DNA of 64,000 nucleotides from Candidatus Bathyarchaeota archaeon (GCA_963697165.1 CAVOMX010000024.1:1-64000), one strand, 5' to 3'. Counted from the first letter of the stretch, positions 1-64,000 are shown. Numbers and translations: made by a program. The notes: generated from the sequence alone by a model not told the origin.

Positions 1-211
1 GAAATGCATTATAGAAAGAAGCTACACCGTAGACCTGAATCATTGGTATGTTTAGCTTTTCAGATACGTGTCTCAACGTCCAAGCTGGAAGATAATTGAA
101 TAACTTCTCAATTTCATGTAATATGGAAATTAACGCTGACTCTTCCCAAGAATGATTTTTCATGATGCTGTCGATTTTATTGTATTCAGGAAGATCTTCC
201 GACAATTTCAT
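1..211 (-). CDS. NuoE/HoxE/HydC-like 2Fe-2S subunit, N-terminal part (runs off the window edge)
   Basis: Not in the ORF track. Manual translation gives MKLSEDLPEYNKIDSIMKNHSWEESALISILHEIEKLFNYLPAWTLRHVSEKLNIPMIQVYGVASFYNAF, matching the NuoE-family L..ILH.IQ...YLP...L.IP...VYGVA(T/S)FY pattern. Confidence 0.85.
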   Translation of the reverse strand, partial: MKLSEDLPEYNKIDSIMKNHSWEESALISILHEIEKLFNYLPAWTLRHVSEKLNIPMIQVYGVASFYNAF

Positions 212-261
212 AGCGTCCCAGAGTCTATCATCAATTCTTTGCGTTTTTGGATGTGAAGATT

Positions 262-597
262 TTATGAGGTCTCTGCATTCGAACGATTGGTGACCTTTTT
301 TATGCTTTTGAAACTTAGTGACATTTCTCCATGAGCATTCTTGGGAAAGGTTATTTCATATACGTCGTTTGTGTTACATTCTTCACATTTTAAGGCTCTC
401 CATCTACATGCAAAACAATTTTCTGACTCTGTGCCGATGCGAAGGCAGAGGTCTTCGAATCCATCTTTGTGTCCGACAATCAAGCCAACGAATTCGATCC
501 ATGTTTTTCCACAGTGAATGCAGGTGAGCCTTTTCTTGCTCAATTCACCTGTTTTTTTTCTGTTCTCGATCTCCTTGATTACCTCTGTAATTTCCAA
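262..597 (-). CDS. Hypothetical protein with three CxxC pairs
   Basis: CIHC, CFAC and CEEC motifs; directly upstream of and co-oriented with the nuoE-like gene. Confidence 0.6.
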   Translation of the reverse strand: MEITEVIKEIENRKKTGELSKKRLTCIHCGKTWIEFVGLIVGHKDGFEDLCLRIGTESENCFACRWRALKCEECNTNDVYEITFPKNAHGEMSLSFKSIKKVTNRSNAETS

Positions 598-793
598 GAG
601 ACTCTCTCCACATTATAAGCATGTTGAGTAAATATTTATGTATTTTGTTCATTAAATGACGCATATTATCGACATTCTAAGACGGAATAACATAAATTAT
701 ATATTTTGTTAGGTCGGGATGGAAACGCATGTGAATAGTTGACATTATAAGATTTTTCTGCGAAAATGGTATAATTTAAAAACTCTGATTGTC

Positions 794-1297
794 TTGTTTA
801 CAACAAAGAAGGGTGCATCCATGAGTTCTAGTGTGAGAATTGATAAGATTGACCTTAACATTATCAGGGCTTTACAAAAAAATGCACGTACAAGTTTTGC
901 GAGTATTGCAGCAGATTGCGGTGTATCAACAGATACAATAAGCAAACGATTCAGAAAAATGAAAAAAGCTGGCGTTATAAGAGGAACGACCATACTGTTG
1001 AATCCGAAAAGTTTTGGTAATGAATGCGTTGGAAGCTTAGGCATTGACGTTAGCTATCCCTATTTGAGGGATGTTGTTGAATCGGTTCGGAGAGTGCCTG
1101 AGATAGTTTTTTGCACTACATCTATGGGCAAGCACGACATATTTTGTATTGCAATCCTTAAAAATGTTGGACGGCTCAGTCAAGTAAAAGACTTGATAAA
1201 AGGGCATCCTGCAGTCAGAGAAGTCACAACAAGCATTTGGGTTGATGAAATATTACTATGCCCCGAGAACTTCGAATTTAAACATCTAGAAAAGTAG
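794..1297 (+). CDS. Lrp/AsnC family transcriptional regulator
   Basis: IDKIDLNIIRALQKNARTSFASIA..GVS...ISKRF HTH plus RAM-type C-domain; true start may be the ATG at 821. Confidence 0.9.
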   Translation: MFTTKKGASMSSSVRIDKIDLNIIRALQKNARTSFASIAADCGVSTDTISKRFRKMKKAGVIRGTTILLNPKSFGNECVGSLGIDVSYPYLRDVVESVRRVPEIVFCTTSMGKHDIFCIAILKNVGRLSQVKDLIKGHPAVREVTTSIWVDEILLCPENFEFKHLEK

Positions 1298-1779
1298 TGA
1301 ATAAGATGGATGAAACTGATTTATTAATAATTAAACGAATGACCGAAGATGCTCGAGTGTCTTTTAGAAAAATCGCGAAGGAACTTGGGGTCTCGCCAGA
1401 TACCGTGATAAGCAGATACAGAATACTACAAGAAAAAGAGGTAATCCGTGGATCAACTGTTGTACTTGACCCGAAAAAAATTGGATACAAAGGGATGGCT
1501 GCATTCATGATAGACACCTCATCAGCTCACATTTTAGCAATCGAGGCTACTCCGCCTAAAACGCCATCGATTTTGGAAACGGTGATCAAAATGCCAGATA
1601 TAATCTTGGCCACAAAGACTGTTGGAGACCATGATCTGTTAGCTATTGCTGTAATCAAAGATGTTGAACATCTAATTGCGATTGGCGGTGATATAGCGAA
1701 AATACCTGGCGTTAAGGATTTGCGCGTATTGTTTTGGGTTGAGAAAACCGAACTCTATCCTAAATACTTCATAATTTAA
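1297..1779 (+). CDS. Lrp/AsnC family transcriptional regulator
   Basis: MDETDLLIIKRMTEDARVSFRKIAKELGVSPDTV...GDHDLL. Confidence 0.9.
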   Translation: MNKMDETDLLIIKRMTEDARVSFRKIAKELGVSPDTVISRYRILQEKEVIRGSTVVLDPKKIGYKGMAAFMIDTSSAHILAIEATPPKTPSILETVIKMPDIILATKTVGDHDLLAIAVIKDVEHLIAIGGDIAKIPGVKDLRVLFWVEKTELYPKYFII

Positions 1780-2144
1780 GTCTCGAATATGCGGATGCAT
1801 CTAGATAAAACCTGCCGCCTTAACGGGATATCAAACGAGTATTCTTATTGATAATTTCGGGGAAAAATCAAACAAATACCTTCAAATGTATTTTGGTTAG
1901 ACTCAATATTCACAAAAAAAGAATCAAAGTTATTCGCAGAAAAAGGGGGGAATTTGCGGGATTGAATTTGTGTGCCGGGAGATATCTCCACTGACCGTGA
2001 GTTCACGGTCTCTCCAGGCTCACTTTTCAATTCACCAGGCCCACTTTAATTAATTTTTTAGCTATTTTCCGAGCAACCAACAGAACAGCACACAGGCAAA
2101 ACAGAGAAAAGAAAAAGGGGAGTTTTTGGAACTGCAGTGGACCT

Positions 2145-2273
2145 TTAAGAAAATCTATAGCCACAGTCTCTACAGTAATATCGTTGTACTTCTCCAAAAC
2201 GAGTATATCGAATTCCATCCTTCCAGTGATTTCTGCTTCCACATTCAGGACATATGATTATTGTTTCATTCAT
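2145..2273 (-). CDS. 42-aa IS1 InsA-like zinc-ribbon microprotein
   Basis: Manual translation: MNETIIICPECGSRNHWKDGIRYTRFGEVQRYYCRDCGYRFS*; GGAGGT Shine-Dalgarno upstream. Confidence 0.7.
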   Translation of the reverse strand: MNETIIICPECGSRNHWKDGIRYTRFGEVQRYYCRDCGYRFS

Positions 2274-2461
2274 TTACCTACCTCCATTTTATTTTCCAAG
2301 TCTCAAACCAAAAAAAGGGGGAGTTGCGGGAGGTGCCGCCACGAAATTAATAAATTACTATTTATCTGTTTCTGGAAAGAAACCTGAATTCACACCAAAA
2401 AAAGCCGACCAGAGTTAAGCCTATGAGAAAAATAGTTTAAGGACTTTTTGATATTGATTAT

Positions 2462-2962
2462 ATGAAACAATTTAACTACAAACATCACCTATTTGGTGTT
2501 CAGATAAAAGTGACCAACCAAAAGAGGGCATATGTGGACGTCAACCCAGTCATAGTAACTACAGATCAAAAAATAGTTCTTGCCAAAAGAATAAAGGGCA
2601 TTGTTGGTGGAGGACAATGGCACCTGCCCGGAGGAAGAGTACAATTCAAAGAAACCCTTGAGACATCCCTAAAGAGAGTGGCTTTTGCCAAAATCAACCT
2701 GAAAATCGAACTTTTCTATCATTCATTAAAGGAGTGCCTTGTTGGAATATATGACAACCCAGAAAGAGACCCGCGAGAACACGTTATAAGCATCGCATTT
2801 TTGTGCAAGATCGTGGAAGGAGAGACCAAACCGGGAGTAAAGGTTGACGCAGTCAAGAGCTTCTCTGAGGCAGAGACAAAAAAATTGGAAATTGCCTTTG
2901 ACCACAGGAAAACTGTTGAAGATGCCTTCTCTATTTTGGCAGACTTAAATGCCCTGCTATGA
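2462..2962 (+). CDS. NUDIX hydrolase (ADP-ribose pyrophosphatase-like)
   Basis: WHLPGGRVQFKETLETSLKR degenerate Nudix box, RDPREHVISIAF, IAFDH. Confidence 0.8.
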   Translation: MKQFNYKHHLFGVQIKVTNQKRAYVDVNPVIVTTDQKIVLAKRIKGIVGGGQWHLPGGRVQFKETLETSLKRVAFAKINLKIELFYHSLKECLVGIYDNPERDPREHVISIAFLCKIVEGETKPGVKVDAVKSFSEAETKKLEIAFDHRKTVEDAFSILADLNALL

Positions 2963-3008
2963 AAATCGTGTTTTTAAAGTATCGCACAGATAGGCGATTT
3001 CGTAGATG

Positions 3009-3506
3009 CTAGATGTCTTCTGCTAGATATTTCAGGTCGAAATCTCTTAACGAATAGCCGGACCCAATGCTAACGAGGAACGATTCGAAGTTGTCTAATG
3101 AAGCTCCCCAGTCCATAGCGAAGGATCGCGCAAACTTGGCGTAGGCTGAATAGTTTTTGTGAAAAGATACAATAATGAAGTCTTTTCCAAAGCCCTCGCC
3201 GTCAGCAGCGAAGATAACGTTTGGTCGTTTAGTTATCCATTCCTTGGCTTGTTGCATCATTTTTTCGGCTGGTATGTTCTCTGAAGACTGTTTCAGTTTT
3301 GAGATGGTGAACGCCATTATCTGGTATCCAAGTTTCTGGAAATCTGGAATTATTGTGTAGGTCTTTATGTATTCTTTTTCGATTCTAGCACGAGTTCTAG
3401 AGACAGTAGGCTGCGAGACTCCTAAGATACCGGCTAATTCTCTGTCGCTTTTCTTGGAATTTTTTAGCATCTCACTTACTAGCCTAAGCAGCTTTTGAGG
3501 TTTCAT
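3009..3506 (-). CDS. Lrp/AsnC family transcriptional regulator
   Basis: LKNSKKSDRELAGILGVSQPTVSRTR HTH; IPDFQKLGY linker. Confidence 0.85.
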   Translation of the reverse strand: MKPQKLLRLVSEMLKNSKKSDRELAGILGVSQPTVSRTRARIEKEYIKTYTIIPDFQKLGYQIMAFTISKLKQSSENIPAEKMMQQAKEWITKRPNVIFAADGEGFGKDFIIVSFHKNYSAYAKFARSFAMDWGASLDNFESFLVSIGSGYSLRDFDLKYLAEDI

Positions 3507-3750
3507 GAATGTAATATTTGTTGCAGTCCTTTAAAAGTTTGATGCATTCAGTGCCCAACTTTAAAAGCAGATCTCAATTCAATGTTCATTTTGATACATT
3601 TTTACCGATTTCTGTACTATAGTGTTTGTATGGAAAAATAAACAAATTATGAAGGCACACCAGGCTCTAACTAATAAAAACACAAAAAATGTGGCTAGGC
3701 TATTCACAGGATACCCGCTCTAAGCATATAACGTTAAGCTGCTCTGGCAC

Positions 3751-4302
3751 CTAATTTGGGTCTACTTCTACAGCAACTCCCTGTTTGATGAGGATTCGAG
3801 CATTTTCTGGAGGCAAAGTTGCTATGTCCTCTGGACCAAAAGGACCATAAGTTTTCATATCAGCCCCAACCAAAGCAGGAATTTCCTGAACAAAACGCAG
3901 AACAGTCAGCGTTTGTTTCACACCCTTTTCGATTTTCGATAAATGCCCACGGAGAAGATCCTTGGAGAAAACATGGCAACTCTCAGCTAAAGACGAAACG
4001 TCGCCATACAACTTTTTTTCTTCGCCAGTTAAGGCATCTATGGCAACGGTTTCTCGGGCAAAAGCCTTTTTTCGGAATTTTCTGTAACGAAGCCCAAAAA
4101 GTTCTCCAACCATAACCTTGACGTTTTTAAACTCGTTATCCAGCAGCTTTGCTTTTGTTGTTTTTTTATCTAGCATTCGATTGTCCTCCTTCAGTTTTTT
4201 GATATAAGCAGCAATTTTGGCGTAGAAGTTCTTTGGAAGCCGCTGAATCTCGTTCTCGTTTTCTTTTTCCTTTCTCCAAATCTCATAGAGTTCATCATAC
4301 AA
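3751..4302 (-). CDS. GINS complex subunit (Gins51/Gins15 type)
   Basis: N-terminal helical A domain (LPKNFY), C-terminal B domain (VGADMKTYGPF...LIKQGVA); directly downstream of priS. Confidence 0.85.
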   Translation of the reverse strand: MYDELYEIWRKEKENENEIQRLPKNFYAKIAAYIKKLKEDNRMLDKKTTKAKLLDNEFKNVKVMVGELFGLRYRKFRKKAFARETVAIDALTGEEKKLYGDVSSLAESCHVFSKDLLRGHLSKIEKGVKQTLTVLRFVQEIPALVGADMKTYGPFGPEDIATLPPENARILIKQGVAVEVDPN

Positions 4303-4304
4303 GG

Positions 4305-5545
4305 TTACTTTACCACCTCTGCCATACCCTTACATAGCAGCATCAACGCTGCCGCAGTTGGAAGTTCAACTTTCTGCCTTTCAAATGGACCATAAATTTC
4401 GTCCTCCACCCTGAATTGGGGAGCATCTGAAACATGAACAGTTACCTCCCCAGTCTTAAAGGCTACTGCGCTCTTAAGAGGATCAAAATCTTCAATTTGA
4501 GCAATGGGAAACTCGACTTTTTTCAACCCTGTTTTTCCATGTAACGAATTAGGGAATCTTATCAGGCGATTGATGTCAGGAGTAACTACAGTATCGATTT
4601 TCACAGACTGCTTCTCCACTCCATATTGAGCTATCTGTCTCCAAGTTTCTGGACGTAATATTCTTGATGGCTCCCCAAGGACCTTTTTTGTTCCAGCTCT
4701 CCAGAATCGCTTCTCTATGCTTAAGTAACGAATTTATGTGCAGAGTCTTTAGACCAATTTTCATCAAGTCTTCTTTGGAAGCAGTCTGGAGGAAATCGTA
4801 GGTTCCCTTAGCTACTCGTCCCCTCCATCCTCGGTCATTCAAGTCTGGACCAGAAACCCTTCTTTCGGATGTAGCACTTTTCCCTAAACCGTGAAATTCT
4901 GCATCCAAACCAATTCCCATCAAGTAGTCAACAATCTCTTTACGAGCCAACGAATCCAAATCTCGAACAGATTCACTCTCCACATGAACGTGATATCCCC
5001 TGTGTCCAGAAAAAGCCACAGTCAACACTTCTGAAGAAAAACCGAAATCGTCTGTCAATACATCGATAAGTTTAATCGCTTCAACCTTGGAAGCTTCTAA
5101 ACAAATGTCGCAAAGCCAAGGCTTTTCCTTGAATTTTGTTCCACCACAAACAGAGCATTTTAGGGGGATGCTCACCCTTGCCAGAAGCGCCACAACCAGT
5201 GCAGACCCAGATGTCATGAACCGTGGCACATGGAGTTGGAATGTGATCTGCATCGATGTCAAAAACCAAGTCGGCTCCCAGCCACCCTTTTGATTTCATC
5301 TCTTCTTCGGGACGTTCATAGTAGGCGCTTGAATAGTAAACGTCTGAAGGCACGACACTGCATAACGAAGACCTGAGGCTGTCCGCGTCTATGAAGCCTT
5401 TGTGCCTAACCATAACTCTCTTTTCAAGAAGGAGAAAACCAAACTCCCGCCGTTCCAGAGAAGATGGAGGCAGAATAGAAGCGGAATTTTGTTTATAGTA
5501 ATCGGCAAATTTGTCTCGAATAAAGCTCTGCGACAAAGAGGACAT
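4305..5545 (-). CDS. priS: DNA primase small (catalytic) subunit, split by two frameshifts
   Basis: RREFGF, SDVYYS, GADLVFDIDAD, FSGHRGYHVH and IDTVVTPDINRLIRFPNSLHGKTG across three overlapping ORFs. Confidence 0.95.
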
Positions 5546-5731
5546 GTTTTTCCGCCCATCATATAGTAGGTCAAAAACAATATTTAAACGGGATTCATTT
5601 CACCGTGAACATGAATTAAAAAGAGTCTGCAGAGCTTTGAAAGATAGTTTTTACGGTGCAAAAGGGAAATGTGGTTTTGATTATTGGATGCATTTATATG
5701 AAACACAAAAACTAGTACTTTTGAGTAAAAG

Positions 5732-5983
5732 ATGAGAAAAGAAAAAAGGAAAAGTATTCGCGAAGAAAATGAAGAACCTGAAGAAGAAACTGAGACAATG
5801 GACATCTATAGTGAAAAAGAGTTAGAAGAGATGCTAGAAAACGATGAGATAACCGAAGCTGAATACAGTTTCATGCTCGGAAGGGAAAAAGTCAGAAAGA
5901 AAAAGGATCTGGGACTGGAAAGAAAAGAACATGAAGACACCCAATCAGTTGAACTAGCAAAAAGCGAATATGAAGACGACTAA
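5732..5983 (+). CDS. Small highly charged hypothetical protein
   Basis: 83-aa E/K-rich ORF with purine-rich coding character (EMLENDEITEAEYSFMLG). Confidence 0.6.
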   Translation: MRKEKRKSIREENEEPEEETETMDIYSEKELEEMLENDEITEAEYSFMLGREKVRKKKDLGLERKEHEDTQSVELAKSEYEDD

Positions 5984-6069
5984 CCGGACATAGTTGCTCA
6001 ATCTTCTTGTCAGGCGCGAGCTATAAAATAAAATTCAGCCAAAGTTAAAACTGGCTAACACAAAAAAGC

Positions 6070-7095
6070 TTAGCCATCATCAGTTGGCTTCTCTTCAGGC
6101 AAATTTTTCAGTTTTCGTTTGTAGCAAACCAGAGGATTCACTGCTCCTCTGCATTCGGGTTCTGGTGAGACACATATACCATGAGTGCGTAACGTAGCGC
6201 AATTTGGGGGAGTGTATTTTGTCCCTGAGCCTCTGCTTCCGGCGATGTGTTCGACCTGATAACGGGTCATTCGTTCATTGAAGTCAGAGACGGAACGGAA
6301 AAACTTGAAGACATCATCTGCACTCATTCCGATGCTTATCATGAAGGAAGTTAACGCGAATCGACCTACGTGTGAAGCAGGGCGACCAGCCGCAACCCGA
6401 TCATACACGCCCTTAATACACGAAGGAAAGGCTTCCATCACTACACGCTCAGGCATCTCTTCAAGCCGAATCTGCTCTCGTTTCTCTGCAGCCAGTTGCC
6501 TCAAGCGGTTTACTCGAGCCATGATAGTTAGAGGAAGAGATTTTATCGTTGTGTCGAGTCTTCCTTCAATATATTTCCGCACTTCCTCTTCTAGCAGGCG
6601 GCTTACTTCCCTTTGTGTAAGGTAAACTTCCCCGTCAATCATAAGGTGGTTAACAAGTTTCCAGTTCGTGTCATGAAAGCCTGTCGCGTTCTTCAAAAAA
6701 ACTGGAAAACGGAGCATAAAAGCATAAGGCTGCAAACTAAAATCGTTGACTGGTCTTGCGTCCCAGCCAAAGTTATTGGCGACCTCCAACAACTTCTCTT
6801 TTTCCTCACCCCTCAGTAAAGCAGAAGCCCGTTTTGCTTCAGCTAACGCGTACCTACTTTTTATAAAAGAATCCTCGGTGGCAACAACCAACATAACAGC
6901 TATTGGAAAAGAGAAAATCTCAATTTCGTACTCTTTTGGTTCATCCCGTGGCTGAGTCTTCGCGTAAGCAGAAACATCAAGTAAAGCATTGTATACACGC
7001 TCCTCCGCTCTATCCAAAAACGGAACAAAAAAGTCACTTTCTAACTCGTTGATGTCTAAACCTACTTCTCTTACGTGCTCAGCAGCCTCTTTCAT
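6070..7095 (-). CDS. priL: DNA primase large subunit
   Basis: FPSCI, HVGRFAL, YQVEHIAG, YTPPNCATLRTHGIC Fe-S domain; the reading frame extends upstream to about 7131 (LTAYDRAKYPF). Confidence 0.95.
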   Translation of the reverse strand: MKEAAEHVREVGLDINELESDFFVPFLDRAEERVYNALLDVSAYAKTQPRDEPKEYEIEIFSFPIAVMLVVATEDSFIKSRYALAEAKRASALLRGEEKEKLLEVANNFGWDARPVNDFSLQPYAFMLRFPVFLKNATGFHDTNWKLVNHLMIDGEVYLTQREVSRLLEEEVRKYIEGRLDTTIKSLPLTIMARVNRLRQLAAEKREQIRLEEMPERVVMEAFPSCIKGVYDRVAAGRPASHVGRFALTSFMISIGMSADDVFKFFRSVSDFNERMTRYQVEHIAGSRGSGTKYTPPNCATLRTHGICVSPEPECRGAVNPLVCYKRKLKNLPEEKPTDDG

Positions 7096-7157
7096 GAAAG
7101 GATATTTTGCACGGTCATAAGCAGTAAGTAACTGCTTAACCTCCCTTTTAGCATCGA

Positions 7158-7913
7158 CTACTCGACTTCTATTCTAGGAGCCAAGAAAAACTTTAGTTTT
7201 CCCTCTTTCTCCTGCTTAAAGTCCAGTTTAATAGGCATATCTGTCGAAAACTCTATAATAACAATTTCTGAAGTCGGCACAGACGCCTTAACTATCTCCG
7301 AGAGGTAACTTAAGCTGAAAGTGGCCTTAGAAGCCTCCTTCGCATTCATCTCCAAGAGCACATCGTCTCCTGTCTTAAATTCGATCTTAGCCCCCATAAT
7401 ATCGCCTGTGGCGTGCATAACCATCTTTTCGTTATCCGCCTCGATTCGAACATGATCGCTAACCAGAGATGCATCCTCTATAGCCTCTCGTAACCCCTGT
7501 GTCGTAGTCTTCGCGCTCACATTAAAGCTGACCTTTGGAGTGGGAACCTCTTCATCCATAGCCTCCAAAGTAGGCATAATGAAGGTACGAGAATATTTTC
7601 CTCTGATGGCAATTTTCAGTTTCCCAGTCTTGTCATCCAATGACAACTCAACAGATTCGTCTTTTCCTGTTCTCCTCAGCAACTTCAGCATTTCGCTGAT
7701 GTTAATGCACATCTTCATTGCTTCGCTGCAAGAATACTCGTCGAACACGGTTTTCGGCCACTCGAAATCGACCATGGCAACCCGCGAAGGATCCATGGCA
7801 CGAAGCTTGATTCCTTCAGAAGTGAGGTCAAATGTGGCTTCGTCTACGAGTATTGAAATGGCACCCATCATATCCTTCAAAAACTTTGCATCAGCCATTT
7901 TAGCCTTGAACAT
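7158..7913 (-). CDS. pcn: PCNA sliding clamp
   Basis: LRAMDPSRVAMV, FSLSYL, LKFFLAPRIE; start placed at MFKAKM. Confidence 0.97.
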   Translation of the reverse strand: MFKAKMADAKFLKDMMGAISILVDEATFDLTSEGIKLRAMDPSRVAMVDFEWPKTVFDEYSCSEAMKMCINISEMLKLLRRTGKDESVELSLDDKTGKLKIAIRGKYSRTFIMPTLEAMDEEVPTPKVSFNVSAKTTTQGLREAIEDASLVSDHVRIEADNEKMVMHATGDIMGAKIEFKTGDDVLLEMNAKEASKATFSLSYLSEIVKASVPTSEIVIIEFSTDMPIKLDFKQEKEGKLKFFLAPRIEVE

Positions 7914-8029
7914 TGGCAAATCTCCGTTAGCATTTATGTTTAAGCTACCTCTCATTTAAGGTGTTTGATTCATTATGCAACCGCAGGGTGAGAGGCGATT
8001 TTAACCGATTTTGTAGTAAATGTGATGTT

Positions 8030-8377
8030 TCAACTGTATTCGCGAAAGGTGTAGTTGCATTTTGTGCATCTGAAGAACTGTGTTGATGACTCGTCGGTTC
8101 CTCTGGTTTGAACTTGCCAAGCGTAGGCAGTGTTGTTTCCGCATTTGGGACATTCTACTCTAACTGTAGGTAAAGTACGCAATTTTTGCTCTTCTTTTCC
8201 GATAATAGCTATGGATTCTTGGGGAGAACGCTCTATTGTCTTGGGTACAACAGATGGCTTATCTCCCGTATGTTTCGTGTATCCACATTTTGGACATATG
8301 AGATTAAAAACGGTTTTTTTTGCCGTTTTATTGCGACGTGAAACCAGTCGCATTCCACAGTCAGGACAGAATTCCAC
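8030..8377 (-). CDS. tfs: Transcription factor S
   Basis: MEFCPDCG...CPKCG...QTRGTDESSTQFFRCTKC. Confidence 0.95.
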   Translation of the reverse strand: MEFCPDCGMRLVSRRNKTAKKTVFNLICPKCGYTKHTGDKPSVVPKTIERSPQESIAIIGKEEQKLRTLPTVRVECPKCGNNTAYAWQVQTRGTDESSTQFFRCTKCNYTFREYS

Positions 8378-8438
8378 TCAGTTCACCTCAAGTTCCGCGC
8401 ATGTTGGGTTGCAATTTACTCTTTTAAACCTTTTCTTT

Positions 8439-9023
8439 CTAACGAGTTAATCCCGAAGCTACTATATGAGCTACGCGTAGCATCTCGGGAATGTTACTTT
8501 GTGTAGACATTTTTTTAATAATATTTTCGGCATCCTCACGCAAAATTCCTGCTGTTTGCACGTAAACAGGATTCTCTCCATCTCGAGTTTCAACATCGAA
8601 GAGCTCTCCGGCATTCTCCATAGCCTGCCATCTCTTCTCAAAGTCTGGGAGATTCTTAAGAGCTCCTCTTATTTTTTCCAAATCAGGTTTTTCTCGTGCC
8701 ACTGACATGACGGGCAAATCTACCCTGTCAGAGAGCTCACTGATGTCCACCACATTGAAGCCAGCGAAGGTGACGCCATCTAGGATTATAGCCCGAAGTT
8801 CCTTATAGTAAGGAGAATTTTTGATCATGGTAGCTATTTTTTCTGTAGCATCCAGCCCATCAATAGTTATCTCTGTGCGCATAACACCTTCAAAACAGTA
8901 ACCTCCCCGATAGACGATCCCCACAACGTCTACGGTTCCATTAGTGTGGGGAACAAATCTGCCATCGTCAATACCCAACACTCGAATCTCAGATTTTATT
9001 GAACGAAATCGTTTAGACACCAA
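8439..9023 (-). CDS. DUF99 family (endonuclease V-like) protein
   Basis: RVLGIDDG, IDGLDAT, LDGVTFAGFNVVD, PEMLRVAH. Confidence 0.9.
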   Translation of the reverse strand: MVSKRFRSIKSEIRVLGIDDGRFVPHTNGTVDVVGIVYRGGYCFEGVMRTEITIDGLDATEKIATMIKNSPYYKELRAIILDGVTFAGFNVVDISELSDRVDLPVMSVAREKPDLEKIRGALKNLPDFEKRWQAMENAGELFDVETRDGENPVYVQTAGILREDAENIIKKMSTQSNIPEMLRVAHIVASGLTR

Positions 9024-9114
9024 AACTATCCATCCCTCAATTCAGCTTACTTAGCCTTTAAATTTTGTTCACATATAAGTTACGAGTTAGACAAAAACAT
9101 TAGAAGGGAAACGC

Positions 9115-9489
9115 ATGTTTGCATTCATACAGCAGCACGAAAGCCTCAGCGAAGTTTTGATGGATCAGAAACTCGCCAAACTAGGAGACGCCTACGTGAA
9201 TTTTCTTTATTCTCTGGCGTTATCTAAAAAGAAGGGTGAACCCACCGGAATTAAAGTTAAAGGACGCTTACTTGCAGATGCCTTCAAAAAAGCGGGGTTA
9301 CGAAAATTTCTGCCCTCAAGAATCGATCGCCACAAACAGGCAGACGCTGCCGAAGCCTTGATTGTATATGCGTGGATACGAGGTTCAATGACAATGGAAG
9401 AAGGACTGGAAATCTTGGAACAAAACGAAGATAGCGTTGAAGCATTCAGCGTTCTTCTGCTCACTGCAAAAATGAAGCTTGAAACATAG
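9115..9489 (+). CDS. Archaeal stand-alone RNase III-domain protein
   Basis: LAKLGDAYVNF and ADAAEALI signatures. Confidence 0.8.
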   Translation: MFAFIQQHESLSEVLMDQKLAKLGDAYVNFLYSLALSKKKGEPTGIKVKGRLLADAFKKAGLRKFLPSRIDRHKQADAAEALIVYAWIRGSMTMEEGLEILEQNEDSVEAFSVLLLTAKMKLET

Positions 9490-9506
9490 AAAACGAAAAT
9501 GAGTAA

Positions 9507-9800
9507 TTATTTCTGTTTATAATCTTTAGATGCTTTCTTGAAAGCTTTCTGGAAATCCTTGCTGAGATCGAGAACTTTTTTGGTTGCCTCTAGTATAACG
9601 ACTTCCGGTTTTTGTTTTTCTTTTGTGTGAACGTATAATATTCCGCTGTCAATGAGGGGATGTGGCACATGATAACCAGCAACCTCTATGTTGTCATCTT
9701 CCAAAAGAGTCTTCTGTAGCACATTCAGAAGAGAGTGTCCAGCGCCTTCCACTTCAAGCTTTATTTCATTGTCCGAACTTTTCAAAACATTAACTTTCAA
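9507..9800 (-). CDS. rpoL: RNA polymerase subunit Rpo11 (L)
   Basis: EGAGHSLLNVL, AGYHVPHPL. Confidence 0.95.
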   Translation of the reverse strand: MKVNVLKSSDNEIKLEVEGAGHSLLNVLQKTLLEDDNIEVAGYHVPHPLIDSGILYVHTKEKQKPEVVILEATKKVLDLSKDFQKAFKKASKDYKQK

Positions 9801-10389
9801 CTTGTTCTACCTCACGAGTTGTATCTTTTCCGTAATCAGGAGAAATTTTTCGGCTCTCATCGTTTCCGCAGTTGGAGCAGTTCATTCCACGATTTCCCGG
9901 CTGCAACGCATGCCCACATAACGAACAAAGGGCATAGATTACTCCTAAATCGTTATCCGCTGTTGATAAAAAGAATGACCTGTTTTCGGTGCTAATCACC
10001 TTCGCCCTCATGATGTCACCTGCCTTACAGACATTAAACATGTTGTCAACATAGGCATGACTCACCCCAGAGATATGCAGCATGCCCTTGAAAAAGCCGG
10101 AAAGAGTTTTGTCTCCAACTTGAGAAATTGTCAAAACCGCGTTCTTGCTTTTCACATCTGAAACCATTCCGGTGACTATGTTTCCAACCTGTGGAAAGGT
10201 TGCTGTTTTAATGAGGGGATATACTGAAACCTGCTTGTTCAACATGTCAAGTAAGGTGCATCCAGTTATTTTTGAGTGTATAATTCCGCCTTCAACGTAT
10301 GTTCCGGGTCCAGACGTAAACTCTTCTATGACGCCTAAAGGGTCTCCGGGAACAACGAAGAGCCCACTTTTTCTTTCAGATTCTGTCAT
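9790..10389 (-). CDS. csl4: Exosome RNA-binding subunit Csl4
   Basis: VVPGDPLGVIEEF, S1 domain, LGVIYALCSLC...CSNCG...RKIS. Confidence 0.95.
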   Translation of the reverse strand: MTESERKSGLFVVPGDPLGVIEEFTSGPGTYVEGGIIHSKITGCTLLDMLNKQVSVYPLIKTATFPQVGNIVTGMVSDVKSKNAVLTISQVGDKTLSGFFKGMLHISGVSHAYVDNMFNVCKAGDIMRAKVISTENRSFFLSTADNDLGVIYALCSLCGHALQPGNRGMNCSNCGNDESRKISPDYGKDTTREVEQVES

Positions 10390-11009
10390 TAACTTTTTCC
10401 TTCTATCCTATACAAATCAACTTGGATACTTTGTTTTTTCTTCGTATGAAACTTAAACATCTTCGGAATTTCCATTGACGTAGGAAATATGTTAGTTATT
10501 TTTCCTCCGTGCTCCTCAATAAACCTTTTGATAAACTCTCGGTTACTGTCTCCACTTTTGTGAAAAGAATAAATTGTGCTACCTAATTCTAACGATTTGG
10601 TTATGAACCGCCTATCTGCTCTTCTTCTTTGAACCCCAAAGGGAGGATTCTGCAGAATCGTGTCAAAAGTGCCTTCAATAACATCAATGTCGGCTACAAT
10701 CCAATGGGTCTTTTCTTTAACGCCCATTATTTCCGCATTTTTTTGCGCCGTCATCACCGCAGCCCGATCCACATCCACACCGAAAACCTCCGTTGCACCT
10801 AACAAAGCAGCACCAATAGCTAATCTTCCTGTGCCGCAACCTAGCTCCATCACAGTTTTACCGATAACATCATCGTAAACGTATGCTGCTAAGTGAAGTG
10901 TCTCTGCCGCCACATTTGAGGGCGTAGTGTACTGTTCAAGGTAAGCTTTGGGCAGAGGATTGGCTTCAATCTCTGAAAGCGCCCGCTCTAGGTCGCGTTT
11001 CCGAACCAT
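10389..11009 (-). CDS. METTL5-family SAM-dependent methyltransferase
   Basis: LEQYTTP, ELGCGTGRLAIGA, QNPPFG, FHTK. Confidence 0.92.
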   Translation of the reverse strand: MVRKRDLERALSEIEANPLPKAYLEQYTTPSNVAAETLHLAAYVYDDVIGKTVMELGCGTGRLAIGAALLGATEVFGVDVDRAAVMTAQKNAEIMGVKEKTHWIVADIDVIEGTFDTILQNPPFGVQRRRADRRFITKSLELGSTIYSFHKSGDSNREFIKRFIEEHGGKITNIFPTSMEIPKMFKFHTKKKQSIQVDLYRIEGKS

Positions 11010-12004
11010 CCTCTTCTGAGCAGGTCTTCCCATTTCATCTCTCCCAGCATAACAAGTGTTTCATTAATAGACAAAAGAGGTTTCCCAAAATTTGGCGCAT
11101 CATCCAAGGAAAGGCGAGGACAAGCAGTATTCACAAACGCGTCTATTCTCGGAAACTGCATAAGGGCACTGGACGAAACTTCTTTGAGGGCAAGTAATGT
11201 TGCAGTTAGCCCATTGTTGTTCAAGTTTCTCTTTGATGTTCATTGCGTTCCTTTAGTTTCATCTGTCCACTTTTCAAACTTATCAAGACGCCAAAACTTT
11301 TTGCTTCTTTTGCTTCAGATATGTTACCCCAACGTTGCATGATTATCCGCCTAACTTGATCGTGGATAGGATACGCTACTTTGTTCGTAGGGATCAGCAA
11401 TTATCGTGGGCTTTGCCGTAGCTAAAGCTACACCTATGGCGTGAAATCGTCCACCGCCAACAAAAACATATGCCTCAACCTTTTCCGAAACAGATTGGGC
11501 GTTGCTGAAATTACATCCGAGCACCTGTCCAGGATATTTAACGTGTCCAGCATCACCCAAAAAAACGGTTTTTCCGGCAGCCTCAAGCAGGTTTTTTGCT
11601 TCATCTAGTTGGTGGACATGCTGAACTGTTGTGACTAAACCAATTTTGTTCCAAGATTCAAGATAAGTCAAGGCTTTCGTTACGGCTTCTTTGATGCTGA
11701 TTTTTGCCCTTACCTCAACATAAATGGTTGGTACATCAACATTCATGTTAATGGGAGTGTGCCCATAATGAACTAGGAGGTCTGCGCCCAGAAGTTTGGC
11801 TTCAGAAACAGCTATGTCACATGCGCCGTAACATGGATCAGATGAGACAATTGGTAGAGCCCCAGCTTCCTCAACGATTGCGGCTAAGCGAGGAGCCTCC
11901 TGTTTTAATCCTTCCGGAAGCTGCAAGAACACGATTTTAGGCTTTCGTTTCTTTATTTCTTCTTTCAGTCTCTTCTCTTCAAGATCGAAGGCCATTGTTC
12001 TCAT
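10988..12004 (-). CDS. dph2: Diphthamide biosynthesis protein Dph2 (frameshifted)
   Basis: LQLPEGLK, PCYGACD, GQVLGCN, GGGRFH, TACPRL; three Fe-S cysteines. Confidence 0.93.
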
Positions 12005-12110
12005 CTACATTTCAGTGGCAGGAATCAGGAATAGGGTGGCTCCATCAAGCAGGAGCGTTCTGATTCATGATCCATAATTAGAAAAAGGGTTAATCAGGTT
12101 TATTTAGGCT

Positions 12111-14740
12111 TCAGACCGCTGAAGCAAATTTCTTAATCAAGTACTTAGAGTTGCTCTCGGTTATTCCTAATTCCTTAGCTATTTTGACGTGCGTCTTTTT
12201 TGTTTCTGGCAATTACTTCGATTAGTTCAGTCTCTATCTTTTTTACAGACAGCAGAGTTTCAACAACTTTGTCAGGATTGACTCCAATCGAATCCAGATG
12301 TATTGTCAAGAACTTTAGGAAATCTTTTCCCAGATCACTTGGTGCCTGACCGCAGATTCCAACAGTTCTTTCTGGAGTCATGGAATGCGCTCCTTCACAC
12401 AATATTTCGATAGATTTGGTTACGGCAGGATTAGATTCATCGAATTCCCAGGCGATTTTTTCGCTGTCACGGTCTATTCCGAGGGTTAGCTGAGTGAGGT
12501 CGTTACTTCCTATGCTGAAACCATCACAGTATTTAGAGAATATTTTTGGAATAATACAGACGCTTGGAACTTCAGCCATGAAGATGATGGCGGGTAGTTA
12601 TAAGTCCCTTTTTCTTAAAAGCGTTTTTGATTAGTTTGGTTACTTTTTCTGCTTCAATAGTTGTCCTGATGAATGGAACCATTGGAACTGCATTCGTCAA
12701 ACCTAGCTTGTGTACTTCTGTAAAAGCTTCAAGTTCTAGTGCATATGCCTCACAGAAGAACTCGTCAATGTATCTTGAAGCTCCTCTGAATCCAATCATA
12801 GGATTGTTTTCTTGGAACTCAAGTTCGACCTTTTTAACCTCGATTGCTGTTGAATCGCAGATAGGACATTTCTTCAGTGGTTTTAGAGATATGCTTTTGC
12901 CACACTTGCAGTTGATGTCATAATATACTGCTCCAGGAAGAGAGGCATATTCGTTTGTTTTGAAATCGGAGAAACGGACAATAATCTTGCGAGGTTTGAA
13001 TGCCCCAGCGATAATTGATACACTAGTCTTTAACCTTTGAATATACTCGTTAGTTAAAGACGTGATTAACTGGATACTTTTTCTTAACGTCGTCAGCCCA
13101 TCTTTCAGGACCAAGCTGGTCAGCTCTCAAAGCAAATACAGGATGCAATTCTGCGCTTGATACAACGAATTCTATTCGAACAAGAGAACTACCCTGAGAA
13201 GGCAAGTTGACTTACATGCAAAGCCTCATCAGGACTGCCAATATTCACCATGACTTTTGTTACTGGTTTCTGGAATTTCCTTTAGTTCGACCTCTTGTAC
13301 CTCAAAGGGTATTAATCGCCCGCGAATATTCTCGCTTCACCAGTCGAACCCGAACAGTCAAGGGTGATCTTGTCTCCATCGTCTAGATTAAGGGCACCAA
13401 CAGCGCCAACAGCGCATGGAATTCCTCTTTCTCTAGAAACGATTGCAGCATGAGATGTTCGGTTACCTCTTTCACAAATTAGTGCAGAAACTTTTTCGAG
13501 ATTCATAACAACTTCCCAGTCGGGAGTCGTCATTGAGGTAACAAGCATCGGCTTCAGAGCCCTTCTTGTTGAATGCTATAATCTCCTTCACAGCTTCCTC
13601 AGGAGTATCTGCCTTAGCGACAAGTCCTGAAGCAATCTTTGTGCCAACTGGGATACCAATGTAAAGTGGAGCCACTTTTGGTTCTGCTTTAAGCTTGAAC
13701 AGAGTCAAAACTGTTCTGGTGGCGTGAACAGTTTCTGGTCTCGCCTGAGTTATGAAGACTTTACCATTCTCGATGGCGTATTCGACATCCATTGGTTTAT
13801 TGTAACTCTTTTCTATAGCTCGTAACGTGCTTTGCAACCTGAGTCGCTTCATCAAAAGTAAGAACCCGAGGATCACGAACACCAACGGGAATATCACGAT
13901 TCGACTTGGTTTTCTCGTCAAAAACCATCATTTCTTTTTGAGGTTCTTTAGTCGGGATAGTTCCGAGAACTTTGACTTCTGGTTCTTTGATAAAACCGGT
14001 CCAAGAGGCGCTTTCTTTTCCTTGAACTATCATTTCGCCTAAGCCATAAACTGCTTGAATTACGCCCACATTACGGTTACCAGTATTAGGGTCTATGGAA
14101 AAAGCCACTCCAGACTTTTCTGAATCAATCATGGTCTGGATTACGACAGAGATTAGACCCTGATTAAGCAGTTCAGCCTCTGACAGGTCAAGAATTTTTT
14201 TCTTGCGCAAATCTTGTCTGTAATCTATAACTCTCCAGCCAAAAGCAGAAGCAATACACTTCAAGACGTATTTAATAACATTAGAAGAATCTAAGGGGAC
14301 ATTAAGATATGTTTCAAATTGTCCAGCAAAAGCGGCAGTAGCCATGTCCTCAGTAATTCCTGAACTTCTGACAGCAACCCTATTCCGTCCCAACCCGCTC
14401 TTTCATCAGTTCGATTTTTTTCTCTAACAACTCAATGAGGTCGGGTTGTGTCTTTATGTTTTCGATAACAGTTTACTATTTTCTTCGCAATCTTTCTAGA
14501 CTCGTCCTCATCGTCTTTAGCCAATGCAGCATCCAATTCGTTTACTAAGCTTGCAATCTCTGGATCGTGAAGTAGCATCTTAGCGAATTCTGTGGTAACC
14601 ATTACTGCATACGGAACATTATCCTTTCCCAAAATCTGGAACAGTTTAGCTAAATTAGCGCCCTTTCCACCGGTAAATTGTCCATCAGCAGCAATTTCTT
14701 CCTCGATATTAACAATCAAATTGTCAGAAACCAAATTCAA
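12111..14740 (-). CDS. ppsA: Phosphoenolpyruvate synthase / pyruvate,water dikinase (multiple frameshifts)
   Basis: GGKGANL, VAVRSSGITED, AFAGQFETYLNV, QARPETV, TSHAAIVSRE (phospho-His), RFSDFKTNEY, NPMIGFRG, FSIGSNDLTQL, GICGQAPSD. Confidence 0.93.
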
Positions 14741-14849
14741 ACCCCATAATATCCATTAATTGATTCATGAACATAAAACAAAATAGGAGTGCATTCGTTC
14801 TTGCAAGTCCCGCCCTCATGGCTAGACACCTGCAAATTTACTCCCTCAA

Positions 14850-15379
14850 TTACGCCTCAAGTTTCTTGATTACTACATGACAGGGTGTAGGTAATTTGGC
14901 GCCTCCACGTTTTAGCGCCTGAGTTGCAAAGCTCTAGAGCCATCCTCGTTTACGTTAGCCAGTATAAGCGATTGACCAATTTTCACGCGGGCTGCGAGTC
15001 CTATGGCTTTTCCAAAGGCATTTCTCATTCCGTCTTGAAGTCGGTCCGCGTGGGCTCCAAAAATCATTTTGTTTTCTCGTAGCACATGATGAGGAAAAGG
15101 TAAAATCTTCAAATGATAATTGCTTCCCAGTTTTTCTGAGAGAACCCTGTTGGAGGCTATACGTGCAGCTTCCAAGGCGTTGTGTCTAATCTGAACTTCC
15201 TTATCAGCGATTAAGCGGGCTTGATACTTGTAGTTGCCTGATGGGTTGCCCATAGTGAATTTTACTATTTTTGATGCAGGAGATCCACGCATATACTTTT
15301 TCCGTGTATAGGCTTGACCCTTTACCTCCCGATAGTTACGAGCTTTCAATGTATATTCCTCATCTGGTTCTGCCATCAT
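14850..15379 (-). CDS. rpl10e: 50S ribosomal protein uL16 (L10e); frameshift near 3' end
   Basis: QIRHNALEAARI, LRENKM..GAHADRLQDGMRNAFGK; alternate frame ends EALKRGGAKLPTPC. Confidence 0.95.
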
Positions 15380-15628
15380 AATTAAACAGATATTATAAAA
15401 ACTATTCTGTATAGGGAATAGTGATTTGTAAAGAATCAGAAAAAACGGACAATTTCTACGGGATTTCATTTACAGTTAGCAAATAATAGCATTTAAAGTC
15501 CACTGAAGAAAACATATGGCACATATTCTTTGACCACATAAGTCAACACGCGTTGTAAGTATATCAAAGCAGCACTTATGGTCCTTAAAAACAATACCCA
15601 TCTGGCACAGCGTGTTTAGATGCAGAGT

Positions 15629-16460
15629 CTAAAGCTTTCGAAGAAGCTCATTCGTCAAAATCCCAAAGTCCTCTGGCGCCAATTCCCGCACCCTCTTCGA
15701 ACTATAAACTATAGAATCAGCCAATTCCACCGCATCTTCTCTGGACAATTCACGATTGCGTAAGAAGAGAATCAAAGCGTTTCTTACCTTCTTGTTTCGC
15801 TGAGTAAAGAGTGTTCGGACAAGCTCAAAAAAGATTGCTTCATTTTCCACGTGGAAAGGGGGAGCTCTAGGCTTCAGGCGCACAATCAGGGAGTCCACGT
15901 CTGGCGGGGGATAAAACATCGTTCTAGGAACATAATCCAGAAGCTCCACATCAGCCCTGTAATAGATAGTAACGGTTAGCCTCCCGTAATCTTTGGTTCC
16001 GACCGAAGCCGCTAATCTCTCCGCAAATTCCTTCTGGAAAATCAGAACTGCAGAATCAAAATTTCTTTCTAGCAAACGAAATAGAAGCGGAGAAGAAATG
16101 GAGTAGGGAGGAGCAGAAACAACCTTGTTGAAGAAAGGAAGAGAGACCTTGAGAATGTCACCTTCTATCAATTCTACATTCTGTAGGCTCTGAAGTTGTT
16201 TCCTCAAAAAGCTCACAAGCGGGGGGTCAACCTCGACTGCAACGACTTTTTTGCATTTGCTAGAAAGTAGTTGCGTCAGAAAACCAAATCCGGCCCCAAC
16301 TTCTAAAACAACATCGTCCTTAGTTAGAGAAGCATGGGACATTAAACGTTGCATTATATCCAGATTCAACTGTAAAGTTTTGTCCCAAACGTTTCTTTGG
16401 AAAAAAGCCGTAAAGGCGAAGGAGATGCTTCGCCCGCCGAAGAAGATTAATATTTTCCAC
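15629..16460 (-). CDS. rsmA: 16S rRNA adenine dimethyltransferase KsgA/RsmA (5' frameshift)
   Basis: KKRLGQNF upstream in a shifted frame; VLEVGAGFG, PPYSISSP, QKEFAERL, YGRLTV. Confidence 0.93.
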
Positions 16461-17024
16461 TAGGGCGCTCTCGTAAACAGTCTATATTTACTATCGCCAG
16501 CATAGTTCCTCTAAAATTCTTCTTGTAATGAGCTTAGAGGGGTTAGGCATGTTAGCGCGATTCTGTAAATCCTCAAGGTTCTGGAAAGACTTCCTATCTC
16601 TTTCATCAAGAATCTGCCACATGTATTTCTTTCCAATACCTGGAATCAACTCTAACGCATGCATTCGGGGCGTTATTGCTTGTGCTGTGTTGAAGAAGTT
16701 AATGAACCACTTTTCTCGATTAAGCACTATCTTCTCTATTGTTCCAGAAAGTTCCATCTTAGCATTGGATGTTAAATCTTCATAGTTAATACGCCCAATG
16801 ATATAGGTTATTTTTCTCCTAGAATCTTTTCCAACGTACACTCTGTCAGCGGTTTTGAGGGCAATACCTTCTCTAGCGATTGCCTCAAGGAAAGTAAAGT
16901 ATTCTTCGCCCACAACCTGAATCAGTGCCCCCGCTCTGTACCCTGGTCGAGTCCCCAGCCGTCCATGAGGAAGATAATCCAGAACATAAGCGTATTCTTC
17001 GTATCTCTTATCTATCCTTTCCAC
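16460..17024 (-). CDS. DUF655 family putative RNA-binding protein
   Basis: EEYAYVLDYLPHG, FFNTAQAITPRMHALELIPGIGKK; usual neighbour of rpo4. Confidence 0.9.
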
Positions 17025-17085
17025 TCTTTCCCCGTCCCGAAATGGTAACAACTGGTTTAGATATTATATAGAAAGAAAAAGTCCT

Positions 17086-17424
17086 TTATCCCTTTTTTCT
17101 ATAATTGTTCAAAAAAAGCAAAATTTTTTCTAGTTTAGAGGTTTCAATTATCCTTCGACCACCAGCCAAAAACACTCTGATTTCTTGGATGCTTTCAGGC
17201 ATAGCATTTATTATTTGCACAGCCTCTTCTTCTTCAACTTCAAATTCTTCAACAAGTTTGTTCAAAAGAGCACCCACGTGCTCAGGCTCAACTTTAGTGA
17301 ATTTTGTCGCATAATCGAGTGATCGTCTCTGGAACTGGTCCAGTTGTTCTTCACCAATAGTTTCTAAGGCTTCTTTTACTTGGGGAACTGTGATTATACG
17401 TTCCTTTAGAGCCTTTCGTACCAT
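17086..17424 (-). CDS. rpoF: RNA polymerase subunit Rpo4 (F)
   Basis: ITVPQVKEAL...QRRSLDYA...AVQIINAMPES; synteny with eL21. Confidence 0.9.
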   Translation of the reverse strand: MVRKALKERIITVPQVKEALETIGEEQLDQFQRRSLDYATKFTKVEPEHVGALLNKLVEEFEVEEEEAVQIINAMPESIQEIRVFLAGGRRIIETSKLEKILLFLNNYRKKG

Positions 17425-17427
17425 GTT

Positions 17428-17727
17428 CTATGCCTCCTTATGGGGAGTAATGTGTTCTGGGCGAACGATTATTTCTTTAATCGCATTTCCTTGGGACACA
17501 TTAACAACGTAGCTTCGTCCTCTCTTCTCAGCGATAACGCCGATTCTACCATGAAATCGTCTATGAGGCATACCCTTATGCACACTAGGGTTTAGCTTAA
17601 TCACAACCTTTTCAGCAGGTTCATAATTATGCAGCAACTTGCTGAGTCCTGTCTTTCCCCGTTCTCTAGGCTTCCTCTTTAGGATGTAACGGCTTTTTCT
17701 ACGGAAACCTTTCGCTTTTCTTCCCAA
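17428..17727 (-). CDS. rpl21e: 50S ribosomal protein eL21
   Basis: GFRRKSR, PSVHKGMPHRRFHGRIG, VRPEH. Confidence 0.97.
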   Translation of the reverse strand: MGRKAKGFRRKSRYILKRKPRERGKTGLSKLLHNYEPAEKVVIKLNPSVHKGMPHRRFHGRIGVIAEKRGRSYVVNVSQGNAIKEIIVRPEHITPHKEA

Positions 17728-17728
17728 C

Positions 17729-19059
17729 TTAAGATTCCTCCATGATAACCTTCAAAACGTCTAACTCAAGAGGCTTTGCTTCAGCGTTGATAATAGAGGC
17801 TACACTAGGGACTGTCCGCCCTTCATCGCTGCTTACCAACTCTTTAATATAAAGCCCTCCTTGGCAACGTATTTTCATCTCTGCGCGGTTAGGCGCCAAC
17901 CTCTTTATATGCGCCTCATATATGTACCTTTCTCGAATTATGTCCGCTCTTCGATGCAAAACACGTAAGGGCGTTTGCTGATGAATTAGCAGCCTTAGAC
18001 AATTTTTTCGTTACAGCATCCAACTCTTCATCCGAAACAGCTCTATCAAAGTCAATAAAGACTTTGTAAATTTTCGTTGACCCTTCTCCCTTCTTCAATC
18101 GTTTAACATCACCTTTGCCTGCTGAACGAAGATTCAAAGCCTCGACTTTGCCTCGAGCTTGCTCATTGATGATCTCTGTGAGGCTCTGAAGATCTATGAA
18201 TCGTCTTCTAGGTCGTTTGATTTCCATGATGAAGGGTCTTCCCGTTCCCAGCATCCGAGCATCCACATCTTCTCGCCCAGCCGCATGAAAAGCTACATCT
18301 TCTCCCCCAGTTTTCGCTAAAAGAGGCCCTGCAATAATCTCCTCGACCGACTCGGAGTACATCTTTCCGGTTCCATTACATTTAGGACAACCCTCACCCC
18401 TACAACTTCTGCAGGACCACTTTGATTGTGGAATATCACGTACGAGTTTCTTGTATTCCCCCCGGACATAGAGAGGATTAGATTGTAGAATAATCTCTCC
18501 AGTGAAGGGTCTGACAAGCACCACAACATCAGGCTTTTTGTAGTCAGCCAATTTATTTATAGCCACAGCAATCTTTTTTCCGATGTCACGACTAAATTCG
18601 TTCCGCATGCTCTCTCCATAGCCTACCTCAAATCGGGCCTTAAACTCGTCTTCCCTCTCCTCAACTACGGTCGGCAATTCTACACCAACAAGAAAGGTAG
18701 TATACTCGTAGGCTTCAAGTGCATCCAAAGCGTTTTGCACCAGCACATCCACGCTTTTGAAGAGTCCTTGACAGAGGAAACATTCATTCTTTTTTCTAGA
18801 CCGCTTTCTCATTTTCTTAAGTATCTCAGCTGGCCATCTCGAAAGACCCGTTCGAAGCCAAAATCCTGAGATTTGAGAACCCTGCTTTCTTGCCAGAAAG
18901 CGCTAACTGATGATTTTTCATGGTCAGGAGCAGCTTCAGAGTTTCGCCTCGTTTTTGATCATCTAAGCCATAGCCAAGGAGAGCAAACTGTCTTCCTAAA
19001 CAGTGGTCACATAGAGGATGCGTTTCAAGCATTTCTTGCGCCTTTTTAAGTAGTTCCAC
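17729..19059 (-). CDS. pus10: tRNA pseudouridine 54/55 synthase Pus10 (frameshifted)
   Basis: LCDHCLGRQFA, FHAAGREDVDARMLGTGRPF, CQGGLYIKELVS. Confidence 0.95.
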
Positions 19060-19114
19060 GAAAATTCCTCATTCTTTAGTGATAAAGTTCAATATCTGAT
19101 TCTAGATTTTTTTC

Positions 19115-20440
19115 TCAGGCGGTGGGAAGACCTTTTCCGAAGAAGGGCATCCGCTTTCTTCTAAAGGTTTTCATCATTTTTTTCATATTATTATACTGTG
19201 TTAACAGTTCCTTCACTTCTTTTTCTGTGGTGCCTGATCCTCGGGCAACTCGGTGGATTCTGGATGATGAAAGAATCTTGGGTTTCTCCCTTTCTTTTGG
19301 CGTCATAGACTGGATTATCACTCGCCATCTTTTGAGAGCATCCTCAGCTAGGTTCATCTTGTCGTCAGGAACGTTGTAGCTCATTCCCGGAATCATCTTC
19401 AAGAGGTGCTTTAAGGGTCCCATTTTTTTCATAGATTCAAACTGTTCATACATGTCTGTGAGAGTGAATTTTCCGCTCATAAATGCGCGAACTTTTTTCT
19501 CGGGCACCTTCACTTCTGCATCACGAACTTTGTCAACGAGACTCTGAAGGTCCCCCATGCCCAACAATCTGCCTACAAATCTGGATGGAACAAAGGGTTC
19601 GATGTCGCCAAGTTTCTCACCGGAACTGATGAACTTTATAGGCGCTCCGATGGCAGCCACCGCAGAGAGGGCGCCTCCTCCCCTAGCAGAGCCATCAAGT
19701 TTTGACACCAAAATAGAGCCGATTGGCGTGGCTTCGTGAAGCGCTTTAGCCTGTATAGCTGCTTGTTGACCAATGGTTCCGTCGATGACCAAAATCGTTT
19801 CGTCGGGCCTAATTACTTTCTCTAGTCGCTTCATCTCATCAATCAAGCCCTTCTCTTCTTTGTGGCGACCAGCGGTGTCAATGATGACAAGGTCATAATC
19901 CTTGAATTGCTTCAAGCCCCTCAAAGCAATCTTTTCTGACTTCTTTTCTTTTGGTTCACCATACACGGGAATGTTTGCTCTGCTTGCCAGCTGATTCAGT
20001 TGCTCGTAGGCTCCAGGTCTGTAAGTGTCAGTGCAAACTAGGGCTGTTTTTAGACCTCTTTTTTGGAAGTATTTTGCCAATTTTCCAGATGCGGTGGTCT
20101 TTCCTGAACCTTGGATTCCCACAAGCATCAGAACCTTCCTTTTTCCGGGTTCTATCTTCAGTGAAGCCGATTTTTCGCCCAGAAAACGCGTTAACTCCTC
20201 ATAAACCACTTTCACTATGTGTTCTCTTCTAGAAACGCCTGGAGGGACCTTCTCTTTTAGTGCCCGTTCCTCGATTCTTTTAGAAACTTCGAGAACCAGT
20301 TTGACATTAACGTCGGCTTGGAGTAGTGCCCGTTGGATGTCACGGACAAGTTCTTTTACTGTTTTCTCGTCCATGACTGGTGCTTTGAAAACCTTCTTTA
20401 GGGCATCGTTTAGTGAGGAGCCGAGACGATCCAGAACCAT
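19115..20440 (-). CDS. srp54: Signal recognition particle protein SRP54
   Basis: [29 protein letters not shown] domain RVARGSG. Confidence 0.98.
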
Positions 20441-20545
20441 GATTTTCTCCCACTTAAAAAATAGAGTCGCCTTTTATAGGTATTTAGCTTTGTAGCATAA
20501 TTCTTTTCTCTTAGTTAAAGATATCTAACTGAAGGGGAACAATCG

Positions 20546-21291
20546 TTGTCAGAATCAGTTAAAATTGTGGAGAAGAAACCCATACCCTCAGAGGCCACGA
20601 TGATTATTGGACTTCCGGATGTGGGACTTGTAGGCCTCATAGCAACATCCTACATTATATCTGAACTTAACTTGGAAGAGATAGCATACATGGATTCAGA
20701 CCTGCTTCCTCCCGTCGTCGTATTACACAAGGGACTACCCCATGCGCCTCTCCGAATCTACGGAAACCAAAACCTGATCGCTGTGATTTCAGAACTGGCG
20801 GTTCCAGCGCCAGTCTATATACACGATAATGCGGGAAATTGTGGACTGGGGACAAGCCAAGAAAGTCAAAAGAATAGTGTCCATGGGAGGAATTCCAATA
20901 GAAAATAGGCAGTCAATTAATGAACCTGAAGTTTTTGTCGCCGCGTCCAACCAAGAACTGCTTGATACAGTAAACAAAAATGGGTTGAAAACACTAAATG
21001 AAGGCTATATAGCTGGGCCCCAAGCTCTTAGCATGAGATACAGCGTCAGTAAGAAGATGCAGGCAATAGCAATCTTAGCCCAATCATTCTACAATTATCC
21101 TGACCCACAGGCGGCTGCTATGGCGTTGAAGGAGCTTTCAAAGGTTTCCGACATCAAACTTGACGTATCCAAACTTCTTGAGAAAGGGGAAGAAATCCGA
21201 TTGAAGGCCAGGGATATGATGAAGCGCACTCAGACAGGAAATGAATCGTATGCAGAAGTCGCAGGAGTATGATCTCCCATTATACATTTAG
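20546..21291 (+). CDS. PAC2-family proteasome assembly chaperone (Pba-like; frameshifted)
   Basis: GLPDVGLVGLIA, YPDPQAAA; corrected frame ends ...QEYDLPLYI*. Confidence 0.85.
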
Positions 21292-21297
21292 GAGAAA

Positions 21298-21747
21298 GTG
21301 TCTATGTCAGATAAAAGAAAAAAACTTTCAAATTTGGATACCCTCGAGGAATATCTAGAAGAGCTTAAGACATTGACAGACAAGCTTATGGGCTTCGCCT
21401 CTCCTGAAGGCCCCAGCTGGAATACGGAAACTTGCTGTCTCCACGCGCTCTCAAACGTTTTCATAACGCCCAGAGAAGTTATTGTCACAGCGGACCTTCC
21501 AAACATTGACCCTGAAACCGTGAAGGTTGAGGCAATTGATGAAAACATCATAGAGATTACAGCTAAAATGAAGAAAAAAGTGCGGTTCGCCGATTTAGGA
21601 ATCTATCATAGGCAGGGAGAGTTCTCGTTCCTACGTTGTCAAGGTAGAATACATGTGGCTATTGATGCAGAAAAAATGAAAATCTCCTGCGAAGAAGGCA
21701 TCCTAGAGATACGATTTCCAATAAAAAATATACATGAAATCGAATAA
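21298..21747 (+). CDS. Hsp20/alpha-crystallin family protein
   Basis: VTADLPNID, EGILEIRFP. Confidence 0.8.
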   Translation: MSMSDKRKKLSNLDTLEEYLEELKTLTDKLMGFASPEGPSWNTETCCLHALSNVFITPREVIVTADLPNIDPETVKVEAIDENIIEITAKMKKKVRFADLGIYHRQGEFSFLRCQGRIHVAIDAEKMKISCEEGILEIRFPIKNIHEIE

Positions 21748-21840
21748 CCAGCTGAAGCCTCAGCCAAGTTTTTAGTTTCTTCCCAAATCCGGTGGCTACT
21801 TATTGGCCTTCGGCATCGTCTAAAAAATCTAGTTTAATTG

Positions 21841-22777
21841 CTAACGAGTCTTTCCGAGGGCTTCCAGTGCTGAAGCAACAATCAATGGGAAAGCGATTGT
21901 AGCGTCGCAGATGACGGTTACCTCTTTTCCTTCAGGCTTCACTTTTCCCCAACTAATCGCCTCTTTCAAAGTAGCTCCGCTTAGACCACCTGGTTCTGGA
22001 CGGTCCATAGTGATCTGGATTGCACGAGTCGACTCCTTCTCTGAAAGTGTTGGCGAAGAGGGCGTAGTGTTTTGGCCAGCCGCCTCCCAAGATTATCATT
22101 CCTACTTTTTTGGCTTCGTAAACAATGTCCACGATTGTGTGGGTGTCAAGTAGTGGGTCGAGTCTCAATTTTTTGTCTTGCCCATACATCCACATGTGGA
22201 AGCCTGCTATGGAATCAACTAATCCGGGGCTTATGATGGGAACTCCTTTTTTTGCTGCGGTGGCGAGTATCGAGTCTGGATCGGAAATGTTTTTTCCTAT
22301 CTCGAAAAGAAGTTCGGTTGTGGATATGCGTTCTCTCTTATTTTCAGGTATTTTTTCGAGGGTTTCGTATATCCAGTCTTCTAAGCCTTTGAAAGCGTTC
22401 TGTTCAATGTAAATATCGCCTATTCGACCGATGTCTTTATTCTTTAATTCTTCGTCTTCGGCAAGAAAGGTGCCTATCCAGTGACGGTGCCCTAGGGCTT
22501 CCACCATGTCATGTACCATGTTAGCTCCGGTGGTCACAACCACATTTACGTATTCTTGGTCTATCAGGTCTCTAATTATCTGCCTCATTCCACCAGGAAC
22601 TAGAGGACCTGCCAAGGTCAAAAATACGGTGTAATCTTTGTCACGAAACATCTCTGTTACAATTTCGGCTGCCTTTCCAATGTTTCCGGCGCCAAGCACC
22701 CCACATTCTTTCATTTCAGAAACAAGGGCGCCAACGGTTAAGCCACTATTTAGTCGGATGTGTTTTACGCGCTTCAA
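21841..22777 (-). CDS. dhs: Deoxyhypusine synthase (frameshift near 3' end)
   Basis: TTGANMVHD, RIGDIYI, LGGGWPKH; shifted frame EAISWGKV...DATIAFP; adjacent to aIF5A. Confidence 0.95.
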
Positions 22778-22856
22778 CTTTTTTCGCCACAGTTACAACT
22801 ACTAAGGTTGTGATTAGCGTTTTAAAAAGGTAGTTGAAGAGCCCAGAAAATAGGGT

Positions 22857-23251
22857 TTAGCCTTTTGTTCGGGTTATTCTGGTTCTGCCTAGAATTTGCC
22901 AGTATTCAACTTCAACGCCGGAAGTCAATTTAGCTTTTAGTTCTTCATCTTCGGGGTAAGGCGATTCAGTCATCTCGTAAGTTTCCAAGTCCATTAACTG
23001 AACAACCGCGGGCAACAATGCGATGACTTGACCAGTTTTTTTCTCGATTAGAGGAACATCAACCTGTGCACTTACAGGTTTCACGATGGTCTTTTTTGCA
23101 TCGTTAAAAACGCCTATGGCTACAACGCGAGCCTTTGCGGCACCATGTTTTCCGGGCTTCGATTTACTGAAGCTCACTATTTTGCAGGGTTCACCATCGA
23201 TGATTACGTAGCTGCCGACTCTTAGTTCCCCACATCCATAGGTTTGCTCAT
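22857..23251 (-). CDS. eif5a: Translation factor aIF5A (5' frameshift)
   Basis: SKPGKHGAAK hypusine motif; start MSKPMDVG. Confidence 0.96.
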
Positions 23252-23517
23252 GTTGTCCAGTTCTCCTAATAGAAGAATTTCACGCATTTCTCTGTTAATA
23301 ATCTATCGCCTAAAATACACCTCAGACAATCCGAACGGTAAGTAACGTAAAATAGACAGTTTTACATGTTCCATATTGGATGTAAACCGAAGATGCTTTT
23401 TTCTTGTTGGGAACCAGAAAAGGTTAACGCCAGAGAGTCTAGTCACCATAGAGCTGAAGGTGTTCCCGAACAGCAGTTTCAATCGTCTAGAGGACGATTC
23501 GCTAGAGGTGAAAATCG

Positions 23518-24039
23518 TTGAAAGAAAAAGTAATAGTTCTTGATACTTCAGCGTTCATAGCAGGTTTTGACCCATTGGCAGTCCCAGAGAAGCAATACAC
23601 TGTCTTTGAGGTAAAGAACGAACTCAATGCAGATTCTATGCCCTGGATGCGCTTCAACGCAGCAATAGAGAACGGGAAAGTTACGATTCTGAAGCCGCAG
23701 GACTCAGCTTTCCAAGAGATTCTGGAAGCATCCAAAAAGGTCGGGGACATGCGTAACCTCTCTGAAGCAGACATGCAAGTTCTAGCCTTAGCTTTGGAAC
23801 TGAAAGGCAGAGGTTTAACTCCATTAATTGTCACGGACGATTATTCGATACAGAACGTGGCTAACAAAATTGATGTCGAGTTCACGTCGTTAATGACTTT
23901 CGGGATAAAGTTTCGTTTCAAATGGATTCTATATTGCCCCGCATGCTACCGCAAATATCCTTCAGATTACAAGTTCAAATCATGCCAAGTCTGCGGAACC
24001 GAACTTAAACGGAAACCAAAGAAAAAGTCGCGCTTATGA
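23518..24039 (+). CDS. nob1: Nob1-like PIN/Zn-ribbon rRNA endonuclease
   Basis: VLDTSAFI, LSEADMQVLALA, TDDYSIQNVA, CPAC...CQVCG. Confidence 0.92.
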   Translation: MKEKVIVLDTSAFIAGFDPLAVPEKQYTVFEVKNELNADSMPWMRFNAAIENGKVTILKPQDSAFQEILEASKKVGDMRNLSEADMQVLALALELKGRGLTPLIVTDDYSIQNVANKIDVEFTSLMTFGIKFRFKWILYCPACYRKYPSDYKFKSCQVCGTELKRKPKKKSRL

Positions 24040-24068
24040 CTGGTTTGCCAGAAGGTTTACAGGTAAAA

Positions 24069-24179
24069 TGGCGCCGGGGATGGGATTTGAACCCATGTGG
24101 CGCCAAGCACCACCGGTTGTCTTCTGACCCACAGTTGAGTCATTTCGAGACCGGCACATTACCGCTCTGTCACCCCGGC
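24069..24179 (-). tRNA. tRNA-Ser(CGA) with a 25-nt intron at position 37/38 (24119-24143); CCA encoded
   Basis: GCCGGGG/CCCCGGC acceptor stem, CCGGT-CTCGAA^A-ACCGG anticodon arm, long variable arm, GGTTCAAATCC T-loop, G discriminator. Confidence 0.92.
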
Positions 24180-24290
24180 AACCAAAAGGGTAGAGTTTGT
24201 TTATACTTAAAAGCACTTTTGCCCAAAAAGCATGCAGAACACATCCAGCAAAAAGAGAGCGTTTCTTAAAAACATTAAACAAGACCGCCA

Positions 24291-25854
24291 CTACGTGAAG
24301 GATATGTACAGTTTTTCTTCTCTTTGTTCAAAACAGATGTGTTTTAGCCAGTTTTTGTCGTCGGTGGTTGGGTAATCTGTTCGGTAGTGGGTTCCTCGAC
24401 TTTCTTTTCTAGTGTGAGCGGCTTTTGTTACTAGGTTAGCTACGGTCACCATGTTTTTTAATTCAAGAAACAGCGTGTTTACTCCGTTCCCGCCAAAAGC
24501 ATCCAGTCTTCTGTTTAGATGTTCCAGTTTGCTAAGCATTAGGCTCATGTTTTCTTCGGTGCGGATTATTCCAACATAGTCCCACATTGCCTTTCTCAAT
24601 TCTGTTTTGATATAGGTCAGTTCTTGAGTTTCTATGTTAGAGAATACTGTTTCTTTTTGTTGTGGCGGCGCTTCAATTTTGTTCTTCAGATAATTTTTTG
24701 CTTTTTGTGCTCCGAGAGAAGAGAAAACAACAGACTCTAACAATGAGTTACTAGCAAGCCGGTTAGCCCCATGTACTCCAGTGCAGGTGCATTCACCAAA
24801 AGCCAAGAGATTGGTTACTGTAGTTTCTCCATACTCGTTTGTTTTGATGCCCCCGCAGATATAATGCGCAGCAGGAGAAACAGGAATCAGGTCCTCTGTA
24901 ATATCTATGTCATACTTCAAGCATTCTTGATGAATCATTGGAAAACGATCTAAAATGAAAGCTTTGCCTTTGTGTCGAATATCCAAGTAGACGGCCCCGC
25001 TCTTGTGTTCGTTGAATATGGTTCGGGATATGATGTCCCGTGGAGCAAGATCGCCCATGTTATCGTAATCCAACATGAAACGTTCCCCAGACTCATTTAC
25101 AAGAATTGCTCCCTCGCCACGAAGAGCCTCTGAAATCAGAAAGTGAGGGGCACCAAGTTTATTCAATGTGGTAGGATGAAACTGCACAAACTCCATATCT
25201 TCAATTTTAGCACCTGCCCTGAGAGCCATGACAATTCCGTCGCCGGTAGCAATTTCTGGGTTTGTCGTATTCTGATAAATGTAACCGATACCGCCAGTGG
25301 CCAGTATGGTTGCACGCGCAAATATGTCACAGACCTCTCTTTTTTTTATGTCCAGTATCTTTGCGCCAATGCATTCTCTGTCCTTTAGGACAAGGTCGAT
25401 GGCGACGCAGTTCTCGAAAACTTCGATGTCCTTGTTTTCGCGGATACGTTTAGTCATTGCCTGTTCTATTTCTTTTCCAGTTGAATCTCCAGAATGAAGC
25501 ACCCGTGCAATGCTGTGTCCGCCTTCGGTAGTTAGATGAAGCTCATCATTCTCTTTGTCGAAGTTTACTCCAAAAGAAAGCAGGTTCCGAATAGCTTCTG
25601 GACCTTTTTCAGCAAGCAGTTTAGCTATCCGTTTGTTGGATAAGCCAGAGCCAACACTCAATGTGTCTTCGATGTGCAACTGAACGGAATCATCTTTTCG
25701 GGTTACTGCGGCGATTCCGCCCTGAGCAAGGTTCGTGTTTGATTCCATGATTTCCTTTTTTGTTACAATCGTTACTTTTCCGTACTTTGGCGACCTTTAG
25801 GGCAAAATTCAAACCCGCTATGCCGCTTCCAACAACTAAAAAGTCCGTGTTCAA
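24291..25854 (-). CDS. nadB: L-aspartate oxidase (5' frameshift)
   Basis: VVGSGIAG upstream; AQGGIAA, EGGHS, QFHPT, GVHGANRLASNSLLE, ESRGTHYR. Confidence 0.95.
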
Positions 25855-26809
25855 AGCGTCATCTCCAAACTCATATCTAACACCATTGCAGAGTGCGTTA
25901 GATACCCCAAAGACACAACGTCTATTCCAGTTTTAGCATATTCCTGATATATTTTCTGGAGTTATGTCGCCCGAAGCCTCCAAAAGAACAGAGTCATAAA
26001 GGACATCTTTACGAAGAGTCTCAAGGGTCTCCTTGATTTCTGTAGGCTTCATATTATCAAGCATTACAACGCAGGGCGTTATGAGACGCAAAATTTTAAA
26101 TTTTCTCGCTGCCCTTAGAGCCTCTTCGTGGGAGGTTGCTTCAATTTCTATGAAACCAACCTTATCTGCAAAAGCTGAAGCCTTGGCTATTGCAACCTCA
26201 ACATAATCTGTTACTCCTTCGCTCTTCAGGGCTTCAAGATGATTATCTTTAATCAATATGGAATCCCAGAGCCCAAAACGGTGAGTTAAACCGCCTCCCA
26301 AGAAGACGGCTTTTTTGTCAAGATACCTCAAAAGTGTTTTTCGGGTTGCAGCTACTCGGGTGGTATAGCCTTCCAGCAGATCAGTCAAACGTTTAGTTTC
26401 TGTGGCTACCCCAGACATTCTCTGCAGAACATTTAAGCCAATTCTCTCTGTTTCCAGAATGTCTTTTTGTTTGCCGTAAATCTCCAGAATTGTTTCTCCA
26501 CTCAGAACCTTTTCGCCGTCTTTTTTGTAAACTTTTACTGTCTAAACAATGCTTCCGAAGAAACCAGCTTACCTCTTCGAGTCCCCCGATGACTCCTGAC
26601 GCTTTGGCTTTCAAGAATGCTGTTATGGGCTCGTTTTTTGTTAGAATTGCTTTGCTGGTTATATCTCCAGTGCCAACATCATCATGGTATTCTTTGTCAA
26701 AAAAAGCGTCTAGCCATTTAAGATAATCATTATTGTTTAGATTGAGTTCCTTTCCTTTCTGGTAGGCCATTTCAACAAGTTTTTGCCGGTCCAAGACGTC
26801 AGTCCACAT
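25851..26809 (-). CDS. nadC: Quinolinate phosphoribosyltransferase (frameshifted)
   Basis: GDITS, MSGVAT, ATRKT, HRFGL.D.ILIKDNH, MLDN, EASG, SLGYLTHSA. Confidence 0.93.
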
Positions 26810-27707
26810 TTAACATTCTATCCAGAGCCTTTTTAGCTCTGACCCTTATATCTTCTGGAACCGTGACCTTAAACTGCTCATTCTCTAGAGAATCCAAAAC
26901 AAGCTTCAAAGTGATCTTCTTCATTTGAAGGCAGGTTCCTCCAGGCGGGGCTTGGAAAAAGACTTTCTCTGGAAACTCAAGCCTCAACCGCTCTATCACG
27001 CCAATCTCCGTGGCTATGATGAACGTTTTATCTGGGCTCTGTTTCACGTAGTTGACCATGCCAGTTGTGCTAAAAACTTCGTCAGCTAAATCCACAACTT
27101 TTGGGATACATTCGGGGTGAACTAGAACTTTTGCGTTTAGATGAATGGCTTTTGCTTGGATAAGCCCTTCTGGAGAAAATTTGTTGTGAACATAGCACCA
27201 CCCGTCCCAAGGGATAATTTTCTTGTTAGTATGCCTCATAACATACTTTGCCAAGTTGGAGTCGGGCACAAATATGACCTCGTCTTTCTCTAAAGAGTTA
27301 ACCACTTTTACGGCGTTTGCGCTAGTGCAACAAATATCCGAGTCAGCCTTCACATCCGCGCTTGTGTTAACATAACTCACAACGGCAGCTCTAGGATGCT
27401 TTGCCTTCAATTTTCGCAAACCAGCAACATCGACCATAGCTGCCATTGGACAGTTCGCCAGCCGAGTGGGAATCAAAACCGTTTTGTCAGGATTCAAAAT
27501 GTAAGCAGATTCTGCCATAAAGTCAACACCACAAAAAACTATGATGTCTGCATCGGTTTCTGTCGCCTTTTTGCTCAACCCGTAGGAATCGCCAATAAAA
27601 TCTGCTACATTATAGATTTCTGGTCTCTGGTAGATGTGGGCCAGAATTACAGCGTTTTTCTCCTTTTTCAGTTTATTTATTCTTTCAATTAGATCCTTTT
27701 CTTCCAT
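26799..27707 (-). CDS. nadA: Quinolinate synthase
   Basis: ILAHIYQ, FCGVDFMAE, YVNTSADVKA, VHPEC. Confidence 0.97.
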   Translation of the reverse strand: MEEKDLIERINKLKKEKNAVILAHIYQRPEIYNVADFIGDSYGLSKKATETDADIIVFCGVDFMAESAYILNPDKTVLIPTRLANCPMAAMVDVAGLRKLKAKHPRAAVVSYVNTSADVKADSDICCTSANAVKVVNSLEKDEVIFVPDSNLAKYVMRHTNKKIIPWDGWCYVHNKFSPEGLIQAKAIHLNAKVLVHPECIPKVVDLADEVFSTTGMVNYVKQSPDKTFIIATEIGVIERLRLEFPEKVFFQAPPGGTCLQMKKITLKLVLDSLENEQFKVTVPEDIRVRAKKALDRMLNVD

Positions 27708-27761
27708 TCTGCCACACTACTTGCCCTAAAAAACTAGAGGCATACTAGCAATTTAAACATG

Positions 27762-28760
27762 TTACGGAAGCTTTGGCATAACAAGATCGGCGATATCCAA
27801 GCTGTTGTCGTAAATTCGGCGTATTGAAGAAGCAACTGCAAGAAGATTGCGCCCCACCTCAGCGGGAAGATCAGGAATGGCTGTTTCAATCTCGTGAAAG
27901 ATAGATTCGACCTTTTCTCTTTCAGACCGTACCGACTCTGCAACAGAAACGTCATGATAAAACACAGCGCTTATGGCGGTCTCGTGAGACTCGTAGGCAA
28001 CCTTGTGGAGCTGAAGAATTAGTTCTGAAAGATTGTCCGCAATTTTGGCACCAGCTAACTTGATTACAGTCTCACCGATAGAGGCCGAGTGGTCGCCTAT
28101 AGATTCAACCAAACTCGCTGCCAAACGGTAATCTAAACAATCGATCGGCAAAATACCGAGTTTTTCGCTCAGCCCTGGGTTTTGAATAACGGTTCGAAGA
28201 ACGCGCACCAACAGAAAATATAAGCGGTTAACTTCGGTGTCTCGTGCAACAACATTTTTGGCTAATTCCACATCGCCCTCAAGAAGAGCGGTTACGGCGT
28301 CACGATGCACTCCTGAAACTATCGAATATTCTCTTCGAAGAATCTTTTGGGGCGGAAAAGTAGAGGGCTCCAAGAGACACTGCATAACAATTTTGGAGTG
28401 GTTCTCCTCAACAATCTCAAGACCAACCAAACGAGTGGACGCCTGTTTTACCCGCTCACGGTCTAGGGGGCTAATTCTCTCTTTAGCTTGAACGTGAATT
28501 ATGTCATATCCCAATAAATATTTCTCAATGATTACACGATCAAGTAAAGGAGAGGGTGTAATCACTGCCACTCGAGGAGTCCGCTCTACATTATATTTCG
28601 GGTTGATAACAAGTGTTCCATTAGCGGTTTCGGTGACCGAAACAACAGTTCCACGATCAAGCCCGTTTTTCTCAGCCCAATCTTTAGGGAGACATACGAA
28701 AAAGGTTCCGCCACTAGTTCTTTGAATCTTACGGAGATCCATATCTAAAGCCTCAAGCAA
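27762..28760 (-). CDS. phoU: AbrB/PhoU-family phosphate uptake regulator
   Basis: RKIQRTSGGTFFVCLPKDW AbrB domain followed by two PhoU repeats. Confidence 0.9.
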   Translation of the reverse strand: MLEALDMDLRKIQRTSGGTFFVCLPKDWAEKNGLDRGTVVSVTETANGTLVINPKYNVERTPRVAVITPSPLLDRVIIEKYLLGYDIIHVQAKERISPLDRERVKQASTRLVGLEIVEENHSKIVMQCLLEPSTFPPQKILRREYSIVSGVHRDAVTALLEGDVELAKNVVARDTEVNRLYFLLVRVLRTVIQNPGLSEKLGILPIDCLDYRLAASLVESIGDHSASIGETVIKLAGAKIADNLSELILQLHKVAYESHETAISAVFYHDVSVAESVRSEREKVESIFHEIETAIPDLPAEVGRNLLAVASSIRRIYDNSLDIADLVMPKLP

Positions 28761-28966
28761 ATATATACTGAATTAGTTTAAAGCACAACTGGATTTTTAA
28801 GAGTTAACTAAAAAATGTCTGAAGAACATGAAAATATCCTAACAGGTATAGACACCCAGTAAAGGAGGAAAACCTGAAGAGATATTTTTTGTCCAAAGAA
28901 CAGAATTAATAGGATACGAAGCACATATTACCGTTTCAACAGAGGGAATCAAACGAGGCAAAAAGT

Positions 28967-30511
28967 ATGAGTGAAGGCGAAAGGTTACAAAAAGCCGTTT
29001 CCTTCACAATAGAATCAGGATACCAACTGGAAAAAGAGGCTTTCGAATTTTTGAATGCAGTAGCTAAAACAGAAGACCCGCTCTACTTAATGGAAGAAGC
29101 TGTCAGGAAAATCAGAGATTTACCTCAAAAGCCTCTGTTTATAGACCGAGTTTTTCTGGAGGCTATGAAAAGAGAGCCTTGTGTTGAAGAAGAAAAAGCT
29201 ATTCAAATCAATTCAGTGTCAACCACTTCGGAATCAAGGAAGACTTTTAGACCGTACGCTAAAGATGTTGAAGGTGAAATAAAAGTTCTCATGGATCCAA
29301 CAAAAAAAATATGCACAACAGGCACCATCAATGAATATCTGGAATACTTTCAAGACAGGTTTGAAAGGTTAAAGAAGATTCTTAGAAAAAGAATGGATGT
29401 AAAAAATGCGGTACCCATATCGGTTGCACTAAAGGCGCCGACCAAATCAAAGGTCAACATCATAGGTATGGTCACGGAAAAAATAGAGTCTAAAGAAAGA
29501 CTCTTCGTGAAAATCGAGGATCTAGAATCAAGCGCCACCGTACTCGTGTCTCCAAACTTAAGCAAGGAAATTATAGAAAAAGCCCGTTCTCTACTCTTAG
29601 ACCAAGTTATTTGTGTAAACGCGATAAAAGGAAACAACGACCTACTTATCGCAAAAGACTTCATCCTACCCGAGGTGCCACAGAAGACACCCCACAAAGC
29701 CTCAATCCCAGTCTATGCGGCTCTAATGTCGGACATTCATATTGGAAGCAAAAAATTTATGGAAAAAGAATTCAACCAATTTCTACGGTGGCTAAAAGGA
29801 GAAAAAGGCAACGAAAAACTCAGAAACATCGCCAGTCACACAAAATATTTGGTAATAGCAGGCGACATTGTAGACGGAATAGGAATATACCCAGGGCAGA
29901 TGGAAGAGCTAGCGATAACAGACATTTATGAACAGTACCGTGAAGCAGCAAAACTTCTTGAACAGGTTCCGGAACATGTTGAAATAATAATTATTCCCGG
30001 CAACCATGATGCATCTAGAAAGGCATTACCACAACCTGCAATACCCAAAGAGTACGCAGAACCGCTATACGAAACCCATAAAATATATTCGCTTGGAAGC
30101 CCATCCACAGTCAGCCTCCACGGAGTGGAGGTACTTCTATTTCACGGACGGAGCTTAGATGACGTCGCTGCTGTTGCCCCAAACGTCAGTTTCGATACCC
30201 CCGACAAATCGATGAAGCTTTTGTTACAGGGCAGGCACCTTGCGCCCATTTACGGGGAAAGAACACCCATTGCCCCAGAAAAACGGGATTTTATGGTTAT
30301 AGAGAGAACACCGGACATCTTCCACGCTGGACACGTTCATGTCCTAAAATGTAACAATTACAGGGGAACACTCATTGTGAACTCAGGGGCGTGGCAAGAA
30401 CAAACAGATTTTCAACAAAAAATGGGGCTTGTTCCTACCCCTGGAATCGTGCCTGTAGTAAACCTCCAAACATCTATGATTTCAACAATAAATTTTACGG
30501 AACCTTGGTGA
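28967..30511 (+). CDS. DNA polymerase D small subunit DP1
   Basis: SDIHIGS, AGDIVDGIGIYPGQ, PGNHD, HLAPIYG, GHVH, NSGAWQ. Confidence 0.97.
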   Translation: MSEGERLQKAVSFTIESGYQLEKEAFEFLNAVAKTEDPLYLMEEAVRKIRDLPQKPLFIDRVFLEAMKREPCVEEEKAIQINSVSTTSESRKTFRPYAKDVEGEIKVLMDPTKKICTTGTINEYLEYFQDRFERLKKILRKRMDVKNAVPISVALKAPTKSKVNIIGMVTEKIESKERLFVKIEDLESSATVLVSPNLSKEIIEKARSLLLDQVICVNAIKGNNDLLIAKDFILPEVPQKTPHKASIPVYAALMSDIHIGSKKFMEKEFNQFLRWLKGEKGNEKLRNIASHTKYLVIAGDIVDGIGIYPGQMEELAITDIYEQYREAAKLLEQVPEHVEIIIIPGNHDASRKALPQPAIPKEYAEPLYETHKIYSLGSPSTVSLHGVEVLLFHGRSLDDVAAVAPNVSFDTPDKSMKLLLQGRHLAPIYGERTPIAPEKRDFMVIERTPDIFHAGHVHVLKCNNYRGTLIVNSGAWQEQTDFQQKMGLVPTPGIVPVVNLQTSMISTINFTEPW

Positions 30512-30551
30512 ACACCCAACAAAAAAGATGGTTAGCCCTTTTTCAAATTCA

Positions 30552-31787
30552 TTAAACGCCAGCAAAACAGTTAGGGACGTAGCCTAACAGCTCCCGGAAT
30601 CGGTCATTGTTCGTGAACACGTTCCTGATAAGACTACGTCCTATGCCTAAACGGATTTTTTTTGTACGCCCATGTCGACCCATGCTCACAACACGTGCGT
30701 TTAATAATCCAATCATGTCTAACTCGCTGATTAGACCACTTACCCGTCTCTGAGTCAGCGGCGAGAGACCAGATTGATCACAGAGTTCACAGTATATTCC
30801 GTAGATGTCTCCGGTGATTGTGTAACTAATTTTTGTCCTCCCCAACAGATAAACACTGCACAAGACTAATTTGGAGTGCACAGGAAGATTTTCTAAAACC
30901 TCCACGATTCGATCATGTTCCACACGCTTTTCTGCCTGTCGCACATTATCTTCGCTAACACATTCTGCACCCTCCCGTTCTGCTAATTCGCCTGCAACAC
31001 GAAGAAGGTCTAAAGCTCGTCTGGCATCACCGTGCTCTGCGGCAGCCAACGCAGCGCACAAGGCCACAGCACTATCTAGAAGAGCACCTTCAGAAAACGC
31101 TAGTTGAGCACGTCTCCAGAGGATGTCTTGGAGTTCAGCTGCATCGTAAGGTCTAAAAACTATCTCTTCTTCGCTTAAGGAACTTAGAACCCGTGGATCC
31201 AAAAACTCCTTGAATCGGAGGTCGTTTGAGATTCCTATTATGGATGTTCGGCCGTGAAGAAGAGTCTCATTTACTCTGGTTAATTCGTAGAGCAGGGTGT
31301 CGCCACGAGCTTTTATCAGAGCATCGATTTCGTCGAGGACAACGATGAAGATTTTTCTTTGTTTTTCTAGACCCTCTTTGAATCGGTCAAAGACTTCTCC
31401 GACAGCCAAACCTGTGAAAGGAACCTTCACATCTAAAGCGTCACATAAGCTTGAGAGAACTCGGTATTCAGTGCCAGCCAAACGGCAGTTTACGTAACAA
31501 AATTCAATATCGGCTCCCAGTTCATGTGCCTTAGAGGATAGTTTATTCAAGACGTATTTGGTGACTGCTGTTTTTCCGGTTCCAGTTTTTCCGTAAATGA
31601 AGGCATTGGAGCAGGGAGAACCTCTCAGGACGGGTGCAACTATTCCGCCTAAACAATTAATCTGTTTATCGCGGTGCGGTAGTTTGTCTGGGATATAATC
31701 ATGGCGTAATACTTCTCGGTCTTTGAAAATGTGGGTATTACTCAGAAAACGATCGAAAACGTCTTCAAGAGTATCAATTTTGGTCAG
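30552..31787 (-). CDS. cdc6: Orc1/Cdc6 replication initiator
   Basis: The frame stays open upstream of the track ORF and includes YIPDKLPHR and Walker A GKTGTGKT; LDEID, GDARRALDLL, C-terminal wHTH with GRHGRTK. Confidence 0.97.
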   Translation of the reverse strand: MTKIDTLEDVFDRFLSNTHIFKDREVLRHDYIPDKLPHRDKQINCLGGIVAPVLRGSPCSNAFIYGKTGTGKTAVTKYVLNKLSSKAHELGADIEFCYVNCRLAGTEYRVLSSLCDALDVKVPFTGLAVGEVFDRFKEGLEKQRKIFIVVLDEIDALIKARGDTLLYELTRVNETLLHGRTSIIGISNDLRFKEFLDPRVLSSLSEEEIVFRPYDAAELQDILWRRAQLAFSEGALLDSAVALCAALAAAEHGDARRALDLLRVAGELAEREGAECVSEDNVRQAEKRVEHDRIVEVLENLPVHSKLVLCSVYLLGRTKISYTITGDIYGIYCELCDQSGLSPLTQRRVSGLISELDMIGLLNARVVSMGRHGRTKKIRLGIGRSLIRNVFTNNDRFRELLGYVPNCFAGV

Positions 31788-31966
31788 TCTGGTAATCTCC
31801 TCTAAGAGGTAGTGAAATTATTGCCTCGATTGTGTTTCCAGTAGATAAAAACTCTCATAAAAAAAAATAGACAGTTTGCACAAAAAACTAAAGGGAGACA
31901 AAAATTTCTAGGTAAAAGCGGTTTTAGGTTGTTTGTAGATGTTGAAGAGGGATTACAGACTCCCGC

Positions 31967-31988
31967 ACCCCTGTATTTCTCATGGAAA
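31967..31988 (-). promoter_or_regulatory. ORB element
   Basis: Reverse complement reads TTTCCATGAGAAATACAGGGGT. Confidence 0.75.
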
Positions 31989-32176
31989 AAGTAAGGTTTC
32001 TGCACGATTTATTTCAGAAAAGAATAAAATTTACAAAGTAATTATTATTAAAGAAAAAAATCTCTCAGACATTATTTCTCAATTTAGTATTTATTATTAG
32101 TCATCAAAAAAATTAGATCTAATTCTACATTTTTTTAACTTTAAGGCTTAACAGAAATCCTAACCGAACTTCTTTG

Positions 32177-32197
32177 ATACAATGGAAATGAAGGGGT
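32177..32197 (+). promoter_or_regulatory. ORB element
   Basis: ATACAATGGAAATGAAGGGGT. Confidence 0.75.
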
Positions 32198-32254
32198 CGG
32201 AGTCCTAATCAAAACTTTTGAAACCAAACCGTATCTTCTTGAGACACACTAACT

Positions 32255-32602
32255 GTTAATTGACGAAGAGTCTTCCTTATTTACTTGTTAACTTGGTTGT
32301 TAACTTTGCTGTGAACTCTTGTGAAATTAACTAGTAGATTTCATGTTTTTTGCTGTTTATTCTGGAAAATAGGCTCGATTATGTCTTTTCACGAGTATAG
32401 AAGCCACCCCTTGGTTTCTACTGGAAAACAGGATTCGTTCCTTTCTCTTTTTTTATTTTGTAAACGTGAACTGTAGTGAAGCTTGTGAACCTAATACGCT
32501 TGCAATTTTTGGTTTTTTTGGATTTTTAGGCATTTTTAGAGCTTTTTCACTGGACACTATCTACCACAATATCTATAACTTGTGAATAGTTAATTAGTGA
32601 AA
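32255..32602 (+). repeat. Phased GT(G/T)AA short direct repeats within oriC
   Basis: Copies at 32255, 32287, 32299, 32311, 32321, 32466, 32476, 32485, 32582, 32589 and 32597. Confidence 0.65.
32406..32427 (-). promoter_or_regulatory. ORB element
   Basis: Reverse complement reads TTTCCAGTAGAAACCAAGGGGT, close to the ORB consensus. Confidence 0.85.
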
Positions 32603-32620
32603 CACTAACTGGTGCGTGGC

Positions 32621-33031
32621 ATGCCTACCAAAAAAATGCGCGTAGAGATCTTCAATAATGGAGATCGTTACACGATAACCTTTGAGGGTCAGGTTACGCG
32701 AGATAAGGCTCTTCGTCTACTTGATTTGGTTGAACTTTTGGGAGGAATGCCAACCGTAAACCCTGAAACAGCTCGCTCTGCATCTGAAATATCTAAGATA
32801 GAGAAAGTTCGTTTAGTTGCGGAGAAAAATTTTCCTGTTGGCTGGTTTTCTTCAAAAGAATTACAGTCGGCGTATGAAAAGCAGTTTACTGAACCAATCC
32901 GTTTGAGTACAGCCTCAACTTATCTGTCTCGTCTAGCAGATAGGGGGTTCTTCATTAAAAAAGGCGCTTCAAATCAACTACGTTACAGAATTATGACTGC
33001 AATATCAAACTATCAGGTTCATGAAAGATAA
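32621..33031 (+). CDS. Origin-adjacent winged-helix protein
   Basis: C-terminal WFSSKELQSAYEKQF..PIRLSTASTYLSRLADRG wHTH; short N-terminal beta/alpha domain. Confidence 0.8.
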   Translation: MPTKKMRVEIFNNGDRYTITFEGQVTRDKALRLLDLVELLGGMPTVNPETARSASEISKIEKVRLVAEKNFPVGWFSSKELQSAYEKQFTEPIRLSTASTYLSRLADRGFFIKKGASNQLRYRIMTAISNYQVHER

Positions 33032-33108
33032 TAAATAGCCTGTCTTTTAAGATAGTTAATTTAGCGCTGAATTGTAAGACTCTTCGTGTTTGAGGAGAAA
33101 ACCTGCAT

Positions 33109-34140
33109 ATGGGTAAAATTCAAGAAGATTTGGTTGAGCTGAAAAACAAGCTTAAGTCATATGTTGATAAGGGTCGCCAAATAGGCTACGGCGATATTAA
33201 GCCGCAACCGCTGATTGTCACTAAACCTGACATGACTAAAATTAAGCCTCTAAAGAAGGTTAAACGCTGTGATTCACGGTTTTTGGCTGTGGACTGCTCT
33301 ACTAGAATTTTGAAGAGAGCCCACAACTGGGGCATTTACCTAATGCGTGTTGCGTACGCTTCTGTGGAGAACCGCAAAGTTAATTGGGGCTACGATGAAA
33401 GCATCGTAAGTGCAGTTGGGGACCGCCGTTACCGTTCTAACTTTTTGATGGACCGAAGGCTGCAACTAGAAAGTGAGATGGCTATGAAACTTCTTCACGA
33501 AGAGCCTACCGGGGATGTAGAGCCACATGGGAAGACTCTTCGTGGATTATGTGAGGGCGATTATGTTTTGTTAGATGGTGCTAGTTTTTTTGGGGGAAAA
33601 CGAGGGTTTCATACGTCGCTATACGAAGAGGCTCTTCGTAAAAAGGTTAATCTTCTCGCCGTAAGTAAACAATCTCCTATGTTGTGTGATGAGAAGGGAC
33701 GAGATTTTATGGCATCAACAAGTATTTTGTCACAATATCCTCTTTGGGTTTATCATCCGGTTAAAGAGGCAAATATGGCTGAGCATCTGTATGGTGATGT
33801 GTCTCTTGTGAAGTTGTGTGAAGATAGTCAACATGTCTTCCGTTGTGACATAATGGATTCTTTAACCTCTAGTGACGTGTCCGAGTTCCTTTCTCCCCTT
33901 ACATCGCTTTCCGAAGACCCCCGATGTTTAGGTTACCCTGTTACTCTTTGGCTAGCTCATGAATTTTCTGGAGCATCAAACTCAAAAATTCTTCAATATT
34001 ATGATTTAATTGAGAAAACACTGTCTGCTGATGGACTCTTAGAGACTCTTCGTAGGGAAGAGCTTTCCTGCAGTTTTGCTGACAAGATTCATGGAATAAC
34101 TAATCCTTATGAGGGTGGTGAAGGTTTTGACCGAATTTGA
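33109..34140 (+). CDS. NurA-family nuclease
   Basis: FLAVDCS, VLLDGA, LAVSK, GYPVTLWLAHE; overlaps the herA-like gene. Confidence 0.8.
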   Translation: MGKIQEDLVELKNKLKSYVDKGRQIGYGDIKPQPLIVTKPDMTKIKPLKKVKRCDSRFLAVDCSTRILKRAHNWGIYLMRVAYASVENRKVNWGYDESIVSAVGDRRYRSNFLMDRRLQLESEMAMKLLHEEPTGDVEPHGKTLRGLCEGDYVLLDGASFFGGKRGFHTSLYEEALRKKVNLLAVSKQSPMLCDEKGRDFMASTSILSQYPLWVYHPVKEANMAEHLYGDVSLVKLCEDSQHVFRCDIMDSLTSSDVSEFLSPLTSLSEDPRCLGYPVTLWLAHEFSGASNSKILQYYDLIEKTLSADGLLETLRREELSCSFADKIHGITNPYEGGEGFDRI

Positions 34141-35692
34141 GCCTGTTGGGTTTGTTCGCGAAGTGAAAGGGGACAAAATCTCTTTTTTCCTAAATCAGGG
34201 AGTAACTCTTTCTTTTGGTCAGATTGTCCGAATAGATTCTGATAACCGGAGCTTCTATGCGCGTGTCGTAGATGCTGGGAGTTCCTCTACGCTGAAAACT
34301 AATGAGCAGCTTCGTGAAGCTGAGGGAAAAGAGTCTTTTGGGCCTTACTCCAGCTTTAGGCACGTCGATGCAGTTCTGTTGCTTGAAAGTAACGCTGGGA
34401 AGATACGTTCTCCAACTTTTAACCCTAATTATATGGATCATGTATTTACAACAAACGAGGAAGACTACTCGATTTTGCGGCTTTCGGGCGATTTAGAGAT
34501 AGGTCTTTTGCGTTCAGGAGAAGAGGTTCTGGGCGAGGTAGGAATTAGTGTTAAGGCTATCCCGAAGATGATGGGCATGTTCGGAATGACCGGCTCAGGA
34601 AAAACCAACACCGAACTTATTCTAAACGCGCGTATAATCGATAACCCTGAAACTGTTGGTCTTATCTTCGATTTCGCCGGTCAGTTGCTGTCAGGAAAGG
34701 ACATTGGGTCTGAGAGTGGTCTAGGGGATCACCCTCTTTTTCATAGTAAGGTTCGTTACTATTCCGCGAGAGATGGCAAACTATGCATCGGCTTGCGTAC
34801 TCTTACTCCTGGAAGGTTATGGACGCTTTTTCCTGAAATTGGGAGACCCCAAATACGAGTTGCCCGGAGATTGTATGAGCAACTGGGCAACTGTTGGATA
34901 GAGGAATCCCGTGAAGCCTACATTTTAGAGGGCTACTTAGGTGTTGGCAAAATCATCAACTACAAATCTTCGAACGTAATTAATGCTTTGATGAGTAGGC
35001 TTTCCGACCTTCCGCCGCATCTCTTCCCGCCTTCCAACTATAACTTCATAGAAGATGTGGTCCAAAACATAAGCAAAGGAATTACGTGCCTCATTGACAT
35101 ATCAGGCTTAACTTCTGAAGAGCAACAAAACGTCACCTGTCTAACAGCGACAAGCGTTGCACAGCATTATAAGCTGTTGTGGGAAAACAAATTCGAAGAA
35201 TGGAAAAAGCTCCCAACTCTGTTGATCACTCTGGAAGAGGCTCACGAGTTTCTTGATCCCGAAATACGCAAAACCATCTTTTCTAACATCGCCCTAACAT
35301 ACCGTAAATATCGTGTCGGCTTAAACGCTGTAACTCCAAGGCCTTCAAAAATAAATCGTGACGTTTTCGCCGAGCTTTGGACCAAAGTCATCATGAAGAC
35401 CGAGCTTAAACGAGACCGGGATTATCTAACCCAAAATACGCCTTACATGGAATACAGTGACACCGAAATTAAAATGCTTGACATCGGAGAAGCATTACTT
35501 ATTTCAGAGCCGCAGATTCGGTTCGCGGTTCCTATCAAAGTTATTCATTACCCTGATTATCTACAGCAGCGGGGAACTGTGGAGTATGATTTGGCGCCCT
35601 CAAAGCCTCTTTCTGAAATGGATGAGAAACTGAAACGAATCAAAGCTGCCGGAGAGTCTCTTGCGGCTGAAGAAAGGTCTAGGAAACGCTAG
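34109..35692 (+). CDS. HerA/FtsK-family ATPase (HAS barrel plus ATPase)
   Basis: N-terminal HAS-barrel-like region, Walker A GMTGSGKTN, IFDFAGQ, Walker B LITLEEAH, YRKYRVGL...TPRPS. Confidence 0.88.
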   Translation: MRVVKVLTEFEPVGFVREVKGDKISFFLNQGVTLSFGQIVRIDSDNRSFYARVVDAGSSSTLKTNEQLREAEGKESFGPYSSFRHVDAVLLLESNAGKIRSPTFNPNYMDHVFTTNEEDYSILRLSGDLEIGLLRSGEEVLGEVGISVKAIPKMMGMFGMTGSGKTNTELILNARIIDNPETVGLIFDFAGQLLSGKDIGSESGLGDHPLFHSKVRYYSARDGKLCIGLRTLTPGRLWTLFPEIGRPQIRVARRLYEQLGNCWIEESREAYILEGYLGVGKIINYKSSNVINALMSRLSDLPPHLFPPSNYNFIEDVVQNISKGITCLIDISGLTSEEQQNVTCLTATSVAQHYKLLWENKFEEWKKLPTLLITLEEAHEFLDPEIRKTIFSNIALTYRKYRVGLNAVTPRPSKINRDVFAELWTKVIMKTELKRDRDYLTQNTPYMEYSDTEIKMLDIGEALLISEPQIRFAVPIKVIHYPDYLQQRGTVEYDLAPSKPLSEMDEKLKRIKAAGESLAAEERSRKR

Positions 35693-36392
35693 CTTCTCTT
35701 TTTTTTAGTATCTTTTGCATCTCTTCTTTTAATCGATAGACATAAGGCATCTTATGGGTGTCTCTTTCCATATACCCGTCTTTGTATAGCTTCTTCATTA
35801 GACGCGCAGTGTGCTCTCTTGTGAGACCAATCTTTTCTCTTATTTCAGGCGCCGTTTTTTCTCCCTCTTTACCAATTGTTTCGAGGACCATAAGCTCGGT
35901 TTCAGTCAGTGGTTCCAAGGCTTTTTCCTTTCTTATTGGAATGGCCGCCTCTATCTGCATCTCAGGAACATAAGCCTCTTTCTTGATTTTCTCGATCTCA
36001 ACAAGCTTTTTCATAACTTTGTCTTGGGCTTCCTTTATGCCTACAACCTCGTTGCGCATCTCTTTAAGTTGTCCAGAAACCTTTTCTTCAATATGCGGAA
36101 CATCAGCCATTAGCCTAGTAATATCCGTTAATCGTCCCTCGTATTCCTCTACCTTTTCTACGACTTTTTTGTTCTCCAACAAGGCGTTCTCCATCTTCTG
36201 GGCAACAAAAAGAACCCTGTCCTTTTGCCTCCTGAATTGGCTGTCAACACTCACAACTATGTCATCTACAACTCCTTTTGCCCTGTCGTACTCTTGGCGC
36301 AGAGTCATTATTCGGCGATAATAAAGAAATATTGCCGAAATTGTGCCAAATAACAGAACCGACGTCACCACTAACATGAAGTCTGAACTCAC
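35679..36392 (-). CDS. Membrane-anchored coiled-coil winged-helix protein
   Basis: N-terminal TM (LVVTSVLLFGTISAIFLYY then RR), ~110-aa E/K-rich heptad region, C-terminal LTETELMVLETI...TAPEIREKIGLTREHTARLMKKLYKDGY wHTH. Confidence 0.85.
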   Translation of the reverse strand: MSSDFMLVVTSVLLFGTISAIFLYYRRIMTLRQEYDRAKGVVDDIVVSVDSQFRRQKDRVLFVAQKMENALLENKKVVEKVEEYEGRLTDITRLMADVPHIEEKVSGQLKEMRNEVVGIKEAQDKVMKKLVEIEKIKKEAYVPEMQIEAAIPIRKEKALEPLTETELMVLETIGKEGEKTAPEIREKIGLTREHTARLMKKLYKDGYMERDTHKMPYVYRLKEEMQKILKKREASVS

Positions 36393-36404
36393 TAACTCAG
36401 CTCC

Positions 36405-36521
36405 TCACATGTGATTTCAACGTGATGCCGTGTGATATGCATATGTAATCACACATCACAATAGTATATAAACAAACTTAAAGTTTTTCCTAAATTCTGC
36501 ATCGTGACATCACACGTCACA
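36405..36521. repeat. GTGA/TCAC array 1
   Basis: TCACATGTGA, CGTGAT, TGTGAT, ATCACA x2, GTGACATCAC, GTCACA. Confidence 0.8.
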
Positions 36522-36746
36522 AACGCCTCATAGCGAAGCTTCGGTGAAAGTGTGCTAGCCGACATTACCCCTCACTTTTTTCTCCCCCTCTACTTTTACA
36601 TTCCGCTACTAAAAACTGTCTAAAACACCCTAATTTTTGTAACAGGCTCTAAAATGGGCTTAAATTGTTGCGCAAAACTTTCTGTTGTTTGAGTGTTTGG
36701 AGCTGCCCTGTTTATGGGTTTTGTCTGGGCACAAGTGGCTATTTTT

Positions 36747-36778
36747 TGTGATAAAATGGCTGTGATTTGTGATGTCAC
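36747..36778. repeat. GTGA/TCAC array 2
   Basis: TGTGAT x3 ending in GTGATGTCAC. Confidence 0.75.
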
Positions 36779-37252
36779 GGTCTTTTTGATATTTTTCGGG
36801 GGTTGGTGAGTTCTTCTAGACTGTCTTTGAGCTCTTCGTGGAGTTGTGCCACTGGTCCTGATGTGTTCTTCTTTTGGCATCTTTTTCGCAAGTTCTCGTT
36901 GAGTGTTTATGTACGTTTTTAGCTTGTTTGCTGCCTCTAAATATGGTTCTAGGCTGATTTCTTCGAGAATTCCTAGGTATCCTAGGAGCAGAATTGTGTA
37001 GATTGATTGGGTAACATTCTGTCTGGCTTGCCTTAAACTCCTGTTAAACGCGCCCCTGCTTACGGCTAAAATCCGTAATTTGGCTTTTTCGTCATATTTT
37101 AGGCTTTTATCGGATATATTTTCTGCTAAAACGTCTATTAGAAGAGTTTCTATCTGTATTTTGGTTAAATTGCTGTTTTTTGAAAGTATTTTTACCAACG
37201 GGTCATTTAATGAGTAATTTAGCCAATTTTGGGCCTTTTCCTTCAAGTTCAA
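36775..37252 (-). CDS. Tfx/sigma70-region-4-like HTH protein (3' frameshift; true stop about 36775)
   Basis: SNLTKIQIETL...YDEKAKLR..VSRGAFNRSLRQARQNV resembles Tfx; alternate frame ends VAQLHEELKDSLEELTNPRKISKRP*. Confidence 0.7.
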
Positions 37253-37608
37253 ACTCTATACTCCAACCCCTGTTCCAAAGGATACAATTTCGTATACCAC
37301 ACCCTGCAATAAAAAACTTTACCATAACTAACCCAAAAAAAGCCCATGCTATTAATTTTTCTTCAATTACTAAAAAACAAATAAAATACTAACAAAAACT
37401 TCAATAAACTACATAAAAATACACTTAAAGAATTATTCAATCACTAAAAAATAACGGAACATTCCCTTGCATTTTATTGGAAAACTTTGCTTTAACCCAA
37501 AATCTGCTGGCGACGCCTCAATTAACTGCGTTAGGCTCTCTCCAGTGGGCTAATTACTCCCTCCAAAAGTCAACTCTTTACTCTATATCTGTGCTATCTT
37601 TGCAGTTT

Positions 37609-37830
37609 TGTGACCTTGTGATTTACCAGCTATGTGATTTCTTATCACAGTTGAATCACGTGTGATTATCACAGAATCACGTGTGACCTCACGCGCAACC
37701 CCCATTCTAAAATAGTCCGTTTTTGGACTATTTTCTGTTTTAACTCGTTTTTTGGGCTTTTCTAATGTGATGTTATGGTGTAGTGCCTGTTCTTTTGTGA
37801 TTCTTTTGATGTCACATGAAACCCCATCAC
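37609..37830. repeat. GTGA/TCAC array 3 with internal 10-bp inverted repeat
   Basis: GAATCACGTGTGA twice (37653, 37674), multiple TGTGAY/ATCACA copies; AAAATAGTCC-N6-GGACTATTTT at 37709-37734. Confidence 0.85.
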
Positions 37831-38329
37831 TACCGTAGATTGATGGAAATCAGACGCGTTAGTTAATGTAGGCACTGTTGTTAATTGGCTGAAGGTCAAA
37901 TCCGAAGTTTTTGAGGCGAATTCTACGTGCTTAACCTCATCAAACCGCGATGTTTTCTCATCGGGCATTGAGCTACTTTAACACGCTGACGCATAATGGG
38001 CTGAGCAAACTGATGTGACTGGTCTGCGGACTCCACATTAATTCCATAAAAACAATCCAAAAATTAGTGTTTACACATATAATTGTCGATAGAATGTTGA
38101 TTGTGATTTATATCGATAACGTTTCTATTATTCAACACATCGTTCATAGATTTCGTTTTGCTGGTCCCTGTTTTTGTTCTCAAGTTCCCTTTTCATGACC
38201 TTTTTTTCTCTTGATTTAGCGTTTTCACTTATGCTTTTAGGACAAATATTTAAGCTATTGTTGAATTATAATTTGAAACAAGTATCTTAATCACAGAGTT
38301 AAACCGATTCATGTCACAGGGGCTTTGAA

Positions 38330-38569
38330 ATGGGCAGAAGAAGAAGAAAAGTTGTTCATATACCTAAAAAGAAGTTGCCTACTGTTTACCTCTGTCCTAG
38401 GTGCGGCAAACAATCAATTAATGTTGAAATATTTCCTGGCGGTGAACACGCTAAAGTGCGGTGTGGTAGTTGTGAATTAACAGAGGAATTGGATACTAGG
38501 CCTGCTTTTAGGGAGATTGACATATACTGTCAATTCACGGACCTTTTTTATTCAAGATTGGCGGTCTAG
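38330..38569 (+). CDS. elf1: Transcription elongation factor Elf1
   Basis: MGRRRRK...LPTVYLCPRCG...CGSC...IDIYCQFTD. Confidence 0.9.
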   Translation: MGRRRRKVVHIPKKKLPTVYLCPRCGKQSINVEIFPGGEHAKVRCGSCELTEELDTRPAFREIDIYCQFTDLFYSRLAV

Positions 38570-38583
38570 TTAAGGGATCAAAT

Positions 38584-39342
38584 ATGGTTGGTCGAGTAGA
38601 AAAATATCTCTTAGAGAAGATCGCGAAAGAGGGAACCATTCACATGACTCTTGTTGATCCAGAAAAGGTTACGCCATCGTCTGCCTCCCGTATAGCTAAA
38701 GATGCTGAATCTTGTGATACAGCGGCTATAATGGTGGGCGGTTCAACTTCTGTTTCTGGTTCTCATCTGGATAAAGTTACAAAAGCTCTGAAAGATGCTG
38801 TGAAAATACCTGTAATCCTTTTCCCTAACAACATCACTGGAATAACCCGACATGCTGACGCTATCTGGTTCATGTCTCTCCTTAATTCTGCAGACCCATA
38901 CTTTATTATGGGCGCTCAAGTCTTAGGCGCCCCCATCATCAAAAAATTCGGTTTGGAACCTATTTCTCTCGGCTACATCATTGTGGGTGAGGGAGGCACG
39001 GTTAGTGTCGTGGGAAAAGCCATTCCTATCCCATACAACAAACCTGAACTTGCAGCTGCCCATGCACTAGCAGCCGAATATTTTGGTATGCGCTTCGTAT
39101 ACTTAGAAGCAGGATCCGGAGTCGGAAACCCCGTGCCCGCTGATATGGTAAGAGCGGTCAAGAATGTAACTAATCTTCCCTTAATTGTAGGCGGCGGTAT
39201 ACGAACCGGTGAACAGGTGAAAGATATAGTGAAAGCTGGCGCCAGCATTGTTGTAACTGGTAATGTTCTGGAGGAAAACAAAGGGAAAAGCAAGATAACA
39301 GAACTGGTAGACAACATGAAAGCCCACAAAATAACGCGTTAA
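38584..39342 (+). CDS. Geranylgeranylglyceryl phosphate synthase
   Basis: HMTLVDPEK, MVGGST, LFPNNI, YLEAGSG, VGGGIR. Confidence 0.95.
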   Translation: MVGRVEKYLLEKIAKEGTIHMTLVDPEKVTPSSASRIAKDAESCDTAAIMVGGSTSVSGSHLDKVTKALKDAVKIPVILFPNNITGITRHADAIWFMSLLNSADPYFIMGAQVLGAPIIKKFGLEPISLGYIIVGEGGTVSVVGKAIPIPYNKPELAAAHALAAEYFGMRFVYLEAGSGVGNPVPADMVRAVKNVTNLPLIVGGGIRTGEQVKDIVKAGASIVVTGNVLEENKGKSKITELVDNMKAHKITR

Positions 39343-39422
39343 AACATTGTTCTGTTTTACATTGTTTGTTTTTAGAAAAGCTCAATACCTTGCTTCGTGA
39401 GAATTAGGTAAGGAGAACGATT

Positions 39423-42400
39423 TTGCCGATCCCGATGAGCGAAGAGTACAAGCAGTATGCTGATTCTTTGGAGAAAAGCCTTGAGAGCATATATGCTGTA
39501 GCGAGAGAGGCGCGGAAAAAAGGGTTAGACCCTGCTATCGTTCCCGAACCTGAGGTTGCAAATGACTTAGCTGAACTAGTAGAAGGGCTTGTTGGTCCTC
39601 CTGGGGTCGCTAAGGGCATACGCGATTTGAGTGAGAAGATGTCTCGAGAGGCGCTCACCTTCAAAATTACTGAACAGATCATAAATGGAAAATTTGGTGT
39701 CATGGATGCCCGTGAAGCCGCTGAACAGGCAATGAGAACTGCTCTTGCGATATTAACTGAAGGAATAACCGCGGCTCCTATACAAGGCATTGCTAAGGTA
39801 GAAATAAAAACTAATCCTGATCGGACAAACTACTTGGCGATATACTATGCTGGTCCAATACGTTCAGCCGGTGGCACAGAACAAGCCTTAACAATAATAG
39901 TTGGTGATCACATTCGTCGCCTGCTCAAGCTGGATCGATACAAACCAACAGAAGAAGAAATTTGTCGTTTCATAGAAGAAGTGCGGCTGTTTGAACGGGC
40001 TATCGCCAGATTTCAGTATCACATCTCAGACGAAGAGTTACGAAGAGCCATACCGAACATCCCCGTGGAGGTAACCGGCACCGAATCAGACCCCGTTGAA
40101 GTTTCGTCCTTCCGGAACCTCCCTCGAATCGAAACAAACAATGTTCGGGGCGGAGCTCTCAGAGTTGTAAACGATGGAATAGTTGGACGAGCATCAAAAG
40201 TATTAACCACTATCGAGAAACTCCAGATTGATGGCTGGGAATGGCTTGGAGGCCTAAAAGAGTTCTCGAAGAAAAAGAAAGCCGGATTCATGGAAGACGT
40301 CATAGCTGGGCGCCCAATTTTCTCGTTTCCATCTAGATTTGGAGGCTTCAGGCTTCGCTACGGAAGATCCCGAAACACAGGACTTGCAGCGGTCGGTATA
40401 CACCCCGCCACCATGATGGTTGTCCAGAATTTTCTTGCCGCTGGAACCCAGCTTCGTTTAGAGGGTCCAGGAAAAGGCGGGATTACTGTTCCGGTTGATA
40501 GTATTGAGCCTCCTATTGTGCGCTTAAAAAACGGGTCTGTTGTGCGTGTTACTCTCCAGAATTTTGCTCAAATTGAGAAACTGATTGACAGAATTCTGTT
40601 TCTTGGAGACATCCTGATTGGATTTGGCGACTTTCTATACACCAATAAGCCTCTTCGTCCGTCTGGCTACAACGAAGAGTGGTGGCATGAAGAGCTTGTG
40701 GTAGCACTTGACCAGAAGTTTGGTTCTGACTTGAAGGAAGCCACAAAAGCTGTTGGTTTGTCTACTTCGCGTCTTGATGACCTTTTAGCTGATCCCTTCA
40801 AGAATAAGCCAAACGCGAAGGAAGCCATTGCTCTTTCTTCTGTTTTCGGGATTCCGCTTACATCCTTTCTTCACCTTTTTCTGGGAGAATGTTTCCCTTG
40901 AAGAGTTTGGGGTTTTAAGAAACTGGCTGTTAACCTCTAAGACGAAAGTTGAAGATGCAGTGGTTAAAGAGATTGTTGGCTTGAAAGATAAAGCGGCGAA
41001 GAGTATCCTTGATAAACTCTGTATTCCCCACAATGTGATCGCAAACAGTATCCTCATAAAAGATGATGAGGCGCACATTCTCGCTTTTTGTCTCGGATTG
41101 AACGCACCTGACCGTATAGTAGACTCTTCGGGAAGCATTTTTGAGCATATACAGAAGTTCACGGGTGTTTCGATTAGGGCAAAGGCTCCCAGCTTTGTGG
41201 GCGCCAGAATGGGGCGCCCTGAGAAGGCTAAACATAGAGAAATGAAGCCGCTTGTTCATTCTCTATTTCCTGTTGGGCTTGCTGGTGGTTCCCGACGTAA
41301 TCTCTCTGAGGCTTCTACTAATGCTTCGATTGAAGTTGATATTGTGAGGCGTCACTGCATAAAGTGTAATGGTTTAACTTTTCTAATTCGTTGCCCTACC
41401 TGTGGCTCAGATACTGTTTTGGAGAAGTTTTGTCCTCAGTGCGGGAGATGCTTTAAAAGAGGATGCTTGTCCTGTCTGTAAATCTTCAACCAGAAGTTAT
41501 GCTCAGACAGCAGGTTGACATACGGTCTTTGATGTCTTTGGCTTGCAGAAATCTGGGACTTCATATGCCTAGCCTTGTGAAAGGTGTAAAAGGCATGACA
41601 AACGAAACGAAGACACCAGAGATTCTAGAGAAGGGGATTCTGCGGGCTAAACATGGTTTATCGGTCTTCAAGGACGGAACAATTCGTTTCGATGTTACGA
41701 ATGCTCCTCTTACCCATTTTACTCCTAAAGAGATTGGCGTCTCTGTTGAGCAGCTTCGATTGAATGGTTACCTGCATGACTATGAAGGAAATCCTTTAAC
41801 TGAGCCTGACCAGATTTGCGAGCTTAGGGTGCAGGATATAGTTATTCCCCGTAACTGTGGAGACTATTTTATTCATGTTGCAGCCTTTCTGGATGAACTG
41901 CTTGAGAAAATATACGAGCTTCCTCCTTACTACAAAATCGAAAAAGCCGCCGATCTAATTGGGCGCATCATTGTCGGTTTGGCGCCACACACCTCAGTTG
42001 GCATCGTCGGAAGGATTATCGGTTTTACTCCCCTGAAGGTCTGTTACGCTCATCCTCTGTGGCATTCAGCGAAACGTAGAGACTGTGACGGCGACGAGGA
42101 TGCATTGATGCTGGCTTTGGATACAATCCTGAATTTCTCTAAAGTCTTTCTGCCCTCTCATATAGGAGGAATAATGGATGCTCCTATCCTGATTATCCCA
42201 ATCGTGAATCCTATGGAAGTGCAACGGCAAGCTCACGAAGTTGATGTTGCAGGAAAGTATCCGCTACTGTTTTACGAAAAAACTTTGCGAACAGGCAGAC
42301 CCCCGACAAACAAGCACAATAATTGATACAATTGAAAATCGGTTGAACACTCCAGCTCAGTTTGAGGGCTTCAAATACACTATTCCTGTTTCGAACGTCA

Positions 42401-42837
42401 ACATGGGCAACTCCGAAAGCATATACAAAAAATTTGGAAAAATGACCGACAAACTACACAGCCAACTAGTTTTGGCGGAAAAGATCGAAGCTGTAGACGC
42501 CGACGTAGTTGCTAGAAAGGTTCTGACCACACATTTTGTGCGCGACATCGCTGGAAACCTAAGAGCCTTTACCACTCAAAAGTTTCGTTGCAAAGGCTGT
42601 AACAAAAAGTTCAGAAGAATGCCTCTTCTAGGCAAGTGTCCTGCATGTAAGAGTGATCTGATTCTTACTGTGTACCGTGGAGGGATTGAGAAGTATTTGC
42701 CCGCGGCGACTCAGCTCGTTAAGAAGTATGGTCTTCCTGAGTATTATGCTCAGAGGCTTTCTATGGTGGAAGAGGAAATCTTGACTTTGTTTGAGGGCAA
42801 GAAGCCTAGGCAGAGCAGTCTCGCCTCCTTTTCATGA
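39423..42837 (+). CDS. DNA polymerase D large subunit DP2 (three frameshifts; no intein seen)
   Basis: YAGPIRSAGGT, GGFRLRYGRSRNTG, GARMGRPEKA, HSAKRRDCDGDED, C-terminal CxxC pairs and PIP-like QSSLASF. Confidence 0.97.
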
Positions 42838-42881
42838 GTTTTGTAGATGCAAATCTTTTTTGCCTTAGCACCTAACATATC

Positions 42882-43193
42882 TTGAGGAGCGTGTTCAGGT
42901 TAACTCATCACCCTAATGCCTTCTTGTCTCTAAAAAGGAACATTAAACCCGGCTTGTCGGCTAGGACACAAATACTTTCTGTGCTTGAGAAACGAATATC
43001 CACAACTAGAAAGATTTCCCGAGAAACAGGGCTGAGCTACGCAGCCGTTCTTTATCATCTTCATCTTCTTGAGGCAGAGAACATCATAATCCGCAGGGGC
43101 AGGCGCTTCTACTGTTTGGGAATTAACTGGTGCAGGACAGCAAAGACTGTTAGATGGGAATTGACGCTAGAATGGGCATTCACAGGGCGATAG
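42882..43193 (+). CDS. ArsR-like winged-helix protein
   Basis: RTQILSVL...TRKISRETGLSYAAVLYHLHLLE; 3' end probably frameshifted. Confidence 0.75.
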   Translation: MRSVFRLTHHPNAFLSLKRNIKPGLSARTQILSVLEKRISTTRKISRETGLSYAAVLYHLHLLEAENIIIRRGRRFYCLGINWCRTAKTVRWELTLEWAFTGR

Positions 43194-43455
43194 TCCACAC
43201 TTGGGGCACTTGTTAGGGTATTTTGAGAGTGCTGCCTTCTCTAGGTCTATGTTCTACGACGTTTGCCAGAGAAGCCAACCACGCCAAAACATCAGCAAAC
43301 TCTTTTTCGGCGACTTTCATATCCCCTTCTTTTAGGGCTTCTCTTAGCTCCTCAACTTCATCCCCGAGCCAATCTAGTGTTCCGTCTGTCCCCCGCTCGG
43401 AGTCTCTCTCAAAATATAGTTGCCGCATCATCTTCTGAAATTCGTTGATGTTCAT
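43167..43455 (-). CDS. MazG-family nucleotide pyrophosphohydrolase (3' frameshift)
   Basis: WLGDEVEEL, EFADVLAWLASLAN; shifted frame ends KYPNKCPKCGLSPCECPF*. Confidence 0.88.
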
Positions 43456-43578
43456 TTCTTCCTCATAACCTCAGTAACTCAGTTGCTTTTTGTCACATCC
43501 TCGAATCTAATAAGCTCTTCCCGCCTATGAACTTAACAGCGGCGCCGCCTCTGGATTTATGTGGCGTTTCGTTTGTTG

Positions 43579-44394
43579 TTATCTTCGTTGCCCGTAACCT
43601 TCTATGCATCCCTGCTTTATCTGACGCACCAAACTGGCAATCTCTGGCAATGTCTCCTCAGGCTTTTCGAGGTTCTTCTCGTAGATCCTAGCGTAGGCGC
43701 TTCCTGCTATTGCCCCGTCTGCTCCTGCCGCAACTACTGCTGAGGCTTGCTGTCTGGTTGAGATGCCAAACCCCGCTAGTAGGGGCATGTCCGTGTGTCT
43801 TCTGACTCTTTGGACCAGTTTCAGGGTGGAGTCTCCCATGTTCTCTCTTACTCCTGTTACGCCTTCAACGCCTATGACGTAAAGGAAACCTGATGCAATG
43901 TCCGCAATCTTCTTCAATCGTTCTTCTGTTGTTGTTGGCGCTATCTGGAATATGGGATGTATGCCGCTCTTTTTGCCTTCAGCTAACAGAACATCCGCTT
44001 CCTCAACTGGAACGTTGGGCACGATTATCGCTTGGGCGCCTGCCTCTTTTATTTTGTTCAAGAAGTTTCCTACACCCATAACGTAAGGGATGTTATAGTA
44101 AGTGGTAACTACAATCGGATTCTCTATACCCCTAGCTCTTAGTTTCTTTATGCCCTCGATGCACCTGTTTGGGGTCATGCCCTTCTCTAGCGCCCTCTCG
44201 CATACTGCCTGAAATGTTGGTCCATCCGCTGTTGGGTCAGAGAAGGGAATTCCAAACTCGAGTATGTCTGCGCCATTTTCAGCAAGCGTTTCTAGCAGCC
44301 TGAGGGAAAACTCTTCGTGGGGATCGCCATAAGTAAACGTGGGGCATATGTGCGCCCTCTCCCTTACTTTGAAGTTCTCGGAATTTGTCTTCAA
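43579..44394 (-). CDS. trpA: Tryptophan synthase alpha chain
   Basis: LEFGIPFSDPTADGP, GVTG, AGFGIS. Confidence 0.95.
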   Translation of the reverse strand: MKTNSENFKVRERAHICPTFTYGDPHEEFSLRLLETLAENGADILEFGIPFSDPTADGPTFQAVCERALEKGMTPNRCIEGIKKLRARGIENPIVVTTYYNIPYVMGVGNFLNKIKEAGAQAIIVPNVPVEEADVLLAEGKKSGIHPIFQIAPTTTEERLKKIADIASGFLYVIGVEGVTGVRENMGDSTLKLVQRVRRHTDMPLLAGFGISTRQQASAVVAAGADGAIAGSAYARIYEKNLEKPEETLPEIASLVRQIKQGCIEGYGQRR

Positions 44395-45569
44395 GATTCA
44401 TGGAAATACCTCATAATCGTTTCTAGGTCCTTGTCGCCTCTTCCAGAATAGTTCAAAACAACAAGTTCCTCTTCCGCAAACTCTTCTTTGTGATTCAACA
44501 TATATGCGATGGCGTGAGCTGTTTCAAGTGCGGGTATCAATCCCTCGGTTCTGGCACATCACTTTTACTGCCTCAAAAACTTCCTTGTCGAAGGCGCAGC
44601 CTGACTTTACCCTTCCGCTGTTAACTAGAAACGATATTTCTGGTCCTCTTCCAGGATAGTTGAGTCCTGCGGCTCGTGTTCTTGACGGCTTTATCTGCCC
44701 GTTTTCGTCTTGCAGAACCTGCATTACGGCGCCATGTAGATATGCCTGGTTTGCCTATTTTGAAGGCTGCAGCGCTGTTGTCGGCTTCTAGGCTTTCGCC
44801 TCCGCCCTCAACAAAAACAAGTTTCACGTCTTTTTCGTTGATGAATGGTCTGAAGGCTCCTAATGCGTTGCTTCCTCCGCTTCCGCAAGCCACTATCGTG
44901 TCTGGTAGTCTGCCCTCTTTTTCGAGTATCTGTTCTTTGATTTCCCTTCCAATCACGCTCTGAAATGTTGCGACAATCTCTGGATACGGATGGGGACCCA
45001 CAGTTGAGCCCATAAGATAATGGGTGGTCTTGTGAACAGGCAGTCCATTTTCGTAGAGTATCAGAGACTGCATCTTTTAGAACTCCCATCCCGATGTCGA
45101 CTGGAGTTACTTTTGCTCCCAAGCAGTTTGATCCGTTTTACGTTGCTTGCCTGCCGTTTGATGTCCTTCACACCCATGAAGACCTCTGTCTCTAGTCCGC
45201 AGATGTTGCCTGCCATTGCTGTTGCAAGTCCATGCTGTCCTGCAGCGGTTTCTGTTATCATCCTTGTTTTTCCCATTTCCTTTGTCAGGAGCGCCTGACC
45301 TAGGGCATTGTTGAGTTTATGTGAGCCTCCGCATACTAGGTCTTCTCTTTTGAGGTAAACTTTGCATCCGACAAGTTCGCTAAAGTTCTTCGCATGATAG
45401 AGCGGGGTTGGTCTTCCAGCATAATCCTGTCAGTAATCCGTTGAGTTTCTCTTGAAATTCTAGCTGTCGGGTAATGCTTCTCAAAAGCTGCTTCCAACTC
45501 GATCAGAATCGGCATCAGTATCTCGTTTACATACTGTCCGCCATATTCTCCAAATTTTCCCTTTTTCAC
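44391..45569 (-). CDS. trpB: Tryptophan synthase beta chain (frameshifted)
   Basis: [57 protein letters not shown]. Confidence 0.95.
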
Positions 45570-45581
45570 TTTCTGTCACCT

Positions 45582-46248
45582 TTAGTTGTTTTGTAGTTTG
45601 ATTTGTTTTGCATTTTCAACAAAAGCGCTGACCTTTCTCGTGATCCTTAACTCCCGGGCTAGCTTCAACGCCGCTGGCAACATCAACGGCGTAGGGCTTG
45701 ACTGTTAGAATGGCTTCTTTGACGTTCTCGGGCTTGAGTCCCCCAGCCAAAATTACTGGAACTGGCGCAACAGCTTCCTTGATTTGCATGCTTACTGTCC
45801 AGTCGTGAACCTTGCCTGTTCCGCCATATTGATCCTTTGTGAAAGAGTCCAAAAGAATTGCGTCAAAACTTTTTGAATCCTCTTAAACTTGCATCGTTTA
45901 GGCTGTCCGCTTTCACGTAAACAGTTTTTATCAAACGAGTATATTTTATCCTCTCACGAATTTCTGAAGCAACAAAACGTTTTTTCCCGTGGATTTGAAT
46001 TGCCGACGGTTTTAGATTTTCACAGATTTCAGCTAATTCCTCAATGTTTTGGGGCGCAGTAACGACTACGCTGTCAACAAAAATTGGCACATGACTCAAC
46101 AATATTTAGCCCTTTCTAGCGTCAAGATTTCTTGGCGACGAAGGAACGCCCACAAGAAAGCCAACAGCATCTGCTCCCGCAGTCAAGGCTACAGTCCAAA
46201 TCCTCTGTCTCTTGTTAACCCACAAATCTTCACTCTGACGCTTCTCAA
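45582..46248 (-). CDS. trpF: Phosphoribosylanthranilate isomerase (frameshifted)
   Basis: VKICGLT, IQIHG, GGTGKVHDW, LAGGLKPENV, VDVASGVE. Confidence 0.93.
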
Positions 46249-47020
46249 TGGGCAGTAACAAACTCCTTGACCTTTTGTTCGATATTGTCAGCCATCATGA
46301 CTGATGAGCCAATTAAAAAAGCTTGAGCACCACATCCGCGAAGAAACAGCAGGTCCGCGGGGTCATTACTCCGCTTTCGCTAACAACAACCTTACTGTTG
46401 TTTTCAGTTTCCTTAGGATTCTCTCTGTTATGTGGAGGTCAACCTTAAGCGTTCTTAGGTCACGGTTGTTGATTCCAACCAAATCAGCATCGGTTTCTAT
46501 GGCTGTTGGAACTCGTCTTCGTTGTGGGTCTCTAGCAGAACCTCAAGGCTTCTAGCGTGCGCCAGTTAGATCATCTCGTCGAGGCTAAGTTCGCAGTATC
46601 TCCGCTTCAAAAAGTGCTTCTATCAGAAGAACAACATTGGCACCGATTTTTGAAGCAGTTTCAAGCTGTATTGGTCTAGATTATGTCCTTCATGAGGATC
46701 GGAAGCCTCACCGCTTCTCTGACCTTTGCTAAGGTAACTGAGAGAGCCTCTGAAATGTTTAGGTTCTGTTAAAACCGATATTCCTGTTGCCCCACCTTTT
46801 TCCATGGCTCTTGCAATTTCTGCTGGATCAAAATCTGTTTTGATTGTGCCTCTGGAGGGTGATGCTGCTTTGACTTCTGTTATTACTGCGTTTTGTTTGC
46901 TTTCGACAATCGCCTTTCTGAGACTAACAGAAGGAGCTGAGAGCTGAGTTGAACCTTATAGTAACCCTCAGTGACGGTTTCTTTGGCGTCCCGTGCTAGA
47001 GTGTCAAGATAGTCAGGCAT
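46245..47020 (-). CDS. trpC: Indole-3-glycerol phosphate synthase (frameshifted)
   Basis: ITEVKAASPS, ISVLTEPKHF, GINNRDL, SESG across fragments. Confidence 0.9.
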
Positions 47021-48081
47021 GTTTCGTTCTCCAACTGTTCAAGCTTTGAAAGGTCTCCGCCAGAGAATTTGATTAGTTCCTTGAGTTTCTTGTAGGCGGC
47101 TCCGCTTTCAATCGATTCTTTTGCGGTTTCTATTCCGTAACCAAAATCTTCAGCCTCGCCCGCAGACGATAATGGCGGCAGCTCCGTTGACTTGGACAAT
47201 TTCTCTTCTGGGATCATCAGCTCCAATGCATCCATACAAGATTTTGAAGGCAAGCTCAGCGCTTTCTTCTGGCGTAGTTCCTTTGATGTCCTCTAGTCTT
47301 GGCTGTTTTGTGCCGAAATCTTTTGGAGCCATTTCCCTTGTTGTAACCTTGCCATTTCTTAACCACGAAATACGCCGTCTTTCCAATTGTGGATATCTCA
47401 TCTAATCCGTCCAAGCCGTGGACAACCATCGCTTCTTCGCAGCCAAGACTCTTCAGCGAATATGCCAGCGGCTCTGTTAGTTTGGGGTCGTAAACTCCTA
47501 GCAGTTGGGCATCTGGCGTCCGCAGGGTTCGTTAGGGGACCAAGAACATTGAAAACAGTTCTGATGCCCATCTCTCTTCTTGGACCAATAGCGTATTTCA
47601 TGGCTGGATGAAAGGCAGGAGCAAACATGAAACCCACACCCACCTTTTCGATAGCCTTCTCAACGTTTTCAGGTTCAACGTTAAGGTTGAGTCCCAGCCT
47701 CTCCAAAACGTCGGCGCTGCCGCATTTGCTGGTGACTGACCTGTTTCCGTGCTTAGCCACCGAAATATCTGCTCCTGCAACAACAAAAGCGACGGTGGTG
47801 CTGATGTTGAATGTTTTAATTTTGTCTCCTCCTGTTCCGCAGGTGTCAACAAGCCGCCCTTTACTTTGGGACGTATTTGGTGGCAGCATCTCCTTCATTA
47901 CTGTGGTGAAGGCTGTGATTTCCGTTCGGCTGTTTCACCCTTCATTCTGAGTGCTGTCAAGAATGCACCTATCTGAGCGTTTGTTGCTTCGCCGGACATG
48001 ATTTCTTTCATGGTTGCCGTAGACTCTTCGTAGGTTAAATCGGCGCCATTGACCAGTTTGTGTATGACTTTCTTTGATCAT
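46996..48081 (-). CDS. trpD: Anthranilate phosphoribosyltransferase (frameshifted)
   Basis: [38 protein letters not shown]. Confidence 0.95.
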
Positions 48082-48671
48082 TTTTTGTTTCTTCCTTCAA
48101 GAAAGTTTTTGATGATCTTTTTTCCATCCTCACACAGTATCGATTCGGGATGGAACTGCAATCCCGTAATTGGGTATGTTCTGTGGCGGACTCGCCATAA
48201 TTTCGCCGTCATCAGTTGATTCGGCGGTTACTTCGATACATGGGGGAATAGATGTTTCTTTCTCCAACAAGCGAATGATAACGGGTTGCCTTAAACGGAT
48301 TTTTGACGTCCTTAAAAACGCCTTTCCCATCATGTTTTATCATGCTTGTTTTTCCATGCATCAGCCGATTTGCCCGCACAATTTTTCCGCCAAAAACCGA
48401 GATTATTCCCTGATTCCCCAAGGCAAACTCCTAGTGTGGGAATCTTACAGCTCATCTCTCGCAAGACTGCAGAGCAAACTCCAAAATAGTGCGGGTCTTC
48501 GGGTGTTCCGGGACCCGGAGAGATTACTATCCGCTGTGGGTCTAGTTCAATGGCTTGTTGTAGTGTTATTTGGTCGTTTCTGTATACTGTTGGGTCTCCT
48601 CCAAGCTCTCCGATGTACTGGACGAGATTGTAGACGAAGGAATCGTAGTTGTCGATAACAAGCACTTTCAC
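48078..48671 (-). CDS. trpG: Anthranilate synthase component II (frameshifted)
   Basis: [34 protein letters not shown]. Confidence 0.95.
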
Positions 48672-50075
48672 TTGTTTTCACTTCCTGAAACTTCTAATGC
48701 TTTGATTAGTGCACGGGCTTTGTGCTCTGTTTCGAACCATTCTTTTTCTGGGTCAGAGTCTGCTACTATTCCCGCCCCAACTTGGATGTGGGCATTTTCT
48801 CCATTAGATACAAGCGTTCTGATTGCTATTGCAAAATCTGCGTTGCCGTTGTAGGAGAAGTAGCCTACTGCGCCCGCGTATGGTCCCCTTCTTGTCGGCT
48901 CAAGCTCTTCGATTATCTCCATTGCCCTGACTTTCGGGGCTCCTGAGACTGTGCCTGCTGGAAAAACAGCCCTTAACGCGTCATAAGCGTCACATTCGTC
49001 TTTTAGGTCACCAACAACCCGTGAAACGATGTGTTGCACGTGGCTGTATTGGTGTACTTTCATGAATTCTGGGAGGTGAACGCTTCCAAACTTGGATACT
49101 TTTCCAATGTCGTTTCTGCCTAGGTCCACTAGCATCACATGTTCGGCGCGTTCTTTGGGGTCTGCCAGTAACTCCTCGGTTAGCGTTTGTTCTCTTTGGG
49201 TCTTTTACGTGGGGTCTTGTGCCTGCTATCGGAAAAGTTTCAACTGCCCTGTTTTCGACCCGTACAAGCATTTCAGGGCTTGAACCCACTATCTGATGTT
49301 CTCCTGATTTCAGGAAGTACATGTACGGTGATGGGTTTATCTTTCTGAGATTTCGGTAGAAACCAATCAGGTTGCCTCTGATTCGAAAGTCGAATCTTTT
49401 GGAGAGAACAACCTGAAAAATGTCGCCAGCGGTTACGTATTCTTTTGCTTTCTCTACCGACTTCTCAAAGCGCTCCTTGGATGTGTTGACTTTTAATTGT
49501 TTATGCGATAGAGTTTCGTTGTTGTCCGTTTCTTGTAGCCGTTTATTGATTTCGTCTAACCTATTTTCGTGTAGGTAATAGTAGAATGCCTGCCTGTTCT
49601 GTGGTCATAGATGATGCCGTCATCAAAAATTCCGACTTTAACATCAGGAAATTGCTGGTCATCAAGTGCTTTTTGGGGAAGTTTTTCCCAGTATCGGACT
49701 GCATCATAGGAGATGTATCCGACGGCTCCGCCGACGAATCTTTGTTCCTTAAATCCAGGTCTGTTTCGGAGTGTCTTTGCGATTACCGTTAATGGTTCGT
49801 TAACTTTTTCTCTTTCTTTTTCGATCAGTTCTTTTGTTGTGGGTAATTGCTTCTCCGTTTTTGATTATGATTGTTAATTCTGGGTTGAATCCTATGAATG
49901 AGTATTGTGAAAGCTTCTCTGGGCCTTCAATTGATTCGAGAATGTATGCGTTTTCGTAGTGGTTATAGAGTTTTGAGAAGATTTCGAGAGGCGATTTGTT
50001 GAAGGATATTTTTTTAATCTTCAGTTGGCCAGTAAGTGGAGTCTTTGACGTGTTGGGTTTGTGGATGCCAAACAT
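48668..50075 (-). CDS. trpE: Anthranilate synthase component I (frameshifted)
   Basis: [44 protein letters not shown]. Confidence 0.95.
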
Positions 50076-50299
50076 TATCCCTCATTTTCCAGCTCTCCCA
50101 AGGAGCATTGATAGACTATAGGCGTCATATTTAAAGCTTCTGAGTATAAATATGTACGTTAAAGCCTGCTTTTGCTCTTGCCAAAACATGCGAAAACTAA
50201 GCAAATAGTTGACACTTTCTAAAAAACAAGCACCCCAATTCCCCAATCAGATACGTAACTTTAATTAACTTCTCTTGAACTTTTATAAAATGAACCAAA

Positions 50300-50476
50300 A
50301 TGGGTATGCGAAAGAAGAAACAGAAAGACGGAGCACGAATGCCCGCTCAAGGCGCTGGACTCCTACGCTTCTTTGAAGAGGACACGAGAGGTCTTAAAGT
50401 TAAACCTGAAGTAGCTGTTATCTTAGCAATAGCTCTTATAGCCGGTAGCCTTTTGGCAACAATCTTTTTAGTATAA
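50300..50476 (+). CDS. Preprotein translocase subunit Sec61beta
   Basis: Not in the ORF track. MGMRKKKQKDGARMPAQGAGLLRFFEEDTRGLKVKPEVAVILAIALIAGSLLATIFLV* carries the AGL.RFF.E...K..P motif plus one TM helix. Confidence 0.9.
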   Translation: MGMRKKKQKDGARMPAQGAGLLRFFEEDTRGLKVKPEVAVILAIALIAGSLLATIFLV

Positions 50477-50480
50477 CTTT

Positions 50481-50759
50481 CTACTTTTCGTGCAGAACTT
50501 CGATTCGCTGAACCGAGCTTAGGTTAACAAAAATTTCGCTTCTATTTTCTCTGCTTACAATCTGCGGCACCGGCTGAGCTATCGTAGACCGCAACGTAAC
50601 AACTTCAGCATCAGAAAGCCAGATTCCTGGAGGTTCTCTGGTTACAGCGGCTAATGTTCCTTCAAACCCGTAGGAAGGATCCACAATCGCAATCATCTTC
50701 CGTCCAACATGCCGCTCAAGAATCTGGAATACGGACGGAGGGGGACTAGCATTTGACAT
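50481..50759 (-). CDS. Divergent Sm/Lsm-like protein
   Basis: Helix followed by VGRKMIAIV..GFEGTL...IWLSDAE...IFVNLSSVQRIE, the Sm1/Sm2 pattern. Confidence 0.55.
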   Translation of the reverse strand: MSNASPPPSVFQILERHVGRKMIAIVDPSYGFEGTLAAVTREPPGIWLSDAEVVTLRSTIAQPVPQIVSRENRSEIFVNLSSVQRIEVLHEK

Positions 50760-51035
50760 AGCCCTTAAGTTTACTTCGGAATTGCCATAAAAGCTTTTAC
50801 ACCCCAAAATTATGATTTTAAACATACTTTCTGGGGGGTGCCTCGGATACGGGCATCCAATTTGTCAATGTTTTTTCATAAAAGCGTTACTAGAATTTTC
50901 CTAACATAATCCCATTTATGTAAAAACGGTTCTCTGCTACCGTTTTCGCGGCACATTTAAGTAGACCTAAGGAGGGAAAAATATAACATTAATGTTTTTG
51001 AAGGTTTTTCCTATAACAGATGGCTGAGAGGCTTC

Positions 51036-52862
51036 GTGGTGAACGACGAAACAACGGATAAATACATTGACAAGGTAGTGAAACGCTATTCTAAACTATT
51101 TAGTCTTCCTTCCCAAAACAGAATCACAATTTATCTTGGATTCCTGTCTCTGCACGGCGGAATCTTGTCGATACTGCCCTTGAATTTGTCTCTGGAAAAC
51201 TTTGTAGTTGGTCTAGGTTTCGGGGCAATCTTTCTTTTCCTAACGTTGTTCTCGGACTTTATCGTCAGCCGCACTTCAATGAGGCATGATCTTATCTTCA
51301 ATTTGAGACGCTGTTCAGCCCTTTCACTCTTCTCTTCCCTCATATGGTTCGGAGTGCTTCTTCTAGGCGGCTTAATAAGTGCCCTTCTAAGCGCTCCAGA
51401 CATTTGGATAAAATTCTTCTTCTTGGGATTCAGTGGAGCCCTGATACTTCGGCTGCTGGTTCTGTCAGTCACATCCTTCTCGGGAGCTGGAGGAGTCCTC
51501 TTCTCTTCCCTCTTGCAACCCGTCCTAGTTCTGATTCCTCTCCTTTTTATGGGCTCTACAATTGGGTATACACCAGAGACGCAGTTTCTGCTTTTTGCTT
51601 CAGTTTCTGTCTCTGCTGCTCTCGTGACTGTGTTTATTTTCAAATACTTCATGGATCGAGTAGGTACAGGAAGCCTCGGCATAGCCTCCTCCGTCCTCTT
51701 TAAAGCCTTTTTAGCTAATTGGACAGAGGATCTTATTGCCCCCTTGGAGACTTTCTTTGAGAAACTTGGTAACCTGAAAGACATCAAAGTCTCCTTGTTG
51801 ACCTTCAGAGCTGGAGAAAAACTAAAGGCGGCGATTGTTGTTCCAGCCCTTCATCCGGGTCCATTCAAGAATCTTGGAAGTAGCCTCCTTCCTTCTCTGA
51901 TTCAAACAGCGATTCAGGACCGGTTTGGTTGTGTTGTTTCTGTTCCTCACGGGTTAGTGGGTCACGAATTAGATGTTGCTTCGCAGTCTCAAAATCAAAG
52001 AGTTGTCGAGAGTATAATTGGATTTGTGGGTTCATCATCCAGCTACTCTAAAGCTACTCCCATGGTGCGAACCGAAAATGGGGACGCAAAAACTAGTTGC
52101 CAAGTATTTGGGGAATGCGCTTTTCTCACCTTAACTACTGCTCCGAAAACCATGGAAGACCTTCCTCCGGAACTAGATGCCTTTATTGTCGGCGAAGCTG
52201 CGAAACGGGGGCTTTCTGCCCTTGCAATCGATGCCCACAACAGTATGGGGGGTCAATTTAATCTAGAGCATGCTGTAAACTCCTTCAGTGGAGCTTCTCT
52301 GGCTTGTCTCGAAGAGGCGCTGAAAAGCAAGAATTCGTCTTTAAAGGTGGGAGCGTCAACAGTTGTGCCTCAAGATTTCACTGTTCAGGATGGCATGGGT
52401 CATGGAGGCATAAGCGTTATTGTCACCGAGGTCAGCGGGCATAAGGCGGCTTATGTGACCATCGATGGAAACAACATGGTGTCTGGTTTAAGAGAAAAAA
52501 TTCTTTCGTCAATAAAGGAGCTAGGAATAGACGATGGGGAGATTCTTACCACTGACACTCATTCTGTGTGCGGCATGATACGTAGCACTCGCGGCTACAA
52601 TCTGGTTGGCGAAGCAATCGATCACTCAAAACTCATCAGCTACATCAAAGAGGCGACAACTATTGCTTTGGGTAACATGGAGCCTGGAACTACATCGTGG
52701 CGCACCGAATTAATCTCTGATGTTAAAGTTATTGGTGAGCAGCAGATAACAGAATTAACTGTTTTAGCTGACAAAACAACAGAACACGTTAAACGGGTCG
52801 CTTTGTTCCTCTTTCCCACGGTTGCAGTCCTTCTAAGTAGCCTTCTGCTTTTTCTCCTTTAG
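51036..52862 (+). CDS. DUF2070 family membrane protein
   Basis: Several N-terminal TM helices, HPGPFKNLGSS, IDAHN, IDGNNM, TTDTH. Confidence 0.88.
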   Translation: MVNDETTDKYIDKVVKRYSKLFSLPSQNRITIYLGFLSLHGGILSILPLNLSLENFVVGLGFGAIFLFLTLFSDFIVSRTSMRHDLIFNLRRCSALSLFSSLIWFGVLLLGGLISALLSAPDIWIKFFFLGFSGALILRLLVLSVTSFSGAGGVLFSSLLQPVLVLIPLLFMGSTIGYTPETQFLLFASVSVSAALVTVFIFKYFMDRVGTGSLGIASSVLFKAFLANWTEDLIAPLETFFEKLGNLKDIKVSLLTFRAGEKLKAAIVVPALHPGPFKNLGSSLLPSLIQTAIQDRFGCVVSVPHGLVGHELDVASQSQNQRVVESIIGFVGSSSSYSKATPMVRTENGDAKTSCQVFGECAFLTLTTAPKTMEDLPPELDAFIVGEAAKRGLSALAIDAHNSMGGQFNLEHAVNSFSGASLACLEEALKSKNSSLKVGASTVVPQDFTVQDGMGHGGISVIVTEVSGHKAAYVTIDGNNMVSGLREKILSSIKELGIDDGEILTTDTHSVCGMIRSTRGYNLVGEAIDHSKLISYIKEATTIALGNMEPGTTSWRTELISDVKVIGEQQITELTVLADKTTEHVKRVALFLFPTVAVLLSSLLLFLL

Positions 52863-52929
52863 CGCTTAACTCATCAAATTTCCGAAAGCCTTATTCTTTA
52901 TGTTTCTCTTTCAAGTTAGGGGTTGTGTT

Positions 52930-53409
52930 TTGAGTTCAAACGATGAGCTAGTTGCTCTTTTCAAAAATCAAATCAAAATCGAGAAAATAATTGTCGATTC
53001 AGTGGCTGAGGGCTTAGTTGAGCTAAAGAATCCAGCTGTCAAGGGGGTCTTGAAGGGAATTTCTTTAGATTCTACGAAGCACGCCGAAATGTATTCCTCC
53101 GCCATTAACCTGTTAACCAGCATCCCTCAAGCTTTGACAGAAGGTAACCTTGACAAACAGAGAGCTCTTGTAGAGAAGCACATACGGCTAGAGGCAGAGA
53201 TAATCAAGAAACTCCGAGAGGTCATTCCCTCTATCCAAAACAAGAAAGTTAAGCTTCTCTTAACCGCGATACTGTCCGATGAGGTTAGACATCACACTCT
53301 ATTGAAGAAAGTCTTGGACATCCTCGTTAGAGGAGAAACCATAACAGATAATGACTGGTGGGATGTCCTGTGGGAAAACGTTCCATTCCACGGAGCCCCA
53401 GGCGGATAA
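52930..53409 (+). CDS. Ferritin-like four-helix-bundle protein
   Basis: E...DSTKH and E...DEVRH di-metal motifs. Confidence 0.75.
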   Translation: MSSNDELVALFKNQIKIEKIIVDSVAEGLVELKNPAVKGVLKGISLDSTKHAEMYSSAINLLTSIPQALTEGNLDKQRALVEKHIRLEAEIIKKLREVIPSIQNKKVKLLLTAILSDEVRHHTLLKKVLDILVRGETITDNDWWDVLWENVPFHGAPGG

Positions 53410-53488
53410 AAAAAGAAAAACTGTTTTGACTGAAAGAGACAAGGCAACGCAAAACCGTCGCCTTTTCCCGGTCAGTTCATTCAACAGA

Positions 53489-54449
53489 TTATGCTATTTC
53501 GCACGCTTTCAATAGTTTTTTCCAGCGGCGGTCAGTTTCGCTCTGAATCTCTTCCAGAATATGCATGTTTTCGGGCTTGAATAGGTGCCTGAATCTTCGT
53601 TGCGTTTTCAAGTATATCTCTACTGGCATTTTTTTCTCTGGCTTCAGAGCTATTGTCTTGCTTTGTGGCGAAAGCTTGTATTCGCCGTATTCGGCTTCCC
53701 AAAGTGGGAAGATGCATGTTTCAACTGCTAAGCGAGCGATTTCAACGGTTTTTTCGTTTTCGCTTCTCCAGCCTCTTGGGCAGGGAGCAAAAGTGTGTAG
53801 GAATGCTGGTCCGTTTACTTCCATTCCTTTTCTGGCTTTCATTACTAGGTCTTTCCAGTATGCTATGTTGGCTGTGGCGACGTAGGGCATTTCGTGGGCA
53901 ACCATTATGTCTGCTATTGGCTTTTTGTGTTCAGCTTTTCCTGGGATAACTTTTCCTGCTGGCGAAGTTGTTGTCCATGCTCCGTGTGGTGTGCCTCCGC
54001 TTCTCTGTATTCCCGTGTTCATGTATGCTTCGTTGTCGTAGAGCACGTAGAGGAAGTCGTGTCCTCTTTCAACTGCGCCGGACAATGCTTGGAAGCCTAT
54101 GTCAAAGGTTCCGCCGTCTCCAGCGAAGGCAACAACGTCCACGTGTTCATCTTTTATGCGCCCCTTCTTCTTTAGAATTTTCAGTGCTGACTCTATTCCA
54201 GACGCATTGGCGGCTACGTTCTCGAAGGCGGTGTGTATCCATGGTACTGTTCCAGGCTGTGTATGGGTAGATTGTTGAGACTACCTCCATGCAGCCTGTG
54301 GCGTTTGTGGCTATGACTGGTCCTCTTGTCGCCTTCATTACCAATCGAAGAACTATTGCTGGACCGCATCCCGCGCAGGCTCTGTGTCCAGCCGCAAACT
54401 TTTCGGGTATTTGAGCGAATTCTTTAGTTGTAAATTTCCATTCTGACAA
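53489..54449 (-). CDS. porB: Pyruvate/2-oxoacid:ferredoxin oxidoreductase beta subunit (frameshifted)
   Basis: GHRACAGCG, ATGCMEV, GDGGTFDIG...YDNEAYMNTGIQRS, APCPRGW. Confidence 0.95.
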
Positions 54450-54465
54450 TCCTTTTCACACCATC

Positions 54466-55696
54466 CTATTCCCTTAAACCGATAAACTGAACCGTGTTTT
54501 CAGTTTGCCCTGTTTCTGCTATCTTCTGTAGTTCCTTGTAGATGCCGTCTATCATGTATGGCGGCGTGTCTCTTCCTCCCAGACCATAAATGTAGTTTAC
54601 TAGCTTTGGTCTGTCTGGCAAGTCGTAGACGGCATGGCGGATTTCGTGGAACATTGGTCCTCCGTTTCCGCCAAAACTGCATGCTCTATCCATTACTGCA
54701 ACTGCCTTCTTTCCTGAGAGGTTGCTGGCTATGTCTTTGACTGGTAATGGTCTGAACGACCTTATTTTGAGTAGCCCAGCTTTGACTCCGTTTTCGCGCA
54801 GTTCATCTACAACCGTTTTTACTGTGCCCGCGGTTGAGCCTATGCATACTGTGGCTATTTCGGCGTCGTCAAGCCTGTATGCTTCAACTAAGCCGTTTCC
54901 GTAGCTGCGTCCGCTCTGTTTTGCGTACTCGTCGTGAACATTTTTGATAACGTCAAGGGCTTTTCTCATGGCTTCTTCTTGCTGTCTTTTGTGCTCGAAA
55001 TAGTAATCGTGAAGGTCGAGGGGTCCAATTGTCAACGGGTTTTCTGGGTCAAGCTTGAAAGGAACAAGCTCTCCCTCATGATTCATTACTCGTGGAACTT
55101 GGCGTATTCCCACAAACTTTTTCACAGCTTCGTCTGGAAGAATATTCACGTTCTCTAGTGTGTGGCTTAAAACAAATCCGTCCAAGCCAACCATTGTGGG
55201 AAGCATTACATCCAAGTTTTCGGCTATCTTGAATGCCTGAATTATCGAGTCATAGGCTTCTTGGCTGTTTTCTGTGTATGATTTGTATCCATCCCATGTC
55301 TCTCTCAGCCATAGCATCTGAGTGGTCACAGTGAATGTTGATTGGAGCTGACAATGCCCTGTTCGCAACAGCCATTACAACAGGAGTTCTACAGCCAGAT
55401 GCCACACCCAACATTTCATGCATCAAAGCCAAACCCGCAGATGCTGTTGCAGTGAATGTGCGGGCGCCTGTTGCGGATGCTGTTATGCTGCATGTCATGG
55501 CGCTGTGTTCTGATTCTACACAGACAAAAGCTGTATCTACTTCGCCGTCGGCGACGTATTCGCTGAACTTTTCAACAATTATTGTTTGCGGCGTAATTGG
55601 ATAAGCAGCCACTACATCCACGTCACATTGCTTAGCTGCGAAGGCTACTGCCTCGTCTCCGTTTAGGGGCACAATTTTTTGCTCAACTTTAGTCAT
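54466..55696 (-). CDS. porA: Pyruvate/2-oxoacid:ferredoxin oxidoreductase alpha subunit (frameshifted)
   Basis: [36 protein letters not shown]. Confidence 0.95.
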
Positions 55697-55704
55697 CTTT
55701 CTGT

Positions 55705-55992
55705 TTACTCCTTTCCTTCCAAAACCATCTCTATCGCGGTTGCGGGGCATTCGTTGGCGCATATTCCGCAGCCTTTACAAAAATCATAATCAAAAACCAT
55801 CTCATTTGTTTCTGTGTCATGTTTTATTGCGCCTTCTGGACAGTAAATGTGGCAGAACATGCAGCGGGTACACTTTTCTATGTTCCAGATTGGCTTGTAT
55901 GAGCGCCAATCTCCAGTTTTATATTCTGTGCTAGACCTCCAGCATGCGCCACCAAGGGGGACTTCTTTCCAGCTTTTTGGTTGTGTGCTCAT
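55705..55992 (-). CDS. porD: 2-oxoacid:ferredoxin oxidoreductase delta subunit
   Basis: [31 protein letters not shown]. Confidence 0.95.
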
Positions 55993-56546
55993 TCAGGTTT
56001 CGCCTCCTTATACGCTTCCTTTATAACTCCCATGTTCTTTTCTGCAAGTGGACCTGGAAAACGGTCTTTCACAGCTTTTTCTATGCTATCCATTTCCACT
56101 ATCCCTGTTGCACGGGCGACTACTCCAAGCATAGCCGTGTTAGTGATTGCTCTTCCCAGAATACTCATAGCTATATCCGTAGCGGGAACCGTCCAAACTG
56201 TTCCCTTCGTCATTTTCAGCTCTTCCTTCAATATCTTTGGTTCTTTGGGTGTATTTACTATGAGAATCCCATTTTCGTCTAAACCTTTTGTGACAGGAAC
56301 GGTTGCCAAGAGTGTTGGATCCATAACTATTGCAAGATTTGGGTTGTAGACTGCACAATGGAGCCTTATCGGTTCGTCGCTGATGCGCGTATAAGCTTTC
56401 ACTGGTGCTCCCATCCTTTCAGGACCGAACTCCGGAAATGATTGGATGTATTTTCCTTCATGAATCGCAGCCCGTGCCAGAAGCTCGCTTGCTGTCCATG
56501 CTCCCTGGCCGCCACGTCCATGCCATCTAAATTCTTTGAGGGTCAT
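55989..56546 (-). CDS. porG: 2-oxoacid:ferredoxin oxidoreductase gamma subunit
   Basis: RWHGRGGQG, PEFGPERMGAPV, NTAMLG. Confidence 0.95.
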   Translation of the reverse strand: MTLKEFRWHGRGGQGAWTASELLARAAIHEGKYIQSFPEFGPERMGAPVKAYTRISDEPIRLHCAVYNPNLAIVMDPTLLATVPVTKGLDENGILIVNTPKEPKILKEELKMTKGTVWTVPATDIAMSILGRAITNTAMLGVVARATGIVEMDSIEKAVKDRFPGPLAEKNMGVIKEAYKEAKPE

Positions 56547-56846
56547 TAAAGTTCCTCCAAACAGCATCTTACGTGATAATGCGAAGTAGGACATACAAGT
56601 TTTCGCCATTCTTAAATATTTAGGGAAAAAACGCTTCTGTAAGACTTTTTTATGTTCATTTTTCCTTAACATTGAGGCCAAAATTTCGACAACGATAATG
56701 CGTTTCGAAAAGAATCAAATACGTTGCAGGTAACCACTTCAGAGACAGAATCGAAAGAAGCTTGTGTGCAAAAATATAAGAGCTATACAGGCAATCTAAA
56801 GTTAATCCATAACGACGTTGTTTGGAGATAAACGAGGTAATGAGCT

Positions 56847-57191
56847 TTGGAAAATGAAGTAACAAAATATGAAGAAGAGGAAACAAGCAAATCAGATAAT
56901 GTTGTTCTTATCGGAAAAAAACCTGTAATGAATTATGTGACTGCTTGTATAACCTTTTTCAACAGCGGCCAAAAGCAGGTGGTTGTTAAGGCAAGGGGGC
57001 GGGCAATCAGCAGAGCCGTTGACACTGTCGAGTTACTTCGTCGTGCCTTTGTTAAAAACTTGGAAATAAACAATATTGACATCGACACTGAAGAACTGTT
57101 CAGAGCTGAAGGTGACCAAAAATCGAACGTTTCAACAATAGAAATAACCGTCGCTAAAGCCAAGCCCAAGCCGCCTAAAGAAGAAAACTAG
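56847..57191 (+). CDS. albA: Chromatin protein Alba
   Basis: VLIGKKPVMNYV, KARGRAISRAVDTVE, NVSTIEI. Confidence 0.96.
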   Translation: MENEVTKYEEEETSKSDNVVLIGKKPVMNYVTACITFFNSGQKQVVVKARGRAISRAVDTVELLRRAFVKNLEINNIDIDTEELFRAEGDQKSNVSTIEITVAKAKPKPPKEEN

Positions 57192-57332
57192 CTTCTCCTC
57201 CTCTTTTATTGTGACCATCAAATCTTCTGCGAAAAGAGTCTTGTTACTTCATGTTTTTTTGTAGGAGATTGTTTTAGTGGTGCTCAGATATCTATAAAAG
57301 TACTGCCATTTAATGAATTGTTGGTGTGATGC

Positions 57333-58676
57333 TTGTCTGATTATCCTAAGATGGTTGTTCGTCCCCCGGGTCCGAAGGCTAGAGAGCTCGTAAAAAGAGA
57401 CTCGGCTACGATTTCTCCCTCGTACACCCGTTATTACCCGCTTGTGATAGATTCTGGGAATGACTGTATAGTGCAGGATGTTGATGGAAACGAGTACATT
57501 GACTTCAATTCTGGGTTGGCGTGCCTAAACGTGGGTCACAATCACCCCAAAGTTGTAAAGGCAATAAAAGGTCAATGCGACAAGTTTCTTCATTACTCTA
57601 ACACAGACTTTTATTATCAGCAAACCGTGAATCTGGCGGAGAAACTGTTTGAAGTAACTCCTGGCTCTTTCCAGAAGAAGGTACACTTTGGAAACAGTGG
57701 GGCAGAGGCTCTAGAGACTGCACTCAAGCTTTCCAAGTGGCACACCCGTAAACACCAGTTTATTGCCTTTGTCGGCGCCTTTCATGGCAGAACATGCGGC
57801 GCAACGTCTCTTACTGCAAGCAAGCCAACCCAAAGACGGCACTACTTTCCGTTGCTTCCGGGGATAACCCATGTGCCCTACCCGTATTGTTACCGTTGCC
57901 CCTTCAGCTTATCCTATCCCGAATGTAACTACAGATGCGTAGACTTCATTGATGATCAGGTTCTGCAAAAGTATGTGCCTCCTGAAGAGGTTGCGGGCTT
58001 CGTTTTTGAGCCTATACAGGGCGAAGGTGGGTATGTGGTTCCACCTCCAGATTATTTCCAGCGTCTTAAGAAGCTGGCTGACAAATATGGTTTGCTTTTG
58101 ATTGCTGATGAGGTTCAGTCTGGCATTGGGAGAACTGGACGCTGGTTCGCTATTGAGCATTGGAAGACTGAGCCTGACATTATTTGTGCCGCCAAGTCTT
58201 TGGCGTCTGGGTTGCCTTTGAGTGCAACTGTGGCTCGGGCGCGGCTGATGGATTGGGAGGCTGGTTCTCACGCTAGCACCTTTGGAGGGAATCCGTTAGC
58301 TTGTGCTGCGGCTTCGGCTGTGATTGACGTGATTAAGGAGGAGAAGCTTCTTGAGAATGCTGAGAAGCAGGGCGGATATATCATGAAGTGGCTGCAGACT
58401 GTTAAGGAAGAACGGGAGATTGTGGGTGACGTTCGGGGCAAGGGTTTGATGATTGGAGTCGAGTTTGTGGAAGATAAGGAAACCAAGAAGGCTGGGGCTG
58501 ATCAGGCTAGAGAAGTGATGATTCGCTGCTGGAGACGCGGAGTAGCAATCGTGACTTGTGGCGTTTCAACTCTTAGGTTGGTTCCGCCTTTAAGCATCAC
58601 ACGAGAACTGGTGGACTCGAGCCTAGAAATCATCGGAGACGCTATCAAAGAAGTTGACGAAGAGTCTTCTGCCTGA
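57333..58676 (+). CDS. Class III PLP aminotransferase (4-aminobutyrate/acetylornithine type)
   Basis: NSGAEA, FHGRT, EPIQGEGG, DEVQSGIGRTG, AKSLASG, STFGGNP. Confidence 0.92.
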   Translation: MSDYPKMVVRPPGPKARELVKRDSATISPSYTRYYPLVIDSGNDCIVQDVDGNEYIDFNSGLACLNVGHNHPKVVKAIKGQCDKFLHYSNTDFYYQQTVNLAEKLFEVTPGSFQKKVHFGNSGAEALETALKLSKWHTRKHQFIAFVGAFHGRTCGATSLTASKPTQRRHYFPLLPGITHVPYPYCYRCPFSLSYPECNYRCVDFIDDQVLQKYVPPEEVAGFVFEPIQGEGGYVVPPPDYFQRLKKLADKYGLLLIADEVQSGIGRTGRWFAIEHWKTEPDIICAAKSLASGLPLSATVARARLMDWEAGSHASTFGGNPLACAAASAVIDVIKEEKLLENAEKQGGYIMKWLQTVKEEREIVGDVRGKGLMIGVEFVEDKETKKAGADQAREVMIRCWRRGVAIVTCGVSTLRLVPPLSITRELVDSSLEIIGDAIKEVDEESSA

Positions 58677-58679
58677 GAT

Positions 58680-59496
58680 CTACTTTTCTGTGTCGTTTAA
58701 AACCTCTATGACTGTGGAGTAACGCGAAGAAAGCTCCATTCTCTCTTCGTGTCCCTTCTTTGCGTAAACGTTCCTCAGCTTTATTCTGGTTCCCACCTTC
58801 AAGTCCTTAACGGCTTGTGCAATGTTTCTCCAAGCTGAAAAACTGAGTTTTCCTGTTTCGTCACTTAACTGGAAAGAAGCAACTGCAACTCTTTCGTTTT
58901 GCGATGTGTGCACCTCCCTAAAGTTTGGGGTTGTTGTAACGGTTCCTTCAACTGTTATCGGTCCGCACAGTTTCTGTTATTTCTGTCAGTTTTTTTGTTG
59001 CTTCAGCGAGAATTTTGATGTTTCCTTTATCTCCCACATGCAGTTCTGGGTTTCCATCCTGCCCCTGCCGTACGTATCCATGTGAAATCCTGATAGTCTG
59101 TTCCTGTTGAATTTTTCCTGCCTCAACCAAGTCTACCTTGTTGTCCCACAGAAGCACCCTTAATCTTCCACTATTATCCGAAACAATGATGCTGGCAAGC
59201 TTTCCTTCTGTCCAGTCTCTGCGTTTGAATGTTTTAGGGGGATAAACAGATACTACCTGTCCCGCCAATGACACGTCATTTAATCCCGAAACAAGATCTT
59301 TTATTTGAATTTTGAGGCGAAAAGACTTCTGGGCGGTTTCCACTCCCATCTCTGACGCGACAATCCGCGCCGCGGTTTCGTCGTTTAGAAAATCTCCTAC
59401 TCCCCTCTTCTTATTCTCGATCATTTGCAGAATTTCTTCGCGTTTAATATCAGAACGGGAAGATAGAATTTGGTTAACGATTTCCTTTAAACCCAT
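58680..59496 (-). CDS. RPA/SSB-like OB-fold protein (frameshifted)
   Basis: N-terminal helical domain, then two OB folds (SDNSGRLRVLLWD; SDETGKLSFSAW). Confidence 0.85.
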
Positions 59497-59662
59497 CTTG
59501 CTTCACTAAGTCAATTCTTTAGGCTCCTCTTTTGGAGGCTGAGACTGCGCTGTTGCCTATCGCTTAGGACAATGCCTTGTCTGCTTTGTGGGTGCTTTAC
59601 CTGCTCTGCTGTTTTAACTGTTTATTGGTTTAATCTTGTTTATTGTGCCGCAAAAAAGAGGG

Positions 59663-59788
59663 CTAGTCTTCTTCTTCGTCGGTTTCTTCTTTGCCGTAAA
59701 CCATATACAAGAAGCCTAGAACCAATGCTATGAAAATCAAAACTGATAATAGAATGAGTACCCAAGCGAAATATCCGTCCACTGTCAT
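59663..59788 (-). CDS. 41-aa single-pass membrane microprotein
   Basis: MTVDGYFAWVLILLSVLIFIALVLGFLYMVYGKEETDEEED* with GGAGAGG upstream. Confidence 0.6.
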   Translation of the reverse strand: MTVDGYFAWVLILLSVLIFIALVLGFLYMVYGKEETDEEED

Positions 59789-59827
59789 CTAAACCTCTCC
59801 TTCGTCTAATATTTGAATGTGAGATAT

Positions 59828-60238
59828 TTAAGCTGTGACCTTCTTCCACTCTTCCATAAGGCAGTCGTAGAGTCTGTCTTCTTCCTCAATCTTGTCGTAC
59901 AGTTCTAAAACGTCCGCGATTTTCTGGGCAATAAGGTGATAACAAATGTTTGCTTCCCTATCCATTACCCGAAAATAGAAATCGTCGCAGGAACAGAAAC
60001 CCGCAGCTGGCATAATCTGGTATTCTCTTTCTCTGCCCACAACTATCCAAACAATCCTGCAGCTGGGGCTAAAAACATATTTTTTGACTCGCTCCTCCTT
60101 AACGGCGTCCCATGCTTTGGTGAACCGTGAACCAAGCGCCTCAGAAAGCTGGTTGATGTGGCTATCCGTTACTTCGCCCTTGGCTTTTGCTTCCTCGCAA
60201 ACCTGCTCAAGCACCTTGACCTCTTTTGGTGTCTTCAT
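59828..60238 (-). CDS. SWIM zinc-finger protein
   Basis: FCSCDDF...CYHLIA; has its own ATG at 60238. Confidence 0.8.
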   Translation of the reverse strand: MKTPKEVKVLEQVCEEAKAKGEVTDSHINQLSEALGSRFTKAWDAVKEERVKKYVFSPSCRIVWIVVGREREYQIMPAAGFCSCDDFYFRVMDREANICYHLIAQKIADVLELYDKIEEEDRLYDCLMEEWKKVTA

Positions 60239-60321
60239 TATATTCTTGTATCCTTTGAACCTGTTACTGGGCTTTGTATAGACGCGGTTAAGTTTTAACA
60301 GCGTAGTTACATTCTGTTTTG

Positions 60322-60943
60322 TCACTCGACTTTTATCTCTTCTCCGCTGGGTTTCTGTTTCTTCTATCTTGGGTAATGTAACCTCTAGAACTCCATTTTT
60401 GTATGCTGTTCTAGCTTTCTTGGGGTCAACTTTCTCTGGAATCTCAATTTCCTTAAAGTATTTGTGTTCAGGAGTCTCAACAGAAATCGTTAACTTGTCT
60501 TCTATTCCAGAAAGTTTAATGGCTTCCTTTTCAACACCTGGCAACTCCACTATGACCTTTATCTCACCGTTCGTGTTGACGATGTCCACAAGCGGCTCTC
60601 TCTCCTCCTTCACATCAAGGCATGGCTGGGTAAAGCCGCATTCTTTGTCTTCGCTTGGCTTGACGTTGCCAAATTCCCTTATTTTCGGTTTCCCATCTGG
60701 TCCAATGGTCATGCTGTAGCCATAAACGAAGGGTCCCCACTCTGGTATGGTTGAGCCGTCAGGAAGTTTGCGTTCGCGTTTCAAATCCTCTGGTATGCGT
60801 GTTCTAAACTGCTCGAAGTTCCTCTCCATCATCTCCTCCATTTCCCTCATCATCTCTTCGATATCCCCGAAGAACCAGTTTCCAAAAAATGGGTTGCGAT
60901 TCTTTCTTTTCTTAAACCATTCCGGCAAATCGTCTCCTGACAT
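60322..60943 (-). CDS. hsp20: Archaeal Hsp20 small heat-shock protein (3' frameshift)
   Basis: GPFVYGYSMTIGPDGKPKIREFGNV, ELPGVEKE, YKNGVLEV; shifted frame ends KPSGEEIKVE*. Confidence 0.92.
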
Positions 60944-61031
60944 CCTTTCACCCTCGTAAGTACTTACGTCTAGGAATTCATTAAAACTTTTCTGAACTAA
61001 TATTCTAAATGTAATACTGCTCTTTTTTTGG

Positions 61032-61880
61032 TTAACTTAGCGTTTTTAGCTGCTCAACTGTTCCCAGAAATGTTCCGTCCAAAAGATACACTTCTGCATC
61101 TTCTATGTTTACGGAGCCTGAACGCAAAATTGGACCAATAAACGCTTCAGCCTTTTTCTTTCCCTTTTTTCTTTCATTGATTGGTCTACCTCCAAGAAAC
61201 TGGTTAAAGGAAGGCAATATGAAAAGCTGCGAAACCTCAAGTTTTACTTTATACTGCTCGTTGAATACGTCAGAAATGTTGGAGCCACTTTTTGTGCCTA
61301 AGTGTTTTAGTAAAGATTTTGCTAGCTGTTGGCTGTTGCATGGTGCCTTGACAAGAACCTGTTTTGTCATCCTGAAGCCCATTGGGTCGCGGATGGCTAC
61401 TGTGGGGTGGACGTGACCTGTAATTAGGCTTCTGCATTGTAGTAGTTCTGGCGCTGGCCATGCGTGCCCATGGAATAATCCGATGTCGCCGAAGATTGTT
61501 CCTGTTGGGGAAACAATTTTTGTTTTTTCGGGCAGGAGCGGCTCAAGGTTTCCGTCGTGGTTTCCTAGAACTACTTGTATTTCTGGAACTTTTTCTTGTA
61601 TATCCTCGAAGAATTCTGGGATTTCCTTCCATTCTTCCATGGATATTTTGGTTATGGCGTCTTTTATGTCTCCTAATAGTATTAGTTGTGTGGGTTTTGC
61701 TTCTTTGATTAGCTTAAGCAGCATATTCTTGATTTTTGGGGTTTGGGATGGAACATGTACTCCTTTTTGACTTAGGAGTCTTTCCCAGCCTATGTGAAGG
61801 TCAGAGACCACTAGGGCTCGGTCACGGTTTTCTTGCAGGAGCAGGGCTGGATACGGGTGCACAGGCTTTATCTGCGTCAA
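61032..61880 (-). CDS. Calcineurin-like metallophosphoesterase
   Basis: SDLHIG, LGD, GNHD, HGH, GHVHP, PSFN. Confidence 0.88.
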   Translation of the reverse strand: MTQIKPVHPYPALLLQENRDRALVVSDLHIGWERLLSQKGVHVPSQTPKIKNMLLKLIKEAKPTQLILLGDIKDAITKISMEEWKEIPEFFEDIQEKVPEIQVVLGNHDGNLEPLLPEKTKIVSPTGTIFGDIGLFHGHAWPAPELLQCRSLITGHVHPTVAIRDPMGFRMTKQVLVKAPCNSQQLAKSLLKHLGTKSGSNISDVFNEQYKVKLEVSQLFILPSFNQFLGGRPINERKKGKKKAEAFIGPILRSGSVNIEDAEVYLLDGTFLGTVEQLKTLS

Positions 61881-61944
61881 GGTATCACAGGATAATCTCT
61901 TCTGTTTTCTCTGTTAAAAACTGTCCCTGCCCGTTCTGTACGCC

Positions 61945-62763
61945 TTAGGCTGCTAGAGCCGCTTTGATTTTCTCATATAATGTTTTGTTCGAGGCTGCGA
62001 TGAAGGATAGTCGCTGGGTGGCTGCTAAGGGAACGTTAAGCTCTTCTCCTTCTGGCGTGAGGATGATTCCGCCCGCCTCGCGAAGTATAAGATAGGATGC
62101 TACCATATCTGTTACCCGCAGTTTTCCTCTGATGTCAATAAAGGCGTCTGTTGAGCCGTCTGCAACATAGCAGATTTCTAGGGCGTTGGCTCCAAAATGC
62201 CGAAAATGCTTCCCAACTTTGAACAGTCCCTTAATTTTGGATACAAGTTCTTCTATTCTGAAGGTGTTCAAGTCAACGCCAATCACAGCATCTTCTATGT
62301 TCGATACTTCGGAAGGTTTGATTCTTTTTCCGTTCCTGAATGCGCCCCCATTCTTCTGGGCAGTGTAGGTTATCTCTTGGACGATGTCGGACACAACCGC
62401 TGCTTCAACATCCCGAAGAAAAGGTCCCCTCGAGACTGCTATTACATTTGCGCTAAAGGGCAGCCCTCGGACAGCGTTTGTTGTCCCATCCACAGGGTCT
62501 GTTGTAACATAATATTCTGAGGGCTTGGTTCCGATCTGTTTTGTTCCCGCCTCTTCGCTGACGAGAGTACATGATATTTCATGCTTGTTTAGGCACTCTA
62601 TCAGCGCCTTCTCAGCGGCTAAATCGATTCTCTTTGATGTGTCGCCGCCTGCTCCCACGCCAAAGCCGACTGCGGCTTCTGGTGAGCCATAAAACTTGAG
62701 GGCTTCTTTTTTCATCTTCTGTGAGCATTCTTGTAGTATTTCCAGCCAGTTCATGATTCTCAC
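61945..62763 (-). CDS. Inositol monophosphatase / FBPase
   Basis: SEEAG, DPVDGTTNA, EICYVADG, LRVTDMVAS. Confidence 0.9.
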   Translation of the reverse strand: MRIMNWLEILQECSQKMKKEALKFYGSPEAAVGFGVGAGGDTSKRIDLAAEKALIECLNKHEISCTLVSEEAGTKQIGTKPSEYYVTTDPVDGTTNAVRGLPFSANVIAVSRGPFLRDVEAAVVSDIVQEITYTAQKNGGAFRNGKRIKPSEVSNIEDAVIGVDLNTFRIEELVSKIKGLFKVGKHFRHFGANALEICYVADGSTDAFIDIRGKLRVTDMVASYLILREAGGIILTPEGEELNVPLAATQRLSFIAASNKTLYEKIKAALAA

Positions 62764-62862
62764 GTCATATTTGGCTTTAGGATAAACTGCTTCTTTAAGC
62801 TTTTAAACTAAAACTTAAGCGAAAAGACACTTAAGGAAGATTTGATTTTTTGAAACAAAGGA

Positions 62863-62950
62863 GCGGGGGTCGCCGAGCCAGGTCAAAGGCGCAGGCTTCA
62901 GGAGCCTGTCCCGTAGGGGTTCGTGGGTTCGAATCCCACCCCCCGCACCA
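62863..62950 (+). tRNA. tRNA-Leu(CAG); CCA encoded
   Basis: GCGGGGG/CCCCCGC acceptor stem, CAGGC-TTCAGGA-GCCTG anticodon arm, long variable arm, GGTTCGAATCC. Confidence 0.96.
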
Positions 62951-63014
62951 TTTATGTATGCACATTTTTAGAAAACCTTAAATCAAGTTAGCCATTTTCT
63001 CCGTTGGATTACCG

Positions 63015-63839
63015 ATGAACCTTATCGAAGCAGTTCTTGTCCTACTGTTAGGGTTCGTAGTTGGTGTGCCCGCCTCGATGGTTGGTCTTGGAGGCGGCAT
63101 CATCATCGTTCCCGCCCTTATCGTGCTGTTTCAAGTACCAGCAAAAAATGCCATAGCCATCAGCCTAGTGGCTATCCTAGGCACAACAGTCTCCGCCACT
63201 CTAGGATACGTCAGACACAGACAAATAGACTACAAGCTGGGACTATTCTATGACATACTAGACGTTCCCGGCATTGTCTTAGGAGCGTACATAACCACGT
63301 TTCTGCCACAAAATATTCTAGCTGGCATCTGCGGCATCTTCATACTCTTTATCGCCGCAATCATGATACGAAACAAGAGAAAAAAGAGTTGCTCTGACCA
63401 AAACCAGAAAACAAACAACGGAGAATGGACAAGAAATGGAGTCGACCACAAAGGCAACTTCTTTACATATACTCTTCGCAGCCGCTCTTTGGCGTTGGCC
63501 AGCAGTTTTGTAGGCGGAATTGTAACTGGCTTGGCTGGATTAGGCGGCGGAATAACTGATGTAACGTCTATGATTCTGTTGGGTGTTCCTACTCACATTG
63601 CTGTTGCAACCTCCGAGTTTGCCATGGCTATCACCAACGGTGTAGGCGTAATTACTCACGGTCTCCTAGACAACCTATTACTCGAGTATGCTATTCCAAT
63701 AACAATCGGCACAATCATCGGAGCCCAAGTGGGATGCCTGCTTGCCAAAAGAGTAAACGGAAAAGCAATACGAACAATTCTCTTCGTCATCGCCATACTA
63801 GCAGGAATACGGTTAATCTACTCATTTTTTATGCCCTAA
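63015..63839 (+). CDS. TauE/SafE (TSUP) family transporter
   Basis: GLGGG motif twice, AVATSEF, about 8 TM helices. Confidence 0.9.
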   Translation: MNLIEAVLVLLLGFVVGVPASMVGLGGGIIIVPALIVLFQVPAKNAIAISLVAILGTTVSATLGYVRHRQIDYKLGLFYDILDVPGIVLGAYITTFLPQNILAGICGIFILFIAAIMIRNKRKKSCSDQNQKTNNGEWTRNGVDHKGNFFTYTLRSRSLALASSFVGGIVTGLAGLGGGITDVTSMILLGVPTHIAVATSEFAMAITNGVGVITHGLLDNLLLEYAIPITIGTIIGAQVGCLLAKRVNGKAIRTILFVIAILAGIRLIYSFFMP

Positions 63840-64000
63840 ACCTGCCCAGCATCCTTTTCCTTCATATTAGTCTCCTATTAACAGTAGCATTGTTGAAAAC
63901 AGGCTTTTTTCCAGTTTTTCTTCACAAAAACTCTTTTACGATATCTAGCTTAAAATCACTAAGAGTCTATCCACTTCAACTGCACTTGCATAACCGAAAG

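Follow-up and report, generated by a model that had tools for sequence, protein, structure and literature searches.

The closest described systems are bacterial. RicO of Staphylococcus aureus, in the portion of the report available (bioRxiv 10.64898/2026.03.06.710092), binds nine ricS sites spread over ~700 kb around oriC and uses an amphipathic helix at its C-terminus to reach the membrane, and RocS of Streptococcus pneumoniae, which acts in chromosome segregation, is described as carrying a DNA-binding domain, an oligomerising coiled coil and a membrane anchor in one chain (PMC11500499). RacA of Bacillus subtilis, a chromosome-anchoring protein, is described as a winged helix, a disordered region and a coiled coil, with adjustable docking on DNA (PMC4914108). 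Among archaea, the SegAB system of Sulfolobales is reported to pair SegB, a ribbon-helix-helix protein without a membrane anchor and with a DNA site unlike the one described below, with a ParA partner (bioRxiv 10.1101/2025.02.07.637068, PMC12139799), and the accessible sections of a 2024 review of the archaeal cell cycle name only SegAB and ParA/ParB homologues for segregation (PMC7617429). How chromosomes are positioned and segregated is open for most archaea, and here we describe a single-copy candidate that occurs in more than half of a phylum-wide sample of genomes.

The window is a stretch of 64,000 nucleotides from a Candidatus Bathyarchaeota archaeon (GCA_963697165.1 CAVOMX010000024.1:1-64000), a genome that the names of homologues assign to Bathyarchaeia. 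The candidate gene (35679..36392, minus strand; protein P0001, 237 aa) starts with GTG, with GAGGAG located 8 nt 5' of the start, and gave one match only in its own genome, which makes it single-copy. A single transmembrane helix was predicted from Kyte-Doolittle 19-mer windows and K/R counts at residues ~5-25 (36318..36380, minus strand), followed by YYRR. The N-terminal hydrophobic 19-mer scored 2.39 in the window protein; in 30/30 aligned homologues it started at residue 1-6 with a score of at least 1.85, and the best later segment did not exceed 1.21. Mean K+R in these homologues was 0.03 ahead of the helix and 4.4 within the 15 residues after it, a positive-inside pattern that predicts an N-out/C-in topology with ~4 residues outside and no outside domain. 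Residues 28-139 (35976..36311, minus strand) are predicted to form a 112-aa heptad coil, with a hydrophobic periodicity peak of 3.50, corresponding to a stalk of ~16.6 nm at 1.48 Å per residue. The AlphaFold2 monomer (pLDDT 83.7, pTM 0.33) had helices at 2-96 and 98-139, a low-confidence and probably flexible linker at 140-155 (35928..35975, minus strand) and a winged helix at 164-236. The preliminary description, made from the window sequence, had proposed one N-terminal hydrophobic helix followed by RR, about 110 aa of coiled coil and a C-terminal winged helix-turn-helix, and all three elements were recovered. Among the aligned homologues the head was better conserved than the distal coil, with column identities of 0.77 and 0.37, respectively.

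The winged-helix domain (residues 162-236; 35685..35909, minus strand) matched Pfam MarR (PF01047, E 9e-8, residues 162-213, 32.3 bits against a cut-off of 24.6) and, also above the cut-off, TrmB (PF01978, E 2.6e-6); HTH_Crp_2 fell below it (E 0.0037), and no NCBIfam model matched the window protein at its cut-off. In a Foldseek search the top rank went to MarR proteins, and AspA, a centromere binder of archaeal plasmids, came third (E 6e-4); the matches covered the head alone, with a TM-score over the query of at most 0.30. By Pfam and Foldseek, the head is a winged helix of a generic MarR/TrmB-like type. A PDB sequence search with the family alignment returned only generic coiled coils and weak winged helix-turn-helix matches.

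A standard archaeal origin consists of inverted boxes around AT-rich DNA beside the initiator gene, as outlined in the accessible part of PMC4010727. Such an arrangement was found between the orc1/cdc6 initiator gene (30552..31799, minus strand, assigned by domain matches) and a gene designated wH139 (32612..33031, plus strand), where three ORB-like boxes (31967-31987, minus; 32177-32197, plus; 32406-32426, minus) surround an AT-rich stretch. They were located with a matrix trained on 54 sites from relatives, starting from a seed consensus that we took to be that of the ORB box, and are the sole such cluster in the 81%-complete genome; the stretch 31967..32426 is thus the predicted oriC. The nearest box lies 3,253 bp from the end of the candidate gene, in agreement with the earlier statement that the gene is within 4 kb of the origin. 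Comparison of relatives showed wH139 to be an uncharacterised protein with a small N-terminal domain and a winged helix, convergent with the candidate gene in most relatives. The nurA-herA genes between the two (33109..35692, plus strand; domain matches) are a variable insert outside the core module. Upstream lies up158 (36775..37252, minus strand), which encodes a sigma4/Tfx-like HTH protein of ~158 aa in relatives; in the window one extra base shifts its frame to give a 210-aa ORF (36620-37252). Fold searches with up158 gave weak sigma4-like matches as well as generic helical hairpins (Z at most 8), and PDB sequence searches with up158 and wH139 gave no matches. Searches of the ESM Atlas yielded only hypothetical or MarR-labelled archaeal clusters. 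Contigs from RNA libraries of three studies covered pieces of the candidate gene and up158, a weak observation given that DNA may be present in such libraries.

At the order level the candidate gene was matched in 53/61 genomes. In the 39 order-level loci retrieved, it lies within a block that reads DP1, cdc6, oriC, wH139, optional nurA-herA, candidate gene, up158, a variable stretch, elf1, GGGP synthase and DP2. The distance to cdc6 was 1.1-4.0 kb in 36/39 order-level loci; two of the others were cut by contig ends, and in the third (G024) the gene and its repeat arrays lie ~525 kb from cdc6/oriC with a break inside nurA, reflecting either a rearrangement or an assembly error. Throughout the phylum, 162/301 genomes had a match at E at most 1e-8, including 45/45 in family f19, and the phylum profile search found none in whole families (f27 0/20, f20 0/14, f33 0/11). 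A broader profile, applied to one genome from each of f27, f33, f20 and f28, found no head match that was convincing, and it gave one weak match in G165. Losses of the gene also occurred within Bathyarchaeia. A protein library clustered at 50% identity contained 748 proteins at E at most 1e-10, for which names were not given, and a scan of named genomes with one divergent protein as query returned one locus.

An ORB match was present no more than 1.7 kb from the gene start in 31 of 38 distant loci inspected, compared to no matches in 642 kb of shuffled DNA. In ten of these 31 loci cdc6 was absent although at least 7.6 kb were covered on both sides, which indicates that the gene follows the origin boxes and not cdc6. 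The possibility that homologues are scattered away from origins, which would have spoken against the earlier proposal, was therefore not borne out. No ORB match was seen in the stretch examined for the remaining seven loci (L108, L112-L115, L125 and L128), among which L112-L115 encode membrane-anchored short forms. The hydrophobic helix itself was less conserved, being present in 22 and absent in 16 of the 38 distant homologues. Eleven of the proteins without it form one clade (100/100) in which origin linkage and arrays are kept, indicating that the conserved core of the system does not include the membrane anchor; on a poorly resolved tree of 73 columns, presence and absence of the helix requires four changes. 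Among the source cluster names, Nitrosopumilus and Caldarchaeum occur with anchored forms, whereas Methanosuratincola and Culexarchaeum occur with forms lacking the helix; the protein P0123 is named Nitrosopumilus maritimus by NCBI.

Three arrays of short repeats lie around and upstream of the gene. Array 1 (36410..36521) has 8 TGTGAY/RTCACR half-sites on both sides of a BRE/TATA-like element of the candidate gene (36477..36490, minus strand), called by eye and conserved in homologous intergenic regions; array 2 (36747..36779) has 4 half-sites and overlaps the genuine up158 stop codon; and array 3 (37609..37687) has 9 half-sites. In a YGTGAY/RTCACR scan of the 1.99 Mb genome, clusters of at least six half-sites were found only at 36410-36521 and 37609-37687. 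The next largest held 5, 4 and 4 half-sites, the last of these being 36747-36779, and five shuffled genomes contained no cluster of five or more. The preliminary description had placed array 1 in the upstream region, where it was found, and had given GTGA-N2-TCAC as the site. That palindrome is the commonest pairing, but the true unit is the TGTGAY half-site in mixed orientations and spacings, including 7-bp direct repeats and 10-11-bp repeats. A cluster just upstream of the start was present in 39/39 order-level loci. Half-sites near the gene were enriched 7.2-fold (39 loci) and 7.0-fold (7 loci), and 6.3-, 4.8-, 2.7- and 4.8-fold in the remaining four locus groups, the last of which comprises 12 loci without the membrane helix from families with no up158 match; these values are descriptive and overstated, given that related genomes are not independent.

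Half-sites were also found within coding sequences. In 9 of the 12 loci that hold the aminotransferase gene it contained 4-7 half-sites, compared to 0.2-1.2 expected by synonymous resampling, and in 7/7 f19 loci half-sites lie inside the codons of the protein's own winged helix-turn-helix, the windows for both counts having been chosen post hoc. The aminotransferase gene, intact at this position in relatives, is missing from the window, where array 3 is its sole surviving piece: only 37632-37673 still matches the genes of six relatives, with 77-85% identity over 27-44 nt. Given that sites lie in the middle of genes and that an array outlived its host gene, the sites themselves have been under selection.

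Loci that have lost the candidate gene indicate to which protein the arrays belong. In three loci of the same class (L158, L159 and L163) cdc6, the ORB boxes, wH139 and up158 are kept and the candidate gene is absent, as checked by a broad profile in two of the genomes and a narrow one in the third. These loci have no cluster, with half-sites at 0.65-fold compared to 6.3- to 9.2-fold, and ten further loci lacking the gene gave 1.31-fold. Since the arrays vanish where the gene is lost, they appear to go with it. In five rearranged loci (L116-L118, L124 and L127), where the candidate gene and up158 have parted, the arrays remained with up158, so up158 may share the sites.

In the three single-contig genomes G005, G024 and G033 all 6 exact palindromes were located at the locus. 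So were the triple patterns, apart from a single site in G005 and another in G033 that lies 9 kb away. Neither G233 nor G067 contained the strict palindrome; each had one distant site of the triple pattern, and G067 had a further one near the gene. In four genomes examined, no regulon was detected outside the locus. Several other candidates were rejected. GTGA-N2-TCAC sites scattered over the genome (27 seen, 16.6 expected) included about seven in a dispersed repeat and were not accepted as a regulon, and neither were far-away clusters in other genomes, where the four examined had no common target. As a binding site, ACGAAGAG was ruled out: it reaches 10-17 copies per 19 kb in genus g1 (13 full-length loci) but only 0-4 in the other genera of the order, though the recognition helix is invariant. 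A GTKAA motif on the origin side was excluded given that it is retained in the three loci L158, L159 and L163, where the gene is missing.

The recognition helix offers a possible explanation for the half-site. Among 37 phylum-wide sequences with a mean column identity of 23%, the only invariant columns were R192, E193, R197, K200, R210 and Y219, and the motif RE[HY]xxR was kept in 77/77 homologues counted. The first three of these residues (35802..35819, minus strand) align in the register of R180, E181 and R185 of CRP: the head of one homologue could be placed on residues 173-197 of E. coli CAP without gaps and with R/E/R on 180/181/185, although the match was weak (E about 1), and the same homologue passes the Pfam Crp HTH cut-off. 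In CAP, R180ETVGR185 reads the TGTGA half-site according to the accessible text of PMC11253593, and the R-E-x-x-x-R triad is reported to largely determine specificity across the CRP/FNR family (PMC2677863, in the part available). Five homologues were found later, and the first R of the triad was changed in three of them, none of which had a TGTGAY cluster; at one locus (L169) the triad was kept and the cluster absent. Taken together, the analogy with the CRP triad and the joint loss of gene and arrays suggest that the head likely reads TGTGAY half-sites. Non-specific DNA binding by the head, which would have spoken against the earlier proposal, is thus not indicated: judged from the invariant triad, the CAP register and the co-loss, the head looks sequence-specific for the array.

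With a probability of about 50%, we consider that the protein anchors DNA near the origin to the membrane in a sequence-specific manner. Sequence comparison has established the architecture, the ORB linkage, the invariant R-E-x-x-x-R, the confinement of the arrays and their absence on gene loss. The odds are lowered by the clade without the membrane helix, by G024, by the many losses and by the four anchored short forms, which have no origin nearby. In the proposed mechanism the predicted N-terminal helix would hold the protein in the membrane, the predicted ~17 nm coiled-coil stalk would oligomerise it, and the winged-helix heads would recognise the TGTGAY half-sites, which cluster at a distance of 4-5 kb from the predicted oriC. 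Heads on loose linkers could tolerate the mixed spacings, many heads on ~20 half-sites could give a high-avidity focus, and co-translational insertion beside the protein's own gene might lead to capture of the array sites. The purpose would be to position or segregate new origins, which is the least supported step. Given that array 1 brackets the TATA-like box, self-repression through this array is likely on any reading, and for an anchor it would be a side effect. In partition systems the centromere can overlap the operon promoter.

A membrane-tethered regulator of local scope would use the same arrays only for repression or looping at its own gene and at up158; the helix and coil would sense membrane state or set availability, e.g. 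by proteolysis, and origin linkage would serve dosage or timing. This explanation is consistent with the position of array 1 around the TATA-like box in order-level loci, with arrays that also bracket the Tfx/sigma4-like HTH gene up158, with a head above both the MarR and TrmB cut-offs that resembles MarR regulators, with the existence of homologues lacking the membrane helix and with G024, where gene and arrays stay together far from oriC. We nevertheless regard it as rather unlikely, since four genomes revealed no regulon beyond the locus and there is little reason for a circuit that controls only itself and one neighbour. Arrays in the middle of genes and past stop codons, one of which outlived its host gene, and the lack of a sensor domain outside the membrane also argue against it.

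The origin linkage could alternatively reflect a module for origin control or organisation, in which the protein forms a nucleoprotein complex with wH139 and up158 beside oriC that would time initiation, sequester it or insulate the origin, with the coil as a protein-protein arm and the membrane helix as a lineage-specific addition. The gene tracks ORB boxes with or without the helix, wH139 lies between the gene and the boxes in 26/38 distant loci and has its own motif in the origin region that persists without the candidate gene, and the neighbours include cdc6 and both PolD subunits. However, GTGAY sites are not enriched in the intergenic region between cdc6 and wH139 (0-2 per locus), and intact origin blocks without the candidate gene exist; we consider this model improbable. 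That the arrays are mainly those of up158 or an up158 complex, with the membrane protein binding DNA loosely or elsewhere, is very improbable: arrays did follow up158 in the five rearranged loci, but the 13 loci with up158 and no candidate gene nearby gave only 0.65- and 1.31-fold, the 4.8-fold enrichment persists where up158 was not found, and the three homologues with a changed first R have no cluster.

Returning to the anchor as the preferred reading, a wider proposal, which we advance tentatively and at somewhat less than even odds, is that an ancestral origin-linked centromere system exists in a large part of Thermoproteota (Bathyarchaeia, ammonia oxidisers, Methanomethylicia and kin). 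It would consist of a winged helix with the CRP code on a stalk and a cis array next to its own gene and oriC, anchored directly or, depending on the lineage, through a partner, for which the conserved multi-pass neighbour F12 is a candidate, and would stand in for SegAB where this is missing; it would be the first archaeal chromosome-to-membrane anchor. Around the locus, no SegA-like partner was found. The protein is real and conserved, and apparently undescribed in print. No paper on it was found in the open-licence literature, supplementary tables such as arCOG lists aside, and the accessible portions of PMC12139799, bioRxiv 10.1101/2025.02.07.637068, PMC7617429 and PMC11188069 do not mention such a protein. 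The candidate reaches cultured ammonia oxidisers (P0123); a DNA site and three base-reading residues are predicted for it, and natural knock-outs exist. If it is a regulator, it would represent a conserved origin-linked regulatory circuit; as regulator or as anchor it would be new.

By the features tested, the protein lies outside the CRP, MarR, TrmB, ToxR/CadC and SegB groups. It resembles CRP/FNR proteins in the R-E-x-x-x-R triad and the TGTGA half-site, but differs in having no cyclic-nucleotide domain, N6 spacing or dispersed regulon: no Pfam match to a cyclic-nucleotide-binding domain was obtained, residues 2-139 are modelled as helical coil, and TGTGA-N6-TCACA occurs 12 times in the genome compared to 16.6 expected, with 1 copy intergenic. 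MarR proteins are compact soluble dimers of ~140 aa with a ligand pocket; the fold of the head is common to both, whereas the archaeal protein has a membrane helix and a 112-residue coil instead. TrmB proteins combine a winged helix-turn-helix with a C-terminal effector-binding domain, but here the chain ends 15 residues after the PF01978 match, and none of the MarR/TrmB/AspA-type winged helices has a membrane helix and a long coil. ToxR/CadC proteins have an N-terminal cytoplasmic winged helix-turn-helix, a single transmembrane segment and a C-terminal sensor domain outside; the predicted topology of the archaeal protein is the reverse with only ~4 residues outside, in line with the dissimilarity to this class pointed out earlier. 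SegAB is alike in candidate centromere binding and belongs to the same phylum, but SegB is a ribbon-helix-helix protein and the candidate a winged helix. No ParA family was found among the conserved neighbours of the gene, and the best of four AAA_31 matches in its own genome, the one examined, looks CooC-like by eye.

There was no RicO, RocS or RacA family among the Pfam/NCBIfam matches, and the likeness to these proteins is one of architecture, known from their descriptions. At the level of prediction, a single chain combines a helix-turn-helix, a coiled coil and attachment to the membrane, and the candidate sites are confined to the origin region; the domain order, with an N-terminal head and a C-terminal amphipathic helix or DivIVA-binding coil, differs. 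RicO, a Firmicutes protein, runs from head to coil to C-terminal amphipathic helix in the text available (bioRxiv 10.64898/2026.03.06.710092), whereas the archaeal order is reversed and its predicted helix is transmembrane; its sites span ~700 kb as compared with ~20 half-sites in ~1.4 kb around the archaeal gene itself. The RocS anchor is described as an amphipathic C-terminal helix that needs multivalency (PMC11500499), while the archaeal one is a predicted N-terminal hydrophobic helix of at least 19 residues, and RocS is thought to bind DNA by topology (bioRxiv 10.64898/2026.03.06.710092) whereas the archaeal protein looks sequence-specific. RacA, as described in the accessible part of PMC4914108, has no anchor of its own, binds DivIVA and GC-rich sites and is specific to sporulation, unlike the archaeal protein with its predicted helix; by analogy, RacA is the better analogue for the 16 homologues that lack the helix. 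Of the original idea of a RacA-like spacer arm, the protein's own anchor is upheld at the level of prediction, but with a reversed domain order and sites within ~1.4 kb RicO and RocS provide the nearer model. The protein would accordingly work like RicO, RocS and RacA with a reversed architecture, RicO/RocS and not RacA being the closest model, and if it is an anchor, an archaeal origin anchor evolved independently of all three.

A third class of motifs, TGTGAA / GTTAAC, was found on the flanks of the origin box and of the promoter of the origin-side winged-helix gene wH139 (window 32230-32610), and in relatives the motifs are located upstream of wH139. Given that this class was retained at loci that have lost the membrane protein, the wH139 product is its likely binder. 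Within the origin block nurA-herA constitutes a variable insert (window 33109-35692) that was missing from about a quarter of the order-level loci, and herA overlaps the 3' end of the membrane protein's gene by 14 nt.

Compared with locus L069, the upstream sigma4/Tfx-like HTH gene up158 carries one extra base, which gives a frame-shifted ORF of 210 aa (window 36620-37252) in place of about 158 aa. Several other genes in the window were also found in pieces, including DP2 (39423-42837) and trp genes (near 44.5-46 kb), and taken together this suggests that the fragmentation is due to assembly indels. In genome G024 (L051 / L052) a break internal to nurA splits the origin block, and cdc6/oriC is located about 525 kb from the membrane protein's gene and its half-site arrays; this break may be either a real inversion or an assembly error. 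An additional dense array was observed in G033 (L179:2968-3085) at a distance of 9 kb from the membrane protein's gene; it comes after a nitrilase/nadE block that is located beyond the origin.

Among homologues of the membrane protein lacking the hydrophobic helix, 10 (L109-L111, L121, L131-L136) had a gene for a multi-pass membrane protein of about 590 aa (F12) within 6 kb, and the corresponding number for anchored distant homologues was zero. In 13 loci a Fis-like HTH gene (F7) was situated either beyond the origin or close to it, and 14 loci had an HTH-CBS gene (F5) in the vicinity.

A dispersed repeat of about 60 bp, in which a GTGA-N2-TCAC core is followed by a C-run and a T-run, was present in about seven intergenic places, some of them behind tRNA-like remnants (window ~1950-2040; C6:21950, C6:61699, C10:15197, C10:18863, C10:24716, C17:83164 and C25:170215). 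A second small repeat was found at C2:3486, C6:42423 and C19:40146.

The motif ACGAAGAG(T/C)CT was enriched around the origin (window 29501-40679), with 14 copies observed versus 0.92 expected in 12 kb, the highest density at 32263-34053 and a perfect palindrome at 33623-33639. It was confined to genus g1: G005 had 23 copies, 10 of which were at 104-168 kb, around oriC (~115 kb), and G033 had a single copy. No SegA-like gene was recognised near the locus. In a preprint (bioRxiv 10.1101/2025.02.07.637068), SegB sites are reported to have an AGA-S-TCT core, and this core is also present in the motif of genus g1.
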